This document shows positions 1 through 64,000 of a stretch of 64,000 bases of DNA, one piece after another. Within the stretch, counting starts at the first letter, position 1, and the number at the start of each line of letters is the position of its first letter. This DNA is from Candidatus Cloacimonadales bacterium (GTDB taxonomy: Bacteria; Cloacimonadota; Cloacimonadia; Cloacimonadales; JAFGVF01): contig CAXXJV010000001.1 in NCBI GenBank assembly GCA_963663475.2, positions 1,952,001-2,016,000 of the forward strand, read 5' to 3'. A model generated the notes under the pieces. It saw nothing but the letters and a program-made list of their open reading frames with translations, had not been told where the DNA came from and searched no databases. The position numbers and the translations under genes were made by a program.

Positions 1-2321
1 TCTTAGTAAGTTATCAGATTGATGTTATAAATAATAATCCTCAAGAGATTAATCAAAACATTATTTATGAAGCCGAGGGGCTTTCTTCTTTTACTGGAGC
101 ATTAACAAGTGATGGTATAACTTACATGTGGTTACAAGCTGATGAAGATAAAATTTTCATCAAAATAAGTGAAACCATTCACGAGATAAACGGGCAAGTA
201 GCTTATTCAACTCAACCTGGATGGAAAGTTAAAGAATGTAAAATTCTTGAGTTAAATGGAGATAAAACTCTTTACTGTTTAGTTGGTAAGTATTATGAGT
301 CTTATAATGAAGGATTTTCAGACATTTATATCTATAATGAAGTGACAGAAAGTACTAGTGAAGTATTCACTAATCAAATTCTTATAGATGTTCAAAGAAT
401 CTCTGATAATGAGTTTTTATCTGTGACTATGAGTGATAGTCTTTATTTTACAAGATATGATGCAGTAGGCGATATTATTTCTTCAGTTAGCCAGGAACAC
501 TATTGTCATGGCTGGAGTCAAGATTGGATTTCTTATCAGCCTTATATCAAAAGTGTTGATTGTAGGCTTGAAAATGGGGAATATAAAATTGCTATTGGTT
601 TTATCGGTGTGAGCAGTGACATTGTTACTCCTTCTACAGATTATAATTCCAAATTAGGTATTTATAGCTACAATTTAGCAAATGATCAGACATCAGCTGT
701 TTTGGGTGACCTAGGGAATTTTACAGAAAATAGAATTTCACTTTATGTAAGTATGGGAGATACAAGAGCATCTCTATTGAATAAATGTTATCAAGATAAT
801 GATTCATCCTACAATCAATATTTTCTGGATTATAATCAAAATTCCCAAGTAAGTCATAATACTTATCAAATTGCATTAACTAGTATTTCATATTTAAGAG
901 AAATGAACTCTTTTATTTGGAATGGTAACAGTCGTGTAATAATGAAAGTAAATAATTCATTATTGGAAAATGAGATTAATGACATTGGAGAAATAATCAT
1001 GGAAAATTATCAAGAGACAAATTCTCCTATGTATATACTTGAAAATTTTTCAGAGAATAATTATGTACTTCTTTATGCCTATAACTATGATTATTTTGAT
1101 GACTTTGGAGTAACTGAAGTTACATACGATGTAAGAGCTAAGTTTTATAAAGACAACGGTAGCATTAGTATTGAAGATATGCCTTGTGAATCGAATTTGC
1201 AATCATATTTGGATATTGAAGACGGTGATGGTTTATGGATGACTCCTTTTTATTCTTCTAGTTTCCAAATTCGTAGAATAGAAAATGGAGTACTTCAAGA
1301 CCCAATAGATTCCTGGTTTGAGTATGGTAATATACTTATGGTGAAAAATAATTATCTAATCAAGAATGGCGATCATCAGTTTCTTATTACTAAAATTAAC
1401 GATTTCGGTTCTATAACTGAAGGCTGGACTCTTGATGGCTATAGCTTTACAGAAGAGTATGATATCAATATTAGAAATAAAGAGATTTTCAAATATCAAA
1501 ACAGACTAATATTCTCTTATTTAACAGGAGCAAATTATAAAATACTTGATGTTAATCCAGAGGATTTGGCCCAAACAACTAGCTATGTTTTTCCATGTAC
1601 TTATATTAATGAGAAGAATGATTTTATTATCGGGAATAAATTCTATAATATACATAATTATGATTCGCAGTTAACAATATCATGCTATGATATAGATAAC
1701 AATTTTGCAGAAGTATGGCAAGAATCAGTTGCAGAAAATGTTAGGGATTATGATATTAAAGTCGTAAATAATAGATTTGTTGTTGCTTATACTCAAGGTA
1801 CTGAAGGAAGCGAAAGAGTTTATCTCAGAACTATTAGTTTTTTGGGTAATAGTGATCAGTATGAAGAGGGCTATGCTTTACCTTTAAACTTAGATAGTCA
1901 GTACGATCCTACTATAAGTGTGCTTGATGATAACACTATCTTCGTTAACAGAATTGAGAATAATTCAGCTGATAATCCTGGTGTTTATTGTGATTTAATA
2001 GACCTTAGTTACTTTGTTCCAAATAGTTCTGAAGATGTGTCTCCTTTTACTTTCACAGCAACAAATTATCCAAATCCTTTTAATCCTGAGACTACTATTT
2101 CTTATAATCTTACTAAAGCTGGAGTTACTAAAGTTGAGGTCTTTAATTTGAAAGGTCAGTTAGTAAAGACTTTAGTTAATGAGGTACAGTCTGCTGGGAA
2201 TCAAAAGGTTATTTGGAGAGGTAATAATGAGCAAGATAAACAGGTAAGCTCAGGAATTTATCTGTATAAAATTAAAAGTACAGGTGGTGTTATAAGTGGG
2301 AAGATGGTGTTGATGAAATAG
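1..2321 (+). CDS. Large secreted protein with C-terminal FlgD-Ig/T9SS-type sorting domain, 5'-partial (copy 1)
   Basis: The frame is open from base 3 and is near-identical to 13126-15446. It ends in NYPNPFNPETTISY...VSSGIYLYKI...KMVLMK. The ATG at 126 is internal. Confidence 0.9.
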   Translation, partial: LVSYQIDVINNNPQEINQNIIYEAEGLSSFTGALTSDGITYMWLQADEDKIFIKISETIHEINGQVAYSTQPGWKVKECKILELNGDKTLYCLVGKYYESYNEGFSDIYIYNEVTESTSEVFTNQILIDVQRISDNEFLSVTMSDSLYFTRYDAVGDIISSVSQEHYCHGWSQDWISYQPYIKSVDCRLENGEYKIAIGFIGVSSDIVTPSTDYNSKLGIYSYNLANDQTSAVLGDLGNFTENRISLYVSMGDTRASLLNKCYQDNDSSYNQYFLDYNQNSQVSHNTYQIALTSISYLREMNSFIWNGNSRVIMKVNNSLLENEINDIGEIIMENYQETNSPMYILENFSENNYVLLYAYNYDYFDDFGVTEVTYDVRAKFYKDNGSISIEDMPCESNLQSYLDIEDGDGLWMTPFYSSSFQIRRIENGVLQDPIDSWFEYGNILMVKNNYLIKNGDHQFLITKINDFGSITEGWTLDGYSFTEEYDINIRNKEIFKYQNRLIFSYLTGANYKILDVNPEDLAQTTSYVFPCTYINEKNDFIIGNKFYNIHNYDSQLTISCYDIDNNFAEVWQESVAENVRDYDIKVVNNRFVVAYTQGTEGSERVYLRTISFLGNSDQYEEGYALPLNLDSQYDPTISVLDDNTIFVNRIENNSADNPGVYCDLIDLSYFVPNSSEDVSPFTFTATNYPNPFNPETTISYNLTKAGVTKVEVFNLKGQLVKTLVNEVQSAGNQKVIWRGNNEQDKQVSSGIYLYKIKSTGGVISGKMVLMK

Positions 2322-2483
2322 GGTCTTGCTTTGCAAGAATTAAAAATGAAAAATAAAAGTGGAATAATAAATTCCCTGGATTTGATAGATTCTCTTTTTT
2401 TATTTAAAAATAAATCTATTTTGCAGATAAGAGACAAGAGGTTATATGGATTATTTAAAATATATTTTTCTTTTAAACAAAGA

Positions 2484-2507
2484 GGGTGTATGGCAATACA
2501 CCCCTAC
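2484..2507 (-). repeat. GTAG-type REP hairpin upstream of RAYT (also 15609-15632 and 28698-28721)
   Basis: Reverse complement reads GTAG-GGGTGTAT-TGCC-ATACACCC: GTAG followed by an 8-bp stem. Confidence 0.85.
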
Positions 2508-2559
2508 AATACCCGGTTTTAGATACGTAATATATCTGTAATAATAAAATGTATTATAT

Positions 2560-3189
2560 ATGAGAAATCACAAATACAATCCAGAAATCCATAATCGTCG
2601 TTCTATCAGACTGAAGAAATATGATTATTCCCAGCCTGGACTCTATTTTATTACCCTTTGCACCAAAAACAGAGAATTTCTCTTTGGTGAAATCAATAAT
2701 GAAAAAATGTTGCTGAATGATGCAGGGATTATTGTTATGCAAGAATGGGAGAAAACGCAACAAATAAGAAAAAATATTAAATTAGGTGAATATGTGATAA
2801 TGCCTAATCATTTTCATGCAATCATACAAATAGAATATCAAATCATGACATCTTCTTCTGAAAATAACAAGAAATTCCAATCACCAACCCAAACCATCGG
2901 TGCAATTATGCGAGGATTTAAAGGTTCAACAACATTAAAAATAAATAAAAACCTACCAGCCCGTAATCATGGTAGGGGCGTATTGCCATACGCCAGAAAT
3001 AATAATAATTCAGTCTGGCAAAGAAATTATTGGGAACACATCATCAGAACAGAAATCGAATATACCAAAATCACCGAATATATTATTAACAATCCTCTGT
3101 GTTGGGATAATGATATATTAAATGGGGGAGATGGGAATGTTGTCTTAGAATCTGAAACAGGTTATAATCAGGAAATCTGGATGATTTAG
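2560..3189 (+). CDS. rayT: REP-associated tyrosine transposase (RAYT, Y1/HUH), copy 1
   Basis: RRSIRL..YDYS..G.YFIT start, HUH motif MPNHFH, WQRNYWEHIIR, catalytic YI..NP; flanked by GTAG REPs. Confidence 0.9.
   Translation: MRNHKYNPEIHNRRSIRLKKYDYSQPGLYFITLCTKNREFLFGEINNEKMLLNDAGIIVMQEWEKTQQIRKNIKLGEYVIMPNHFHAIIQIEYQIMTSSSENNKKFQSPTQTIGAIMRGFKGSTTLKINKNLPARNHGRGVLPYARNNNNSVWQRNYWEHIIRTEIEYTKITEYIINNPLCWDNDILNGGDGNVVLESETGYNQEIWMI
2972..2995 (+). repeat. REP hairpin inside the RAYT coding sequence (also 16097-16120, 29186-29209, partial 6373-6389)
   Basis: GTAG-GGGCGTAT-TGCC-ATACGCC(C), translated as GRGVLPYA. It shows a compensatory C-G versus T-A pair relative to the upstream REP. Confidence 0.85.
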
Positions 3190-3191
3190 TT

Positions 3192-3215
3192 GTAGGAGCG
3201 AAACATCTTTCGCCC
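3192..3215 (+). repeat. REP hairpin just after the RAYT stop (also 6586-6609, 16317-16340, 29406-29429, degenerate 9637-9660)
   Basis: GTAG-G(G/A)GCGAAA-CATC-TTTCGCCC, starting 3 nt after each RAYT stop codon. Confidence 0.85.
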
Positions 3216-3477
3216 AGAAAGATTATTTTATTATAATTATCAAATATGTTATTGACATATATTAATTAATAAATATTAATTGTAATTTATAATATTTAGT
3301 AATATTATGTAAAATATTATTATAATTATTGCTTTAATAATTAAATATCCAGAGGTAGTTTTTATGAAATTACGATTTCACAATGAGAGGAAGAAAATTA
3401 TACTTGATCCTTCTAGATCAGCGATAAGTTACTGTAAAATTGTATTTAAAATTTAAACAAGGAGAAAATATTACGTA

Positions 3478-3657
3478 AAATTCTTAGCATCATTGAATAA
3501 CGACGAATATGCCGCACTGAGTAAAAAATTATGGGGAATTCAACAACATAAGTGTTTCATTTGTGAAGAAGATATTGATTTAGAACTTAATAAAACAGAT
3601 ATAGATCACATAGAACCATTAGCAAAAAAAGGACTAGCTACAGAGAAACTTGCTTAA
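3478..3657 (+). pseudogene. HNH endonuclease N-terminal remnant
   Basis: Translates KFLASLNNDEYAALSKKLWGIQQHKCFICEEDIDLELNKTDIDHIEPLAKKG then stops. It has CxxC and DHxxP motifs, an AAGGAG upstream, and no intact start codon. Confidence 0.65.
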
Positions 3658-4108
3658 TCAGTGAAGATGTATCTATTTCTGTATTGGTTATGTTAGTTAG
3701 TGATATTCCAGATCTTATAGTAGCAAAGGATTTATTCTCCATACTACTTAGTCCGACATCATTTATCTTACAAACTCCTATTTATATGTTTAAAATCCTC
3801 CACCTCGATGTTATAACTATTCTCACTTTGATGAATAGAAAGTAATGATATTCCATGGTTATAAAGTTGTAAAAACATCATACAGATATTTAGGATAATT
3901 TTACTATAAGTTAAAAAGAAATCAAAGCTGATGTTGTTCTTTTCAGATTCTATATTTTAAACTAGTGTGAAATTTTCAGAATAGTAAATATTAACCTCAA
4001 ATTAGATATAATTGATTATAAAAAAAGTGACAGTAGGAATGTATATTAGCTAAAATAAACTAAATTAAAACTTTTATGTAATATTATAGTAATATCACAT
4101 AATAAATC

Positions 4109-4139
4109 TTGACAAAAAAATAAATAAGTAATATATAGT
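4109..4139 (+). promoter_or_regulatory. Putative sigma70 promoter for the lipoprotein operon
   Basis: TTGACA at 4109, TATATA/TATAGT 17-19 nt later, and an AAGGAG RBS before ATG 4170. Confidence 0.45.
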
Positions 4140-4169
4140 ATATTGTAACTAAATTAAAAGGAGAAAATT

Positions 4170-5051
4170 ATGTTTTTTAAACGTATAATCCCAATTTTAG
4201 GGATATTACTAGTAATCGCAGGTTGTAACCAAGATATAGTAGGGGGGCATTCTACTAAAAACAGAGAAGTAAGAGCTTTTGATGAAAGTAATGTAGGTTA
4301 TGCCTACAATATTCACGAAGAAAATGTCAAGTCTATTTGTACTTGTCCTGAAGTAACAGCAATGATCAAGTCAAAAAAGAGCAATGGTGAAACTGAATTA
4401 AATGAAAAAGATTTTAATGTAATAATTGATGCAGCTAAGCAAATGCCATACTATGATTCAACTTTACAAATGGGAATCTTATCAATGATGGATTTCACAA
4501 AAAGCACACTATTCAATGAAAATAATGGACAATATTCCATGAAATCATTTGAACAAATTAATGATGACTTGAATACCTTGATTGTATCAAATGATAATAT
4601 CAATAAAATGTGGCAAATAGAATTAAAGGCTAGAGCTAACTTTTACGTTAACACTGAGAAGTATAGTCCAGAAAAAGCCATTGTTATGTTTTATAAAGAA
4701 ATTAGTGTAATAAAGTATTTAAATTTCAATAATAACTATGAAGTATCTGCTGCTGAAAACTATTTTGGTGTGGCAAAAAACTCTTTAGATATATGGGAAA
4801 AATACCAGACTTGCTGGGGGACGTTTAATCCAACAATCCCTTTGTTAGCTTGGAGCACAGGAAGAGCTGATGCTGTAGGAGCTTTAACAGGGACATATGT
4901 AGGTGGTTTGATTGGAGGAGCGGTTGGAACAATAGTTTTACCTGGTGGAGGTACTGTAGCAGGCGGTGGGGTTGGAATTGGAGCAGGTGGAACTTTAGGA
5001 TGCGTGTTATTCTCTAGTGTATATAAAATTGCCCAGTTAGCTAAATATTAA
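4170..5051 (+). CDS. Lipoprotein with C-terminal glycine-zipper (bacteriocin-like) tail
   Basis: Lipobox VIAGC. The C-terminal ~60 aa are hydrophobic and GxxxG-rich (ADAVGALTGTYVGGLIGGAVG...GGVGIGAGG). Confidence 0.8.
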   Translation: MFFKRIIPILGILLVIAGCNQDIVGGHSTKNREVRAFDESNVGYAYNIHEENVKSICTCPEVTAMIKSKKSNGETELNEKDFNVIIDAAKQMPYYDSTLQMGILSMMDFTKSTLFNENNGQYSMKSFEQINDDLNTLIVSNDNINKMWQIELKARANFYVNTEKYSPEKAIVMFYKEISVIKYLNFNNNYEVSAAENYFGVAKNSLDIWEKYQTCWGTFNPTIPLLAWSTGRADAVGALTGTYVGGLIGGAVGTIVLPGGGTVAGGGVGIGAGGTLGCVLFSSVYKIAQLAKY

Positions 5052-5064
5052 TAGAGGAATAATA

Positions 5065-5907
5065 ATGAAATTTCAAATTATAATAATCCAAATATTTATT
5101 GTCAGTTTAATATTAAGTGGATGTTCTAAAAGTCAAGATGATACTAATACCAAAATAGTAAATCCTAAAGGAGGGTACAGTTGCTCTCAAGATAATATAT
5201 TTAAATATGACAATATACATACTGAATTTGTTGAAGATGCTTGTCTAGATGACGAAGTAGTAAAAGTTATGGCTGATGCTGATAGAGAGGGTATTTTGTT
5301 GGAAAATTACTTATCTGTTGAAGAAATAATTAAACAGAAATATTACAAGATGTTTGATCTAGATGAGATTTACCTGACTGATGAACTATTTAACAACTCA
5401 GTATCAATAAACTTAAATATTTCGAATGGATACGTTCATAAATTTAATGTGCTACAGATTAGAGACTGTATAGCTAGTAGAAGAACTAATATAAAAGAAC
5501 TAGATGAACTAATTGATAAGTTTGTCCTATATACTGACGAATTTATAAAGGAATATCCTATAAATAGCGATTTAGCCACTAATAACTTCTATAATAAAAT
5601 TCTCTTACTACAGAAAAAGGAATATGAAACTCAAGAAGGATGCTTCTTTGCTGAAGTTCTTGTTGGTACTGTTAAAAGTTCGTATAGATTTAGATCCTCC
5701 TATAGTGACTATTGGGGATATTGTACTCCTTCGCTTGCCGCTGGAGACTGGGGTTTTTGGGGAGACGTAGCTGGAATTGTTCTTGGGGCCGGTATTGGAG
5801 GTGCTTCAGGTGGAATTGTTGGAGCATTAGTCGGAATTTCTAAGCTTGGTCCTTTACTCTCAACAGTTAGTGCAGGCATTGGAGCTATTGTAACAGAAGA
5901 ATTTTAA
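5065..5907 (+). CDS. Paralogous lipoprotein with C-terminal glycine-zipper tail
   Basis: Lipobox ILSGC. It shares FY..I...E...G..K.S...Y...WG with the upstream gene and has the tail GDVAGIVLGAGIGGASGGIVGALVG. Confidence 0.8.
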   Translation: MKFQIIIIQIFIVSLILSGCSKSQDDTNTKIVNPKGGYSCSQDNIFKYDNIHTEFVEDACLDDEVVKVMADADREGILLENYLSVEEIIKQKYYKMFDLDEIYLTDELFNNSVSINLNISNGYVHKFNVLQIRDCIASRRTNIKELDELIDKFVLYTDEFIKEYPINSDLATNNFYNKILLLQKKEYETQEGCFFAEVLVGTVKSSYRFRSSYSDYWGYCTPSLAAGDWGFWGDVAGIVLGAGIGGASGGIVGALVGISKLGPLLSTVSAGIGAIVTEEF

Positions 5908-5908
5908 T

Positions 5909-6274
5909 ATGAAAAACTTCTTTAAGTACCTAATTCACTTTATTTTTCAAATACTTGTTGTCTTATTAATATGGCATAAGCAATATAGTGATATTGGAGA
6001 TATGTTGAATGCTCTTTTTTATTTTCCATTATATGCATACCCTTTATCATTAACGATTGGTAGATGGTCTGACTTTAAAATAATGAATAAAAGATATTAT
6101 GACAAATATCTACTTAGGGATATATCATTGAATTTTATCCTTGGAGGTCTATATTTACCAATACACTTTTTAATAAGTAATGAATTTTTTATTATATATT
6201 TCATTTTAGTATTGGTTTTTAAAAATATTTTGGATATAAGAAATGTAAGAACATTAATCAGAGTAGATGAATAA
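5909..6274 (+). CDS. Small multi-pass membrane protein, candidate immunity protein
   Basis: 121 aa with about four hydrophobic segments; only 1 nt separates it from the previous stop. Confidence 0.7.
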   Translation: MKNFFKYLIHFIFQILVVLLIWHKQYSDIGDMLNALFYFPLYAYPLSLTIGRWSDFKIMNKRYYDKYLLRDISLNFILGGLYLPIHFLISNEFFIIYFILVLVFKNILDIRNVRTLIRVDE

Positions 6275-6372
6275 CTAGATTGTTAGGTAATGGGATAATC
6301 ATTACCTAACTTTTTTTTGATATTCTATTATGATAAAAGTATTTATCAAATTATTTTTTCAAGTATTTTGGT

Positions 6373-6583
6373 CGTATTGCCATACGCCCAAAATAATAAT
6401 AATTCAGTCTGGCAAAGAAATTATTGGGAACATATCATCAGAACAGAAATAGAATATACCAAAATCTCCCAATATATAATTAACAATCCTCTGTGTTGGG
6501 ATAATGATAAATTAAATGGGGGAGATGGGAATGTGGTTTTAGAAGATGAAATAGAGTATAAATTAGAAATATGGATGGTATGA
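6373..6583 (+). pseudogene. rayT: 3' fragment of RAYT (copy 2), beginning within the internal REP
   Basis: Identity to the other RAYT copies starts at cgtattgccatacgccc (6373). The HUH motif is missing. Confidence 0.85.
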
Positions 6584-6636
6584 TTGTAGGGGCGAAACAT
6601 CTTTCGCCCAGAAAGGAAATATTGCAGTCATTTGGG

Positions 6637-8541
6637 GTGCGTCACGAGGTGGTGTGCCGTCAACTGGTGAAAATCCAGTCTGGTTAATTTTCTGTTCAAC
6701 CAGAAGTGAAAAAGACAGGCTTGTTCAGTAATGGCAAGTCTGAAGCTCTTTGAATCGGTAAGTAAGCCGTAGCGAAAGCGAACAGGTAGCTTCGTTAGAT
6801 AATTGTAATCGGTCAATCTTTCCCAATGGATGAAACCTGCTATTTGATAGGAAGTAACAGAAATATGCACTATCAAAGATTACTGGAGTTATAACTGATG
6901 GCGTGCTTATAAATGATTGCACACTAAACGTGAGAGAGCCTATTTAATAAGAGATGACAACTCTAAATGGATTTCTATAAGACGGAGTCGAAGTGAAATT
7001 CAGTTATTTAGGCAGTCGGAGATGCCCATAGTAGTGATGATATTTGAGACAACATAACTCAAAAGTAGCGAAGGGGCATTACTTCAAAGAAATTTACAAG
7101 ATAAGGAGAAAGTTGTGATTGATGAAAATCTAACAAACAAACGAAAAGCTGATTTATCAGCAGAGGAAAGAGTTCGAATTTTTCAACGTAAATTATATTC
7201 TAAAGCCAAACAAGAAAAGGATTTTCGTTTTTATGTACTGTATGATAAGTTAACAGTGGGATATTTTCTAAGTGAAGCTTGGAGAAGGGTAAAGTTAAAT
7301 AATGGGATTGCTGGATATGATAAAAAGAGTTTTTCTTATATTGAAGAATGTGGAATAACAGACTTTCTTTTTGAGATTCAACAAGAACTAAAAGACGAAA
7401 CTTATAAACCATCTCCAATACTACGAGTATATATTCCTAAAGCAAATGGTAAAATGAGGCCATTAGGTATTCCGACCATAAAAGATAGAGTAGTTCAAAT
7501 GTGTTGCAAGCTAATAATTGAACCAATCTTTGAAGCAGATTTTGAGGATTGTTCACATGGTTTCAGACCAAAGCGTTCAGCCCATGGAGCTATTAAAGAA
7601 ATAAAGTCTAACCTTAAAGCTGGAAAAACAGAAGTATATGATGCAGATTTGTCTGGTTACTTCGATAATATTCCACATGATAAACTAATGTATCTTGTGG
7701 AAAGAAGAATAACAGATAAAAGGATATTAAAGCTAATTAGAATGTGGCTAAAAACACCATATTTTGAGAAGAACAAATTGCACAAGAGTAAAAAGGGAAC
7801 ACCTCAAGGAGGCGTTATTTCCCCTTTACTGGCAAATATATACTTAAATCTTGTTGATAAAGCTATCAATAGGGAAGATGGATTTTTTCGCTAAAAGAGG
7901 CATAAAAATAGTACGTTATGCTGATGACTTTATCTTAATGGGAAAGCAAATACCCCAAGAGTGCTTATCGTATTTGCACAGAATGCTGGAAAGAATGGAG
8001 TTAACTGTTAATCTAGAAAAAACGAAACACCTGAATGCAACAAAACTATCTTTTGACTTTTTAGGTTTTACTTTTAGGTTTGATAAATCATTTTACAACT
8101 CGTATGGTTATTACTGGAATGTGATTCCAAGTAAAAAGAGTGTCAAAAAGTTTAAGGCAAATATTAAGAATTGTCTTATGAATAATGGACATTCATCAAA
8201 CTATACGATAGTAAAGAAGCTCAATCCAATATTAAGAGGTTGGACTAACTATTTTACAATACCTAAAGTAAGCTACCCTGCAAAGGCTAAAGATAGTGTT
8301 AATTCTTATCTCTTTTTTAGTCTAAAGAGGTATTATAAGCGCAAGAGTCAAAGGAGCTGTAAGCTTTATCGTCAAAATGCTCATGATAAGTTAATTAAAC
8401 ATTATGGTTTATATAACTTAGCATACAGGTCCTCTTGACAAACTTGTGAATGCTTAGAATGAACTTTGTCGGTAAGCCGTGTGCGGGAAAACCGCATGCA
8501 CGGTTTGAAGAGGGGGGCAGGGAATCCTGCCTCTACTCTAC
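6637..8541 (+). mobile_element. Group II intron (IIB-like domain V; intron-encoded protein without En domain)
   Basis: 5' end GTGCG at 6637, domain V AAGCCGTGTGCGGGAAAACCGCATGCACGGTTT at 8474-8506, and domain VI hairpin ending ...CTCTACTCTAC at 8541. Confidence 0.9.
7115..8438 (+). pseudogene. ltrA: Group II intron reverse transcriptase/maturase, frameshifted
   Basis: RPLGIPTIKDR, HGFRP and GTPQGGVISPLLANIYL lie in ORF 7115-7894. YADD and domain X (LNPILRGWTNYF) lie in ORF 7851-8438. Removing one T from the T6 run at 7883-7888 joins them. Confidence 0.88.
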
Positions 8542-8698
8542 TTCATTATCTTATCATTCCTTCCTCTTCCCCTCCTCCTTAATACTCATCTTAATTAAAA
8601 ATCGAATAATATTTAGGATGAGTGAGAAGGAGCATGGGAAGACAAAACAAAGAGGATAAAACATAATCCCGAATGGTGCAGTAGAGCTTTACAGAAGA

Positions 8699-9568
8699 GT
8701 GCAGATTCTTAGTGTTATCGAGAGCCAAGCTATCTATGCATACCAAAATAGACTAATCTTCTCTTATATCACTAATGATACATTCAAAGTGTTTGATATT
8801 GATCCTCAAGATTTATCCCAAACTGCAACTTATTCCTTTCCTTCTCAGCGTGGTGTTGCTCAACAAGATTTTATTATCGGGAATAAATTCTATAATATAC
8901 ATAATTATGATTCGCAGATAACAATATCATGCTATGATATAGATAACAATTTTGCAGAAGTATGGCAAGAATCAGTTGCAGAAAATGTTAGGGATTATGA
9001 TATTAAAGTCGTAAATAATAGATTTGTTGTTGCTTATACTCAAGGTACTGAAGGAAGCGAAAGAGTTTATCTCAGAACTATTAGTTTTTTGGGTAATAGT
9101 GATCAGTATGAAGAGGGCTATGCTTTACCTTTAAACTTAGATAGTCAGTACGATCCTACTATAAGTGTGCTTGATGATAACACTATCTTCGTTAACAGAA
9201 TTGAGAATAATTCAGCTGATAATCCTGGTGTTTATTGTGATTTAATAGACCTTAGTTACTTTGTTCCAAATAACACTGAAAATGTGTCACCTCTTACTTT
9301 CACAGCAACAAATTATCCAAATCCTTTTAACCCTGAGACTACTATTTCTTATAATCTTACTAAAGCTGGAGTTACTAAAGTTGAGGTCTTTAATTTGAAA
9401 GGTCAGTTAGTAAAGACTTTAGTTAATGAAGTACAAGCTCAAGGTAATCAAAAGGTAATTTGGAAAGGCAATAATAATCAAGATAAACAGGTAAGCTCAG
9501 GAATTTATCTGTATAAAATTAAAAGTACAGGTGGTGTTATAAGTGGGAAGATGGTGTTGATGAAATAG
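8699..9568 (+). pseudogene. 5'-truncated mosaic copy of the large secreted-protein gene (copy 2)
   Basis: No signal peptide. 8699-~8867 is a diverged paralogous segment, and the rest matches the 3' part of 12633-15446. A MITE end at ~8667-8708 precedes it. Confidence 0.8.
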
Positions 9569-9657
9569 GGTCTTGCTTTGCAAGAATTAAAAATGAAAAA
9601 TAGAAGAGTAAAACTTTCAGGCGAATTTACACGAATGTAGGGGAGATAGATTTTTTG

Positions 9658-9817
9658 CCCTTCTATAAAACAAGATAAATACATCTTTCGTCGGACGGTG
9701 GACATTCTGTCTGCCATTCTCTTAAACTCCCCGCTTTAGTACTGAAGGTAGGTTTAAAGAGGGGTGTGGCTTGGTATTTCCAAGACAGGGTGTTTTGTGA
9801 GTCAAGCAGGGATTAAT
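9658..9817. repeat. 160-bp direct repeat flanking IS21 (second copy 12187-12344)
   Basis: cccttctataaaac...gcagggattaat occurs on both sides of the IS. The copies differ by a 2-bp indel and one substitution. Confidence 0.9.
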
Positions 9818-9887
9818 TGTCAATAGCAGTTTAAATTGGTACAGTTTTGGCAGTTTAAAATGGTACACTATTGTAAATCATATTTCC

Positions 9888-10616
9888 TTATAGTTTTCCT
9901 TTCATTCTATAACTATTTCCATCTATTAGAACTGTTTCTGCATGATGAACTAATCTATCTACTATAGCAGTAGTTATTACATTATCTCCAAAGGATTCTC
10001 CCCACTCTTGGAATAGCCTATTAGAGGTAATGATAATAGACCTATATTCATATAACTCATTTATTAGCTTAAAAAATAAACTCGCATTTACTGCCTTAAT
10101 AGGAAGATAGCCTATCTCATCAATAATAATAAGATCATTTTTTACTAACTTTGAAATCCATTTTTTGAAGTTATTTTCTACATTAGCAATAATCATTTCA
10201 TCAATTAGGTCATTCATATTGTAAAAAATAACTTTATATCCTTTTAAGATAGCTTCATATCCTAAAGCTATAGATATATGAGTTTTACCTACACCAGGAG
10301 GACCCATTAATATTTTGTTTTCTCTGTTATCTATCCAAGTAAAGTCCTTCCACTCAGTAATCATTCTTTTAGTTATTGAATGCTGATATTTAAAATCAAA
10401 ATCATCAAAACTTTTCAAAAGAGGAAATTTTGACCTTCTAATCTGTAAATTTATCATCGTTTGATTTCTACTATTGCATTCATTATCAATTACATATGAA
10501 AGAAAATTCATATAAGATAACTGATTATCTTGTGCATATTTAAGATATGATTCTAAATTATTAATAGTATGCCTGCATCTTAGTCTAAATAGATTTTTCT
10601 TTAATGTTTCGATCAT
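9888..10616 (-). CDS. istB: IS21 helper ATPase
   Basis: Walker A GPPGVGKT, Walker B IIIDEIGY, TSNR, DRLVHH, GNSYR. Confidence 0.95.
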   Translation of the reverse strand: MIETLKKNLFRLRCRHTINNLESYLKYAQDNQLSYMNFLSYVIDNECNSRNQTMINLQIRRSKFPLLKSFDDFDFKYQHSITKRMITEWKDFTWIDNRENKILMGPPGVGKTHISIALGYEAILKGYKVIFYNMNDLIDEMIIANVENNFKKWISKLVKNDLIIIDEIGYLPIKAVNASLFFKLINELYEYRSIIITSNRLFQEWGESFGDNVITTAIVDRLVHHAETVLIDGNSYRMKGKL

Positions 10617-12097
10617 TTTTTTACCACCTTATTATAAATTGATAAATCTCTCTGTATAACTGATTTTTTTGTTTCTATTATCCCATTGACTTGATTTTGA
10701 TAGTTAGCAGATAACTTATTGCCTTTTATCTCTTCTTTGACTATAGACTCTATCTTTGTTGCTTTTATATCTTCTAATTCTAGTGCTTTAGAAATTATGT
10801 TTGACCAATTTAAGTATTTATTTTTATTATACATTTTTAAAAATGCTAATAGTTGCTCTCTGGGATTTCTGTGATTATGTGCTATGAGTAAATTTAATAA
10901 AAGGATTATCTTGTCATTATTGGGGAATAGTGAGCAAATATCTTCCTTTATATTATTAATTGTTTTCGAGTAGTCTATGTAATGACATTGAGATATGATA
11001 GGTTTTGTTCTTTCTCTGGAAATCCTATGAGATGCAACTTTTTTTCTACTATTCCTATCTATTATTTCTAAAGTGTCTTCATTTTCTTTAACTATAACTA
11101 TCTTTTGTTGATAGATATAAGGAACTGAATATTTGTTACCATTCCATGAGATAAGACCTGTTTTATCTACTTTTCGTGTCTCTGCAATATTCAGGTTATA
11201 TCTTCTTAATAGTTTTTCTTCTTCTTTAAACATTACTATAGGTCTTTCTCTAAGCGTACTGTGGATACGATTATTTACTTCTTCTAACCAGCTTTTTGAT
11301 TTCAACTTAACTTCAGATAAACTAGTAAATACTTCACCATCAAGAAAATCATACTTAACTTCTTGAACTTGTCTTTCTACCAACCCTTTACTTTCAGGAT
11401 CATAACCTTCACAAACATAAGGACTTATTGTTAGATTATTCATAAATTGAAAAAACTTATTATTATAAGTTACTTCTCGATAAATCTCCTTTATAACGAC
11501 TAGTTTTGTTTGATCATAAACCATTGTCTCTGGGATATATCCAAAATATTCAAAGCAATCTTTATGGGCTTGGATGAAGTCTTGAGTCTTATAAGGTCTT
11601 GTTTGAAAATGTACATATTTCATTCGTGAATAGCAATAGCTAAACACACAAAAGTATATTTTTAACTTGCTCTTATCAGATAAATAGATATTATACTCTC
11701 CGGGATCAACCTGCATCTGATTTCCTGGTTCATAATTGACAACTCGATAATAACGCTTAGTTGGTTGTATTAAATTATTTTTTATTTTTTTTGAAAAATT
11801 AAAAAAAGCTCTTTGTTTTACAGGTAATTTTCCATGCTGTTTGGATAATTTACGATATAATTTACTTAATCGCATATTAGGAAATTTTGTTAAATGTTTG
11901 CTAATTTCTTCCCTGTAAATTTCGAGCTTACTTGTTCGATTGACTTTCATTAAAGTTTTTTCTACGGTTTCAATGTCTTTTTGTAAGTAACCCATAACTG
12001 TTGTTTTAGAGATACTTAACTGTTCTGCTATTTCTCTTATACTCTTGCCATTTTCTCTTAATACTCTTATTGCGTGATACACTTGGACTCCTTTCAT
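10613..12097 (-). CDS. istA: IS21 DDE transposase
   Basis: N-terminal HTH, EPGNQMQVD, VYDQ, PESKGLVE and NKYSVP motifs; overlaps istB by 4 nt. Confidence 0.93.
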   Translation of the reverse strand: MKGVQVYHAIRVLRENGKSIREIAEQLSISKTTVMGYLQKDIETVEKTLMKVNRTSKLEIYREEISKHLTKFPNMRLSKLYRKLSKQHGKLPVKQRAFFNFSKKIKNNLIQPTKRYYRVVNYEPGNQMQVDPGEYNIYLSDKSKLKIYFCVFSYCYSRMKYVHFQTRPYKTQDFIQAHKDCFEYFGYIPETMVYDQTKLVVIKEIYREVTYNNKFFQFMNNLTISPYVCEGYDPESKGLVERQVQEVKYDFLDGEVFTSLSEVKLKSKSWLEEVNNRIHSTLRERPIVMFKEEEKLLRRYNLNIAETRKVDKTGLISWNGNKYSVPYIYQQKIVIVKENEDTLEIIDRNSRKKVASHRISRERTKPIISQCHYIDYSKTINNIKEDICSLFPNNDKIILLLNLLIAHNHRNPREQLLAFLKMYNKNKYLNWSNIISKALELEDIKATKIESIVKEEIKGNKLSANYQNQVNGIIETKKSVIQRDLSIYNKVVKK

Positions 12098-12540
12098 ATT
12101 GTCTCCTAGATTTCTCTATTTTTTTATCTAGGAAACTGTACCAGATTAAACTGCCATTTGTGTACCAATTTAAAATGCCATCTACACCCTTCTATAAAAC
12201 AAGATAAATACATCTTTCGTCGGACGGTGGACATTCTGTCTGCCATTCTCTTAAACTCCCCGCTTTAGTACTGAAGGTAGGTTTAAAGAGGGGTGGCTTG
12301 GTATTTCCAAGACGGGGTGTTTTGTGAGTCAAGCAGGGATTAATAAAATAATCAGGCTGATTACAGCCTGATGGAAGCAGAGACACTCCACACATAGTTT
12401 CGCTCATCTGGAATATGTAAACTATGGACTGGTAACACCCTTGCCACCACTCCATAAACCATAAAGCTATGCTATTGGAAAAGGTAGCATACTGATTGAA
12501 TAGTCTTAATTCATTTCAATTAAAAAATAATACATAATAA

Positions 12541-12587
12541 TTGACAAAAAACGTACTAGAAGTAAAAAAAGTACTAGAAGTAAAAAA
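12541..12587 (+). promoter_or_regulatory. TTGACA box plus tandem 17-bp repeat upstream of the secreted-protein gene
   Basis: TTGACA at 12541; gtactagaagtaaaaaa at 12553-12569 and 12571-12587. Confidence 0.45.
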
Positions 12588-12632
12588 TGTAAATGTAAAT
12601 AAATATTACAGTTTAACTTATTGGGAGGAACA

Positions 12633-15446
12633 ATGAGAAAATATCTGCTACTAATAGTTGTAACTTTGCTATGCTCTTTATCAAGCTTATTAGCACAAGT
12701 AGTTTGGGATAACTCGTCCTGTGTATATAGTGTCGACAATAGGAAAAGTGAATTAATATCAAAACAGGATATTGCAACTGGGTCCTTAGTATTTTATAGA
12801 CTTAATAATCAACTTGTATTTGAAAAACTGGATAACTTAGGAAATCCAATCACAGATCAAGTAATAGATTTGAATATACAAGTTAATGAAGAATCGATTT
12901 TAACAGTTAGAAAAAGTTATGATAACAACTTTTTTATTTATTGGAGAGAAGAAAACTTGCTCAAGATTAAGAAAATCAGTGAAGAAGGCAGTGACCTATG
13001 GAATTCGTGTTTAAATATACCAATTCTAGATTATTCAAATAGGATTATTGATGGAATGCAAATTGTTGATGATGAAGAATCTGTCTATTTATTGGTAAAT
13101 TACCAGAGTGATGTTTATGAGGAAGTCTTAGTAAGTTATCAGATTGATGTTATAAATAATAATCCTCAAGAGATTAATCAAAACATTATTTATGAAGCAG
13201 AGGGGCTTTCTTCTTTTACTGGAGCATTAACAAGTGATGGTATAACTTACATGTGGTTACAAGCTGATGAAGATAAAATTTTCATCAAAATAAGTGAAAC
13301 CATTCACGAGATAAACGGGCAAGTAGCTTATTCAACTCAACCTGGATGGAAAGTTAAAGAATGTAAAATTCTTGAGTTAAATGGAGATAAAACTCTTTAC
13401 TGTTTAGTTGGTAAGTATTATGAGTCTTATAATGAAGGATTTTCAGACATTTATATCTATAATGAAGTGACAGAAAGTACTAGTGAAGTATTCACTAATC
13501 AAATTCTTATAGATGTTCAAAGAATCTCTGATAATGAGTTTTTATCTGTGACTATGAGTGATAGTCTTTATTTTACAAGATATGATGCAGTAGGCGATAT
13601 TATTTCTTCAGTTAGCCAGGAACACTATTGTCATGGCTGGAGTCAAGATTGGATTTCTTATCAGCCTTATATCAAAAGTGTTGATTGTAGGCTTGAAAAT
13701 GGGGAATATAAAATTGCTATTGGTTTTATCGGTGTGAGCAGTGACATTGTTACTCCTTCTACAGATTATAATTCCAAATTAGGTATTTATAGCTACAATT
13801 TAGCAAATGATCAGACATCAGCTGTTTTGGGTGACCTAGGGAATTTTACAGAAAATAGAATTTCACTTTATGTATGTATGGGAGATACAAGAGCATCTCT
13901 ATTGAATAAATGTTATCAAGATAATGATTCATCCTACAATCAATATTTTCTGGATTATAATCAAAATTCCCAAGTAAGTCATAATACTTATCAAATTGCA
14001 TTAACTAGTATTTCATATTTAAGAGAAATGAACTCTTTTATTTGGAATGGTAACAGTCGTGTAATAATGAAAGTAAATAATTCATTATTGGAAAATGAGA
14101 TTAATGACATTGGAGAAATAATCATGGAAAATTATCAAGAGACAAATTCTCCTATGTATATACTTGAAAATTTTTCAGAGAATAATTATGTACTTCTTTA
14201 TGCCTATAACTATGATTATTTTGATGACTTTGGAGTAACTGAAGTTACATACGATGTAAGAGCTAAGTTTTATAAAGACAACGGTAGCATTAGTATTGAA
14301 GATATGCCTTGTGAATCGAATTTGCAATCATATTTGGATATTGAAGACGGTGATGGTTTATGGATGACTCCTTTTTATTCTTCTAGTTTCCAAATTCGTA
14401 GAATAGAAAATGGAGTACTTCAAGACCCAATAGATTCCTGGTTTGAGTATGGTAATATACTTATGGTGAAAAATAATTATCTAATCAAGAATGGCGATCA
14501 TCAGTTTCTTATTACTAAAATTAACGATTTCGGTTCTATAACTGAAGGCTGGACTCTTGATGGCTATAGCTTTACAGAAGAGTATGATATCAATATTAGA
14601 AATAAAGAGATTTTCAAATATCAAAACAGACTAATATTCTCTTATTTAACAGGAGCAAATTATAAAATACTTGATGTTAATCCAGAGGATTTGGCCCAAA
14701 CAACTAGCTATGTTTTTCCATGTACTTATATTAATGAGAAAAATGATTTTATTATCGGGAATAAATTCTATAATATACATAATTATGATTCGCAGATAAC
14801 AATATCATGCTATGATATAGATAACAATTTTGCAGAAGTATGGCAAGAATCAGTTGCAGAAAATGTTAGGGATTATGATATTAAAGTCGTAAATAATAGA
14901 TTTGTTGTTGCTTATACTCAAGGTACTGAAGGAAGCGAAAGAGTTTATCTCAGAACTATTAGTTTTTTGGGTAATAGTGATCAGTATGAAGAGGGCTATG
15001 CTTTACCTTTAAACTTAGATAGTCAGTACGATCCTACTATAAGTGTGCTTGATGATAACACTATCTTCGTTAACAGAATTGAGAATAATTCAGCTGATAA
15101 TCCTGGTGTTTATTGTGATTTAATAGACCTTAGTTACTTTGTTCCAAATAACACTGAAAATGTGTCACCTCTTACTTTCACAGCAACAAATTATCCAAAT
15201 CCTTTTAACCCTGAGACTACTATTTCTTATAATCTTACTAAAGCTGGAGTTACTAAAGTTGAGGTCTTTAATTTGAAAGGTCAGTTAGTAAAGACTTTAG
15301 TTAATGAAGTACAAGCTCAAGGTAATCAAAAGGTAATTTGGAAAGGCAATAATAATCAAGATAAACAGGTAAGCTCAGGAATTTATCTGTATAAAATTAA
15401 AAGTACAGGTGGTGTTATAAGTGGGAAGATGGTGTTGATGAAATAG
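12633..15446 (+). CDS. Large secreted protein with signal peptide and C-terminal FlgD-Ig/T9SS-type sorting domain (complete, copy 3)
   Basis: GGAGG RBS before ATG 12633, signal peptide MRKYLLLIVVTLLCSLSSLLA, acidic beta-rich body, NYPNPFNP C-terminal domain. Confidence 0.9.
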   Translation: MRKYLLLIVVTLLCSLSSLLAQVVWDNSSCVYSVDNRKSELISKQDIATGSLVFYRLNNQLVFEKLDNLGNPITDQVIDLNIQVNEESILTVRKSYDNNFFIYWREENLLKIKKISEEGSDLWNSCLNIPILDYSNRIIDGMQIVDDEESVYLLVNYQSDVYEEVLVSYQIDVINNNPQEINQNIIYEAEGLSSFTGALTSDGITYMWLQADEDKIFIKISETIHEINGQVAYSTQPGWKVKECKILELNGDKTLYCLVGKYYESYNEGFSDIYIYNEVTESTSEVFTNQILIDVQRISDNEFLSVTMSDSLYFTRYDAVGDIISSVSQEHYCHGWSQDWISYQPYIKSVDCRLENGEYKIAIGFIGVSSDIVTPSTDYNSKLGIYSYNLANDQTSAVLGDLGNFTENRISLYVCMGDTRASLLNKCYQDNDSSYNQYFLDYNQNSQVSHNTYQIALTSISYLREMNSFIWNGNSRVIMKVNNSLLENEINDIGEIIMENYQETNSPMYILENFSENNYVLLYAYNYDYFDDFGVTEVTYDVRAKFYKDNGSISIEDMPCESNLQSYLDIEDGDGLWMTPFYSSSFQIRRIENGVLQDPIDSWFEYGNILMVKNNYLIKNGDHQFLITKINDFGSITEGWTLDGYSFTEEYDINIRNKEIFKYQNRLIFSYLTGANYKILDVNPEDLAQTTSYVFPCTYINEKNDFIIGNKFYNIHNYDSQITISCYDIDNNFAEVWQESVAENVRDYDIKVVNNRFVVAYTQGTEGSERVYLRTISFLGNSDQYEEGYALPLNLDSQYDPTISVLDDNTIFVNRIENNSADNPGVYCDLIDLSYFVPNNTENVSPLTFTATNYPNPFNPETTISYNLTKAGVTKVEVFNLKGQLVKTLVNEVQAQGNQKVIWKGNNNQDKQVSSGIYLYKIKSTGGVISGKMVLMK

Positions 15447-15684
15447 GGTCTTGCTTTGCAAGAATTAAAAATGAAAAATAAAAGTGGAATAATAAATTCC
15501 CTGGATTTGATAGATTCTCTTTTTTTATTTAAAAATAAATCTATTTTGCAGATAAGAGACAAGAGGTTATATGGATTATTTAAAATATATTTTTCTTTTA
15601 AACAAAGAGGGTGTATGGCAATACACCCCTACAATACCCGGTTTTAGATACGTAATATATCTGTAATAATAAAATGTATTATAT

Positions 15685-16314
15685 ATGAGAAATCACAAAT
15701 ACAATCCAGAAATCCATAATCGTCGTTCTATCAGACTGAAGAAATATGATTATTCCCAGCCTGGACTCTATTTTATTACCCTTTGCACCAAAAACAGAGA
15801 ATTTCTCTTTGGTGAAATCAATAATGAAAAAATGTTGCTGAATGATGCAGGGGTTATTGTTATGCAAGAATGGGAGAAAACGCAACAAATAAGAAAAAAT
15901 ATTAAATTAGGTGAATATGTGATAATGCCTAATCATTTTCATGCAATCATACAAATAGAATATCAAATCATGACATCTTCTTCTGAAAATAACAAGAAAT
16001 TCCAATCACCAACCCAAACCATCGGTGCAATTATGCGAGGATTTAAAGGTTCAACAACATTAAAAATAAATAAAAACCTACCAGCCCGTAATCATGGTAG
16101 GGGCGTATTGCCATACGCCCAAAATAATAATAATTCAGTCTGGCAAAGAAATTATTGGGAACACATCATCAGAACAGAAATCGAATATACCAAAATCTCA
16201 CAATATATAATTAACAATCCTCTGTGTTGGGATAATGATAAATTAAATGGGGGAGATGGGAATGCTGTTTTGGAAGATGAAATAGATTATAATTTAAAAT
16301 TATGGATGGTATGA
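15685..16314 (+). CDS. rayT: RAYT, copy 3
   Basis: Near-identical to 2560-3189 with a different C-terminal tail. Confidence 0.9.
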   Translation: MRNHKYNPEIHNRRSIRLKKYDYSQPGLYFITLCTKNREFLFGEINNEKMLLNDAGVIVMQEWEKTQQIRKNIKLGEYVIMPNHFHAIIQIEYQIMTSSSENNKKFQSPTQTIGAIMRGFKGSTTLKINKNLPARNHGRGVLPYAQNNNNSVWQRNYWEHIIRTEIEYTKISQYIINNPLCWDNDKLNGGDGNAVLEDEIDYNLKLWMV

Positions 16315-16345
16315 TTGTAGGGGCGAAACATCTTTCGCCCAGAAA

Positions 16346-16979
16346 GGAAATATTGCAGTCATTTGGGTGCTCTACTCTCTCCAAAATCATAAAGTTTTAA
16401 TTATTTGATAAATAGAAGAATTAAACCTCTTAAATTTGTGACACAGGTTTTTCCATACCAATTAGTATGAAAAAAGTGAAGTCACAATTTCCATTACTGC
16501 AATAATAATCTACTTAAATATCAATATAATAAATACTTAGAAGATGTCTCAATTATTAATCAGTTTATTAATATTTTTAAGTAAGTAATCTACGTCTCCC
16601 TATCATTTGCTGTTTATGACTAATTTTACATTGAACCTAAAAACTGAAAAATTATGATGTACATTATAAAGTGACAGGCGTTTTTTCCTTGTTGTGACAG
16701 CGTGATTTCCATCTTGCAACATATTGAATAGACTTTTATACCCTTTAAACTCCCACACATTAGACACTTAACCTATGACGTCAATGCAAACTGCAAGTGA
16801 CTGAAGTTTTTCCTCTTTGCTTTTAACATCAGCCATTAATGAAAAATAGCTGTCATTTGGGTGACACCATTATTTCCATTTTATAAAGTACTGACTATTA
16901 AACATATAGCCAATATTTACACTTTAAATTTATGACACAGGTTTTTTCATAAGTGTTGAGATGGAAAAAGTGAAGTCAT
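16346..16979. promoter_or_regulatory. Array of about ten 17-bp RTGAC-N7-TTTCC-like sites in both orientations
   Basis: Sites start at 16346(-), 16438(+), 16469(-), 16671(+), 16694(+), 16797(+), 16840(-), 16861(+), 16932(+) and 16963(-). Two diverged units lie 494 bp apart. Confidence 0.7.
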
Positions 16980-17141
16980 AGCTTTTTGATAACTAAAATA
17001 TCTTTAATATTAAAATAACTTATGATTATTTATCATCTTTCTCGTTATCTCAAAACTTTTTAAGCAAAATCGATGTATCACTTGAGATAGTGAGATATCG
17101 GTTGTTTTAATAAGACATAAACCACAATTGAATACTAAAAT

Positions 17142-18794
17142 CTAATCTTTCCGACATGAATTAAGTTGTTGTTTAACAATAAAATAAGTAAAATTACTTT
17201 TTGACAAAAATACCTCGTATATGATTATAGTTTAGTTGTTTACGGAAATAAACGAAACTATAAAAAACGAGGTATATATGCTAAAAGAATACAAACAGGT
17301 AAAAGTGTCAAGCTTGAATTCAGGATTAATAATAGATTTATTTGAAATATTTAAATTTGGGAGTATTTTGAAGCAAGTTGGTATAGTAAAACAAAAGGGG
17401 CATACTATTATAGAACTGATGCTTCTTTTCATGTTCATGATTCTTGAGAATAAAAAGTCCTTATATTTTGGTCTAAAATTCAATAATATATCAAAATTCA
17501 AAACACCAATAAATGATATGCTAAACAACTCAAATTATAAATGGAGAAAATTATTATATAAAGTTGCTTTAAGGTTTATTAAGCTAAGTGATACTTCCTG
17601 TGAAAATGATAATTGTATAATTTTTGATGATACATCGAAAGTAAAAACAGGAAAAAAGACAGAATATATCAGTTGGTTTCATGATCACTGTTTATCAAAA
17701 TACTTCAAGGGGTTTCAAAACATAACTGAAGTGTGGAGTAATGGGGTCTCAGCTGTTGTATTAGATTTTGAATTAAAAATTGGAAAGAAAAAAGTCAAGA
17801 AGTCAAAAAGACCCAGATACCACAAAAGCACTCATACTGAGCAAAGAAATCGTTTTTCAAAAGAAAAAAAGACTCAAATTATCATTAAAATGATAAAACG
17901 CACTATTCAGAGAAAAATACCTTTTAAATATGTATTATGGGATTCATGGTTCAATAACAACACAAGTTATAACTTTGTATTTGAAAGACTTGTACCACTT
18001 GGAATAACACTAGTGTCTATGTTAAAAAATGGTTCCCAGAAATATAAGTTCAATGGTCAATATTATGATTTGAAAACTCTAAACAAAATAGCTGGTAAAT
18101 GGTTTTGTGATAGAAAGTCTGGAATAAAACATAAATCAATTATTGTTGAAGTATTGGATACTTCAAGTTCAAGAAAAATAAATGAAAGAAGAGTAATAGA
18201 CAAGATAAAAATATGTTTTTTTAAGTACCCTAATGTTAAAAGATGGAAGGCTATCTTAACAACTGATTTACGACTTTCAGAAATAGAAGTTCTAAAGATT
18301 TATATGAGAAGATGGTCAATAGAATGTGTATTTAAAGAAATGAAACAATATTTCGGATATAATCAGAGTCATTCTTCAAAATACTCAGCAATGATTGCTG
18401 ATTTGACTATTAGGTACGTATTTTATAACATGCTATGTTATAAAAAACAGCAAAAGCCATATCCTTCAATGGAACAACTATTAATTGAATTTTATGAAGA
18501 GCTTGAAGAGGCTTCATTAATAATATTTATCAATACGATTTTTACTCAAAAAGTAAAAGACTTCATCGATTATTCAATAGCTTATGGATACACAAATTTA
18601 ACTGAGTTAAGAAAGGATGTTGATATTATGATAAGAAAATTCTTTGAAAATGATGAAATTATAGATAAAATCACAGAAGTAGATATTCAGTATAATGGCA
18701 GAATTGCATAATCAACTGATAAAAAGACACATGAGTCTCTATGATGAACAAATTTGTAGTTTATTTGCAATAACTTAGGTGTCGGAAAGATTAG
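17142..18794 (+). mobile_element. IS4-like insertion sequence
   Basis: Perfect 15-bp terminal inverted repeats CTAATCTTTCCGACA (17142-17156) and TGTCGGAAAGATTAG (18780-18794). No target duplication is visible. Confidence 0.88.
17278..18711 (+). CDS. IS4-like DDE transposase
   Basis: IIFDDT, LWDSWF and Y..RWSIECVFKEMKQ (YREK-type signature); GAGGT RBS before ATG 17278. Confidence 0.85.
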   Translation: MLKEYKQVKVSSLNSGLIIDLFEIFKFGSILKQVGIVKQKGHTIIELMLLFMFMILENKKSLYFGLKFNNISKFKTPINDMLNNSNYKWRKLLYKVALRFIKLSDTSCENDNCIIFDDTSKVKTGKKTEYISWFHDHCLSKYFKGFQNITEVWSNGVSAVVLDFELKIGKKKVKKSKRPRYHKSTHTEQRNRFSKEKKTQIIIKMIKRTIQRKIPFKYVLWDSWFNNNTSYNFVFERLVPLGITLVSMLKNGSQKYKFNGQYYDLKTLNKIAGKWFCDRKSGIKHKSIIVEVLDTSSSRKINERRVIDKIKICFFKYPNVKRWKAILTTDLRLSEIEVLKIYMRRWSIECVFKEMKQYFGYNQSHSSKYSAMIADLTIRYVFYNMLCYKKQQKPYPSMEQLLIEFYEELEEASLIIFINTIFTQKVKDFIDYSIAYGYTNLTELRKDVDIMIRKFFENDEIIDKITEVDIQYNGRIA

Positions 18795-21700
18795 TAATTA
18801 TTTGTGATGAAGCTCATAGAACGACTGGAGTAACACTAGCTGATGATGATGAATCAGCTTTTGTTAAGGTACATAGCAACAATTTTTATCAGCAGTAAAA
18901 AAAGAATTTATATGACAGCAACTCCAAGACTATTCAATGATGATTCAAAAAGTCAAGCTGCAGAATATGATGCTGTTTTATGTTCAATGGATGATGAAAA
19001 TTTGTATGGAGAAGAAATATATAGGATAGGCTTCGGCGAAGCTGTAGAAAAGGACTTGCTTACTGATTATAAAGTTCTAATATTAACTTTAAGTGACAAA
19101 GATATTTCACCAACAATTCAAAATTCATTAACCAATGGTAAAAAAGAATTAACAACAGACGATGCCACGAAATTAATTGGTGTTATTAATGCTCTTTCTA
19201 AACAGATAATTGGAGATGAAGGATTGATAGACGAAAGTGACCCTTATCCTATGAAGAGAGCTTTGGCATTTTGCCAAAATATTAAAGTATCAAAATCTAT
19301 AACCGAAACATTCAATGAAACATCTGAAGTTTACCTGGAGACTTTAGATAAAGAAAAAAGACACAAAATGGTCACTATTTCATCTAAGCATATAGATGGT
19401 ACAATGTCTGCGCCAAAAAGAGACGAGTTGTTATCTTGGTTAAAAAGTGATGAAACGGATGAAAAAGAGTGCCGAGTCCTCACAAATGTAAGATGTTTGA
19501 GTGAGGGGTTGATGTCCCATCACTTGACGCTGTAATGTTTCTATCAGCTAGAAACTCTCCTGTTGAAGTCGTTCAATCTGTTGGTCGAGTTATGAGAAAA
19601 GCTAAAGGGAAGAAATATGGGTATATTATAATTCCAGTAGTTATTCCTTCTGATATTGAACCATCCAAAGCTCTTGATGATAATGAAAGATTCAAAGTAG
19701 TATGGACAGTATTAAACGCTTTGAGAGCTCACGATGACAGATTCAATGCTACGATCAATAAAATTGACATAAATAAAAAAAGACCACATCAAATTTTAGT
19801 TGGTGGGATGGTTCATGAAAATGAAACTGATTATACTACTAACAAAGAGCAATCAGATGAACGGAAGAAGGTCGATGATCAACTAAGAATACAGTTCGAA
19901 GCGTTACAGGGAATTGTATTCGCTAAAATGGTTAAGAAAGTTGGGGATCGGTTATATTGGGAACAGTGGGCAAAAGATGTTGCTGAGATTGCAGAAAAAC
20001 AGATTGAAAGAATTAAAAATCTCATAATAGACTGCCCTCAACACAAAAAAACATTTAATAAATTTTTACAAGGTTTACAGCAAAATATCAATCCAAGTAT
20101 TTCGAAAGAGCAGAGTATTGAAATGTTGGCACAGCATATTATTACCAGACCAATATTCGAAGCTTTATTCGAAAATTATTCCTTTGCTGAAAATAATGCA
20201 ATCTCAAAATCAATGCAAAAAATGTTGGATTTGTTGGAAGGTAATATTCTTGAGAAAGAGTCAGATAAGCTCCAAAAATTCTACACATCTGTAAGAAAAC
20301 GAGCTGAAGGGATTGATAATGCCGAAGGTAAACAGAGAATTATTATTGAGCTCTATGATAAATTTTTCAAAAATGCATTTCCAAAAATGGTTGAACAACT
20401 TGGTATCGTTTATACTCCTGTAGAAATTGTTGATTTATTATTCACTCTGTCAATGATGTATTGAAACAAAAATTTAGCAGAACAATTTCTGATGAGAATA
20501 TTCATGTTCTTGATCCGTTTACTGGAACAGGAACTTTTATTACACGCTTATTACAAAGTGGTTTAATTCAAAAGAAAGATTTGATTAGGAAATATACTAA
20601 TGAACTACATGCAAACGAGATAGTTTTATTAGCATATTATATTGCTGCAGTAAATATAGAAAATGCATTCCATGATTTGATAGGTGTTGATGCTGAATAT
20701 AAGCCTTTTGATGGAATAGTCTTAACAGACACCTTTCAAATGGGTGAATCAGATAAAAGTGAAGAACTTTTTTCTGAAATGTTTCCTCAAAATTCTGAAC
20801 GTGTAGAAGCTCAGAAAAAGGCACCAATAAGAATCATTGTTGGGAATCCACCTTATTCGATAGGACAAAGATCAGCAAACGATAATGCACAGAATCAAAG
20901 TTATGAAATCCTGGATAACAGAATTGCAAAGACTTATGCCGAATTATCTAATGCAGGACTAAACAAATCGTTGTATGATGCTTATATCAAAGCTTTTCGT
21001 TGGGCTACAGATAGAATTGAAGATAATGGTATTATTTGCTTTGTTTCAAATGGTGCTTGGATAGATGGTAACTCTCAAGATGGTTTTAGAAAAAGCTTAG
21101 CGCATGAGTTTTCTGATATTTATGTTTTTAACTTACGAGGAAACCAACGAACAAGTGGTGAGCTTTCACGAAAAGAAGGAGGAAAGATCTTTGGCTCTGG
21201 ATCAAGAACTCCTATATCAATAACTCTTCTTGTGAAAAATAAAAATGCTACACATGAAACAGCTAAAATATATTACAATGATATTGGTGATTATTTAAAA
21301 AGAGAAGATAAACTGAAAATTATTAGTGACTATGGGACTGTTTCAAATCCTAAAATTGAATGGAAAACTCTTAAACCTAATGAACATGGAGATTGGATAA
21401 ACCACCGTAATGACCAATTTGGAACTTTCGTATCACTTCAACCAGAAAATAAATTTGATTTAAAGTGTAAGTCAGTTTTCAACACTAATGCTGTAGGAGT
21501 AGCGACCAATAGAGATGTTTGGGTATATAATTTTTCTAGAAATAGATTAAAGCAAAATATGACGAGTATGATAGAATTCTATAATCAACAACAAATATCT
21601 TATCATAAAGCTAAGGAAATCAATAACGAGCTAAATATTGGAGCTTTTGTTGATGAAAATCTAAAAAAAATAAAATGGACACGGTCATTAAAAAAAAGTG

Positions 21701-22674
21701 CTTTAAATGCAATAGCATATTCTTATCGATCAGATAAAACTGTAAAAAGTTTATATCGTCCATTCTGTTCTCTTAATTTATACTACCACAAACCTTTCAT
21801 TGAAAGTCCTGGTTTAAGTTCAAGATTGTTTCCTTCTAAGGATACTCAGAATCTCATTATTGGTGTTACTGGTATGGGAGCAAATAAAGATTTCTCAGTG
21901 ATGGTATCCAATAAAACAACTGATATTCAGTTGATAATGAATGGACAATTCTTCCCCCTCTATTATTATGAAGAAAATAATCACCAACAGCTATCTGCAT
22001 TTGATACAAATGATGATGAATATATTCAAAGAGATGCAGTATCAAACTTTATTCACGAACAAGCACAACGTATCTATGGTAATCGAATTAGCAAAGAAGA
22101 TATTTTCTATTATGTTTATGGTATTTTACATAATCAAGAATATAGAAAAGCCTTTACTGATGATCTAAAAAAGATGCTACCGAGAATTCCTTTAGTTGAT
22201 GAAACAAAAATTTTCTGGAAGTTTAGCAAAGCAGGTAGAGCTTTAGCTGAGTTACATATTAACTATGAAACAATTCCTACTCATCCCAATGTAAAAGTAC
22301 TTATAAATGGAACTGATAAAACTGATAATTTTGCTGATTTACATGATGTAAATTATAAAGTCATGAAAATGAGGTTTCCTAAGAAGGATCAAAAAGACCA
22401 AATAATTTACAACAGCCAGATTAGAATTGAGAATATACCTTTAAAAGCTTATGAGTATATTGTTAATGGTAAGTCTGCAATTGAGTGGATACTGGAAAGG
22501 TATCAAGTAAAAGTAGATAAAAAAAGTGGAATCAAAAACGACCCTAATGATTGGTCAAAAGAAGTTGGAAACCCTAGATATATTTTAGATTTATTACTAA
22601 GTATTATCAATGTAAGTGTCCAGACAATGGAAATTGTTGATAATTTGCCTAAGTTAGAATTTGATAAGAAGTAA
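18795..22674 (+). pseudogene. Type ISP (LlaGI/LlaBIII-like) restriction-modification helicase-methyltransferase, 5'-truncated and frameshifted
   Basis: ICDEAHRTTG follows the IS end directly, then MTATPR, QSVGRVMR, DPFTGTGTF, GNPPY and the C-terminal PRYILDLLLSII. Single-base homopolymer shifts occur at ~18885, ~19506 and ~20435. Confidence 0.88.
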
Positions 22675-22948
22675 AGCTTGGATTGAATCGTAAAGGAACA
22701 TGAGCTTGTCTTTTATCATCAGGTATAACGACAAGCCTGTAGCCTTTAGTATATTATTCAGACTCTTGTAGAAATAACTATAGTAACAATTATTCTATCT
22801 GTATCTATTTTTAGTTTTAGTTTTTCTGTAAATTGTGTAACAATATTTTTCATATTTATTGGACTTCCTAATATTTTCAATATATTATTCCTTTAATTTG
22901 AAGCTTGAAACAGCCATTTTTCTAATAATTATAAAGTGGTGTTATTGC

Positions 22949-22978
22949 AAAAAAAAAAAAGTGCATTTAAGCACTTTT
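22949..22978 (-). terminator. Intrinsic terminator after the recombinase (possibly bidirectional)
   Basis: aaaagtgc-atttaa-gcactttt hairpin with an adjacent A12 run, which is a U-tract on the minus strand. Confidence 0.6.
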
Positions 22979-22991
22979 ATAAAATTTCAAT

Positions 22992-23591
22992 TCATAATAT
23001 CTTATCCAGATTAACATAAACATCATCAATTTGATCTTGGGTTATACCTATATAGCGAAGTGTTACAGCTTGGGAAGAGTGATTGAAAATTCTCATCAAT
23101 AATGAAAGATCAACTCCATTCTTATAAGCATGATAACCGAATGTTTTCCTTAAAGTGTGTGCGCCTATTTTACTCTTTATACCTGAACGATAACCATAAT
23201 CGTTTAGGAATTGCCATACATACTGTCTTGTCCAGGCTGATTTGGTAGCTGTGACGCTGTTTGAGTTCGACATGAATATAAAGTCTGCCTCTCGGGAATC
23301 CTTTAATTCTGCAAGCTGATTTACCGCCCTTTTGACATTGTCGGAAAGTCGGAACTGTTTATTCTTTCCTGTCTTTTTTTCTGTTACCATGATCGACTGT
23401 CTGAAAGTAGGGTTCTCACCTAACTCGGAATAGACGTCTTTCCATGTTAACTTAAGAATGTCGGAAATCCGTAAACCCGTCTTTATCCCTATTTCAAAAA
23501 GAACAAGTTCTTTTACTTTTCCGTCTTTCAACAGCAACTTCTTAATTCTTTGAAGTTTCTTTAAATCTCTTATTGGTTCAACATAATTCAT
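22992..23591 (-). CDS. Small tyrosine recombinase (catalytic domain only, resolvase-like)
   Basis: VEPIRD start, GLRISD, EKKTGK, HTLRKT, FNHSS and TLRYIG give the full R-K-HxxR-H-Y set. Confidence 0.92.
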   Translation of the reverse strand: MNYVEPIRDLKKLQRIKKLLLKDGKVKELVLFEIGIKTGLRISDILKLTWKDVYSELGENPTFRQSIMVTEKKTGKNKQFRLSDNVKRAVNQLAELKDSREADFIFMSNSNSVTATKSAWTRQYVWQFLNDYGYRSGIKSKIGAHTLRKTFGYHAYKNGVDLSLLMRIFNHSSQAVTLRYIGITQDQIDDVYVNLDKIL

Positions 23592-24010
23592 ATATACCTC
23601 ATATAATTTTATTCAAGATTATAATATGAGTTTGAAGTTATATTTATTGCTGTTTAATTGTCATATTGAGCTTATATACTCGTTATGTAATGCAAAATAT
23701 TGAGCAAAAAATATTACACTGTTAAAAAATATGTGTAAGATGCATTATAACAATATTATAGCTGTATAAGTTTTACTTTACTTAATTACATTGAGTGAAG
23801 TAAAAACAATGATAAGGATCTAAAATCTTCATATTATTAATCATTACGATACTAAGTATAAAATTTTATAAGAATTATGAGTACAATAAAAATATTGACA
23901 ATAATTATCTTTACGATTTGTTTGGTAAGTAACATGAAATGAAATTTGAGAGCTTTTTTGTAATTTACGTTAGTATTTCATGTAAGATACAAAGGGGAGG
24001 GGGTAAGCTA

Positions 24011-26497
24011 ATGAATGTTGAAGAGAAAATATTTTTGTTAATGTCTCACTTAATATGTGTTGATCAGCAAATCCATAACTCGGAAGAAGAGATGCTTCAA
24101 GCATATGCTAAAGAAATGAATTTATCCGATAACATCATTAATGAAAAACAAAAAATTATTAGTTTAAGTGATGATTGCATTCAGATAAAAGAAATAATTT
24201 ATAGATTCCCTAAAGAATCTAGAGATGAATGCATAAAATTTTTGTTCATCATGTCTTCAGTTGATAATTATATGGACGAAAAAGAAATTGAAATGATCAC
24301 AATGATCAGTAAGTACTGGGATATTGATAATCTAAAAATAAATCAGATTAAAAAAGAAGCTAAAGAATTTTGTGATAAAGAATATAAGGAAAAAACTAAA
24401 AGCAGTATTGAACTATCCAGGGATGCACAATTTTTGATAAAGCTGGAGAAAATATTCTCACCAAAATTTGTTCAAACAGCTTCAGCTTTTTTAAGCTATA
24501 AGATGAAAGAAAAATTGAAAACTCTTAAAGATGAGATTCTCTTATCAGGTCCTGAATATGATGAAGCAGTCAAAAATTGTGAGATCGTAGCGAGTAGTGA
24601 TTTTGAATTTCTAATTAATTTAGTAGAACATATAGATATTGAACTGAAAGGTTTAGCAACAAAACTTCAAAGAAATGTTGCTAATCTAAAAAAAGAAACA
24701 ACAAAAGGTAAATCTGACAATGCAAAAACGCTTGTTGAACTGTTCGAAAAGCACCATAAACAAATAAATGAGGATGTACTTGATAAACTTGATAATTTAC
24801 TGATATCTAGTACAAAAAAGAAGAGAGTCCTTAAATATTTTACTATTTCATTTGTAGGTATGACAAAAGCTGGGAAAAGTACCCTACATTCTATTATTAC
24901 AAAATCTGATGGGAAAGAGATTGGTGTAGGTAAACAACGTACAACAAGGCTGAACAGGATATATGAGTGGAAAAACATAAGAATAATTGATACTCCCGGA
25001 ATTGGAGCTCCTGGTGGAAAATCTGATGAAGAGATTGCAAAAGGCATTGTTGATGAATCTGATTTAATTGTTTTTGTGCTAACAAACAACAATCAAAAAG
25101 AAACAGAGTTCAGATTCCTAAAAATTCTTAAAGAGAAAGCAAAAGCTCTAATAATTTTGCTTAATGTAAAAGAAAATCTCGATAATGAAGTTAGATTGAA
25201 AAGATTTATGAAAAATCCTGAAAAGGAATTTTCTGATGATCCGCGAAAACTTGGTGGACATATAAAACACATAAGACGTTATGCAAATGAATACTATGGA
25301 AATGATAATTTTGAGATTATTCCTGTTCAGCTTCTCGCAGCGAAAAAAGCTGTACAAAAAGAGATTGAAGACCATGAAAAATTATACCAGCATAGCAGAA
25401 TTCATAATTTTTTGAATTCTCTTCAATACGAAGTGATAAATAATGGGACTTTAAGACGTTCTCAAACTTTTCTAGGCTGCACAGTAAAAGACTTTCAAGA
25501 TATTGTGGGAGTTTTGAATGATCAAAAAACTAATTACAATCAAAGTATGAAATTTATTAATGAAAAATGGGTAGAAGCAAAAAAGAAGATTGATAATTCT
25601 AAGAAACTAATTATCGAGCAATTACTAATAAAAATTAATGAAGTTTATTTTGATGTTCAGAATTCCATTCCTTATTTTACAGATAAATATTGGAATCTAA
25701 AGAAAAGTGATATCGAATTTCAATGGAAAGTACATCTTAAAACAATCAAGATGGATGAACGAATAAAAGATTTAGTAAAGCAGGCTCAATCAGATTTTGT
25801 TGAAAGTATAAATGAACTTCTAGAAGAGATTGGTAAAGAAATTGAACTCCTATCAGCAATGTTTGAAAATGATTTCGAGATAGATAATGATAAATCGAGT
25901 ACTTTGTGGAAAAATATTTTTAGGTGGGGAGGCGTTCTTTCAGGTGTAGCAGGTTCAATTGCTTTGATTTTTTCTGGTCCTATTGGCTGGACTCTAATTG
26001 GCTTAGGTGTTGCTTTTCAGTTTGTTTCCGGTTTTTTCAAATCAAAAGCAAAACAAAAAGCTGAGAAAATTGATAAGATATCAACAGTATTAAATAAGCA
26101 AATAGAAGATACAAAAATTAATTCAATTAATATAATTGAAGATGAATTGCCAAAATTGTTTAATAGTATTCAAAATGATATCGAAAGATATTTTGAATTA
26201 ATGATTGCAAATCTTGATAAGACAATAGAGGTGTTAAATAAAGCATTGATAGCTGTTGAGGAATCTAAAGATGAACTAAATTATGCCTATGCTAAAAGGA
26301 TTATTGATTGGCTGAATAATGAAATAGGTGAGTTAACTGATGAAAATATTGCTAACACAATTGCATCGGTGAAGAGAAATATCGGAATAGATATGGAGAT
26401 TACACTAAACAAAGGAGTTGGTTCTAAAAAACAAAATGGTTTAGATAAAATTTTGCAGGAAAAACTTATGATCAATGAACAAAGGAGACTATCATGA
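24011..26497 (+). CDS. Dynamin-like GTPase with N-terminal TerB-like domain
   Basis: G1 GMTKAGKST, G3 DTPG and G4-like NVKE, with a hydrophobic hairpin (GGVLSGVAGSIALIFSGPIGWTLIGLGVAF) and coiled coils. The N-terminal D..I...E..ML / D......E..MI helical pair is TerB-like. A strong RBS precedes ATG 24011. Confidence 0.8.
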   Translation: MNVEEKIFLLMSHLICVDQQIHNSEEEMLQAYAKEMNLSDNIINEKQKIISLSDDCIQIKEIIYRFPKESRDECIKFLFIMSSVDNYMDEKEIEMITMISKYWDIDNLKINQIKKEAKEFCDKEYKEKTKSSIELSRDAQFLIKLEKIFSPKFVQTASAFLSYKMKEKLKTLKDEILLSGPEYDEAVKNCEIVASSDFEFLINLVEHIDIELKGLATKLQRNVANLKKETTKGKSDNAKTLVELFEKHHKQINEDVLDKLDNLLISSTKKKRVLKYFTISFVGMTKAGKSTLHSIITKSDGKEIGVGKQRTTRLNRIYEWKNIRIIDTPGIGAPGGKSDEEIAKGIVDESDLIVFVLTNNNQKETEFRFLKILKEKAKALIILLNVKENLDNEVRLKRFMKNPEKEFSDDPRKLGGHIKHIRRYANEYYGNDNFEIIPVQLLAAKKAVQKEIEDHEKLYQHSRIHNFLNSLQYEVINNGTLRRSQTFLGCTVKDFQDIVGVLNDQKTNYNQSMKFINEKWVEAKKKIDNSKKLIIEQLLIKINEVYFDVQNSIPYFTDKYWNLKKSDIEFQWKVHLKTIKMDERIKDLVKQAQSDFVESINELLEEIGKEIELLSAMFENDFEIDNDKSSTLWKNIFRWGGVLSGVAGSIALIFSGPIGWTLIGLGVAFQFVSGFFKSKAKQKAEKIDKISTVLNKQIEDTKINSINIIEDELPKLFNSIQNDIERYFELMIANLDKTIEVLNKALIAVEESKDELNYAYAKRIIDWLNNEIGELTDENIANTIASVKRNIGIDMEITLNKGVGSKKQNGLDKILQEKLMINEQRRLS

Positions 26498-28200
26498 AAT
26501 CGATAGAAGTTGCTGAAATAAACAAAAAAATTGAAACTTTTGAAGAAAGATTCAAGAATATTATAGAAAATAATCAGGAGAAACTTGGATCTTTACAAAT
26601 AAATTACGAGACTGAAATGAAGCAGTATAGAGATCAGGATATTCTAAAAGTAGCATTTGTGGGGGAATATAGTTCAGGGAAATCTACTATAATATCAGCT
26701 TTAACTGGAGATCGTGACATAAAAATTGAAGCCGATATTGCAACAGATAAGACCGCTGAATATAAGTGGAATAATATAACCTTGGTGGATACTCCTGGAA
26801 TCGGTACAGAAAGAAAAGATCATGATGCAATTACTTATGGAATTATGAGCAAAATGGATTTGCTTGTTTATTGTATCACCTCAGAACTTTTTGATGATAT
26901 TACAACAGAAGATTTTATAAAATTGGCATTTAAGCAAAACTATGAACAAAAAATGATGCTGATTGTAAATAAGATGTCATTAGAGAGTGGTAAATTTGTT
27001 ACTAAAGCCAAAAACTATAGTGATAGTATAAAAGATTCATTAGAACCATTTTCGGTTGATAATTTAAACTTATGTTTTCTTGATGCTCGTGATTATATTG
27101 ATGCTGAAGAAGAAAACGACAAAGACCTTATGGAAATGAGTAATTTTTCTCATTTTATTGAAATGTTTAATGGATTTGTAAGAGATAAAAAAATCCTAGC
27201 TAAATTAGATACTCCCGTTAGAATTTTATTGAATTATATTAATGAAGCAATATTGTTAACTGCCAGAAATTCTTCTGAAGATGATGCGTATATAGAAATA
27301 CTTAACAGATTATCCAAGACTACTTTAAGAAATAGAAATAATATGAAATTGAAAGGAAAAGGTGTAATCAACAATCTGTACAATAAAATTGCAAGTGCAG
27401 GATCAAAAATATCAAATTTGATCACAGATGAAGATTTTGAAAACAAGCTCAATAATAATGGTGTTGTTATCGAAAAGTTTAATGAAATTGCCAATAAAGA
27501 ATTCTATGAAGTAATTCAAGAAATTATAGATAATGTAAATAACGAGATAGAAGATGTACTTGGTTGTACACTATCAGAAACCTTGATAAATAGAATCAAT
27601 GTTAATACAAACTTCGAAAACACTTCAGGAATTAAAAAAGAAAATTTTAATAATACCAGTAAATTACAAAATCTTGAAAACATAGCAAATTCCATTGGTG
27701 GGACAATTCTAAAAAATGCAACAAAAGAAGGTGTTAAAATAAAAGGTGTATTCTTTAGATCTTCTGAAGTAGCAGGTAGTAATCTACATAAAGTAGTTTA
27801 CAAAAGTGCGAAATTTTTTGGGAAAAAATTTAAACCCTGGGAAGCTGTAAAGTGGGCTAAAAATGTATCGAAAATAGCGAAAGTTGCTGGACCAGTTCTG
27901 CAAGTATTTTCAGTAGCATTAGAGATCAATGATGCTGTAAAAGAAAAAAAACAAGAACGACAAATTGATGATGCAAGACATGAAATTTATACCCAGCATA
28001 TTGAAGTCGCTGAAGAGTGCAGTAACGCTATGTATGAACAGTTGGATGAAGTAACTAAATTAGTCCTTCTTCCTATAGAAAATAAAATAACCAATGCAAG
28101 AAAAAGTATTGAATCTCAAATTTCAGAATCATCGCAAGAAGTAAAAGAACTGATTGCATTAAGAGACGAACTTGAGATTTTGGTAAATGACTTAAATTAA
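26494..28200 (+). CDS. Dynamin-like GTPase (LeoA-like)
   Basis: G1 GEYSSGKST, G3 DTPG, G4 NKMS and a KFKPWEAVKW motif. Its start overlaps the upstream stop (ATGA). Confidence 0.85.
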   Translation: MKSIEVAEINKKIETFEERFKNIIENNQEKLGSLQINYETEMKQYRDQDILKVAFVGEYSSGKSTIISALTGDRDIKIEADIATDKTAEYKWNNITLVDTPGIGTERKDHDAITYGIMSKMDLLVYCITSELFDDITTEDFIKLAFKQNYEQKMMLIVNKMSLESGKFVTKAKNYSDSIKDSLEPFSVDNLNLCFLDARDYIDAEEENDKDLMEMSNFSHFIEMFNGFVRDKKILAKLDTPVRILLNYINEAILLTARNSSEDDAYIEILNRLSKTTLRNRNNMKLKGKGVINNLYNKIASAGSKISNLITDEDFENKLNNNGVVIEKFNEIANKEFYEVIQEIIDNVNNEIEDVLGCTLSETLINRINVNTNFENTSGIKKENFNNTSKLQNLENIANSIGGTILKNATKEGVKIKGVFFRSSEVAGSNLHKVVYKSAKFFGKKFKPWEAVKWAKNVSKIAKVAGPVLQVFSVALEINDAVKEKKQERQIDDARHEIYTQHIEVAEECSNAMYEQLDEVTKLVLLPIENKITNARKSIESQISESSQEVKELIALRDELEILVNDLN

Positions 28201-28203
28201 TAT

Positions 28204-28491
28204 ATGCTTTTGTCGTCCCGATATTTGTTAGTGATGATTGAATCAAAATATATAGTTAGAAGTCACCAAAATAAATCATCTCTTGAAGTATATGATTATA
28301 CCGATATTAATGTTGGCGCTTCAAATAAATTTATGTTCTATCGTGTTAGTGCTTATGAGGATGTAGATAATGAAATATTAAGTATGCTTGAAGGCTTGAT
28401 ACGTCAAAAACGAAAAGTGAGTCTAAAAGAGATTGATAATATGATTAAAAATCCTAAGAAAAGATATTATAGACAGCATAACTCTAATTAA
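28204..28491 (+). pseudogene. Probable C-terminal remnant of a surface protein
   Basis: YTD...MFYRVSA followed by a basic helical tail resembles the C-terminus of 30124-33537. It has no RBS or signal peptide. Confidence 0.4.
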
Positions 28492-28510
28492 AACACATTA
28501 CACGAATAAT

Positions 28511-28615
28511 AAAAGGGCAATCTTTCTGGGTTGCCCTTTAGATTTTTACATAAAAGTTCGAAATTCATCCCACCACCTCCACCAATAATCGGGACGATTC
28601 TTGGTGGCTTTTTTT
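28511..28615 (+). terminator. Two terminator-like hairpins
   Basis: aaagggcaa...ttgcccttt at 28511-28540, and ccaccaataatcg-gga-cgattcttggtgg followed by a T run at 28579-28615. Confidence 0.6.
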
Positions 28616-28773
28616 ATTTAAAAATAAATCTATTTTGCAGATAAGAGACAAGAGGTTATATGGATTATTTAAAATATATTTTTCTTTTAAACAAAGAGGG
28701 TGTATGGCAATACACCCCTACAATACCCGGTTTTAGATACGTAATATATCTGTAATAATAAAATGTATTATAT

Positions 28774-29403
28774 ATGAGAAATCACAAATACAATCCAGAA
28801 ATCCATAATCGTCGTTCTATCAGACTGAAGAAATATGATTATTCCCAGCCTGGACTCTATTTTATTACCCTTTGCACCAAAAACAGAGAATTTCTCTTTG
28901 GTGAAATCAATAATGAAAAAATGTTGCTGAATGATGCAGGGGTTATTGTTATGCAAGAATGGGAGAAAACGCAACAAATAAGAAAAAATATTAAATTAGG
29001 TGAATATGTGATAATGCCTAATCATTTTCATGCAATCATACAAATAGAATATCAAATCATGACATCTTCTTCTGAAAATAACAAGAAATTCCAATCACCA
29101 ACCCAAACCATCGGTGCAATTATGCGAGGATTTAAAGGTTCAACAACATTAAAAATAAATAAAAACCTACCAGCCCGTAATCATGGTAGGGGCGTATTGC
29201 CATACGCCCAAAATAATAATAATTCAGTCTGGCAAAGAAATTATTGGGAACACATCATCAGAACAGAAATCGAATATACCAAAATCTCCCAATATATAAT
29301 TAAAAATCCTCTTTGTTGGGATAATGATAAATTAAATGGGGGAGATGGGAATGTGGTTTTAGAAGATGAAATAGAGTATAAATTAGAAATATGGATGGTA
29401 TGA
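28774..29403 (+). CDS. rayT: RAYT, copy 4
   Basis: Near-identical to copies 1 and 3; the tail matches the copy 2 fragment. Confidence 0.9.
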   Translation: MRNHKYNPEIHNRRSIRLKKYDYSQPGLYFITLCTKNREFLFGEINNEKMLLNDAGVIVMQEWEKTQQIRKNIKLGEYVIMPNHFHAIIQIEYQIMTSSSENNKKFQSPTQTIGAIMRGFKGSTTLKINKNLPARNHGRGVLPYAQNNNNSVWQRNYWEHIIRTEIEYTKISQYIIKNPLCWDNDKLNGGDGNVVLEDEIEYKLEIWMV

Positions 29404-29434
29404 TTGTAGGGGCGAAACATCTTTCGCCCAGAAA

Positions 29435-29753
29435 GGAAATATTGCAGTCATTTGGGTGCTCTACTCTATCAAAAATCATAAAGTACTAATTATTAAACAA
29501 ATACAAGATTTCAATCTCTTAAATTTGTGACACAGGTTTTTCCATACCAATAAGTATGGAAAAAGTGAAGTCACAATTTCCATTACTACAATAATAATCG
29601 ACTTAAGTATTAATATAATAAATACTTAAACGATGTCTCAATTATTAATCAGTTTATTAATATTTTTAAGTAAGTAATTTAAGTTTCCCTATTATTTACT
29701 CTTTAAGACTAATTTTACATTGAACCTAAAAACTGAAAAATTATAATGTACAT
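29435..29753. repeat. Diverged copy of the non-coding block 16346-16663, with RTGAC-N7-TTTCC sites
   Basis: Sites at 29435(-), 29527(+) and 29558(-) are conserved while the spacers have drifted. Confidence 0.8.
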
Positions 29754-29761
29754 AATTAGAT

Positions 29762-29915
29762 GTAATTTTTTCGATGCCTAAGTTGTTGCAAATAAACTAC
29801 TAATTTGCATATCATAGAGACTCATGTGTCTTTTTATTAGTTGATTATGCAATTCTGCCATTACACTTAATATCAACCTTTGTGATTTTATCTAGAATTT
29901 CTTCATCATCAAAGA
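29762..29915 (-). mobile_element. Degenerate right end of the IS4-like element
   Basis: Reverse complement aligns to ~18640-18794: the last codons of the transposase (...NGRIA*), the 3' UTR and a decayed inverted repeat. Confidence 0.8.
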
Positions 29916-29925
29916 GTTTATTTAC

Positions 29926-30119
29926 ACCCAAGTAGTGCAGTAGGATTTTAGAGAAGAGTGCAGATTATTCTAGCAAAATAAGTTACAGAATTTGAAGGCA
30001 TATAATATATATATTCATGAAAATTATGTAGCTTATTTTTGCAAAAGAATCTAGCACTCTTCACCTGTGATACGTAGCTTTAGCAAAGTATTATCACAGT
30101 TCTAATGCACTATTCAGGT
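29926..30119. mobile_element. MITE with ACCC-type ends (IS982-like)
   Basis: Ends acccaagtagtgcagtag and ctaatgcactattcaggt. The internal gagaagagtgcag is shared with copies at ~8667, 39062, 40012 and 59168. Confidence 0.6.
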
Positions 30120-30123
30120 TTAA

Positions 30124-33100
30124 TCAGTCAATATTGTATTTAGCTTTAAGTTCTTTCCACGTTAGAGATTTGTTTATTGAAGATTGATTACGCATTCTTG
30201 TAGAATATTGACCTTCATAATCTCTTATAGCGATAACACTATAAAACATTTGATCTGCAAACCAGGTAACGCCAGAATGACTATAAGTCAATTGATCTGT
30301 AATAGCTAAATGGAGGAATTCATCTGGACTTGCAGAAGGATCATCACTATAATTAATAACATAAAAATCAGGTGTAACAGGAATACCATGTTCTGTTTCT
30401 ATAACAGGATCCCAGCTTATGGTTGCATTCCCATTGCTCATTAAAAAATTAACATTTTGAGGATTAGGAATTTGGTCATACTCACCAGATCCCTGTAAAA
30501 ATACTTCTAACAAAGGTTGGTTAGAAGAGTTGTTATCTATAAGAAGACTACTTGCGTAGTTTATATTGCTCTCTGGAGAAAAAGTTACTAGTATGGTAGC
30601 TTGTTCATTGGGTTGGAGTGGGTTATCAATATTATAGCTAAAGTCGAAAACATCAGGGAATTCTGGAGAAATGTAAATATCATTAATAACCAAATCAATA
30701 GTTCCAATATTTTTTATTATTATACTTTGAGTTGAACTCAAGCCATAAAAAATCGATCCATAATCTTGAATTGTAGGAGACAATAATGAGATTTCAACAA
30801 TTTCAACAAACCAAGGGTCGAAAAGAACTTCTCCAGAAGAAGAGCTTTCGTTATCATCAAAAATGTGCTGATCTATGGCGTTAACGTTTTCGTATCCCCA
30901 AGTATTATAATAAGCATTGATATTATTTGAGGATGTATTATAAAATTGATATTCATTAGAGTCATTATTTATAATAGTATTGAGCCCAGGACTTGAAGAG
31001 CTAGATCCGAAATCTGGATTACCTCCATAAACAAAAACTCCATAAGAAAGGTTATTCTCGATTATACTATTATATACAGAGATGTCACTATTTGTATAAA
31101 TACCATAACTTGAGCTTAGTTCACTTACACTATTGTGGAAGTGTCCTCCTTGAGTATTGCGATGATAAAGGTTCCCATTACCGCTTCTACCACCATATCG
31201 AAGGATACAAAAATCAAATTCCCCTATAGAAGGACTATCATTATAGCTATAGCATTCTATTCCTTTCCAATCTCCTGCTTGAGGACTACCTGTAGAAATT
31301 CCATATACTTGACCTATGCTATCATCATTAACTGATGTAAAATAAACAGGACTAGCTTCTGTACCATTAACGTCAATTCTTCCCTGTACAGATATTTTTC
31401 CAGAGGCAGTTGCTTTTATGACATTGTTTTGAGGAATGATTAAAGTAGATGTAGCATCAACTGTTAATGTTCCGGTAAGAACTAGTGGAAAACCTATTTC
31501 ATTTAATCCAAGTGTAATATTTTCTTCAACATAACCATTAATACCAAAAGCATTTACCAGATTTCCTGATCCTGAATTACCTGAGTAATTGCTTACTTCA
31601 GTATTAAAAAGATAAGCTGCATATCCATTATTATCAGTAATGTTACAGTTATCTATATCAATAGAACCATTTCCATAAATGCCAGAATCTTCATTGTTAG
31701 TAAAGCTACTATTAAAAACAGTAAGATTGCTACTATAGCTTTCTAAACCATAGCTTGAACTAAACTCACTAGAACTATTATTAAAGTAACCAGAATCAGC
31801 ATCGTTATAATAAAGATTTCCATTACCAAAACGACCACCATATCTAAGTGAGCAAAAATCAAATTCCCCTATAGAAGGACTATCATTATAGCTATAGCAT
31901 TCTATTCCTTTCCAATCTCCTGCTTGAGGATTACCTGAAGATATTCCATATACTTGACCTATGCTATCATCATTAACTGATGTAAAATAAACAGGACTAG
32001 CTTCTGTACCATTAACGTCAATTCTTCCCTGTACAGATATTTTTCCAGAGGCAGTTGCTTTTATGACATTGTTTTGAGGAATGGTCAAAGTAGATGTAGC
32101 ATCAACTGTTAATGTTCCAGTAAGAATTAGAGGAAAACCAATTTCGTCCTCTCCTAAAGTTATGTCTTCATTAATATTACCATTTATTCCAAAGGCATTA
32201 ATTAGGTTTCCAGAACCTGAATTGTCTGAGTAGCTGTTTACCTCAGTATTAAAAAGATAAGCTGCATATCCATTATTATCAGTAATGTTACAGTTATCGA
32301 TATCAATAGGACCATTTCCATAAATGCCAGAATCTTCATTGTTAGTAAAGCTACTATTAGAAACAGTAAGATTGCTACTAAAGCTTTCTAAACCATAGCT
32401 TGAACTAAACTCACTAGAACTATTATTAAAGTAACCAGAATCAGAGTCGCGATAATAAATATTTCCATTACCAAAACGACCACCATATCTAAGTGAACAA
32501 TAATCAAATTCCCCTATAGAAGGACTATCATTATAGCTATAGCATTCTATTCCCTTCCAGTCTCCTGCTTGAGGATTACCTGTAGAAATTCCATATACTT
32601 GACCTATGCTATCATCATTAATTGAAGTAAAATAAACAGGATTAGCTTCTGTACCATTAACATCAATTGTTCCACGGACAGATATTTTTCCAGAGGCAGT
32701 TGCTTTTATGACATTGTTTTGAGGAATGGTCAAAGTAGATGTAGCATCAACTGTTAATGTTCCAGTAAGAATTAGAGGAAAACCAATTTCGTCCTCTCCT
32801 AAAGTTATGTCTTCATTAATATTACCATTAATACCAAAAGCATTTACCAGATTTCCTGATCCTGAATTACCTGAGTAGCTGTTTACCTCAGTATTAAAAA
32901 GATAGGCAGCATAACCATTATTATTATTAAATATACAGTTATCGATATCAATACTACCCTGAGCATAAATGCCAGAATCTTCATTGTTAGTAAAACTACT
33001 ATTAAAAACAGTAAGATTACTGCTTTGGCTTTTTATACCATAGCTTGAACCAAACTCACTGGAACTATTATTAAAATAGCCTAAATCAGAATCGCTATAA

Positions 33101-33537
33101 TAAAGATTTCCGTTACCAAAACGACCACCATATCTAAGTGAACAATAATCAAATTCCCCTATAGAAGGACTATCATTATAGCTATAACATTCTACTCCTT
33201 TCCAATCTCCTGCTTGAGGATTACCTGTCGAAAGACTAATCGTTTCTCCTACTGAGTTGTCATTAACTGAAGTAAAATATACATGACCTGTTTCTGTGCC
33301 ATTAACATCAATTCTCCCAAATACCCTAATGCTACCAGATGGTGCAAATTTTAGAACAACATTCGCATTTACTGTTAATACTCCAGTATCTGAAACAGTA
33401 CAAACATCATTCACATAATAAGTACCTTCAGAAAGAACCATGTCAGAAAGATCACCTGTCAATATAGAATAACCTGTTACTAAAACAGGAAAAAGTACCA
33501 GTAGTAAAGAAAGAAAGAAAAGTTTGAATATTTTCAT
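30124..33537 (-). CDS. Secreted right-handed beta-helix repeat protein with Ig-like domain
   Basis: Signal peptide and four repeats with a 645-bp (215-aa) period (PQAGDWKG.ECYSYNDSPSIGEFD), followed by an Ig-like domain (IIIKNIGTIDLVI). It has no NYPNPFNP domain. Confidence 0.85.
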   Translation of the reverse strand: MKIFKLFFLSLLLVLFPVLVTGYSILTGDLSDMVLSEGTYYVNDVCTVSDTGVLTVNANVVLKFAPSGSIRVFGRIDVNGTETGHVYFTSVNDNSVGETISLSTGNPQAGDWKGVECYSYNDSPSIGEFDYCSLRYGGRFGNGNLYYSDSDLGYFNNSSSEFGSSYGIKSQSSNLTVFNSSFTNNEDSGIYAQGSIDIDNCIFNNNNGYAAYLFNTEVNSYSGNSGSGNLVNAFGINGNINEDITLGEDEIGFPLILTGTLTVDATSTLTIPQNNVIKATASGKISVRGTIDVNGTEANPVYFTSINDDSIGQVYGISTGNPQAGDWKGIECYSYNDSPSIGEFDYCSLRYGGRFGNGNIYYRDSDSGYFNNSSSEFSSSYGLESFSSNLTVSNSSFTNNEDSGIYGNGPIDIDNCNITDNNGYAAYLFNTEVNSYSDNSGSGNLINAFGINGNINEDITLGEDEIGFPLILTGTLTVDATSTLTIPQNNVIKATASGKISVQGRIDVNGTEASPVYFTSVNDDSIGQVYGISSGNPQAGDWKGIECYSYNDSPSIGEFDFCSLRYGGRFGNGNLYYNDADSGYFNNSSSEFSSSYGLESYSSNLTVFNSSFTNNEDSGIYGNGSIDIDNCNITDNNGYAAYLFNTEVSNYSGNSGSGNLVNAFGINGYVEENITLGLNEIGFPLVLTGTLTVDATSTLIIPQNNVIKATASGKISVQGRIDVNGTEASPVYFTSVNDDSIGQVYGISTGSPQAGDWKGIECYSYNDSPSIGEFDFCILRYGGRSGNGNLYHRNTQGGHFHNSVSELSSSYGIYTNSDISVYNSIIENNLSYGVFVYGGNPDFGSSSSSPGLNTIINNDSNEYQFYNTSSNNINAYYNTWGYENVNAIDQHIFDDNESSSSGEVLFDPWFVEIVEISLLSPTIQDYGSIFYGLSSTQSIIIKNIGTIDLVINDIYISPEFPDVFDFSYNIDNPLQPNEQATILVTFSPESNINYASSLLIDNNSSNQPLLEVFLQGSGEYDQIPNPQNVNFLMSNGNATISWDPVIETEHGIPVTPDFYVINYSDDPSASPDEFLHLAITDQLTYSHSGVTWFADQMFYSVIAIRDYEGQYSTRMRNQSSINKSLTWKELKAKYNID

Positions 33538-33942
33538 GTTTTTAATCCTTTTATTATCGATTATAGATTTAAAATTCTGTGATTATAACTAATGTGCAAT
33601 TTATAAGATTTTAAGAAATCTATGTCTTTTGAGTCTGTTTATAGATAAACATAACTCTTAATTTAAAAAAATGAAGTTGTTTTATTTTAGTCAATCATTT
33701 TTTTGAAAAAGCATTATGAAGAGATGATGACTTGTTAAAATAACAAGCTATTTCTTCCAGCTATTTATTCTTAAAGAACTTAATAATTTTTTGAACATCA
33801 AGAGGTTTATATTTTGTTCATCAACAATTAGAAATATAACAAACAAGTTGAAATAGATAAAAAGAATATACAAGCAAAAAAACTTGACTAATTTTTAATA
33901 AACACATATTTTTAAATATGAAAGATTTAAAAGGAGAGAAAT

Positions 33943-36900
33943 ATGAGAATTAAAAGCACATTTGTTATTTTTTTTGTTATAGTATTATCTTTTAATACAC
34001 TACTGTTAGCACAAGCTTCGACTCCACCATCAAATTATACTACAAGTGATGGTTCTGAGGAATCTCCCTACTTCATCTCTTCATTAGAAAATCTTATTTG
34101 GCTTTCTCAAACTTCTAGTGATTGGGATAAGAATTTTATCCAAACCACTAACCTTAGCTTTAATGAAGACGAAACCCTAGTTGATTGGGATGGTGATGGA
34201 ACTATTGGTGATGCTGATGATGCTCAAGGTTTCTCTTCCATTGGAAACATATCAGTTTATTTTACAGGCTCATATAATGGTAACGGACATACAATAAGTA
34301 ACTTATACATTTCAGACTTGAGTAATTATCAAGGAATGTTTGGAGTCTTATCCACTGCTAATGTTGAAAAACTAGGTCTGATAAATGTTCATATTGACCT
34401 TGCCCAGCATGCAGAAGATTTACAATATGCAGGTGGACTTGTAGGCCTACTATATCAATCAGCAGTTATTCAATGCTATGTCTCTGGTCAGATAAATGCA
34501 GGCTTCTATGATTTTGTAGGAGGAATAGTAGGTAAATCAGATTATTATTCTATAATCGCAAATTCTTACAATCTTGCCAGTATTTATGGCTATGCGAGTG
34601 TGGGAGGTATCTGTGGTGGTAACTGTTCTAGTTCTACTATAATTAAATGTTACAACAATGGATATACCCTTGGTAGGACTAGCAACTATGTTAATGCGCT
34701 GGCTGGGAATCTCCTAGCGAGTGGTCAGATAACCGATTCTTATTGGAACACTGATACTACAGGACAGACAACACAGCCTGTAGGTGGTCAAGGGAAAACT
34801 AGTCTAGAAATGCAATTGCAGGGTAATTATGCTAATTGGGATTTTATGGAAGAAAGTAGCAATGGGACAGACAATACTTGGGGAATTAGTCCTATTGAAA
34901 ACGGTGGATTCCCTTTCTTAACATGGCAGGCTTATGAGCATTATGCCATAGCACCAACTGGAAGTGGAACTGAAGCAAATCCATATCAAATATCCACTCT
35001 AGCTAATTTGTACTGGTTATCTCAAAATTCTCAAGAATGGAACAAGTATTATGTGCAGAACAATGATATTAATGTAGCATTAGCAGCAAGCTGGTATGAT
35101 AATGCTGGTTTTTTCCCTATAGGAAACGAAAATACATGCTTTGCTGGTCATTATGAAGGCAACAATCATACAATTAGTAATTTGACTATCGCCAGAAATG
35201 AGCAAAACTATATAGGTCTATTTGGTACTACAGATGGAGCTACTATTGAAAATCTAAGCATGACTCATGTAAATATTATCGGCAATGCTTATATTGGTGC
35301 TTTAGCAGGTAAAATAACTTCAACACTAGTGAAAGGCTGTCATAGTAATGGAATCCTCCAAGGAGCATCTATTGGTGGATTGATAGGCTATAATGCCTCT
35401 TCTTCAGAAATTAGCCACTGTTATAATGAAGCCACTCTAGATGGCCATGGTACTGTTGGAGGCTTGGTAGGTCTAAACGAAGGACTTGTGCAATTTTGCT
35501 ACAATATAGGAAATGTTACAGGAACATCACAATATATTGGAGGTCTCATCGGAATTAGCAATTATATAACTAAATATTGCTATAATACAGGCCAAGTTAA
35601 TGGATATGAAAATGTCGGTGGTCTTATTGGCTATGGTTTCGCGAATAATTGTTACAATATTGGACAAGTGTCTGGTCATGACTATGTTGGGGGACTCCTT
35701 GGATATGGTAGTGCTTCTTACTGCTACAATGCAGGACAAGTAAATTGTACAACTGCTTATGCCCATAAAGGTGGCTTAACAGGGCATAGTACTAGTTCTA
35801 CAACTGCATGCTATTACGACAAAAACACATCAGGTCAAAGTTCTGATGGAGGCTCTAGTACTGGACTAACAACTATGGAAATGCAAATGGAATATCAGTA
35901 TAGAGGGGATTATTCCTATCAAAGTGATTGGGATTTTATGGGTGAAAGCGAAAATGGGACACTTGATATATGGGGGATAAGTCCTCTTGTGAATGATGGT
36001 TATCCATTTCTATCTTGGCAGGGATTTCAACACTATGGCACCCAACCAGAAGGTTCTGGTACAGAAGCTATTCCATACATAGTGGACGAACTTGCTGATC
36101 TATATTGGATATCACAAAAAACTGAACGTTGGGCTAATCATTACATTCAATCTTGTGATATTAATGCTTCAGCAACCTATTTCTGGTGCGGAGGAAGTGG
36201 TTTCCTACCTTTTGGAGCAGGAGATGCTAATGATGAGTTTTCAGGATCTTATGATGGTCAAGGACATGAAATTAGTAGCCTATGGATAAACAGGGAACAC
36301 GAATATGAAGTCGGCTTTATTGGAAAATCTGATGCTATTGGTAATGTAGTAGAAAATCTTGGCTTACCTGATGCTTTTATCAAAGGCAAAAAATATGTAG
36401 GTGGTTTTATTGGCTACAGCAATGATGGTGATATTTCTCAATCTTATATTAGTGGAACACTTATTGGTATAGATGATTATGTAGGAGGAATAGTAGGATA
36501 TAATCATGGTTCAAACCTTAATAACTGCTATAACCACAGCAATGTTAGTGGTAATAATTATGTTGGTGGTTTGTCTGGGGACTTATCTAAATATATCAAT
36601 AAATGCTATTCCCAAGGGTTGGTTTCTGGAAATGAAAACACTGGTGGCTTGGTTGGTTATTGTTATTTAAGTAACTCTGTGAATGACTCATTTTGGGACA
36701 TTGAAACATCAGGACAGTTTTCTAGTGAATGGGGTATAGGTAAAACAACAGCAGAAATGACAAGTCAAAGTACCTATGGCGATGCTGGTTGGGACTTTAC
36801 CTCTTCAATCTGGCAAATTGACCAATCAGAGAATGATGGTTATCCCTATTTGACATGGCAATTAAACGAGGAACCACCACCTCTAGGGCTTGAACCAACA

Positions 36901-38976
36901 GGTAATCCAAGACAAGTTTCGACTTTAGATCACTTGTTATGGATTTGCAACAATAATTCTTCATGGGGCGACAGCTTTATACTGACTGCAGATATAGATG
37001 CCAGTCCTACTTCTAGTTGGAATAATGGAGCAGGATTTTCTCCTATTGGCACAAGTTCTACTGCTTTCTCAGGTACTTTTAATGGAGATAATTTTGTAAT
37101 ATCTAATTTAGTTATTAATCGTCCCAATCAAGACTATCTAGGTCTCTTTGGATACCTTAGTAATGGAACACTAAACAATATAAGCTTAGAAAATATAGAC
37201 ATTACTGGAAATCAGCAAATTGGAGGCCTGGTAGGATATTTAGCTGGTACTAGCAATATCTCTTCATGCCATGTTACTGGTTCTGTTTCTGCAGTATATA
37301 GACTTGGCGGTGTAATTGGTTATGATTACATGTCGGGAAATGGAATCATTGAAGAATCGTCATTTAATGGAGCATTAGTGGCAAGTGGTGGCAATAGCGG
37401 AGTTGGTGGTTTTATCGGTGAGAAATCTGGTAATAGTATAATTCAGAAGTGTAGTGCAGAGGGTACTATTACTGCTGCAGGTAGAAATTGCGGTGGTTTT
37501 GTAGGTTGGCTTGATGAAGGCCAAGTGAATGAATCTTATTCTAATGTAAATATTACTAATAATACTTCATCAAATGGACGTATAGGTGGATTTGCTGGAG
37601 CTTTATCTTACTATAGTGGTAGAGCTGGTGAAATAAACAATTGCTATTCTAAAGGAAGTGTTAATGTTCCTAATTCTACAAATACTTCTAGTTATGGTAT
37701 AGGTGCTTTTGTAGGAGCATATTATGCTAATGGTGATAACAAAGTTTATAATTCTTATGCAAGTGGTTTAGTTAACGCTCCTAATGCAGCAAGCTATGTT
37801 GGTGGCTTTAGTGGTGAAGACCATAGTGGCTCAATATGTGGAAGTGGTAATTTCTGGGATCAAGAAACTACTAATATGGATTGGAGTGGTTGTGAAGGTT
37901 TGGGTGAGATAGGTAAAACCACACCTGATATGAAGATACAAAATACTTTTTTAAATGCTGATTGGAATTTTACTCATATCTGGAAAATTGATGGTCTTAA
38001 TAATGAGGGATATCCATACTTGCAATGGCAGAATTATTTTGATTTCCCAGCAGGTGAAACTACAGATTTAGGGGGAGGAGTTTCCATAATCGCAACAGTT
38101 GATTTGAACTTAGCAGATGACCAAACAATTCCAGAAAGTCCTAATGGTCATTTTACACCTGAAAGAGAATTTGTTCTCACTGGAAATGGAATCGGGAATA
38201 TTTCATTTAATACAAGCTATCATTATGGTGCATACTATCGAAATGGGAATTGGTATATAGAAGAGAATAGCGGAGGCATTATAGAATTTGTAAGTATAGA
38301 TTTTGATGCTAAAGGAGACCTACCATTTGCTTTCGGTGATGAAAGCTCGCTTCCTGTAAATCTTTCATCATTTACTGCTATTTACTCAAACTCCACCTTG
38401 ACTATTAATTGGGTTACTCAAAGTGAAAGTAATAATTTGGGTTGGAAAATTTATCGTAGCCAAAGCAATGATGTTAATGAAGCATTTTTACTAAACTATG
38501 ACTTAATTGAAGGAGCTGCTACTACAACCGAAACAACAGAATATGCCTTTGTAGATCCTTATCCTGTTGATCTTGCCAGTGATTATTGGTTTTGGTTGGA
38601 AAGTATAAACTTTAATGGTGAAAGTGAATTCCATGGTCCAGCTCAATTAACAATTACACCTGACAATAATCAAGAAGATACTCCAGAAATTCCTAAAATC
38701 TATGGACTATGTCAAAATTATCCTAATCCCTTTAATCCATCAACAACAATTAGTTTGACTCTCAGGGAAACAGATAATTGTGAATTATCAATTTATAATA
38801 TTAAGGGTAGAAAAGTAAAAACCCTCTTCCACGGAAAAGTTCAAGCTGATAAAATCTATAATTTCACTTGGGACGGAACTGATAATCAGGGGAAAAATGT
38901 AGCTTCAGGCATCTACCTTTATAAAATGCAAACTGGGAAAAATATTCAAACTAAAAAGATGATAATTCAAAAATAA
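33943..38976 (+). CDS. Large GLUG-repeat surface protein with C-terminal sorting domain
   Basis: Signal peptide, four modules (PY.I..L..L.W.SQ...F.G.YDG.GH.ISNL) with many VGGLVG repeats, an LPVNLSSFTA Ig domain and an NYPNPFNP domain. Confidence 0.88.
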   Translation: MRIKSTFVIFFVIVLSFNTLLLAQASTPPSNYTTSDGSEESPYFISSLENLIWLSQTSSDWDKNFIQTTNLSFNEDETLVDWDGDGTIGDADDAQGFSSIGNISVYFTGSYNGNGHTISNLYISDLSNYQGMFGVLSTANVEKLGLINVHIDLAQHAEDLQYAGGLVGLLYQSAVIQCYVSGQINAGFYDFVGGIVGKSDYYSIIANSYNLASIYGYASVGGICGGNCSSSTIIKCYNNGYTLGRTSNYVNALAGNLLASGQITDSYWNTDTTGQTTQPVGGQGKTSLEMQLQGNYANWDFMEESSNGTDNTWGISPIENGGFPFLTWQAYEHYAIAPTGSGTEANPYQISTLANLYWLSQNSQEWNKYYVQNNDINVALAASWYDNAGFFPIGNENTCFAGHYEGNNHTISNLTIARNEQNYIGLFGTTDGATIENLSMTHVNIIGNAYIGALAGKITSTLVKGCHSNGILQGASIGGLIGYNASSSEISHCYNEATLDGHGTVGGLVGLNEGLVQFCYNIGNVTGTSQYIGGLIGISNYITKYCYNTGQVNGYENVGGLIGYGFANNCYNIGQVSGHDYVGGLLGYGSASYCYNAGQVNCTTAYAHKGGLTGHSTSSTTACYYDKNTSGQSSDGGSSTGLTTMEMQMEYQYRGDYSYQSDWDFMGESENGTLDIWGISPLVNDGYPFLSWQGFQHYGTQPEGSGTEAIPYIVDELADLYWISQKTERWANHYIQSCDINASATYFWCGGSGFLPFGAGDANDEFSGSYDGQGHEISSLWINREHEYEVGFIGKSDAIGNVVENLGLPDAFIKGKKYVGGFIGYSNDGDISQSYISGTLIGIDDYVGGIVGYNHGSNLNNCYNHSNVSGNNYVGGLSGDLSKYINKCYSQGLVSGNENTGGLVGYCYLSNSVNDSFWDIETSGQFSSEWGIGKTTAEMTSQSTYGDAGWDFTSSIWQIDQSENDGYPYLTWQLNEEPPPLGLEPTGNPRQVSTLDHLLWICNNNSSWGDSFILTADIDASPTSSWNNGAGFSPIGTSSTAFSGTFNGDNFVISNLVINRPNQDYLGLFGYLSNGTLNNISLENIDITGNQQIGGLVGYLAGTSNISSCHVTGSVSAVYRLGGVIGYDYMSGNGIIEESSFNGALVASGGNSGVGGFIGEKSGNSIIQKCSAEGTITAAGRNCGGFVGWLDEGQVNESYSNVNITNNTSSNGRIGGFAGALSYYSGRAGEINNCYSKGSVNVPNSTNTSSYGIGAFVGAYYANGDNKVYNSYASGLVNAPNAASYVGGFSGEDHSGSICGSGNFWDQETTNMDWSGCEGLGEIGKTTPDMKIQNTFLNADWNFTHIWKIDGLNNEGYPYLQWQNYFDFPAGETTDLGGGVSIIATVDLNLADDQTIPESPNGHFTPEREFVLTGNGIGNISFNTSYHYGAYYRNGNWYIEENSGGIIEFVSIDFDAKGDLPFAFGDESSLPVNLSSFTAIYSNSTLTINWVTQSESNNLGWKIYRSQSNDVNEAFLLNYDLIEGAATTTETTEYAFVDPYPVDLASDYWFWLESINFNGESEFHGPAQLTITPDNNQEDTPEIPKIYGLCQNYPNPFNPSTTISLTLRETDNCELSIYNIKGRKVKTLFHGKVQADKIYNFTWDGTDNQGKNVASGIYLYKMQTGKNIQTKKMIIQK

Positions 38977-39061
38977 CTTATTGGTAAGAAAAGAAGTAAC
39001 TAGCTGATAGGGATAAGAAATAAGTAATAGAATTATAATAGATTATGATTAAGAGCATTAA

Positions 39062-39142
39062 ACCCAATAATGCAATAGATCTTTGAGAATAGCAGAATAT
39101 TCTTTTGCACTCTTCTCTAAAGCTCTATTGCACCATTTGGGT
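39062..39142. mobile_element. Short MITE (IS982-like ends)
   Basis: acccaataatgcaataga...tctattgcaccatttgggt inverted ends in a TTAA/TAA context. Confidence 0.7.
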
Positions 39143-39256
39143 TAAAAGCTAAACATTTTTTTTCTTGAAATATTATTATGATAATTATTCAATAAAATAA
39201 TTGACAAATTTATAATATTAATTAAAGATTGTAATAATTTCAAATTGGAGATAATT

Positions 39257-39958
39257 ATGAATAGAATTGTTTTGTTACTAATCACCCTAAACGTTTTTAT
39301 TTTAAGTAGTTGTAATTCAGACTCTACAAAGCCTGAGGGCCCTGCATTAATATCAGGCATAGCTAAGAATGCTAATAACGAGATTGTTGAAGGAGCTAAA
39401 ATTGTTTTTGGCTATAGTCTTGAAGAAGTAACACGGCCCATGACAACATTGAGATTAGACTTACCTGAAGCTAGTAATGTTAAAATTTGGATTACTAGAT
39501 ATGCTCAGACTGATACTATAAGAGTACTTTTGGACGAAATTATGGACCAAGGATCTCATTCAGTAGTTTGGGATGGTAAAAATGATATGGGTTTACATGT
39601 TTATAGTTATTCTTATAATTTCCATTTAAAAACAGATGCAGAAGAAAGAGTTATTAAATTTGTTTACTTTGCTGATTATTCTAATGTAACAGGCTCTAAT
39701 GTCCAAAATTTTGAAGCTTGTACAACAACTAATAGCGCTGGAGAATATTCTTTTCCACTTGAAAATCTCTTAATGTTTAAAGATTCAGCCCCAATGGACT
39801 ATACTGATGAAAATGGTAATGTAACTGAAGACGGCTTGCAGTTTTCTCAGTATCTTAAGGTATGGGCTCTTCATCCTGATCATGAAGCAACTTTTGTAGA
39901 TTCAATTTTTGTTAGAGAAGATAAGAGTCTCAAAGTAAATCTTGACTTCGCAGATTAG
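39257..39958 (+). CDS. Lipoprotein with FlgD-like Ig domain
   Basis: GGAG RBS, lipobox LSSC, and IRVLLDE.MDQGSHSVVWDGKND. Confidence 0.75.
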   Translation: MNRIVLLLITLNVFILSSCNSDSTKPEGPALISGIAKNANNEIVEGAKIVFGYSLEEVTRPMTTLRLDLPEASNVKIWITRYAQTDTIRVLLDEIMDQGSHSVVWDGKNDMGLHVYSYSYNFHLKTDAEERVIKFVYFADYSNVTGSNVQNFEACTTTNSAGEYSFPLENLLMFKDSAPMDYTDENGNVTEDGLQFSQYLKVWALHPDHEATFVDSIFVREDKSLKVNLDFAD

Positions 39959-40011
39959 ATTGTAAGCATAATAATTTATAACTTTATTATATATTATTTA
40001 AGGCTACTTAA

Positions 40012-40174
40012 ACCCAAATGGTGCAATAGATCTTTGAGAATAGCAGAATATTCTTTTGCAAAAGTAACTTCCATTATTTCTCCGAATATATAAAATATAT
40101 GCGTCATAATTCTGTAAGCTATTTTGCTAAATGAAGTTGCACTCTTCTCTAAAGCTCTATTGCTCCATTTGGGT
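40012..40174. mobile_element. MITE (IS982-like ends) overlapping the 3' end of the peptidase gene
   Basis: acccaaatggtgcaataga...tctattgctccatttgggt; a longer version of 39062-39142. Confidence 0.72.
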
Positions 40175-41557
40175 TAAAGATAGGACATCCTGATTTAAGT
40201 AAAATATATAATATCCATTTTCAAAAGGAATTGCTTCATCAGAAAGAGTAAAATTAAGAGACCAGCTAGAGATGATTTCAGCAAGTAGATTATCCTCTAG
40301 CTTAATCTCCTCTGAGGAACAGGTGAGTGAATAGCGTCCATTTTCACTTTCAATAAATACCTTATTCTGGAAATCAAAGACTACACTTGATTTTGTTTTA
40401 AATTTCAGTCTTTCATTTGATAGTGAAACTTGAAGGTTTTCGCTAGTGTAGATAGGTTTAAAATCTGTTTCATCCACATGAAAAAATATACTTCTAAAGC
40501 TATTATTTTCAACATATTCATCAATAATATCTTTAGTTAACCACCCTAATTCAGTAATTTCAGAGAAGTTCCCACTAGAATTACTATACTTTTTGTAAAG
40601 AGCAAGATATTCTTCTGGGCTATAATGATCAAGCATTACTCTCGTAAGAAGTCCAGCTACAGGATAGCTTATTGATGGGTGTTCTGCCCGAAACTTCTCT
40701 ACATCATAAAAATCTGAATAATTTACCATTCCAGTATCTAATAAGAATTTTCCTGCTAACATAAGACCTTCTCTTGATTGTCCACCTCGACCACCAATAG
40801 CCACTGCTAATCCTTCTTGCAGGAATGTATGGGTGAAAAGTTGGTTACTCTGAAGATAGTAATTAATTAAAAAGTGGGTAACTTCATGAAAGTGAGCTGG
40901 ATATGTAGAAACTATATAATCTTGATTTAAAAGAAAAATGCCTCTAGTTTTATAAGAAGTAAGCACTTCTATGCTTTCTAAATCTGGACAATAAAAATAA
41001 TCTAATTTCCTTATTCTGAGTGAATCTAAGTCGTGTTTCTGTTGCGGAAAATAAGAAAAGAAGGATTCTATTCTCTTATCTAAAATCTGCATTGCTGCCT
41101 GAGGAAGAGGATATGCAGCAGGATAATGATAGGTAAGATATTCTGAATCATTTTCTTGCCAAGCTCGTGTATGGTAATCTACTCGACTTATAACTTCATT
41201 ATCTGAGATGTAGAACTCGAATCCAATTTGGCCATTAACTTCAGTATAATTATGAAAATATGAGTCTTCAACTCGAATCAAAGGGTGACTTACTTTTAGT
41301 TGAGTATTCTCTTGTGAATAGGCTTTTAAAGCCATGTTCCCAATAAGAAACTTTTCATAGGGTATATTATAAGAGATATTATGCTTATTATAAGTATTTA
41401 CTGTGCTTGACCCTAAATAATTATTAATTTTGTGGTGGTCTACCCATACTTGAGCAGAAATATTAACAGGCTCATTAACTATCCCTACAAGCTTTGTAGC
41501 TATATTAGATACAAGCAGGATCAAGATAATTATTATCATATTAGGACCTTTAAGCAT
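40157..41557 (-). CDS. Secreted gluzincin-type metallopeptidase
   Basis: Hydrophobic N-terminus; HEVTH followed by FLQEGLA (HExxH plus downstream E). Confidence 0.7.
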   Translation of the reverse strand: MLKGPNMIIIILILLVSNIATKLVGIVNEPVNISAQVWVDHHKINNYLGSSTVNTYNKHNISYNIPYEKFLIGNMALKAYSQENTQLKVSHPLIRVEDSYFHNYTEVNGQIGFEFYISDNEVISRVDYHTRAWQENDSEYLTYHYPAAYPLPQAAMQILDKRIESFFSYFPQQKHDLDSLRIRKLDYFYCPDLESIEVLTSYKTRGIFLLNQDYIVSTYPAHFHEVTHFLINYYLQSNQLFTHTFLQEGLAVAIGGRGGQSREGLMLAGKFLLDTGMVNYSDFYDVEKFRAEHPSISYPVAGLLTRVMLDHYSPEEYLALYKKYSNSSGNFSEITELGWLTKDIIDEYVENNSFRSIFFHVDETDFKPIYTSENLQVSLSNERLKFKTKSSVVFDFQNKVFIESENGRYSLTCSSEEIKLEDNLLAEIISSWSLNFTLSDEAIPFENGYYIFYLNQDVLSLTQMEQ

Positions 41558-41815
41558 ACTTTCTCCTTAAATTGCAAAGTTTCCATTCCTAGATATTCAT
41601 AACAACACTAATTACTTTGAAGAGTTTTTTCCTTAGACAGGTAGTCAATTTAGATTTATTACTACTAAAGTATGACTAGTAAGAATTGTCAAGTAGTTAA
41701 GAACTTAAATCAAAATAATTATCCATAGCTTCAACTAGCTCCCTTTATCACATGGAAAATTATTTAGATTTTTGTTTGGGATGATTTGGGATTATTATTC
41801 CCCTTAGCATTCATG

Positions 41816-41878
41816 ATCCTTCCTTTACACTCTTTCGATGAAAGTCCAGGTTTCATCGAAAGAGTGTAAAGGAAGGAT
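41816..41878. repeat. Perfect 28-bp-arm palindrome (related copy at 63286-63360)
   Basis: atccttcctttacactctttcgatgaaa-gtccagg-tttcatcgaaagagtgtaaaggaaggat. Confidence 0.85.
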
Positions 41879-42013
41879 TAATGATGGATAGGGAGAAAAT
41901 ATATATCTTTGTGGTCTCACTCATATTTTTCTCTTAAAATTAAATTCTTATTTTATCCCAGCCTAAATATTCTTCTTTTCATTAGATTTGACTAAGATAA
42001 AAATATAATAAGA

Positions 42014-42712
42014 TTATTTTATATTCGTTTCAAAATACTTTAGAGCAGCCACTTGCCATTGAGAGAAATCTGAAGTCATATAATAAAGTACTCTACAATG
42101 CTTTCTGAAATTTCTTAGCTCATCATCAGAGAGATCTTTTCCATAAATTAAGTAGATTTTGGATTGGTCTAGAAATCTTTCAGGAGCTTCTAGTAATTTC
42201 TCTTTGGGAATATTTATAGCCTGATCAATCGCCCCTTTCACGTATAAGTCAGAATCCCTTAAATCTATTATTTGCAGATTCTTCTTGTAGAAATCTATTA
42301 GCTGGAAAGTTTCTGCTGCTATGATATTTTTATTTTCATAATCGAGATGTTTTTCTGGTTTATTTATCAATCCATGGGCAAATAAATCAATATTATAAAG
42401 CTTAGTATCTTCTTGTAAATGAAACTTGAGATTTAGAGAATCAAAAATGCACAGGAAATCGTAGGATATCTTTAAAGATAAATTATGACTCTGGCCAGGA
42501 GATAATGACTTGATAAACTTATCAATAACCTTAACTCCTCAGCCACCATCGATTCTCTCTATAGTAATTTCAGAATCACTTTGATTAGTCACTTGGAAAG
42601 TATATAACTCAGATTCTTGATTAACTAAACGCAAAGTGAAAGGTCTTTGCTCATCAGCAAAAACTTGATTTGAAAATAGAAAAACTATTATCAAAAAAAA
42701 ATAAGATTTCAC
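42014..42712 (-). CDS. Putative selenoprotein: signal peptide + DUF1573-like Ig domain (Sec at codon 58) + rhodanese-like domain
   Basis: The frame runs from GTG 42712 to the stop at 42014 with one in-frame TGA (42541-42539) in TNQSDSEITIERIDGG-U-G. A SECIS-like hairpin follows directly. The C-terminus has IIDLRD..LY..GAI..AINIP. Confidence 0.72.
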
Positions 42713-42714
42713 TC

Positions 42715-43419
42715 TTAGAAATTCTCCACTTTATCGAAAATATAAGGTGAGTATGGTCCCATAACTATAGTACCAGCACTATTATATCCTAGGTCCCAAC
42801 TAGTAAGATAAGTGGGGAAGAGGGTTGTTTCTGAAGTTAAATAAGCAACTCCTGGTATTGAAGCACTACAATCTGTGCCTGAGGTTTCTCCAGAAAAATG
42901 GTCTCCGTTCCAATTAAATTCTAATCCACAGCCAGGTTTTAGAGTTAAATCATCTTCACTAATTTGATCAAAATCTTCAGGTGTTTCCCAAGCTCCCACA
43001 TAAGTTGCAGGACTAGGAATAGCATAGATTTCATCTTTTAACTGACCATTTTCTTCAAAGACTCGATAAACTCTTTGTCTGTATGGTGAACTTAACTGAT
43101 CAGCATAAGCTTGTTCTACATAGAGCCAATAGCCATTGTCTGTGGATAGGTGATCCCAAATTCTAACCATTTTCAATCTAACATCAACATGGTAAGGATC
43201 AGTGGAAGTTGCAGCTTGTTCCTCACTAGAAAAAGAACCGGTCATGTAATCGATTAATAATTCAAGACTGCCTGATTCATCTTGTGAAAAAGTAATATTT
43301 TCAATCTCATTTATATCAATCTCAATATTTGAACCATCTGTTTTGTTAATTATCATATTAGCAGAAAACAGATTTGCACATAGCGTAAGTATCATTAATA
43401 TTTTTATAAATTTTTTCAT
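42715..43419 (-). CDS. Secreted CpcT/CpeT-like (T-type bilin lyase fold) protein with a small N-terminal beta domain
   Basis: Signal peptide; G.FSS..QA, WLYVEQA...PYRQRVYR, GC.L and SWD.G motifs. Confidence 0.75.
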   Translation of the reverse strand: MKKFIKILMILTLCANLFSANMIINKTDGSNIEIDINEIENITFSQDESGSLELLIDYMTGSFSSEEQAATSTDPYHVDVRLKMVRIWDHLSTDNGYWLYVEQAYADQLSSPYRQRVYRVFEENGQLKDEIYAIPSPATYVGAWETPEDFDQISEDDLTLKPGCGLEFNWNGDHFSGETSGTDCSASIPGVAYLTSETTLFPTYLTSWDLGYNSAGTIVMGPYSPYIFDKVENF

Positions 43420-43428
43420 TTTATTCTC

Positions 43429-43878
43429 CTATTTGATTACTATCATTTTTTTTACAATTGATCTATCTTCATGAGTTAAAGAGTAGAAATATACCCCACT
43501 GGCAACTTGTTTATTATCATCATTTTTGCCATTCCATACAAACTCATGTCTTCCAGAATCAAGATTTTTATTTACTAACTGTCTTACTTTTTGCCCTTTC
43601 AAATTGTATATTTCCAATTTGCTTTTACCTTTACTATTCAACTCAAAAGCGATTGTTGTTCTAGGATTAAAAGGATTAGGGTAGTTTTTCAAGAACTTAA
43701 CAGGGATTGAATTGACTATAGTAGTCATATCTTCAATCGATACGTCTTCTGAGAAAGAAATATTAGCAATCTCAGAAAGGTCAAAAGAATATGTTTCGTT
43801 GCTTGTTTCTATGGTAATAGTTTCAGCAAATATATTTGAAACAAGAAGCAAGCAAATCAAAAAACAGAATTTTTTCAT
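43429..43878 (-). CDS. Small secreted protein: ~25-aa beta domain plus C-terminal sorting domain
   Basis: Signal peptide, ITIETSNETYSFDLSEIANISFS, then NYPNPFNP...VASGVYFY. Confidence 0.85.
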   Translation of the reverse strand: MKKFCFLICLLLVSNIFAETITIETSNETYSFDLSEIANISFSEDVSIEDMTTIVNSIPVKFLKNYPNPFNPRTTIAFELNSKGKSKLEIYNLKGQKVRQLVNKNLDSGRHEFVWNGKNDDNKQVASGVYFYSLTHEDRSIVKKMIVIK

Positions 43879-44003
43879 TTATCCTCCACTTTTAGGCAAG
43901 AATTTAGATTAACACTGTTAAGTCAAGAAATTTTACTCTTTCTCTCTAATAAAAAATGGAAACTGTTCAACTATCAAGCTATTCTTCCCAATAGTTTATC
44001 TTT

Positions 44004-44325
44004 AACAAAAATAATGCAGTAGGACTTTGCGAATAGGAGAATATAGTGCTGTTCACAAAGGTCTACTGCATTATTAGGATTATATGAAGAGTGACGGGAC
44101 TTGCTCACGGAGTAGCGACTTCCGACACTCTTCACCCGAAGTCCCTTGCCTACGGCTGAGGAACTCCGGTCTCCAACAAAAAGCAGGCTCAAGTTCAAGT
44201 CAGGGATTTTTGATGAATCAATATAGTAATGAAATATTTTCATTTTCCTATATTATTCCCACCAGACTTGAACTTGAGCCGAATCTATATTATACGCCTT
44301 AAAATTCTGTAACTTACTTTGCTAA
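44004..44325. repeat. Cluster of four long hairpins, partly MITE-related
   Basis: Stems at 44010-44075, 44085-44134, 44136-44169 and 44186-44280. The first stem and 44286-44325 resemble the MITE family. Confidence 0.6.
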
Positions 44326-45774
44326 GACTAATTTTCTTGTTAAAGAATGATTGTTTTGTTTAATTCTGTAGAAATATAAAGCAGAAGTGCACTTCTTACC
44401 TTCATTATTCTCACCATTCCAGATTATCTTATGATCTCCAGAACTTGCATAATCAGCTAAAAGGGTCTTGACTAACTGACCTTTCAGGTTAAAAATCTGG
44501 ATACTAGTTTGTCCATTTTCAGGTAAAGAATAAGTGATAGTAGTTTCTGGGTTGAATGGATTTGGATATGCCAAAGCTGTAATTGAAGGAGCAAGATAAG
44601 TAACATCATTATCAACATTTGGAACATTATAGTATAAAGGATAGATTTGATTTTCAGAGTAGTAGACATATAATCCATCTATTGTTAGAAAAATAATAGT
44701 ATCTGTACCATCAATTTGATATAGGCCTTTAATTAGAGAAGTAACATCATAACCATTAACTAAAGTAGTAAAAGTAGCTCCATAATCTACACTTTTCTTA
44801 ATTTGATAATTATCACAGGCATAAAGTGTACCTGGATTTTGAGCATCAATATCTAAACAGTTAAGACCTATACCATTATAACTACTTAGAGGAATCCAGT
44901 TAAATCCATTATCAGTAGATTTCATTATCTTCCATCTAGAGCTGGTTACTGAAAAACAATTAGCATAAATTAAACCATTTCCACAGAAAATAAAGTCATT
45001 ATTACCATTTAAAGCAATATACTCATACCAATCCATACCACTTGTACTATCAACAAGACTGGTAGTTAATCCACGATCTTCTGATCTATATAGTTTGCCA
45101 TCATCTTTAGCAAAGAACATTATGTTATTATTTTCTGGATGAACATCTTTCAAAAGCATGTTAGTAAGAGCTTGATGGTTGAGATTAAGTAATTGTGACC
45201 ATGTTTTACCATTATCGCCAGTTTGATAAATAAATTGGTCATTAGCTGGTCCACCGTATTCATGTTCGTAGGATACATAAATAATATCTTCACAATCTTT
45301 GATGATATTATGAATATAGTTTCTAGGTGAAGTAACAAATTCTTCAGGAAAGAAGATTAAATTAGTATTAAATTCAGTAATATTATCACTTGTAGCCCTA
45401 TAGATAAAATCGTAATAAGTTACAGGTTCGTCATAGTATCTCTTTAGTAAGAGTAGTAAGTTATCATTTAAATCTTTCACAAATGATCTGGTCCCGTATG
45501 ATCTTAAACTCTCTTGACTATAATAATAACCAGGAATTGAGTAGCAATTTGCCTCATCACTTATATAAGCATATGTCCCATTAAAAGAGATATCCAATTT
45601 GTCTAGATTAGCATCTCTATCACCATAAAACTCAGGATACTCATTGTAGCCAACGTAGATTTTTAATAAATCATTTTCTTCAATTACAGGAAAAATTTTA
45701 GAGTAACTTCTAGTAGCAAAAAGACAGCTAGTAATTGCCAAGATTGAGATAACTAGTAGCATTTTAAATTTCAT
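44314..45774 (-). CDS. Secreted Asp-box (BNR) beta-propeller protein with C-terminal sorting domain
   Basis: Asp boxes TGDNGKTW, SEDRGLT, STDNGFNW and SVDYGATF; AYPNPFNP domain. Confidence 0.82.
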   Translation of the reverse strand: MKFKMLLVISILAITSCLFATRSYSKIFPVIEENDLLKIYVGYNEYPEFYGDRDANLDKLDISFNGTYAYISDEANCYSIPGYYYSQESLRSYGTRSFVKDLNDNLLLLLKRYYDEPVTYYDFIYRATSDNITEFNTNLIFFPEEFVTSPRNYIHNIIKDCEDIIYVSYEHEYGGPANDQFIYQTGDNGKTWSQLLNLNHQALTNMLLKDVHPENNNIMFFAKDDGKLYRSEDRGLTTSLVDSTSGMDWYEYIALNGNNDFIFCGNGLIYANCFSVTSSRWKIMKSTDNGFNWIPLSSYNGIGLNCLDIDAQNPGTLYACDNYQIKKSVDYGATFTTLVNGYDVTSLIKGLYQIDGTDTIIFLTIDGLYVYYSENQIYPLYYNVPNVDNDVTYLAPSITALAYPNPFNPETTITYSLPENGQTSIQIFNLKGQLVKTLLADYASSGDHKIIWNGENNEGKKCTSALYFYRIKQNNHSLTRKLVLAK

Positions 45775-45929
45775 AGCTTCCTCCAGAAGGCTTAGTAAGT
45801 TAATATATTACAATAATGTTTATTTATTTAATGAGTGTCAAGTAATATTATTAAAATTAAAAAATATTTATCTATTTAATAGCAAATCTAGTATTCTAAT
45901 CTAACAAAATACTTTTCCATATTGATAAT

Positions 45930-47120
45930 TTATTCTTTTTTTACTCCACATGAACTACAAAAATCACCACAGACATAACTTTTAGAATTGCATTCTGAGC
46001 AAATCTCAACCTGTTTAGTGCCACAAAATGGACAGTAATCAAGCTTGTCTGGTAGTCTTTTCCCACATTCAAAACAAGCTGAATTGCTCAATCTTTTTTG
46101 CTGAAGTCTTTTCTTATTAAATATTTTTTTCTGGATTATATATATCAGGAAAATAGCAAATAACACTGCTAAGAGAATTAAAATATAATGCCAAATGGCT
46201 ACAAGGTGAAGGGCTTTTAAAGTCTCAAATACTTTTTTAAAAAAATACTGGGGAATGAGCTCTAATAGTAGATTAATAAATTTTAAGAAAATTGGAATTG
46301 AAACTACCACTAGTAGATGACTCGAAATCAATAACTGAAGTCCAGAATCTTTCATAATGCTTTTCTGATTCCAAAAATAGATAAAGATAAAAAGTGGTAT
46401 TAGAAATAGCATTTGCCAGCCAAACTTCTTATATTTATACCAAAATTTAAAACTTTCTACTTCCTTCTCTAAATTTTTAATTTCTTGGCTATTAAAAGCT
46501 TGAACATAGTTGAAAAGTTCAGTTACTTTCCCCTCATTATAAATTTTCTTATCAAGCTCATTTAATTCTGAAGTAAGCTTTTCAAATTTGTCAGATTGAT
46601 TTTGACTTGATGTCATTATCGACGGTTTATTTTGAGGATTATTCTTTTTAGAAATATTAGAAAGCAGAGCATTCTGACTTATTACTCTAGATTTACTTGC
46701 TTTTAGATTTAAGGACTCAATTTCTTTTTGTATCTTCCTTCTTTGCATAAAGAAGTCATTAACCTGCGTGTCATCATAGATTAGATCTAACTTATTATAA
46801 AACTCTCTACAAACAGGATGCATTCTCTTGACTTCTAAATTTTTACTATAGTCATATAAGATATAGCCTTGTAATCTATCTATTTCATTGCTAGATGTCC
46901 AGTTTTGCTTAATGAAGATTTCACGGCAATTGTAAGGGAAATATTGGTTAGGAGATGTTAGTTGTTGAGTATGTTCTCCTAAACCCGTAAAGATGACACT
47001 TAAGACAAAGATATCTAAAAAGATAATAACAATTAGAGAAAGGATTCCTAAAGGCTCTTTATCCTTTAATTTAGTTAAATTCTCTTTAAATTCTACAATG
47101 CTTTTTGCTAATTTCTTCAT
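45930..47120 (-). CDS. Membrane protein with C-terminal double zinc ribbon
   Basis: About four TM segments and four CxxC pairs at the C-terminus. Confidence 0.8.
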   Translation of the reverse strand: MKKLAKSIVEFKENLTKLKDKEPLGILSLIVIIFLDIFVLSVIFTGLGEHTQQLTSPNQYFPYNCREIFIKQNWTSSNEIDRLQGYILYDYSKNLEVKRMHPVCREFYNKLDLIYDDTQVNDFFMQRRKIQKEIESLNLKASKSRVISQNALLSNISKKNNPQNKPSIMTSSQNQSDKFEKLTSELNELDKKIYNEGKVTELFNYVQAFNSQEIKNLEKEVESFKFWYKYKKFGWQMLFLIPLFIFIYFWNQKSIMKDSGLQLLISSHLLVVVSIPIFLKFINLLLELIPQYFFKKVFETLKALHLVAIWHYILILLAVLFAIFLIYIIQKKIFNKKRLQQKRLSNSACFECGKRLPDKLDYCPFCGTKQVEICSECNSKSYVCGDFCSSCGVKKE

Positions 47121-47421
47121 CTTCTACTCCTTATAAAATAATTTATAATGTTAACTTTTAATTAAATAAATAGTTAGTCAAGGATTTATTTATTTTAATA
47201 CAATGGCATATTAACAAACTTAAACAATTTCTGCAAATTATAGATATAAAGCAATTTTTCTTGACATTTATTTCAGATAAGTCAAAATTATAAAAATATT
47301 GCAATTGATTTTTTTAATGATTAAAAAAACTACTTATTGTCATTCTACATGAAGACTGGGATAAGGTATAAGATAAAATATAAATCTTGCATAAGTAAAC
47401 TTGAAAGGACAAAGCTAGATA

Positions 47422-48669
47422 ATGCTCTATTATGAAAGAAAAAACTACTGGTTAATGATAATTATTGCCTTAGGGATGATGCTCCTAGGAATAGTAAGTG
47501 ATGGGTTTATTAACAGTTTTCAAGGTTTCTTGAATCTTCAAACTCACGCAGCTAGATTAATAAACGATTTTACTGTTGTGGGAGGAGTAGGAGGAGCTCT
47601 GCTAAATGCTGGATTTATGGGACTTCTTACCCTTATTATGGTGAGATTCTGTGATATAAGTCTCTCCGGACCTACTATAGCTGCTTTCTTTACAATTGTA
47701 GGCTTTAGCCTTTTTGGAAAAACACCTCTAAACACCTTACCAATAGTCATAGGAGTCTTCATCGCTAGCAGGGTAAGTGGTAAATCTTTTAGTTCTTATA
47801 TACTTTTTGCCCTCTTTGGAACAGCTCTTGGCCCCCTAGTAAGTTATGCAATTTTTGAAGCAGGTTTTACTGGTATTATTGGCATTCTTATGGGCTTATT
47901 CTTTGGCGTTCTAGCAGGATTTATTCTTCCTGGCTTAGGCATGGCCATGCTGAGAATGCATGAAGGATTTAACCTCTATAATATGGGCCTTACTTGTGGT
48001 TTTTTAGCTTTATTCTTTGCTTCATTTTTAGTAGGATTCCAGAAAGATTTAAGCATAAAAATCATATGGGGAAGTCAAAACCATCTCGGCCTTACTTTAC
48101 TTACTCCCATAATATCCTTAATTTTGGTGATCTGGGGAGCCCTAATGGATGGTCCTAAACTCAAACAAAATTTGGCCAATATTATGAAATTATCAGGCAG
48201 ACTTCCAACTGATTTCATGTTCTCTGTATCACCAGGTTCTGCCTTAGTTAATGCAGGTTTACTAGGACTAATAGCTAGTCTCTATATATATTTAATCAAG
48301 GCTCCTTTCAATGGACCAGTCATTGGAGGTCTTTTCACAGTTATTGGTTTTGCTGCTTTTGGTAAACATTTAAAGAATTGTTGGCCTACAGCCCTAGGTG
48401 TTGTTATTGCAACTTTAGTATTTGGTAAAACCTTAAATGCTCCAGGTCCTGTTTTAGCCTTTCTTTTTGTTACAACTCTAGCGCCTCTAAGTGGTGAATT
48501 TGGCCCACTAATCGGTCTTGCTGCTGGATTTGTACATTTGGCAATAGTTGAAAGAACTGCTGCCTGGCATGGTGGCTTAGATTTATATAATAATGGTTTT
48601 GCAGGTGGCTTAACAGCTACTCTATTCTTAGCAATTATACAGTGGTTCAAAGGAACAAAAAAAAGATAA
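47422..48669 (+). CDS. DUF1576-like polytopic membrane protein
   Basis: Two internal repeats ending H.G..LYN.G; GFSLFGK and GFAAFGK motifs. Confidence 0.75.
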   Translation: MLYYERKNYWLMIIIALGMMLLGIVSDGFINSFQGFLNLQTHAARLINDFTVVGGVGGALLNAGFMGLLTLIMVRFCDISLSGPTIAAFFTIVGFSLFGKTPLNTLPIVIGVFIASRVSGKSFSSYILFALFGTALGPLVSYAIFEAGFTGIIGILMGLFFGVLAGFILPGLGMAMLRMHEGFNLYNMGLTCGFLALFFASFLVGFQKDLSIKIIWGSQNHLGLTLLTPIISLILVIWGALMDGPKLKQNLANIMKLSGRLPTDFMFSVSPGSALVNAGLLGLIASLYIYLIKAPFNGPVIGGLFTVIGFAAFGKHLKNCWPTALGVVIATLVFGKTLNAPGPVLAFLFVTTLAPLSGEFGPLIGLAAGFVHLAIVERTAAWHGGLDLYNNGFAGGLTATLFLAIIQWFKGTKKR

Positions 48670-48681
48670 GGAGAAGATCTC

Positions 48682-49089
48682 ATGCAGAGTAAAGAATACT
48701 TACTTCATATTATTGGAGAGATATCAAACTATATTTTGGATTCAAAACCTAGTAGAATGGTGGTAAGTCTTCACCAAGAAGATGATGGAATGCATTTAGC
48801 TGTTGTTGATAATACTGTTCGAACAGATAGTGAATTAGAAGAGATTAATAGAAATCTAAATACAGGAACCAGACCAGAATTTGCTGAATACTATGGCACT
48901 ATGGGAGGAAGTGATATGTTGGGAACAGCTAGACTTAATCTTATAGGTTGGCAAATTAAACACGCCGATGTTAGCAGAACTCTTAACGGAACAAAGATTG
49001 ATTTATGGGTAGGAAGTGACCGTTTTGATGCTTCTTATTTCAGTATCCCAAACCATGTAGTGAAGGAGAATACTAAAAAGAAAAAATAG
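48682..49089 (+). CDS. Hypothetical protein
   Basis: 135-aa ORF with AGGAG RBS, in an operon with its neighbours. Confidence 0.7.
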   Translation: MQSKEYLLHIIGEISNYILDSKPSRMVVSLHQEDDGMHLAVVDNTVRTDSELEEINRNLNTGTRPEFAEYYGTMGGSDMLGTARLNLIGWQIKHADVSRTLNGTKIDLWVGSDRFDASYFSIPNHVVKENTKKKK

Positions 49090-49106
49090 GATAAAGGGCA
49101 AAAGTT

Positions 49107-49697
49107 ATGAGAGATAATATTGTTTTTGAAACTGAAAGATTAGTTATTAGAAAAGCTCAAAATACTGAAAGTGATATAGATAATTTTTATAATCTCTGGA
49201 ATAATCCTAAGGTTATGCAGTTAGTAGGATTTCCTAATGGACTTGGTATATCTCGTTTAGAAATACAAAATATATTTGCAAAAAATGCAAGATGTGAGTA
49301 TGATTCTAGGTTAGTGGTTACTGAAAAAGAGACTGGTTATTTTATCGGAGAATGTAAATTAGGAAGTCCTGATATAAAAGGAATCTCAGAAACAGATGTT
49401 AAACTTCTGCCTGAATTTCAAGGTCAAGGCTTTGGAAAGGAGATTAAACAAGGATTATGTCACTATCTTTTTTCTAATACTAAATGTCAAATAGTGCAAG
49501 CAACTCCAAATAAACTAAATATTGCTTCCCAAAAAATGCAAGAATTCTGTGGTGGAAAGAAAGTCGGGGAAAAAATATGGCAGGCACCTAAAGACTCTAC
49601 TATCTTGCGCACAGATGTTCATGCCTTTATATATCACATTCACAAACATGATTTTTATAAAATATTTGATAAACTTAATAAAAACAAGGATAAATAA
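49107..49697 (+). CDS. GNAT N-acetyltransferase (RimJ/RimL-like)
   Basis: FETERLVIR, PEFQGQGFGKE and NIASQK motifs. Confidence 0.85.
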   Translation: MRDNIVFETERLVIRKAQNTESDIDNFYNLWNNPKVMQLVGFPNGLGISRLEIQNIFAKNARCEYDSRLVVTEKETGYFIGECKLGSPDIKGISETDVKLLPEFQGQGFGKEIKQGLCHYLFSNTKCQIVQATPNKLNIASQKMQEFCGGKKVGEKIWQAPKDSTILRTDVHAFIYHIHKHDFYKIFDKLNKNKDK

Positions 49698-50048
49698 TTA
49701 TATTATGAAAATCTAAGTGATTATGAAAAAAGAGTCCTTTCAGAGTGTTGCCAAAGTCAACTTCTCTGAGTTTTAGCCTCTTTTTACAAAAGATATTGCG
49801 ACTTTAATAAAATTTCTAAATTACCTAGATGTATCTTAGTTTCTGAGATAATTCAAGAATTGGTGGATTTATCAACAGCCTCTTATCAAGTATTGCTTTT
49901 TACAAGCAAGCTAATAATTAATATTATAATGTGAAAAATATTGCAATTAAGGCTATTTAATAATTATTATAAAAATTCATTTGACAAGTTATATAAATTT
50001 TCTATAATTTGTTAAAAAATCGATAATTAAGTTATAAGCCTATTTTCA

Positions 50049-53000
50049 TTGATAAAATTAGGAGGTCTCTTGGATAATGAAATTAAAAAACCTTGCTGTT
50101 ATGTTGCTATAGGTGCTTCTGCTGGTGGTCTAGAGGCAATAGAATTATTCTTTGCAAAAGTACCACGAAAAACAGGAATTGCTTTTATAGTTATCCAACA
50201 TCTTTCTCCAGATTACAAAAGCTTAATGGTAGAACTCTTATCAAAGAAAACTAAAGTTAGAGTTAAAAGAGCTGATGATAACGAAGAAGTTCACCCCGAT
50301 ACAATCTATTTAATACCTCCCAGAAAAAACTTAAAAATTTTTCATAACAAGTTGATTCTTACAGAACAAGACCATTCCCGTGGCATAAACTTACCTATAG
50401 ATATATTTTTTAGATCTTTAGCTGAGGATCAAAAAGACAATATTATAGGTGTGATTCTTTCTGGAACTGGAAGTGATGGCGTTAGAGGTATTCGGGCAGT
50501 TAAAGAGGCTGGCGGATTAATTATGATTCAATCTCCAGAATCTGCTAAATTCGATGGAATGCCTAGAGCTTCTATTTCAACTGGTTTAGCAGATTTTATT
50601 CTAACAGCTCCTGAAATGCCAGAGAAAATAATTTCTTTTATTAATAATCCTTATACTGATAAAATAAATAAAGATAAGCTATTGGCTACTGATGAAGAAA
50701 GATTAAATAGAATATTTGCCCTTTTGAGAGAAAAATCAAAAGTCGATTTTACTTACTATAAGCCATCCACAGTTATTAGAAGAATAGAGAGACGTTTAAC
50801 TGTAAATCAAATGAACAATATTCAAGAGTATGTAAATTATCTTGAACAAAATTCTTCTGAAATATCTATTCTTTACAGGGAACTATTAATTGGCGTTACA
50901 AGTTTCTTTAGGAATAATGAAATCTATGATGAAATAGCAAATATTCACCTAGAAAATATTCTTAAAAACAATAAGGATAAGCAAGTAAGATTGTGGGTGG
51001 CAGGTTGCTCTACTGGAGAAGAGGCTTATTCCTTAGCAATATTAGTTAAAGAGAAGATTATTGCTTTAAAAGAAAATGTTGATGTAAAAATTTTTGCCAC
51101 AGATATTGATAAAGAAGCAATAATCTATGCAGGAACAGGTGAATATCCTGAAAGTATTGCCGCTGATGTATCTATTGACTATCTCACTAAATATTTCACT
51201 AAGCAAGGTGGATACTATAAAATATCAAGATCTATAAGAGAAATGGTTGTTTTTGCACAACATAATCTAGTGAAAGACCCTCCTTTTACCAACATAGATT
51301 TCATAAGCTGTAGAAACTTATTAATTTATTTTCAACCTATTCTGCAAAAAAGAGTCATGGAAATGTTTAATTTCTCTTTAAAAAGTAATGGTATTATGTG
51401 GTTAGGAACAAGTGAAACTATTGGTGATGCAATCGATTATTTCAAAATAATTAATCATAAAGCAAAGATATTTCAGTCAAAGGGACGGAAAATACCCAAC
51501 AATGCTAATAGGTTAAGAAATGAACCTTACTCAATATCAATTCTCAAGGATAGTAGGCATTATTCTTCTAATAAAAACATGTTGAGATTTACTGACCAAG
51601 AAAAAATATTTGAAAGATATCTAGAATCTTTGTCTGGTAGATTAATTGATTTATCATTAATTGTAAATGAGCAATTTGAAATAGTCCATATTATTGGTGA
51701 TTCGTCAGAATATTTTAAACTTCCTGTAGGTAAACTAGTTAACGATATTTCAAAGATGGCTATAAAAGAGATATCTATCCCGATAACAACAGGCTTACAA
51801 AAGGTCTTTACTTATGGTAAGGAAGTCAAGTACTCGCATCTCAAGATAGCTAAAGGCTCTAAAGAAACCATTATTTCTATTAACATTTTTATGTTACCCA
51901 CAAAATCGAATCAAGAACTTCTATGTGCGATCTTAATTAATAAAATCAATGATTTAACCTCATCTACATGTCCAGAAGAATCTCAGTACTATGATATTAA
52001 TGAGGAAGCTGAACAGAGAATAAAGGATTTAGAACAAGAATTGCAATTTAATCGAGAAAACTTGCAAGCTACTATTGAAGAACTTGAGACATCTAATGAA
52101 GAATTACAGGCCACAAATGAAGAACTTCTTGCAAGTAACGAAGAATTACAAAGTACTAATGAAGAGTTACAGTCTGTAAATGAAGAACTTTATACAGTCA
52201 ATTCTGAATACCAACTCAAAATAGTTGAGTTAACTGATATGACTAACGATATGGATAATCTTTTTGAACTAACCAATAAAGCAATTATCTTCCTAGATGA
52301 GAATCTGAATATCAGAAAATTTACCCCTCCTACAAAGAATATCTTTAGAATGATTGAAAGTGATATCGGCAGACCTTTAAGTCATATAAACCACACTTTA
52401 GAAATTAATATAATAGATAAATTAAATAAGGTTCTCCTAACTGGACGTACTCTGACTCAAGAAGTTAAAACTATCAATAACCTCTGGTATCTTATGAAAA
52501 TTTCTCCCTATAATATTGGTTATAACACTTCTTCAGGTCTTCTGCTTTCTTTTATTGACATTAATGAACTAAAAGAATATGAAACAAGAATCCTAGATGA
52601 GCAAGCTAAGATAACAAGCTTACAGGAATCATATCCAGTTGGATTAATATATCTACAAGATTATACAATAAGTGGAACTAATAAGCAATTTGCTGATATG
52701 CTTAAGTTTACTCCAGAAGAAATAAGAAACTTAAGCTTGCAGAAGCTCTTTTTCACTAAAGATGAATACGATAATATTGTTAATAGTTTAAAGTCTTTGC
52801 AAATTGGCCATGATTTAACTATCGAAACAATTCTTAAATCAAAAGATAACCAGCAAATCCGAGTACTTCTCAAATGTGCTCTTAATGATGATTCTTCTCA
52901 TAAAAGCAAATTTACTATTGCAATAGTTGATTTATCAAAGAAAATCTCAGCAGAGAAAATGATTACTAGACTTGAATTAGAGCAAGCTGGTCTCATGGAT

Positions 53001-53378
53001 TTATCTGATTATGGAATAGTTTATCATAACAAAGAAGGTGAAGTGATAAAAGCTAACCATAAGGCTGAAGAAATTCTAGGACTAAGACGAAACACTATTC
53101 TAGGTAAGTATTCAACTGATTCAGATTGGCAAGCAATCCATCCTGATGGATCTGTTTTTAAAGGACAAGAGCATCCTGCAATGATATCATTAAGAGATAA
53201 AATTCAAGTTAATAATGTTCTTATGGGAGTTCATAATCCAAAATTAAACAAAACAAAGTGGATTGAAATATCTTCAAAAGCAATTTTTACAAATGATAAA
53301 AATGAACTCATTGAAGCGGTTGCTGTTTTCAAAGAAGTAGGAAGTCCACTAACTAAGCCTAATGGGACTCATGTATGA
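50049..53378 (+). CDS. CheB-CheR fusion with coiled coil and PAS domains
   Basis: GASAGG, IQHL and GSDG (CheB triad); [11 protein letters not shown] and CRNLLIYF (CheR); EELQ.TNEEL heptads; C-terminal PAS domains. The real start may be the TTG at 50070. Confidence 0.92.
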
Positions 53379-55855
53379 AGAATGAAGATCTTGTTGTAGT
53401 TGGAATTGGAGCATCTGCAGGTGGCTTAGAAGCCTTAGAACGACTCTTTTCTACAATACCTAATGATATAAAATGTGCTTTTATTATTGTGCAACATTTA
53501 TCTCCAGATTATAAGTCCTTAATGAATAAATTATTAGAAAGAGTAACTCATATTCCAATTACTATTATTCAGGATGGTATGGAGATTAAGAATAATACAA
53601 TCTATCTTAACCCTCCCAGAAAAAATGTTATAATCCAAAATAATAGATTACTTCTGGAAGAGCAAGCTGAAGAAGTTCTCCATCTCCCTATTGATGTATT
53701 TTTTCATTCTTTAGGAATAAATAAAAAATCATCTTCTATTGGAGTAATCTTATCTGGTACAGGGCGAGATGGTAGTCAAGGTATTAAAACAATCAAAGCT
53801 AATGGAGGACTGGTAATTACACAAGACTTAAAAAGTGCTAAATTTCAGGGCATGCCACAAAGTGCTATTGCAACAGCTTGTGTTGATTATACATTTAATC
53901 CTGAACACATTTCAAAAATTATTGTTAATTATATTGGTTATATTTATTCATCAACGTCCATGCCTTTTTCTCTTATAGAAGCTGAGGACAATAATTTATC
54001 TCAAGTTATTAATGTTTTAAAAGATTTTACAGATATTGATTTCTCCCGTTATAAAGAGACTATTATAACTCGCAGATTAGAAAGAAGAATGACTGTAAAC
54101 AAACAAAGAACTTTAAATGAGTATTTATCTTTTCTCAATAATTCCTTAGATGAAAAAAGAATCCTTTCTAAAGAACTCTTGATTGGAGTAAGCAGTTTCT
54201 TCAGAGACAAAGAAGCATTTCTATCTCTCAAAGATAAGGTACTGACTGAACTTGCGAAAGAGAAGAACTTGAAAATTTGGTGTGTAGGTTGCTCAACAGG
54301 TCAGGAAGTTTATTCTCTTTTAATCTACTTACTAGAAATCATGGATAATGATAAACTAGATATAAACTTGAAAATCTTTGCGACAGATGTAGATAAGGAA
54401 TCTCTGAACATTGCTAGTCTTGGATTTTACCCACCTCAAATCAAGAATGAAATTGATGAAAAACTAATCGCTAAATATTTTACAGCTAAGAAGAATGGGT
54501 TTCAGATTAAAGAAAATGTGAGAAAGTATATTGTATTTGCTAAACATAATATTCTTACTGATTCTCCTTTTACCAAAATTGATTTAATACTGTGTAGAAA
54601 CCTTTTCATTTATTTAAAAGAAGAGGTACAAGAAAAGCTCTTAAAAATGTTTTATTACTGCTTAAAACCCAACAAATACTTGATGTTAGGCTCTAGTGAA
54701 AATATAGGTAATCAAGATAATCTATTTTCAATAAATGATTTTAAATGGAAGATTTTTCAAAAAGTTAAAGGACAAGAACTAGCCTTAACTGAAAGATTAC
54801 CATATTTAATTAGTAAAAGTAATAAAAAAGCTAAAAGTCTTCATGAAACTAGTCTGATTCAACAGAAAAATCAAACACTTCAATTACTAACAGAATCCTT
54901 TAACAAGTTTATCCCCCCTTCTATTCTTGTATCACAAAATGGAGAAATTCTATATATCTTAAATGATGTTAGTGATTTCGTTCACTTTCAAGAAGGTTCT
55001 TTTAATCAAAATATCTTCTCAAAAGTATCTAAAAATATCAGTATTCAAATAAATGCTATTATTAGAAAGCTTAAAATGAATACGGAAATTGATTATCTAG
55101 AATCTATAGTTAATGATCATAATCAAGCCAATGATAGCTTAATTATTGCAGGTAGAAAACTAACTCTTAATGATGAAAACTACTTTATCATTTCTTTTGA
55201 GACAAGAGATTTGTCATCTAATAATGCTGTCTCTGAGTCAGAAACATTAAAAAGATCTCTCATGATTGAAGATTGTGAAGAACTGCAAAAAGAATTGAAT
55301 TATACAAAAGAAAATTTAAGAGTTGCTGTTGAAGAATTAGAATCTTCCAATGAAGAATTGCAATCTAGTAATGAAGAACTCATGGCTTCTAATGAAGAGT
55401 TGCAAAGCACTAATGAAGAATTGCAATCTGTTAACGAAGAATTATATTCAGTTAATAATGAGTTCCAGGAAAAGATTGTGGAATTAGAAAGAATGAATAT
55501 AGATACCATGAACTTACTTGATACCACTGAGATAGGGGCTTTATACCTAGATAATGAGATGAAAATTAGAAAGGTGACCCCTTTGATTTATCAGCTAACA
55601 AATATCTCAAAAACAGATATAGGTAGGCCAATACATGATATTTCCCTTATCGATGATAATTCCTTACTTGAAGATATAAAACAAGTTGAAGAATCTTTAA
55701 CTAGTATTGATAAGCAACTACAGCTAAGAAACGGCAAAAGCTATCTAATAAGATTGAGACCTTATAGAACAGAATACAATTCTGTAGATGGGATACTTGT
55801 CTCATTTATTGAAATTTCAGATATTATTAGCAATTTTAAGCAAATGCAAACTTAA
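53375..55855 (+). CDS. Second CheB-CheR-coiled coil-PAS fusion
   Basis: Same motifs (GASAGG, VQHL, GRDG, GCSTGQE, CRNLFIY, SNEEL heptads). Confidence 0.92.
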   Translation: MKNEDLVVVGIGASAGGLEALERLFSTIPNDIKCAFIIVQHLSPDYKSLMNKLLERVTHIPITIIQDGMEIKNNTIYLNPPRKNVIIQNNRLLLEEQAEEVLHLPIDVFFHSLGINKKSSSIGVILSGTGRDGSQGIKTIKANGGLVITQDLKSAKFQGMPQSAIATACVDYTFNPEHISKIIVNYIGYIYSSTSMPFSLIEAEDNNLSQVINVLKDFTDIDFSRYKETIITRRLERRMTVNKQRTLNEYLSFLNNSLDEKRILSKELLIGVSSFFRDKEAFLSLKDKVLTELAKEKNLKIWCVGCSTGQEVYSLLIYLLEIMDNDKLDINLKIFATDVDKESLNIASLGFYPPQIKNEIDEKLIAKYFTAKKNGFQIKENVRKYIVFAKHNILTDSPFTKIDLILCRNLFIYLKEEVQEKLLKMFYYCLKPNKYLMLGSSENIGNQDNLFSINDFKWKIFQKVKGQELALTERLPYLISKSNKKAKSLHETSLIQQKNQTLQLLTESFNKFIPPSILVSQNGEILYILNDVSDFVHFQEGSFNQNIFSKVSKNISIQINAIIRKLKMNTEIDYLESIVNDHNQANDSLIIAGRKLTLNDENYFIISFETRDLSSNNAVSESETLKRSLMIEDCEELQKELNYTKENLRVAVEELESSNEELQSSNEELMASNEELQSTNEELQSVNEELYSVNNEFQEKIVELERMNIDTMNLLDTTEIGALYLDNEMKIRKVTPLIYQLTNISKTDIGRPIHDISLIDDNSLLEDIKQVEESLTSIDKQLQLRNGKSYLIRLRPYRTEYNSVDGILVSFIEISDIISNFKQMQT

Positions 55856-55881
55856 AATGAAATCTAGACTGGAGAAAACTG

Positions 55882-58386
55882 ATGGTGAATAAAAGAATTA
55901 AGAGCTCTAATGATATCAAGAATATAATAGAAAATGTGCTGAAGAATAAATCCAATGATAAAGATTTTTCTAATAAATCAATTGAGCAGTTAGTTGAAGA
56001 GTTATCAATTTATCATAGAGAATTAGAGTATCAAAATGATGAATTAAGAAGAATTCAAGTTCTCTTAGAGAAAACTAAAGAACACTTTAAAGACCTTTAT
56101 ATGAATGCTCCTATTGGTTATGTTACCTGTAAGGATAATCTGATTATCAACTCTGTTAACAACAAGTTAACCAAAATATTAGCTATTAGTGAACATGATA
56201 TAATTGGTAAATCAATCCATAAGATTATCCATCCTGATTATCAAGATACCTTTTATTTTCATACTAGAAAACTTTTAGGAACAGGAAAAGCCAGTTCATG
56301 TGAAGTTAAATTACTTAATAGAGAGAATACATTTGTTTTATTAGATAGCAATTTATATTATATTGATGAAGAACTATATATCAGGATAGCAGTCACTGAT
56401 ATCAGCTATCAAAAGCAAGTTGAAAAAAGTTTATATGAACATAAATCTATGCTTTCTTCCATTGTAAATACTCTTCCTGGTCATTTAAATGTTGTTGATA
56501 AAGACTTTAATGTAATAGCTGTAAATGATGGAAGTGTTAATTGTGGCTATAGGGGTGATAATCCAAGTAGTAATAAAATTAAATGCTACAATAAATTTAA
56601 AAATTCAACAAGACCCTGTCATGAATGTCGGGTTAAAGAAATTTTTCAAAGTGGAGAAACAATAGTTGAAACTATCTCCTATTATGATAAACTTGAAGAT
56701 GATCAGAAGACTATGCAACTTTTTTTCTCTCCACTAAAAGGAGAAGATGGCAAAATAAATGGTATAGTAGAATATGGGATTGATGTAACAGAATTAAAAA
56801 ATATACAACGTAAAGCTCAAGAAGCAAGCATAGCTAAATCTGAGTTTATAGCTAATATGAGCCATGAAATAAGAACACCTTTAAATGGAGTTATTGGATT
56901 TGCAGATTTACTTAAAACTACTAACCTATCCTATGAACAAAAACAATTTATTAAGAATATCAATGTTTCAGCAAATTCTCTTCTAACAGTTGTAAACGAT
57001 ATCCTTGATTTTTCTAAAATTGAAGCAGGTAAGCTAGAAATTGAATTGATTCTCACTAATATTAATGATATATTGAGTGAGGTGATGAATATTGTTGAAT
57101 TTCATGCTTATAATAATGATATCGAGTTAGTACTGAATGTTAGTCCCCAAGTTCCTTCAATGTTGTTACTTGATCCCGTTAGGGTTAGACAAATTCTCCT
57201 AAACCTAACTGGAAACGCAATAAAATTTACGAAGAAAGGACTAGTTGAGTTAATTGTTGATTTTCAGAAATCTGATTGTCAGAATGTAGGCATAGTGACT
57301 TTTACAGTGAAGGATAATGGTATTGGAATATCAAAAGAAAATGTGAAGAAACTTTTTAAAGCTTTTTCACAAGGTGATACTTCTATGACAAGAAAATATG
57401 GTGGTACTGGGCTTGGGCTGATAATATCCAATAAATTAGCAGAAAAGATGGCTAGTAAAATTGAACTGAAAAGTCAAGAGGGACTAGGAAGTGAATTTTC
57501 ATTTTCAATTGAAACTGAGTATATCCCTGATAAAAATTTAGAAGTTAAATTCTCCAATATATCTCGAGTCTTAACAATTGTTAAGAATTCTAGTCAAAGA
57601 AAAGTAATAAACGCAATCTTGAAAGAATATAATGTTAAGTTTGATACTTGCAAATCTCCAATTGAAGCAATAAGCTTGATTCAAAAAAAATCTGATATTA
57701 ATTTAATTGTTCTAGATTATCAATTCTACCCTAGTTCTTTCAATAAATTTCTTAGTTTTTTAAACAAAAATAAGTCTGAAGATTTTGTTAAACAAAACAT
57801 CATTATTCTCTATAGAGCTTTTGATAGTATTGCTGTGAATAACCTGATAAGTTCTAGTAATATAGAACTAAAGTTAATTAAACCAATTCGTAAAGAACAT
57901 ATCTACGACCTGTTAGAAGCTGCAAACCTGCAACAATCCAGTTCATATCACCCTCATGAACTGAATAAGCAAGTGGATAAAATTTCTCCTTTGATTAATA
58001 AGAAACTTACTTTTTTAGTTGTAGATGATGTAGATATTAATTCTAAACTAGTTAAAATTATGCTAAAAAAACTTTCACCTAAAGCAAGTGTGATAATTGT
58101 AAAAAACGGACAAGAGGCAATTGATGTTTATAAGACAATTAATGCTGATATTATTTTTATGGACTTACAGATGCCTATTTGTGATGGCTATCAAGCAAGT
58201 AAAGAAATTAGAAATCTAGAAAGTCAAAGCCAAAAGCATACTCCAATAATAGCTCTTACTGCTTGTGTTGTTAAAGGTGAAAAGGAAAAGTGTCTCGCAA
58301 ACGGTATGGATGGATATTTACCAAAGCCACTAAAGAAAGAAGACTTGTTTAAAATATTGAACCAGTTTCTTATTGATACAAATTAG
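55882..58386 (+). CDS. PAS-containing hybrid sensor histidine kinase
   Basis: H box MSHEIRTPLN, N box NLTGNAIKFT, G boxes DNGIG and GGTGLGL, a degenerate receiver and a C-terminal receiver (FMDLQMP). Confidence 0.93.
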   Translation: MVNKRIKSSNDIKNIIENVLKNKSNDKDFSNKSIEQLVEELSIYHRELEYQNDELRRIQVLLEKTKEHFKDLYMNAPIGYVTCKDNLIINSVNNKLTKILAISEHDIIGKSIHKIIHPDYQDTFYFHTRKLLGTGKASSCEVKLLNRENTFVLLDSNLYYIDEELYIRIAVTDISYQKQVEKSLYEHKSMLSSIVNTLPGHLNVVDKDFNVIAVNDGSVNCGYRGDNPSSNKIKCYNKFKNSTRPCHECRVKEIFQSGETIVETISYYDKLEDDQKTMQLFFSPLKGEDGKINGIVEYGIDVTELKNIQRKAQEASIAKSEFIANMSHEIRTPLNGVIGFADLLKTTNLSYEQKQFIKNINVSANSLLTVVNDILDFSKIEAGKLEIELILTNINDILSEVMNIVEFHAYNNDIELVLNVSPQVPSMLLLDPVRVRQILLNLTGNAIKFTKKGLVELIVDFQKSDCQNVGIVTFTVKDNGIGISKENVKKLFKAFSQGDTSMTRKYGGTGLGLIISNKLAEKMASKIELKSQEGLGSEFSFSIETEYIPDKNLEVKFSNISRVLTIVKNSSQRKVINAILKEYNVKFDTCKSPIEAISLIQKKSDINLIVLDYQFYPSSFNKFLSFLNKNKSEDFVKQNIIILYRAFDSIAVNNLISSSNIELKLIKPIRKEHIYDLLEAANLQQSSSYHPHELNKQVDKISPLINKKLTFLVVDDVDINSKLVKIMLKKLSPKASVIIVKNGQEAIDVYKTINADIIFMDLQMPICDGYQASKEIRNLESQSQKHTPIIALTACVVKGEKEKCLANGMDGYLPKPLKKEDLFKILNQFLIDTN

Positions 58387-58527
58387 CTATGAACTCCCTA
58401 TTTATGAAAACATATAGTTCTATTCACAAAGAGCTAGCGCATTATTTAGGTAAATTATTGACAAAAATCTTCTAGCATATTTTGTTAATCTTAAGAGTTT
58501 ATGAAATAATTATTAAGGAGTTTTTTT

Positions 58528-59154
58528 ATGAAAGTAATTGCAATAAATGGAAGTCCAAAAGCAAATGGAAACACCTATCATGCTATTAAATTAGTCTTAG
58601 ACCAACTTAATGCTCAATCGATTGATACAGAGATTATTCATATAGGTAAAGAAAAAATTAGTGGCTGTATGGGTTGCGGAGCTTGTTACAAAAATAAAGA
58701 TGATAAATGTATAATCAAAGATGATTCTCTAAATGATTGGGTTGCAAAAATAAAAGAAGCCGATGGAATTATCTTTGGATCTCCAGTATTTTATGCTGGT
58801 ATGAATGGAACTATGAAGTCATTCATGGATAGATTATTTTATCTTGCTGGTGCTAATAGTTTATTTAGACACAAGGTAGGTGCTGCTGTTGTTGCTGTAA
58901 GAAGATCAGGCGGAATTCCAACCTTTAATCAGTTGAATATTTATATGACATATTCAGAGATGGTTATTGCTAGCTCAAATTATTGGAATGTCATTCATGG
59001 TACTATGCCTGGTGATGCTAAAGCCGATGCTGAAGGTCAACAAATTATGCAAGTCTTAGGACAGAACATGGCTTGGCTACTCAAATCTTTAAGTAAAAGT
59101 GAAGAAGTAAAACCAGAAAAAGCAAGAAAAGTGATGACTAATTTTATTAGATAA
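58528..59154 (+). CDS. Flavodoxin-family iron-sulfur flavoprotein (Isf-like)
   Basis: INGSP..NGNT, CMGCGAC...C and GSPVFY motifs. Confidence 0.88.
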   Translation: MKVIAINGSPKANGNTYHAIKLVLDQLNAQSIDTEIIHIGKEKISGCMGCGACYKNKDDKCIIKDDSLNDWVAKIKEADGIIFGSPVFYAGMNGTMKSFMDRLFYLAGANSLFRHKVGAAVVAVRRSGGIPTFNQLNIYMTYSEMVIASSNYWNVIHGTMPGDAKADAEGQQIMQVLGQNMAWLLKSLSKSEEVKPEKARKVMTNFIR

Positions 59155-59167
59155 TTTTTATCCTTTA

Positions 59168-59244
59168 ACCAAATAATGCAATAGACCTTTGAGAATAGCA
59201 GAATAATCTGCACACTTCACTAAAGCTCTACTCCTCTATCTGGA
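59168..59244. mobile_element. Decayed short MITE copy
   Basis: aataatgcaatagacctttgagaatagcagaata...taaagctcta matches 39062-39142. Confidence 0.6.
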
Positions 59245-59251
59245 ATAATTC

Positions 59252-59282
59252 ACATGTTCTTGAGGCCAACTCAAGAACATGT
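59252..59282. terminator. Hairpin between convergent genes, probable bidirectional terminator
   Basis: acatgttcttgag-gccaa-ctcaagaacatgt. Confidence 0.6.
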
Positions 59283-59286
59283 TTCT

Positions 59287-60222
59287 TTAAATCCAGTTAA
59301 ATTCTGCTTTTCTTAACCTATCCATTATCGCCATCCCAATTCCTTTTTCTTCTACTGCTTCTACAATTATTACTTCAATATCTTGATCATCTTCAAACTT
59401 ATGCATAGCTGCGAACATATTTACTGCATAATCTTTTAAATCTCTATTCTGAGAAACTCTAATAACTTTTTTAAAGTCAGCTTCTAAAAGACCAGTAAAT
59501 GAAATTAAGCCTGCCTTAGCTTTATCAATATTACTTAAAGTCTTATCAGCTATAAGTAACTTCTTCTTGGGACTATAATGAGACTTCATCATGCCTGGGG
59601 CAGAAGCTTTTTCTATTTCAGTTTGGGAATCAAAAGGAAGATATTCTTCTAAATCCTCTTTAGTTATGAGTCCATTACGGAGAATTTGAAAGCCTATCTT
59701 TGTTAACCTAATGATTGTAGATTCTATGCCAACGCTTGTTTGACCACCATCAAGTACAAAATCTACATTGGGTAGTTTCTCTTTTACATGCAGAGCACTT
59801 GTAGGACTTATAGAACCAAATCTATTTGCCGAAGGGGCAGAAATTGGTAAACCTGATTTGGATATTAACTCTAGGGCCAATTCATTATTTGGCATTCTGA
59901 TACCAACAGTGTCCAAACCTGATGTTACTATGTCTGGAACAATACTACTTTTGGGTAAAACTATTGTTAAAGGACCTGGCCAAAAACGCTTAGCTAAGGT
60001 AAAAACTCTTTCATCATGCTCTGCAGTTAGCATGTCAAGCTGTTGTAGATTAGCTATATGTACGATTAATGGATCGAAAGATGGTCTTTGCTTAACTTCA
60101 AAAATTTTAGCTACAGCTTGAGGGTTAAGTGCATTAGCCCCAAGACCATAAACAGTTTCAGTAGGAAAGGCAACCAGTTTTCCATCTTGTATATATTTTA
60201 CTGCAATATCGATATCTTTCAT
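59287..60222 (-). CDS. sua5: L-threonylcarbamoyladenylate synthase, Sua5 type
   Basis: VAFPTETVYGLGA, K.RP..DPLIVH, APSAN and APGM..SHYSP motifs. Confidence 0.95.
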   Translation of the reverse strand: MKDIDIAVKYIQDGKLVAFPTETVYGLGANALNPQAVAKIFEVKQRPSFDPLIVHIANLQQLDMLTAEHDERVFTLAKRFWPGPLTIVLPKSSIVPDIVTSGLDTVGIRMPNNELALELISKSGLPISAPSANRFGSISPTSALHVKEKLPNVDFVLDGGQTSVGIESTIIRLTKIGFQILRNGLITKEDLEEYLPFDSQTEIEKASAPGMMKSHYSPKKKLLIADKTLSNIDKAKAGLISFTGLLEADFKKVIRVSQNRDLKDYAVNMFAAMHKFEDDQDIEVIIVEAVEEKGIGMAIMDRLRKAEFNWI

Positions 60223-61386
60223 TTAAGATTGCTCCTTAGTTTTTTTACTAAACAGAAATAAGAAACCTCCGCATAGACTCATTATACTAGCTAGAATAAT
60301 AGCTGAAGTATAAGAGGAAGTCATGTCAAATAAAAGACCTCCACTTATAGGTCCTGTAATGCCAGCAATAGCATAGCCCATAAAAATATATGGGTATATC
60401 TGGCCTAATTTCTTTACACCATAAATCTGGGCAGTTTCTTTAGCGAAAAGAACAAAATTTCCTCCAAAGCCAAATCCAATAAGAGTTATAATGATTAAAT
60501 AAGATAGGTTAGTTAGGTTAATAAAAGTCAGAGATAGTATTGCTATAGCTTGCAGAGTAAGATCGCTAAAAACAATAATATTCGTCTCAAAATAATCACT
60601 TATAAAGCCCCAGAATATTCTCCCAAGAAAATTAGCCAGAGCAAAAATAGCAATTCCCAGAACTATAATGTGATCTGAAATACCATATTGCCCACCTATC
60701 ATTCTTAATGAACCAATAATTAGCAAGCCTGCAAAGGTACCTAAAAAAATACCTAATAATAGTTTAAAAAAATTTACAGATTGGATAATATCACTAAGCT
60801 TATCTCTATTTTGAGATTTATTTTCAATATTACATTCCGAGTAGATGAAATTTGAGAAAAGTAATATTGTTAATCCATAAACAATTGCTAAAAACTTCAT
60901 TAAGTAGAGTATATTAAATCCCCTTAATAAAATATTTTCAGCTATTTCAGACATAAATACTGCTCCTAAACCAAATCCAGCTGAAACAATTCCTGTAATT
61001 AAGCCTTTACGATTAGGAAAGCATTGTACTGGATAAGTTAAAGCTAACCAATAACCTAAGCCAGTCCCAATTCCAGAAAATATTCCTATACCAAGAAATA
61101 TTAGCAAAAAGTTTCCCTGAGAAAAGCTTGCGAGTAAGTAACCTAATGCAAAGAACAATCCAGCTAGATAACCAATTAGCTTAGGATAATGCTTTATTCC
61201 TAATTTGCCAATCATAATCATACTTAAAGGGAATATTAAAATTACTGAACCGAAGATTAATTGCGATTGAGCAGCGGAAAAAGTATATTTCTCCATTAAC
61301 TCAGAAGCAATAATGCTCCATGCATATATACTTCCGATGCATAGCATTATAACAAATGATGATAATAAGTTGAGATATTTTTTCAC
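60223..61386 (-). CDS. MFS transporter (oxalate/formate antiporter-like)
   Basis: About 12 TM segments; G.IYAWS, FP.RKGL.TG and GRIFWGFISD motifs. Confidence 0.85.
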   Translation of the reverse strand: MKKYLNLLSSFVIMLCIGSIYAWSIIASELMEKYTFSAAQSQLIFGSVILIFPLSMIMIGKLGIKHYPKLIGYLAGLFFALGYLLASFSQGNFLLIFLGIGIFSGIGTGLGYWLALTYPVQCFPNRKGLITGIVSAGFGLGAVFMSEIAENILLRGFNILYLMKFLAIVYGLTILLFSNFIYSECNIENKSQNRDKLSDIIQSVNFFKLLLGIFLGTFAGLLIIGSLRMIGGQYGISDHIIVLGIAIFALANFLGRIFWGFISDYFETNIIVFSDLTLQAIAILSLTFINLTNLSYLIIITLIGFGFGGNFVLFAKETAQIYGVKKLGQIYPYIFMGYAIAGITGPISGGLLFDMTSSYTSAIILASIMSLCGGFLFLFSKKTKEQS

Positions 61387-61391
61387 TATTA

Positions 61392-61895
61392 TTATTGATT
61401 AGCCTTCTTACTTATTTTTTCAGCCTTAAGTAAGACTGCTTCCTTAAGCTCATCTTTGTATTCTACTATCTTTTGGAGAAGGTCTTCATCTCGAGCTGCA
61501 AGGATTTGAGCAGCTAATATCCCAGCATTTTTAGCTCCATTTAAAGCCACTGTTGCCACAGGAACGCCACCAGGCATTTGCAAAATAGATAGAACTGAAT
61601 CCCAACCATCAATTGAATTGCTCGACTTTACTGGAACTCCAATTACTGGGAGAGGAGATATACCTGCTAACATACCAGGAAGATGAGCTGCACCACCAGC
61701 GCCAGCTATTATAACTCCAACACCTCTTTTATGAGCATTAGCTGCAAAATTAAAGAGCTTTTCTGGAGTTCTATGAGCTGATACAATATCAAGTTCATAT
61801 GCAATATCAAATTTTTCTAACATTTCAGCAGCTGCTTTCATTACGGTTAGGTCTGAATCTGACCCCATGACTATAGAAACTAATGCTTTTTTCAT
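61392..61895 (-). CDS. purE: N5-CAIR mutase
   Basis: IVMGSDSD, SAHRTP, AGAGGAAHLPG and QMPGGVPVATV motifs. Confidence 0.97.
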   Translation of the reverse strand: MKKALVSIVMGSDSDLTVMKAAAEMLEKFDIAYELDIVSAHRTPEKLFNFAANAHKRGVGVIIAGAGGAAHLPGMLAGISPLPVIGVPVKSSNSIDGWDSVLSILQMPGGVPVATVALNGAKNAGILAAQILAARDEDLLQKIVEYKDELKEAVLLKAEKISKKANQ

Positions 61896-63046
61896 GATTT
61901 TACCTTTATTATATTTTTTACTTTTTCTGCTTTTTCTAATGCCTCTGCCACAGAAGATGCTAGGATTGTAGCATGTCCCATTTTCCTGTAAGGCTTGGTT
62001 ATCTTCTTACCATATAGATGGATTTTCACTCCTTCAATTGCTAAAGCCTCTTCTAAACCTTCATAGAGGGCAGGACCAGTATATGCTGGATAACCAACTA
62101 TATTAGTCATGACTGCTGGAAGTTTTAATTCGGTTGACCCCAAAGGAAGGTCTAAAACAGCTCTCAAATGTTGCTCAAACTGGGAAGTTATAACACTTTC
62201 TATTGTATGATGACCACTATTATGAGGACGGGGAGCTACTTCATTTACAAGTAAATCTCCTTGTTTATCAACAAAAATCTCAACAGCTAAGAGACCTTGC
62301 ATATCAAGTAAATTAATAATCTTACTTGCAATTGCTATGGCTTGGTCACTTTGTTCTTTACTAATAGTTGCTGGACAAATCAACTTATCAACAAGATTAG
62401 CTATTGGATCAAACATCATCTCTACAACAGGATAACATTTGACTTGCCCTTGTAGATTCCTAGCAACAATGACTGCAATTTCTTTTTCAATCTCAACTTT
62501 TTCTTCAATGAGGCATGACCCTGGAAGAATCTGACTATAATCATTTAAATCATTAATAACGGCAACACCTCGTCCGTCATAGCCTCCTCTTCTAAGTTTT
62601 TGAACAAATGGACTATCAATCTCTTTACTAGCAAGTGCCTGCTTAACTTCTTCTTGTGTCTTATATAGTTTGAAGGGAGCTGTAGGTATATTGTTGCTTT
62701 TATAAAATTCCTTCTGAAGGCCTTTATCTTGAATAAGTTCTAAAACTTCAGGGTCTGGTACTATCTTATGACCTTCAGATTTTAGTTTTTTTAAAGCATC
62801 GATATTAATATTTTCAATTTCAAAAGTTAATAAATCAACCTCTTTCCCAAACTGATAAACTGCTTGAAAATCTCTATAATCACCTTTAACAAATTTTGAA
62901 GCTAGTTTTCCAGCAGGACATTCTTCATCTGTATCTAAGACGTAAGTAGCTAAATCCCATTTGCTTGCCTCTTGAATTAACATTTTACCTAATTGACCAC
63001 CTGTTATCACACCTAGTTTAAAATCAGAATTTAAAAAGTTTTCCAT
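61892..63046 (-). CDS. purK: N5-CAIR synthetase
   Basis: GGQLGKM, GYDGRG, NEVAPRPHNSGH, HLYGK and RKMGH motifs; overlaps purE. Confidence 0.96.
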   Translation of the reverse strand: MENFLNSDFKLGVITGGQLGKMLIQEASKWDLATYVLDTDEECPAGKLASKFVKGDYRDFQAVYQFGKEVDLLTFEIENINIDALKKLKSEGHKIVPDPEVLELIQDKGLQKEFYKSNNIPTAPFKLYKTQEEVKQALASKEIDSPFVQKLRRGGYDGRGVAVINDLNDYSQILPGSCLIEEKVEIEKEIAVIVARNLQGQVKCYPVVEMMFDPIANLVDKLICPATISKEQSDQAIAIASKIINLLDMQGLLAVEIFVDKQGDLLVNEVAPRPHNSGHHTIESVITSQFEQHLRAVLDLPLGSTELKLPAVMTNIVGYPAYTGPALYEGLEEALAIEGVKIHLYGKKITKPYRKMGHATILASSVAEALEKAEKVKNIIKVKS

Positions 63047-63285
63047 TTATTCATCTCTTTTGTTTTTTTTAGTAATATTATTATAACTTTACTGAATCCA
63101 TTAATGCCTCTTTTTTATGTCAAGAATTTTCTTATAGAGAATTTTTTGAAACATAAGGAGACTGTTTAAATTAATTATTTAATATTGAATACTTTAAATT
63201 AAAAAAGGGCTAAATTATTGTTTTCTTTCGACCGAAGTCCCTTACCTAGGGTTGAGGAGGACCAGCTTTATCAATACCCTTATCT

Positions 63286-63360
63286 TCCTTAATCCTTCCT
63301 TTACAGTCTTTCGATGAAACTGGGACTTTCATCGAAAGACTGTAAAGGAAGGATTAAGGA
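63286..63360. repeat. Perfect 34-bp-arm palindrome
   Basis: tccttaatccttcctttacagtctttcgatgaaa-ctgggac-reverse complement. Confidence 0.85.
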
Positions 63361-63582
63361 TGAATAGAGGAAAATTAGAGATAATTCCTCTTGACACTGA
63401 GAGATAACAGAAGGTCTTCTTCTTTCTTTTTGATAGTGACATCCAAACTGCCAAAACTGCTATTGACATGGCGTATTAACCTAAAGAAGGGAATATTATT
63501 GACTTCTTTAAGGATAAGCTTATGGGAATAATGGCATGATGGTTGAACAGTCTCAACATAACTTATAAAAAACAAATAATGA

Positions 63583-63610
63583 GAAAAAGTCCTGCTAACA
63601 GGACTTTTTC
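63583..63610 (-). terminator. Intrinsic terminator
   Basis: gaaaaagtcctg-ctaa-caggactttttc, downstream of the last gene. Confidence 0.7.
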
Positions 63611-63658
63611 ATTATCTTAAATCATTTAACTTCTTAAATCATAATATCAGTTATGATA

Positions 63659-64000
63659 CTACTTCATTAAAATAGCTTTATGAACTTTTATTTTGCCATT
63701 ATTAACTAATCTGAAGAAATAAATTCCTGAGGCAACAGCTTTCCCATTATCATCTCTTCCAGTCCATGAAACTTTGTGTTTTCCTGATTGTAAATTACTA
63801 TTCACAAGTTTTTTTACAAGCTGTCCCTTAATATTATATACATATAAAGAAACATGGCTGTCAGTAGCTATCTGGTAGTTGATAGTAGTTTCAGGATTGA
63901 AAGGATTAGGATAGTTTCCTTGGATAGTTGTTGTAGAAACAACTTCGTGAGGATGGTTATCAGTAATTATATCAGATAGTTTTGCTTCTGAATATATGGT
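63659..64000 (-). CDS. 3' end of a secreted protein with C-terminal sorting domain (partial, not in ORF track)
   Basis: The minus frame reads ...GNYPNPFNPETTINYQI...KAVASGIYFFRL...KAILMK*. Confidence 0.9.
   Translation of the reverse strand, partial: TIYSEAKLSDIITDNHPHEVVSTTTIQGNYPNPFNPETTINYQIATDSHVSLYVYNIKGQLVKKLVNSNLQSGKHKVSWTGRDDNGKAVASGIYFFRLVNNGKIKVHKAILMK

Follow-up and report, generated by a model that had tools for sequence, protein, structure and literature searches.

Gene Structure and the Split at UGA

On the reverse strand of the 64,000-nucleotide stretch of Cloacimonadales DNA analyzed here (the window), the list of open reading frames has a 57-aa head (42539..42712) followed by a 118-aa tail (42014..42370). 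The question raised by this locus is whether the two are separate genes or the parts of one selenoprotein gene in which a UGA codon is read as selenocysteine.

The first-pass annotation had taken the 118-aa ORF to be the tail of a 232-codon frame that starts with GTG and contains one in-frame TGA at codon 58. The sequence bears this out: the coding sequence (42014..42712, minus strand; 232 codons plus TAA) has a single internal stop when read from 42712 to 42014, the TGA of codon 58 (window 42541..42539), and the peptide around it, ITIERIDGG-UGA-GVKVIDKFIKSLSPGQS, is exactly the one that had been given. The GTG at 42712 lies, as had also been described, just past the previous stop, a TAA that ends the ORF upstream (42715..43419) and is 2 nt away, and it is preceded by GGAG at a distance of 11 nt. 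Read from the sequence, the stretch from the preceding in-frame stop to this GTG contains no further ATG, GTG or TTG.

The signal peptide that had been claimed for the protein is recognizable as a signal-peptide-like N-terminus (residues 1-19, MKSYFFLIIVFLFSNQVFA/DE; 42656..42712, minus strand) with Lys2 and a hydrophobic core, in which AF2 places a helix at residues 4-13. The pattern expected from the -3/-1 rule for signal-peptide cleavage is found in 6/6 orthologs, the predicted cleavage site having a small residue at -1 (A/A/A/A/S/S) and V or I at -3.

The split seen in the window recurs in public protein sets, which contain 57-aa heads (P0022, P0023) and 118-147-aa tails (P0002, P0003, P0005). 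With a probability of roughly 0.9 we consider the locus to be one real selenoprotein gene that gene callers have cut in two at the UGA, the in-frame TGA very probably coding for selenocysteine. Because public gene calls split the gene at this codon, the annotation of these Cloacimonadales genomes misses the selenoprotein.

Selenocysteine Machinery and Genetic Code of the Host

The annotation had tied its selenocysteine reading to the presence of selA, selB, selC and selD in the genome, and all four are there, each exceeding its curated cut-off. The genes for SelA (508 bits), SelB (333 bits) and tRNA-Sec (62.5 bits) form one cluster (G000:C1:2346376-2349783); selD (358 bits) of the same genome itself has one in-frame TGA. 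ARAGORN identified the tRNA as tRNA-SeC with the anticodon TCA. An unusual 7+5 tRNA-Sec is reported for the lineage in the available text of PMC5330540, and heterologous tests may therefore need cognate factors.

An alternative genetic code, in which TGA stands for Trp or Gly, was considered and rejected because TGA is the terminator of 9 of the 35 frames with at least 200 codons in the window and because translation table 11 gives normal readings of the long ORFs.

Recoding of UGA58 could also proceed without selenocysteine, via a near-cognate tRNA (for Trp, Cys or Arg) or the local context, in which case the hairpin downstream of the codon would merely slow termination. Against this stands that the host has kept a complete and clustered Sec machinery together with at least one other UGA-containing selenoprotein gene, selD. 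What the hairpin and the homologous proteins contribute to the decision is given in the next two sections.

The Hairpin Downstream of UGA58

After the TGA the mRNA had been described as folding into a lower stem AGGAG/CUCCU and an upper hairpin UUGAUA-AGUU-UAUCAA, with an apical loop that begins 19 nt from UGA and has G in second place. We find precisely this SECIS-like stem-loop (42492..42545, minus strand), with the upper hairpin at 42510..42525 and the loop AGUU at 42516..42519. With a minimum free energy (MFE) of -20 kcal/mol it reaches z = -3.40, a stability equaled by 1 of 200 dinucleotide-shuffled sequences; the MFE values of the ortholog hairpins are between -8.3 and -16.6.

The criteria for bSECIS elements in the available text of PMC13188914 are a loop of 3-9 nt, an upper stem of 4-16 bp, a G in the first two loop positions, a spacing of 16-37 nt and an MFE of -7.5 kcal/mol or lower. 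The hairpin passes all four bSECIS constraints published there, in agreement with the fit to the bacterial SECIS pattern that had been claimed. When compared with the E. coli-type bSECIS (bSECISearch consensus), the element has a 4-nt loop, a 19-nt spacing and an MFE of -20 kcal/mol, an upper stem of 6 bp (up to 9 bp in orthologs) and a loop with G in position 2 followed by U; no feature that defines the model in the available text of PMC13188914 differs. In selD of the same genome the loop G lies at an equal offset from UGA. Both the agreement with all bSECIS constraints and this shared offset argue against a recoding of UGA58 without selenocysteine.

The 17-nt hairpin core ATTGATAAGTTTATCAA is invariant in 6/6 orthologs, synonymous sites included. 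In codons 63-67 the third position is unchanged in 5/5 cases vs. 10/52 for the amino acid-invariant degenerate codons outside codons 59-76. Part of this nucleotide invariance could stem from the conserved peptide IDKFI.

Covariation in the lower stem is not significant (23/500 shuffles reach the observed score) and is matched by slid controls (0.095 and 0.124 vs. 0.086), and the upper stem is without any variation across the orthologs. Being weak and non-significant, the covariation was not counted as support for a SECIS element. Its lack of significance speaks in favor of a recoding without selenocysteine, as does a change at position 42500 in three metagenome strains that disrupts one pair of the lower stem. 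Rfam at the gathering threshold gave no match at the locus, the only matches in the window being two of the group II intron type.

As far as can be judged from sequence and predicted fold, the identity of the hairpin after UGA58 as a canonical bacterial SECIS element is strongly supported. The complex of SelB, GTP and Sec-tRNA(Sec) would bind to the loop (AGUU, with its G in position 2 and a distance of 19 nt from UGA), and the loop-bound SelB complex would deliver selenocysteine at codon 58.

The DUF1573-Like Domain and the Position of the Probable Selenocysteine

The N-terminal half of the predicted exported product is a DUF1573-like Ig/beta-sandwich domain (approximately residues 24-110; 42383..42643, minus strand). 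AF2 predicts strands at residues 25-33, 36-43, 49-56, 60-62, 75-82, 94-99 and 106-109, Sec58 falling into the turn that follows strand 49-56, and Foldseek returned Ig-like matches for the domain. The assignment to DUF1573, made already in the first-pass annotation, stood in part. The single sequence remains under the Pfam cut-off (PF07610: 20.8 bits, E 3.9e-4, residues 32-80; GA 26.1), only 3/6 orthologs match PF07610 at E <=0.01, and the cut-off of 100 bits for NCBIfam NF041425 (OS_HP2) is not reached (20.8 bits). Homology is, however, indicated by profile-profile comparison (99.2%).

A word-index search with the read-through protein among proteins of near length gave no match at E <=0.001; homologs were later found by an exhaustive profile search. 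Since the profile used in the exhaustive search included the Cys homolog from genome G012, its generic matches to DUF1573 and rhodanese are not independent evidence. Sec rows and Cys rows were therefore kept apart in hhalign, in which the 6 Sec proteins aligned with 14 Cys proteins at 99.2% and E 2.3e-19 over 219 columns, GgCGiK coming to lie on xCGCt. On PF07610 the proteins P0046, P0004, P0027, P0029 and P0067 score 42-102 bits; the first four are rows of the 14-protein Cys alignment, P0067 is not.

The first-pass annotation had located the TGA at the Cys motif of DUF1573 domains and had made its reading dependent on what homologs have at this column. The column of Sec is indeed that of the first, near-invariant Cys in a CxC motif: the codon is TGA in 6/6 orthologs, and the residue is Cys in 14/16 Cys-type homologs with DUF1573 and rhodanese domains, K and N in the other two, and never Trp. 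Cys is the usual counterpart of Sec, and this distribution is difficult to reconcile with an insertion of another amino acid at UGA58, as is the fact that DUF1573 selenoproteins with Sec at the same motif are already catalogued in the available literature (see below). Taking the hairpin and the Sec machinery into account, we judge recoding without selenocysteine to be improbable, and the following paragraphs refer to residue 58 as Sec.

The motif is U-G-V in the window protein and U-G-I or U-G-F in the orthologs, the second Cys of CxC being absent in 6/6. An extra invariant Cys, Cys88, is specific for the subfamily; AF2 confidence in its vicinity is low (mean pLDDT of 64 for residues 81-90). 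By putting Sec in the place of the first CxC Cys, evolution has marked this residue as the reactive one.

Orthologs and Coding Constraint

The gene was found in 6 of 61 related genomes searched (the genome of the window, G000, is counted, and all 6/6 ortholog counts include the window's own gene), in each case with exactly one TGA, at codon 58. All orthologs are 696 nt long and align ungapped; the five others have 41-62% sequence identity to the window protein. A scan of the genome contigs yielded the same five orthologs and no further ones. After the TGA, dN/dS is 0.15-0.32 in 15/15 ortholog pairs, and the pN/pS ratio of codons 77-114, 0.33-0.67 when read in frame, compares with 0.60-1.86 and 0.89-7.39 for the shifted readings. 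The frame around UGA58 is constrained as protein-coding sequence both before and after this codon.

These data bear on the possibility that the locus gives rise to two products, an exported 57-aa peptide ending at UGA58 and a tail translated from an internal start, e.g., the 118-aa TTG ORF, which is how the gene callers read it in the window and in the public sets. A restart codon common to all six orthologs was not found within codons 59-120, the candidates differing from ortholog to ortholog (115; 86, 99 and 111; 80...; 93 and 95). The constraint begins directly after the TGA, and the Ig domain straddles it, both in the Pfam match and in the AF2 strands. A tail lacking the signal peptide would part the rhodanese domain described below from its exported partner, and the full-length Cys homologs are single proteins. 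Translation into two products is thus highly improbable, even more so than recoding without selenocysteine.

The 522 nt that follow the TGA were shuffled 20000 times without the frame once remaining open, and the open frame past the TGA is therefore more than chance. The annotation had named reads with TGG or TGC at codon 58 as evidence that would speak against it; contigs of two other studies (runs X5 and X7) span the codon and agree with TGA, and run X11 does not cover it. A decaying pseudogene with a nonsense mutation or an assembly or sequencing error has a negligible probability, for although the gene evolves much faster than its two neighbors (41-62% vs. 74-89% identity) and was not found in 6 of the 12 genomes of its family, the gene copies of six independent genomes share the TGA position and have neither a further stop nor an indel, dN/dS downstream is below 0.35 in all pairs, the frame stays open where no shuffle does, and the contigs from further studies concur.

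A pattern scan of metagenomes gave 220 matches, none of them related; of the two patterns used, one had Cys written at codon 58 and was therefore blind to TGA.

The Rhodanese-Homology Domain

Rhodaneses have their catalytic Cys in an active-site loop with the motif CX5R. The C-terminal rhodanese-homology domain of the protein (approximately residues 128-225; 42038..42331, minus strand) matches Pfam PF00581 with 28.4 bits, above the GA of 22.2, and matches it in 6/6 orthologs; Foldseek finds the single-domain rhodaneses 3o3w, 3ilm and 2kl3 (E 1e-4 to 1e-3). That the domain lacks an obvious catalytic Cys had been noticed at first sight, and the active-site position is in fact occupied by Gly191 (..IYLIYGKD..), which is invariant in 6/6 orthologs; Cys is found there in 8/16 homologs. 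As the annotation had suggested, Sec58 may act as a stand-in for the missing rhodanese Cys.

Relation to Known Selenoproteins

Zhang and Gladyshev predicted the DUF1573 selenoprotein OS_HP2 in Olavius symbionts (PMC1976440) and in the GOS data (PMC2398784), and two reviews (PMC9312934, PMC13188914) include it. In the available texts, selenoproteins of the DUF1573/OS_HP2 type, with UGC as their motif, have been on record since 2007. According to these texts, OS_HP2 (PF07610, NF041425) has many Cys homologs and is a selenoprotein by prediction only. The protein described here resembles OS_HP2 in having an Ig-like domain in which Sec takes the place of the first CxC Cys. It differs from OS_HP2, as listed there, in the motif (U-G-[V/I/F] rather than UGC, UxC), in the C-terminal fusion to rhodanese, in the invariant Cys88 and in the lineage, which is Cloacimonadales rather than Deltaproteobacteria and marine plankton.

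Rhodanese-like domain-containing selenoproteins (forms 1-5) and rhodanese-related sulfurtransferases are also catalogued. Like these, the protein combines Sec with a rhodanese-homology domain. In the catalogued forms, as far as the entries describe them, Sec is located inside the rhodanese domain (motifs UxxS, UxxG, CxU and UxxxxU), whereas here the active site has Gly191, and Sec belongs to a different domain, some 130 residues closer to the N-terminus.

The same architecture is found in the Cys-type two-domain proteins (P0046, 248 aa; P0004, 258 aa; the G012 homolog in L027), which also consist of signal peptide, DUF1573 and rhodanese. They can be aligned over the whole length, and 8 of the 16 rows are likewise without the rhodanese Cys. 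P0046 and P0004 have Pfam scores of 99-102 bits for DUF1573 and of 51-74 bits for rhodanese. Unlike the Sec protein, to which they are just 17-21% identical, they have Cys at the Sec position (CGC or CCGY motifs). The G012 copy is flanked by genes for radical-SAM-like and polyferredoxin-like proteins, as judged from the translations, and has no CpeT gene nearby.

In the available text of PMC9312934 a differing motif or architecture defines a separate subfamily. By its UG[V/I/F] motif and its rhodanese fusion the protein is a new subfamily of the already catalogued DUF1573 selenoproteins. The earlier record of OS_HP2 with its UxC/UGC motif lowers the novelty, and neither a new kind of recoding nor a new mechanism is involved.

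Neighboring Genes and Proposed Function

Cyanobacterial members of the CpeT/CpcT family are bilin lyases, which link a bilin to a Cys residue on the acceptor protein. The gene upstream of the selenoprotein gene (42715..43419, minus strand), which ends 2 nt ahead of the GTG, encodes a CpeT/CpcT-family (DUF1001) protein with a signal-peptide-like N-terminus and matches Pfam PF06206 with 126 bits (GA 21) over profile positions 2-180 of 181. It adjoins the selenoprotein gene in 5/5 orthologous loci with 81-89% identity, and the two genes occur in the same 6 of the 12 genomes of the family. A literature search found no paper on CpeT/CpcT members of non-photosynthetic bacteria. The contexts of a CpeT homolog in G018 and of the Cys homolog in G012 have no neighbors in common and provide no functional clue.

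The product would be exported via its predicted N-terminal signal peptide and would consist of a DUF1573-type Ig-like domain, with Sec in place of the first CxC Cys, followed by a rhodanese-homology domain minus the catalytic Cys. We tentatively propose, at somewhat less than even odds and on the basis of sequence, that it functions outside the cytoplasm with one reactive chalcogen, as a redox protein, a carrier of persulfide or sulfane sulfur, or a ligand of a soft metal; an exported redox or sulfur-transfer role had been suggested before. Sec58 would be the putative nucleophile and Cys88 its putative resolving partner, forming a selenenylsulfide in place of the lost second Cys of CxC, and the inactive rhodanese domain could be a binding or docking module. 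The selenoprotein probably acts together with the translationally coupled and always co-inherited CpeT/CpcT-like protein as putative partner. The position of Sec provides a handle on the function of DUF1573, and the strict pairing with the CpeT/CpcT-like gene a testable partner.

A more specific idea, which we consider a long shot, is that the two proteins form an extracytoplasmic lyase-acceptor pair, in which a small ligand, tetrapyrrole-like or another vinyl or electrophilic compound, would be attached to the selenolate of Sec58 in selenoether linkage, the dead rhodanese domain serving for docking. The idea comes from the finding of a homolog of a lipocalin-type lyase, translationally coupled, in exactly the same six genomes. 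If true, Sec would here be seen for the first time as the covalent attachment site of a cofactor and not as a redox center.

The first gene of the conserved trio (43429..43878, minus strand) codes for a 149-aa protein with a T9SS C-terminal sorting domain (Pfam Por_Secre_tail and FlgD_ig, TIGR04183) and is found upstream in 5/5 orthologous loci with 74-85% identity. Cloacimonadales genomes of this kind were met in contigs of metagenome runs from wastewater and from a microbial mat.

An Interrupted Reading Frame

The gene on the minus strand at 42712..42014 very probably (roughly 0.9) decodes an internal UGA as selenocysteine (Sec), as the first-pass annotation had suggested. It is one frame of 232 codons plus TAA, whose sole internal stop is the TGA of codon 58 (42541..42539); an ORF list under table 11 breaks it into a head of 57 aa (42539..42712, minus strand) and a tail of 118 aa (42014..42370, minus strand). 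The start, GTG 42712, is the earliest candidate past the preceding in-frame stop; it follows the TAA of the upstream gene (42715..43419) by 2 nt and a GGAG by 11 nt. By eye the N-terminus (MKSYFFLIIVFLFSNQVFA before the putative cleavage site, DE after it) looks like a Sec-type signal peptide, with a small residue at −1 and V or I at −3 in all six orthologs. In databases the gene is at present mis-called: heads of 57 aa in the representative protein library (P0022, P0023) end exactly ahead of the TGA, its tails (P0002, P0003, P0005) have 118–147 aa, and the exhaustive profile search found no full-length Sec form in it.

A six-frame search found the gene in six of 61 related genomes, the source genome counted. 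The five orthologs (41–62% identity), recorded as Candidatus Cloacimonadales or Cloacimonadota MAG, all belong to the family of the source genome, and a scan with one genome per species yielded none beyond these five. Each of the six matches contains exactly one stop, a TGA, always at codon 58, and each coding sequence has 696 nt without an indel; a seventh, distant match in the related genome G012 (21% identity) has no stop. Past the TGA dN/dS is 0.15–0.32 (15 of 15 pairs), and over codons 77–114, the stretch from the SECIS hairpin to the start of the 118-aa ORF, pN/pS is 0.33–0.67 in frame as against 0.60–1.86 and 0.89–7.39 in the shifted frames. None of 20000 shuffles of the 522 nt past the TGA remained open. 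Between codons 59 and 120 no restart codon common to all six orthologs was found, as bears on the reading of head and tail as two genes, the form in which the ORF list presents them. That the TGA is a sequencing error has to be set against contigs from two metagenome runs of other studies (X5, X7), which show no difference at 42539–42541 at about 98–99% identity over the stretches compared; codon 58 lies outside the coverage of the X11 contigs. On these results, two separate genes, a sequencing error and a pseudogene are all very unlikely. Reassignment of TGA was rejected because it terminates 9 of the 35 stop-to-stop frames of at least 200 codons in the window.

Selenocysteine Machinery and Probable SECIS Element

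In the source genome (3.30 Mb, 99.2% complete), selA (508 bits), selB (333 bits) and tRNA-Sec (62.5 bits) adjoin one another; selD (358 bits) is present as well, and all four score above the curated cut-offs. ARAGORN calls the tRNA SeC with anticodon TCA. The selD gene, outside the window (G000:C1:619467-620393), has one in-frame TGA (..YSG*GAKLSPE..) and is itself a selenoprotein gene. The hairpin after its UGA has the loop GGU, beginning 20 nt past the UGA, and the offset of the loop G from the UGA is identical to that in the gene at 42014..42712.

The fold of the 66-nt stretch beginning at 42545 in the latter gene has a lower stem (UGGCU/GGCCA and AGGAG/CUCCU) and an upper hairpin UUGAUA-AGUU-UAUCAA, with −20 kcal/mol (z −3.4). 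The hairpins of the orthologs have −8.3 to −16.6 kcal/mol, each with the upper hairpin UGAUA-AGUU-UAUCA of at least 6 bp. The bacterial SECIS consensus, as worded in the legend of Fig. 2 of PMC13188914, has a loop of 3–9 nt, an upper stem of 4–16 bp, a G within the first two loop positions, mostly followed by G or U, a UGA-to-loop spacing of 16–37 nt and an MFE of at most −7.5 kcal/mol; the hairpin agrees with all four requirements of this consensus. The 17-nt core ATTGATAAGTTTATCAA is identical in six of six orthologs, and the third positions of codons 63–67 are invariant (5/5); among degenerate codons with an invariant amino acid that lie outside codons 59–76, this holds for 10 of 52. Covariation in the lower stem was not significant, the observed score being matched by 23 of 500 shuffles and exceeded by two slid controls, and the upper stem has none because its sequence is invariant. 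A synonymous change at 42500 in three metagenome strains costs one lower-stem pair. The SECIS call is thus based on geometry, stability, invariance at the nucleotide level and the selD control; covariation is no part of its basis.

The 15 nt around the UGA of selD (UGGCUGAGGAGCUAA) and of the window gene (UGGCUGAGGAGUUAA) are identical at 14 positions, the peptides being G-U-G-A-K and G-U-G-V-K, respectively. This could reflect a UGA context preferred by the SelB or ribosome of the lineage, or be coincidence.

Domains, Homologs and Proposed Function

Pfam Rhodanese is matched by six of six orthologs (28.4 bits in the window protein, GA 22.2), Pfam DUF1573 with 20.8 bits, under its GA of 26.1, and by three of six at E ≤0.01; NCBIfam NF041425, "OS_HP2 family (seleno)protein," is a weak match (20.8 bits, cut-off 100). 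At E ≤0.001 the exhaustive profile search gave 3490 proteins. Of 20 retrieved from the matches listed, 15 were full-length and matched both domains, as Pfam confirmed in the five of these that were scanned. With Sec and Cys rows held separate, comparison between a profile built from the six Sec proteins and one built from 14 Cys proteins gave a match of 99.2% (E 2.3e-19, 219 columns). AlphaFold2 on the 22-row alignment (mean pLDDT 85.4, pTM 0.57) predicted a beta-sandwich (residues 25–109), placing residue 58 in the turn that follows strand 49–56, and an alpha/beta domain (residues 129–230); Foldseek matched single-domain rhodaneses and Ig-like or ASH-type domains (E ~1e-4 to 1e-3). The chief DUF1573 location in the source genome is a giant frame outside the window (G000:C1:2313271-2321901), 7668 aa long and open throughout. 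It has at least 10 DUF1573 repeats, of which eight score near the Pfam cut-off or exceed it.

In an alignment of the Sec and Cys-type proteins, read by eye, 14 of 16 Cys-type rows have Cys opposite the Sec (the remaining two have K and N), either as the leading Cys of a CGC motif or as the second C of CCGY. Ten of the 16 carry the other Cys of CGC, a position taken by V, I or F in all six Sec proteins; Cys88 is invariant in the six and found in none of the 16. At the active-site position of the rhodanese domain, eight of 16 Cys-type rows have Cys and all six Sec proteins have Gly191.

Residue 58, as marked by Sec, would be the reactive centre. Because the CxC partner is lost and Cys88 invariant, Cys88 suggests itself as a relocated resolving cysteine that would form a selenenylsulfide with Sec58. 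The rhodanese domain, judged from its sequence, is catalytically dead and probably serves binding or docking, and export would place the chemistry outside the cytoplasm. We infer a role as redox or persulfide carrier, or as soft-metal ligand. Strict pairing with a CpeT/CpcT-like protein also allows Sec to be a ligand-attachment site, which we consider improbable.

Sec at the DUF1573 motif is already known, as a prediction, since OS_HP2 has been catalogued: excerpts report it as a new selenoprotein family of Olavius symbionts (PMC1976440, Table 2), as pfam07610 in the GOS study, where the motif is UxC and 354 Cys homologs stand beside 2 Sec sequences (PMC2398784), and as "DUF1573 domain-containing protein, UGC" in two reviews (PMC9312934, PMC13188914). 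The known rhodanese selenoproteins in excerpts of these reviews have Sec inside the rhodanese domain, whereas here it is in the DUF1573-like domain. Within the excerpts of the OS_HP2/DUF1573 selenoprotein literature, no DUF1573-rhodanese fusion, UG[V/I/F] motif or CpeT link was found, and the full-text match linking this lineage with selenoproteins concerns tRNA-Sec. As PMC9312934 assigns proteins that differ in motif or architecture to separate subfamilies, the gene represents a new subfamily of the known DUF1573 selenoproteins.

Genomic Context

Upstream lies the translationally coupled CpeT/CpcT-family gene (42715..43419, minus strand; PF06206, 126 bits) with a signal-peptide-like N-terminus of its own, preceded by a gene whose 149-aa product has a T9SS sorting domain (43429..43878, minus strand). 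Both adjoin the selenoprotein gene in five of five orthologous loci, with 81–89% and 74–85% identity, respectively. Across the cassette (42014..43878 compared with L022–L026, its loci in related genomes) the selenoprotein has 41–62% identity and both neighbors 74–89%, an unusually steep rate gap between translationally coupled genes. The CpeT-like ortholog and the selenoprotein occur in the same six of 12 family genomes; in the other six no CpeT-like ortholog was found. A search with the CpeT-like protein matched 16 genomes, the CpeT domain being covered in only seven and the remaining matches comprising the N-terminal 50–140 residues only. A distant CpeT homolog in the related genome G018 (41%) has no selenoprotein-type partner, and the Cys homolog in G012 no CpeT neighbor.

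The context of this Cys-type homolog (L027; G012:C13, 1..3580) is unlike that of the Sec form: it has a 4-nt overlap with the stop of a radical-SAM/B12-like gene and is oriented towards genes for a membrane polyferredoxin-like protein and an exported 2x[4Fe-4S] ferredoxin-like protein, as identified from reading the translations.

The first ~50 residues of the CpeT-like and the 149-aa T9SS protein are alike (..INKTDGSNIEIDINEIENITFSQDE.. and ..IETSNETYSFDLSEIANISFSEDV..). Many unrelated proteins of related genomes show a weak match to this module at their N-terminus, which suggests a lineage-specific leader or mini-domain.

About 140–200 nt downstream of the selenoprotein stop is an inverted repeat of 27 nt, perfect and with its arms 7 nt apart (41817..41877, both arms). 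With up to 3 mismatches allowed, the genome has 95 forward and 93 reverse matches to the 27-mer (reversed-pattern control 0). The copies of this genome-wide family often form facing pairs, which suggests a REP- or MITE-like palindromic element. Some 34 kb from the selenoprotein gene, the window contains a group II intron, with Rfam domains RF02003 (6661..6797, plus strand, 62.3 bits) and RF00029 (8472..8541, plus strand, 56 bits).
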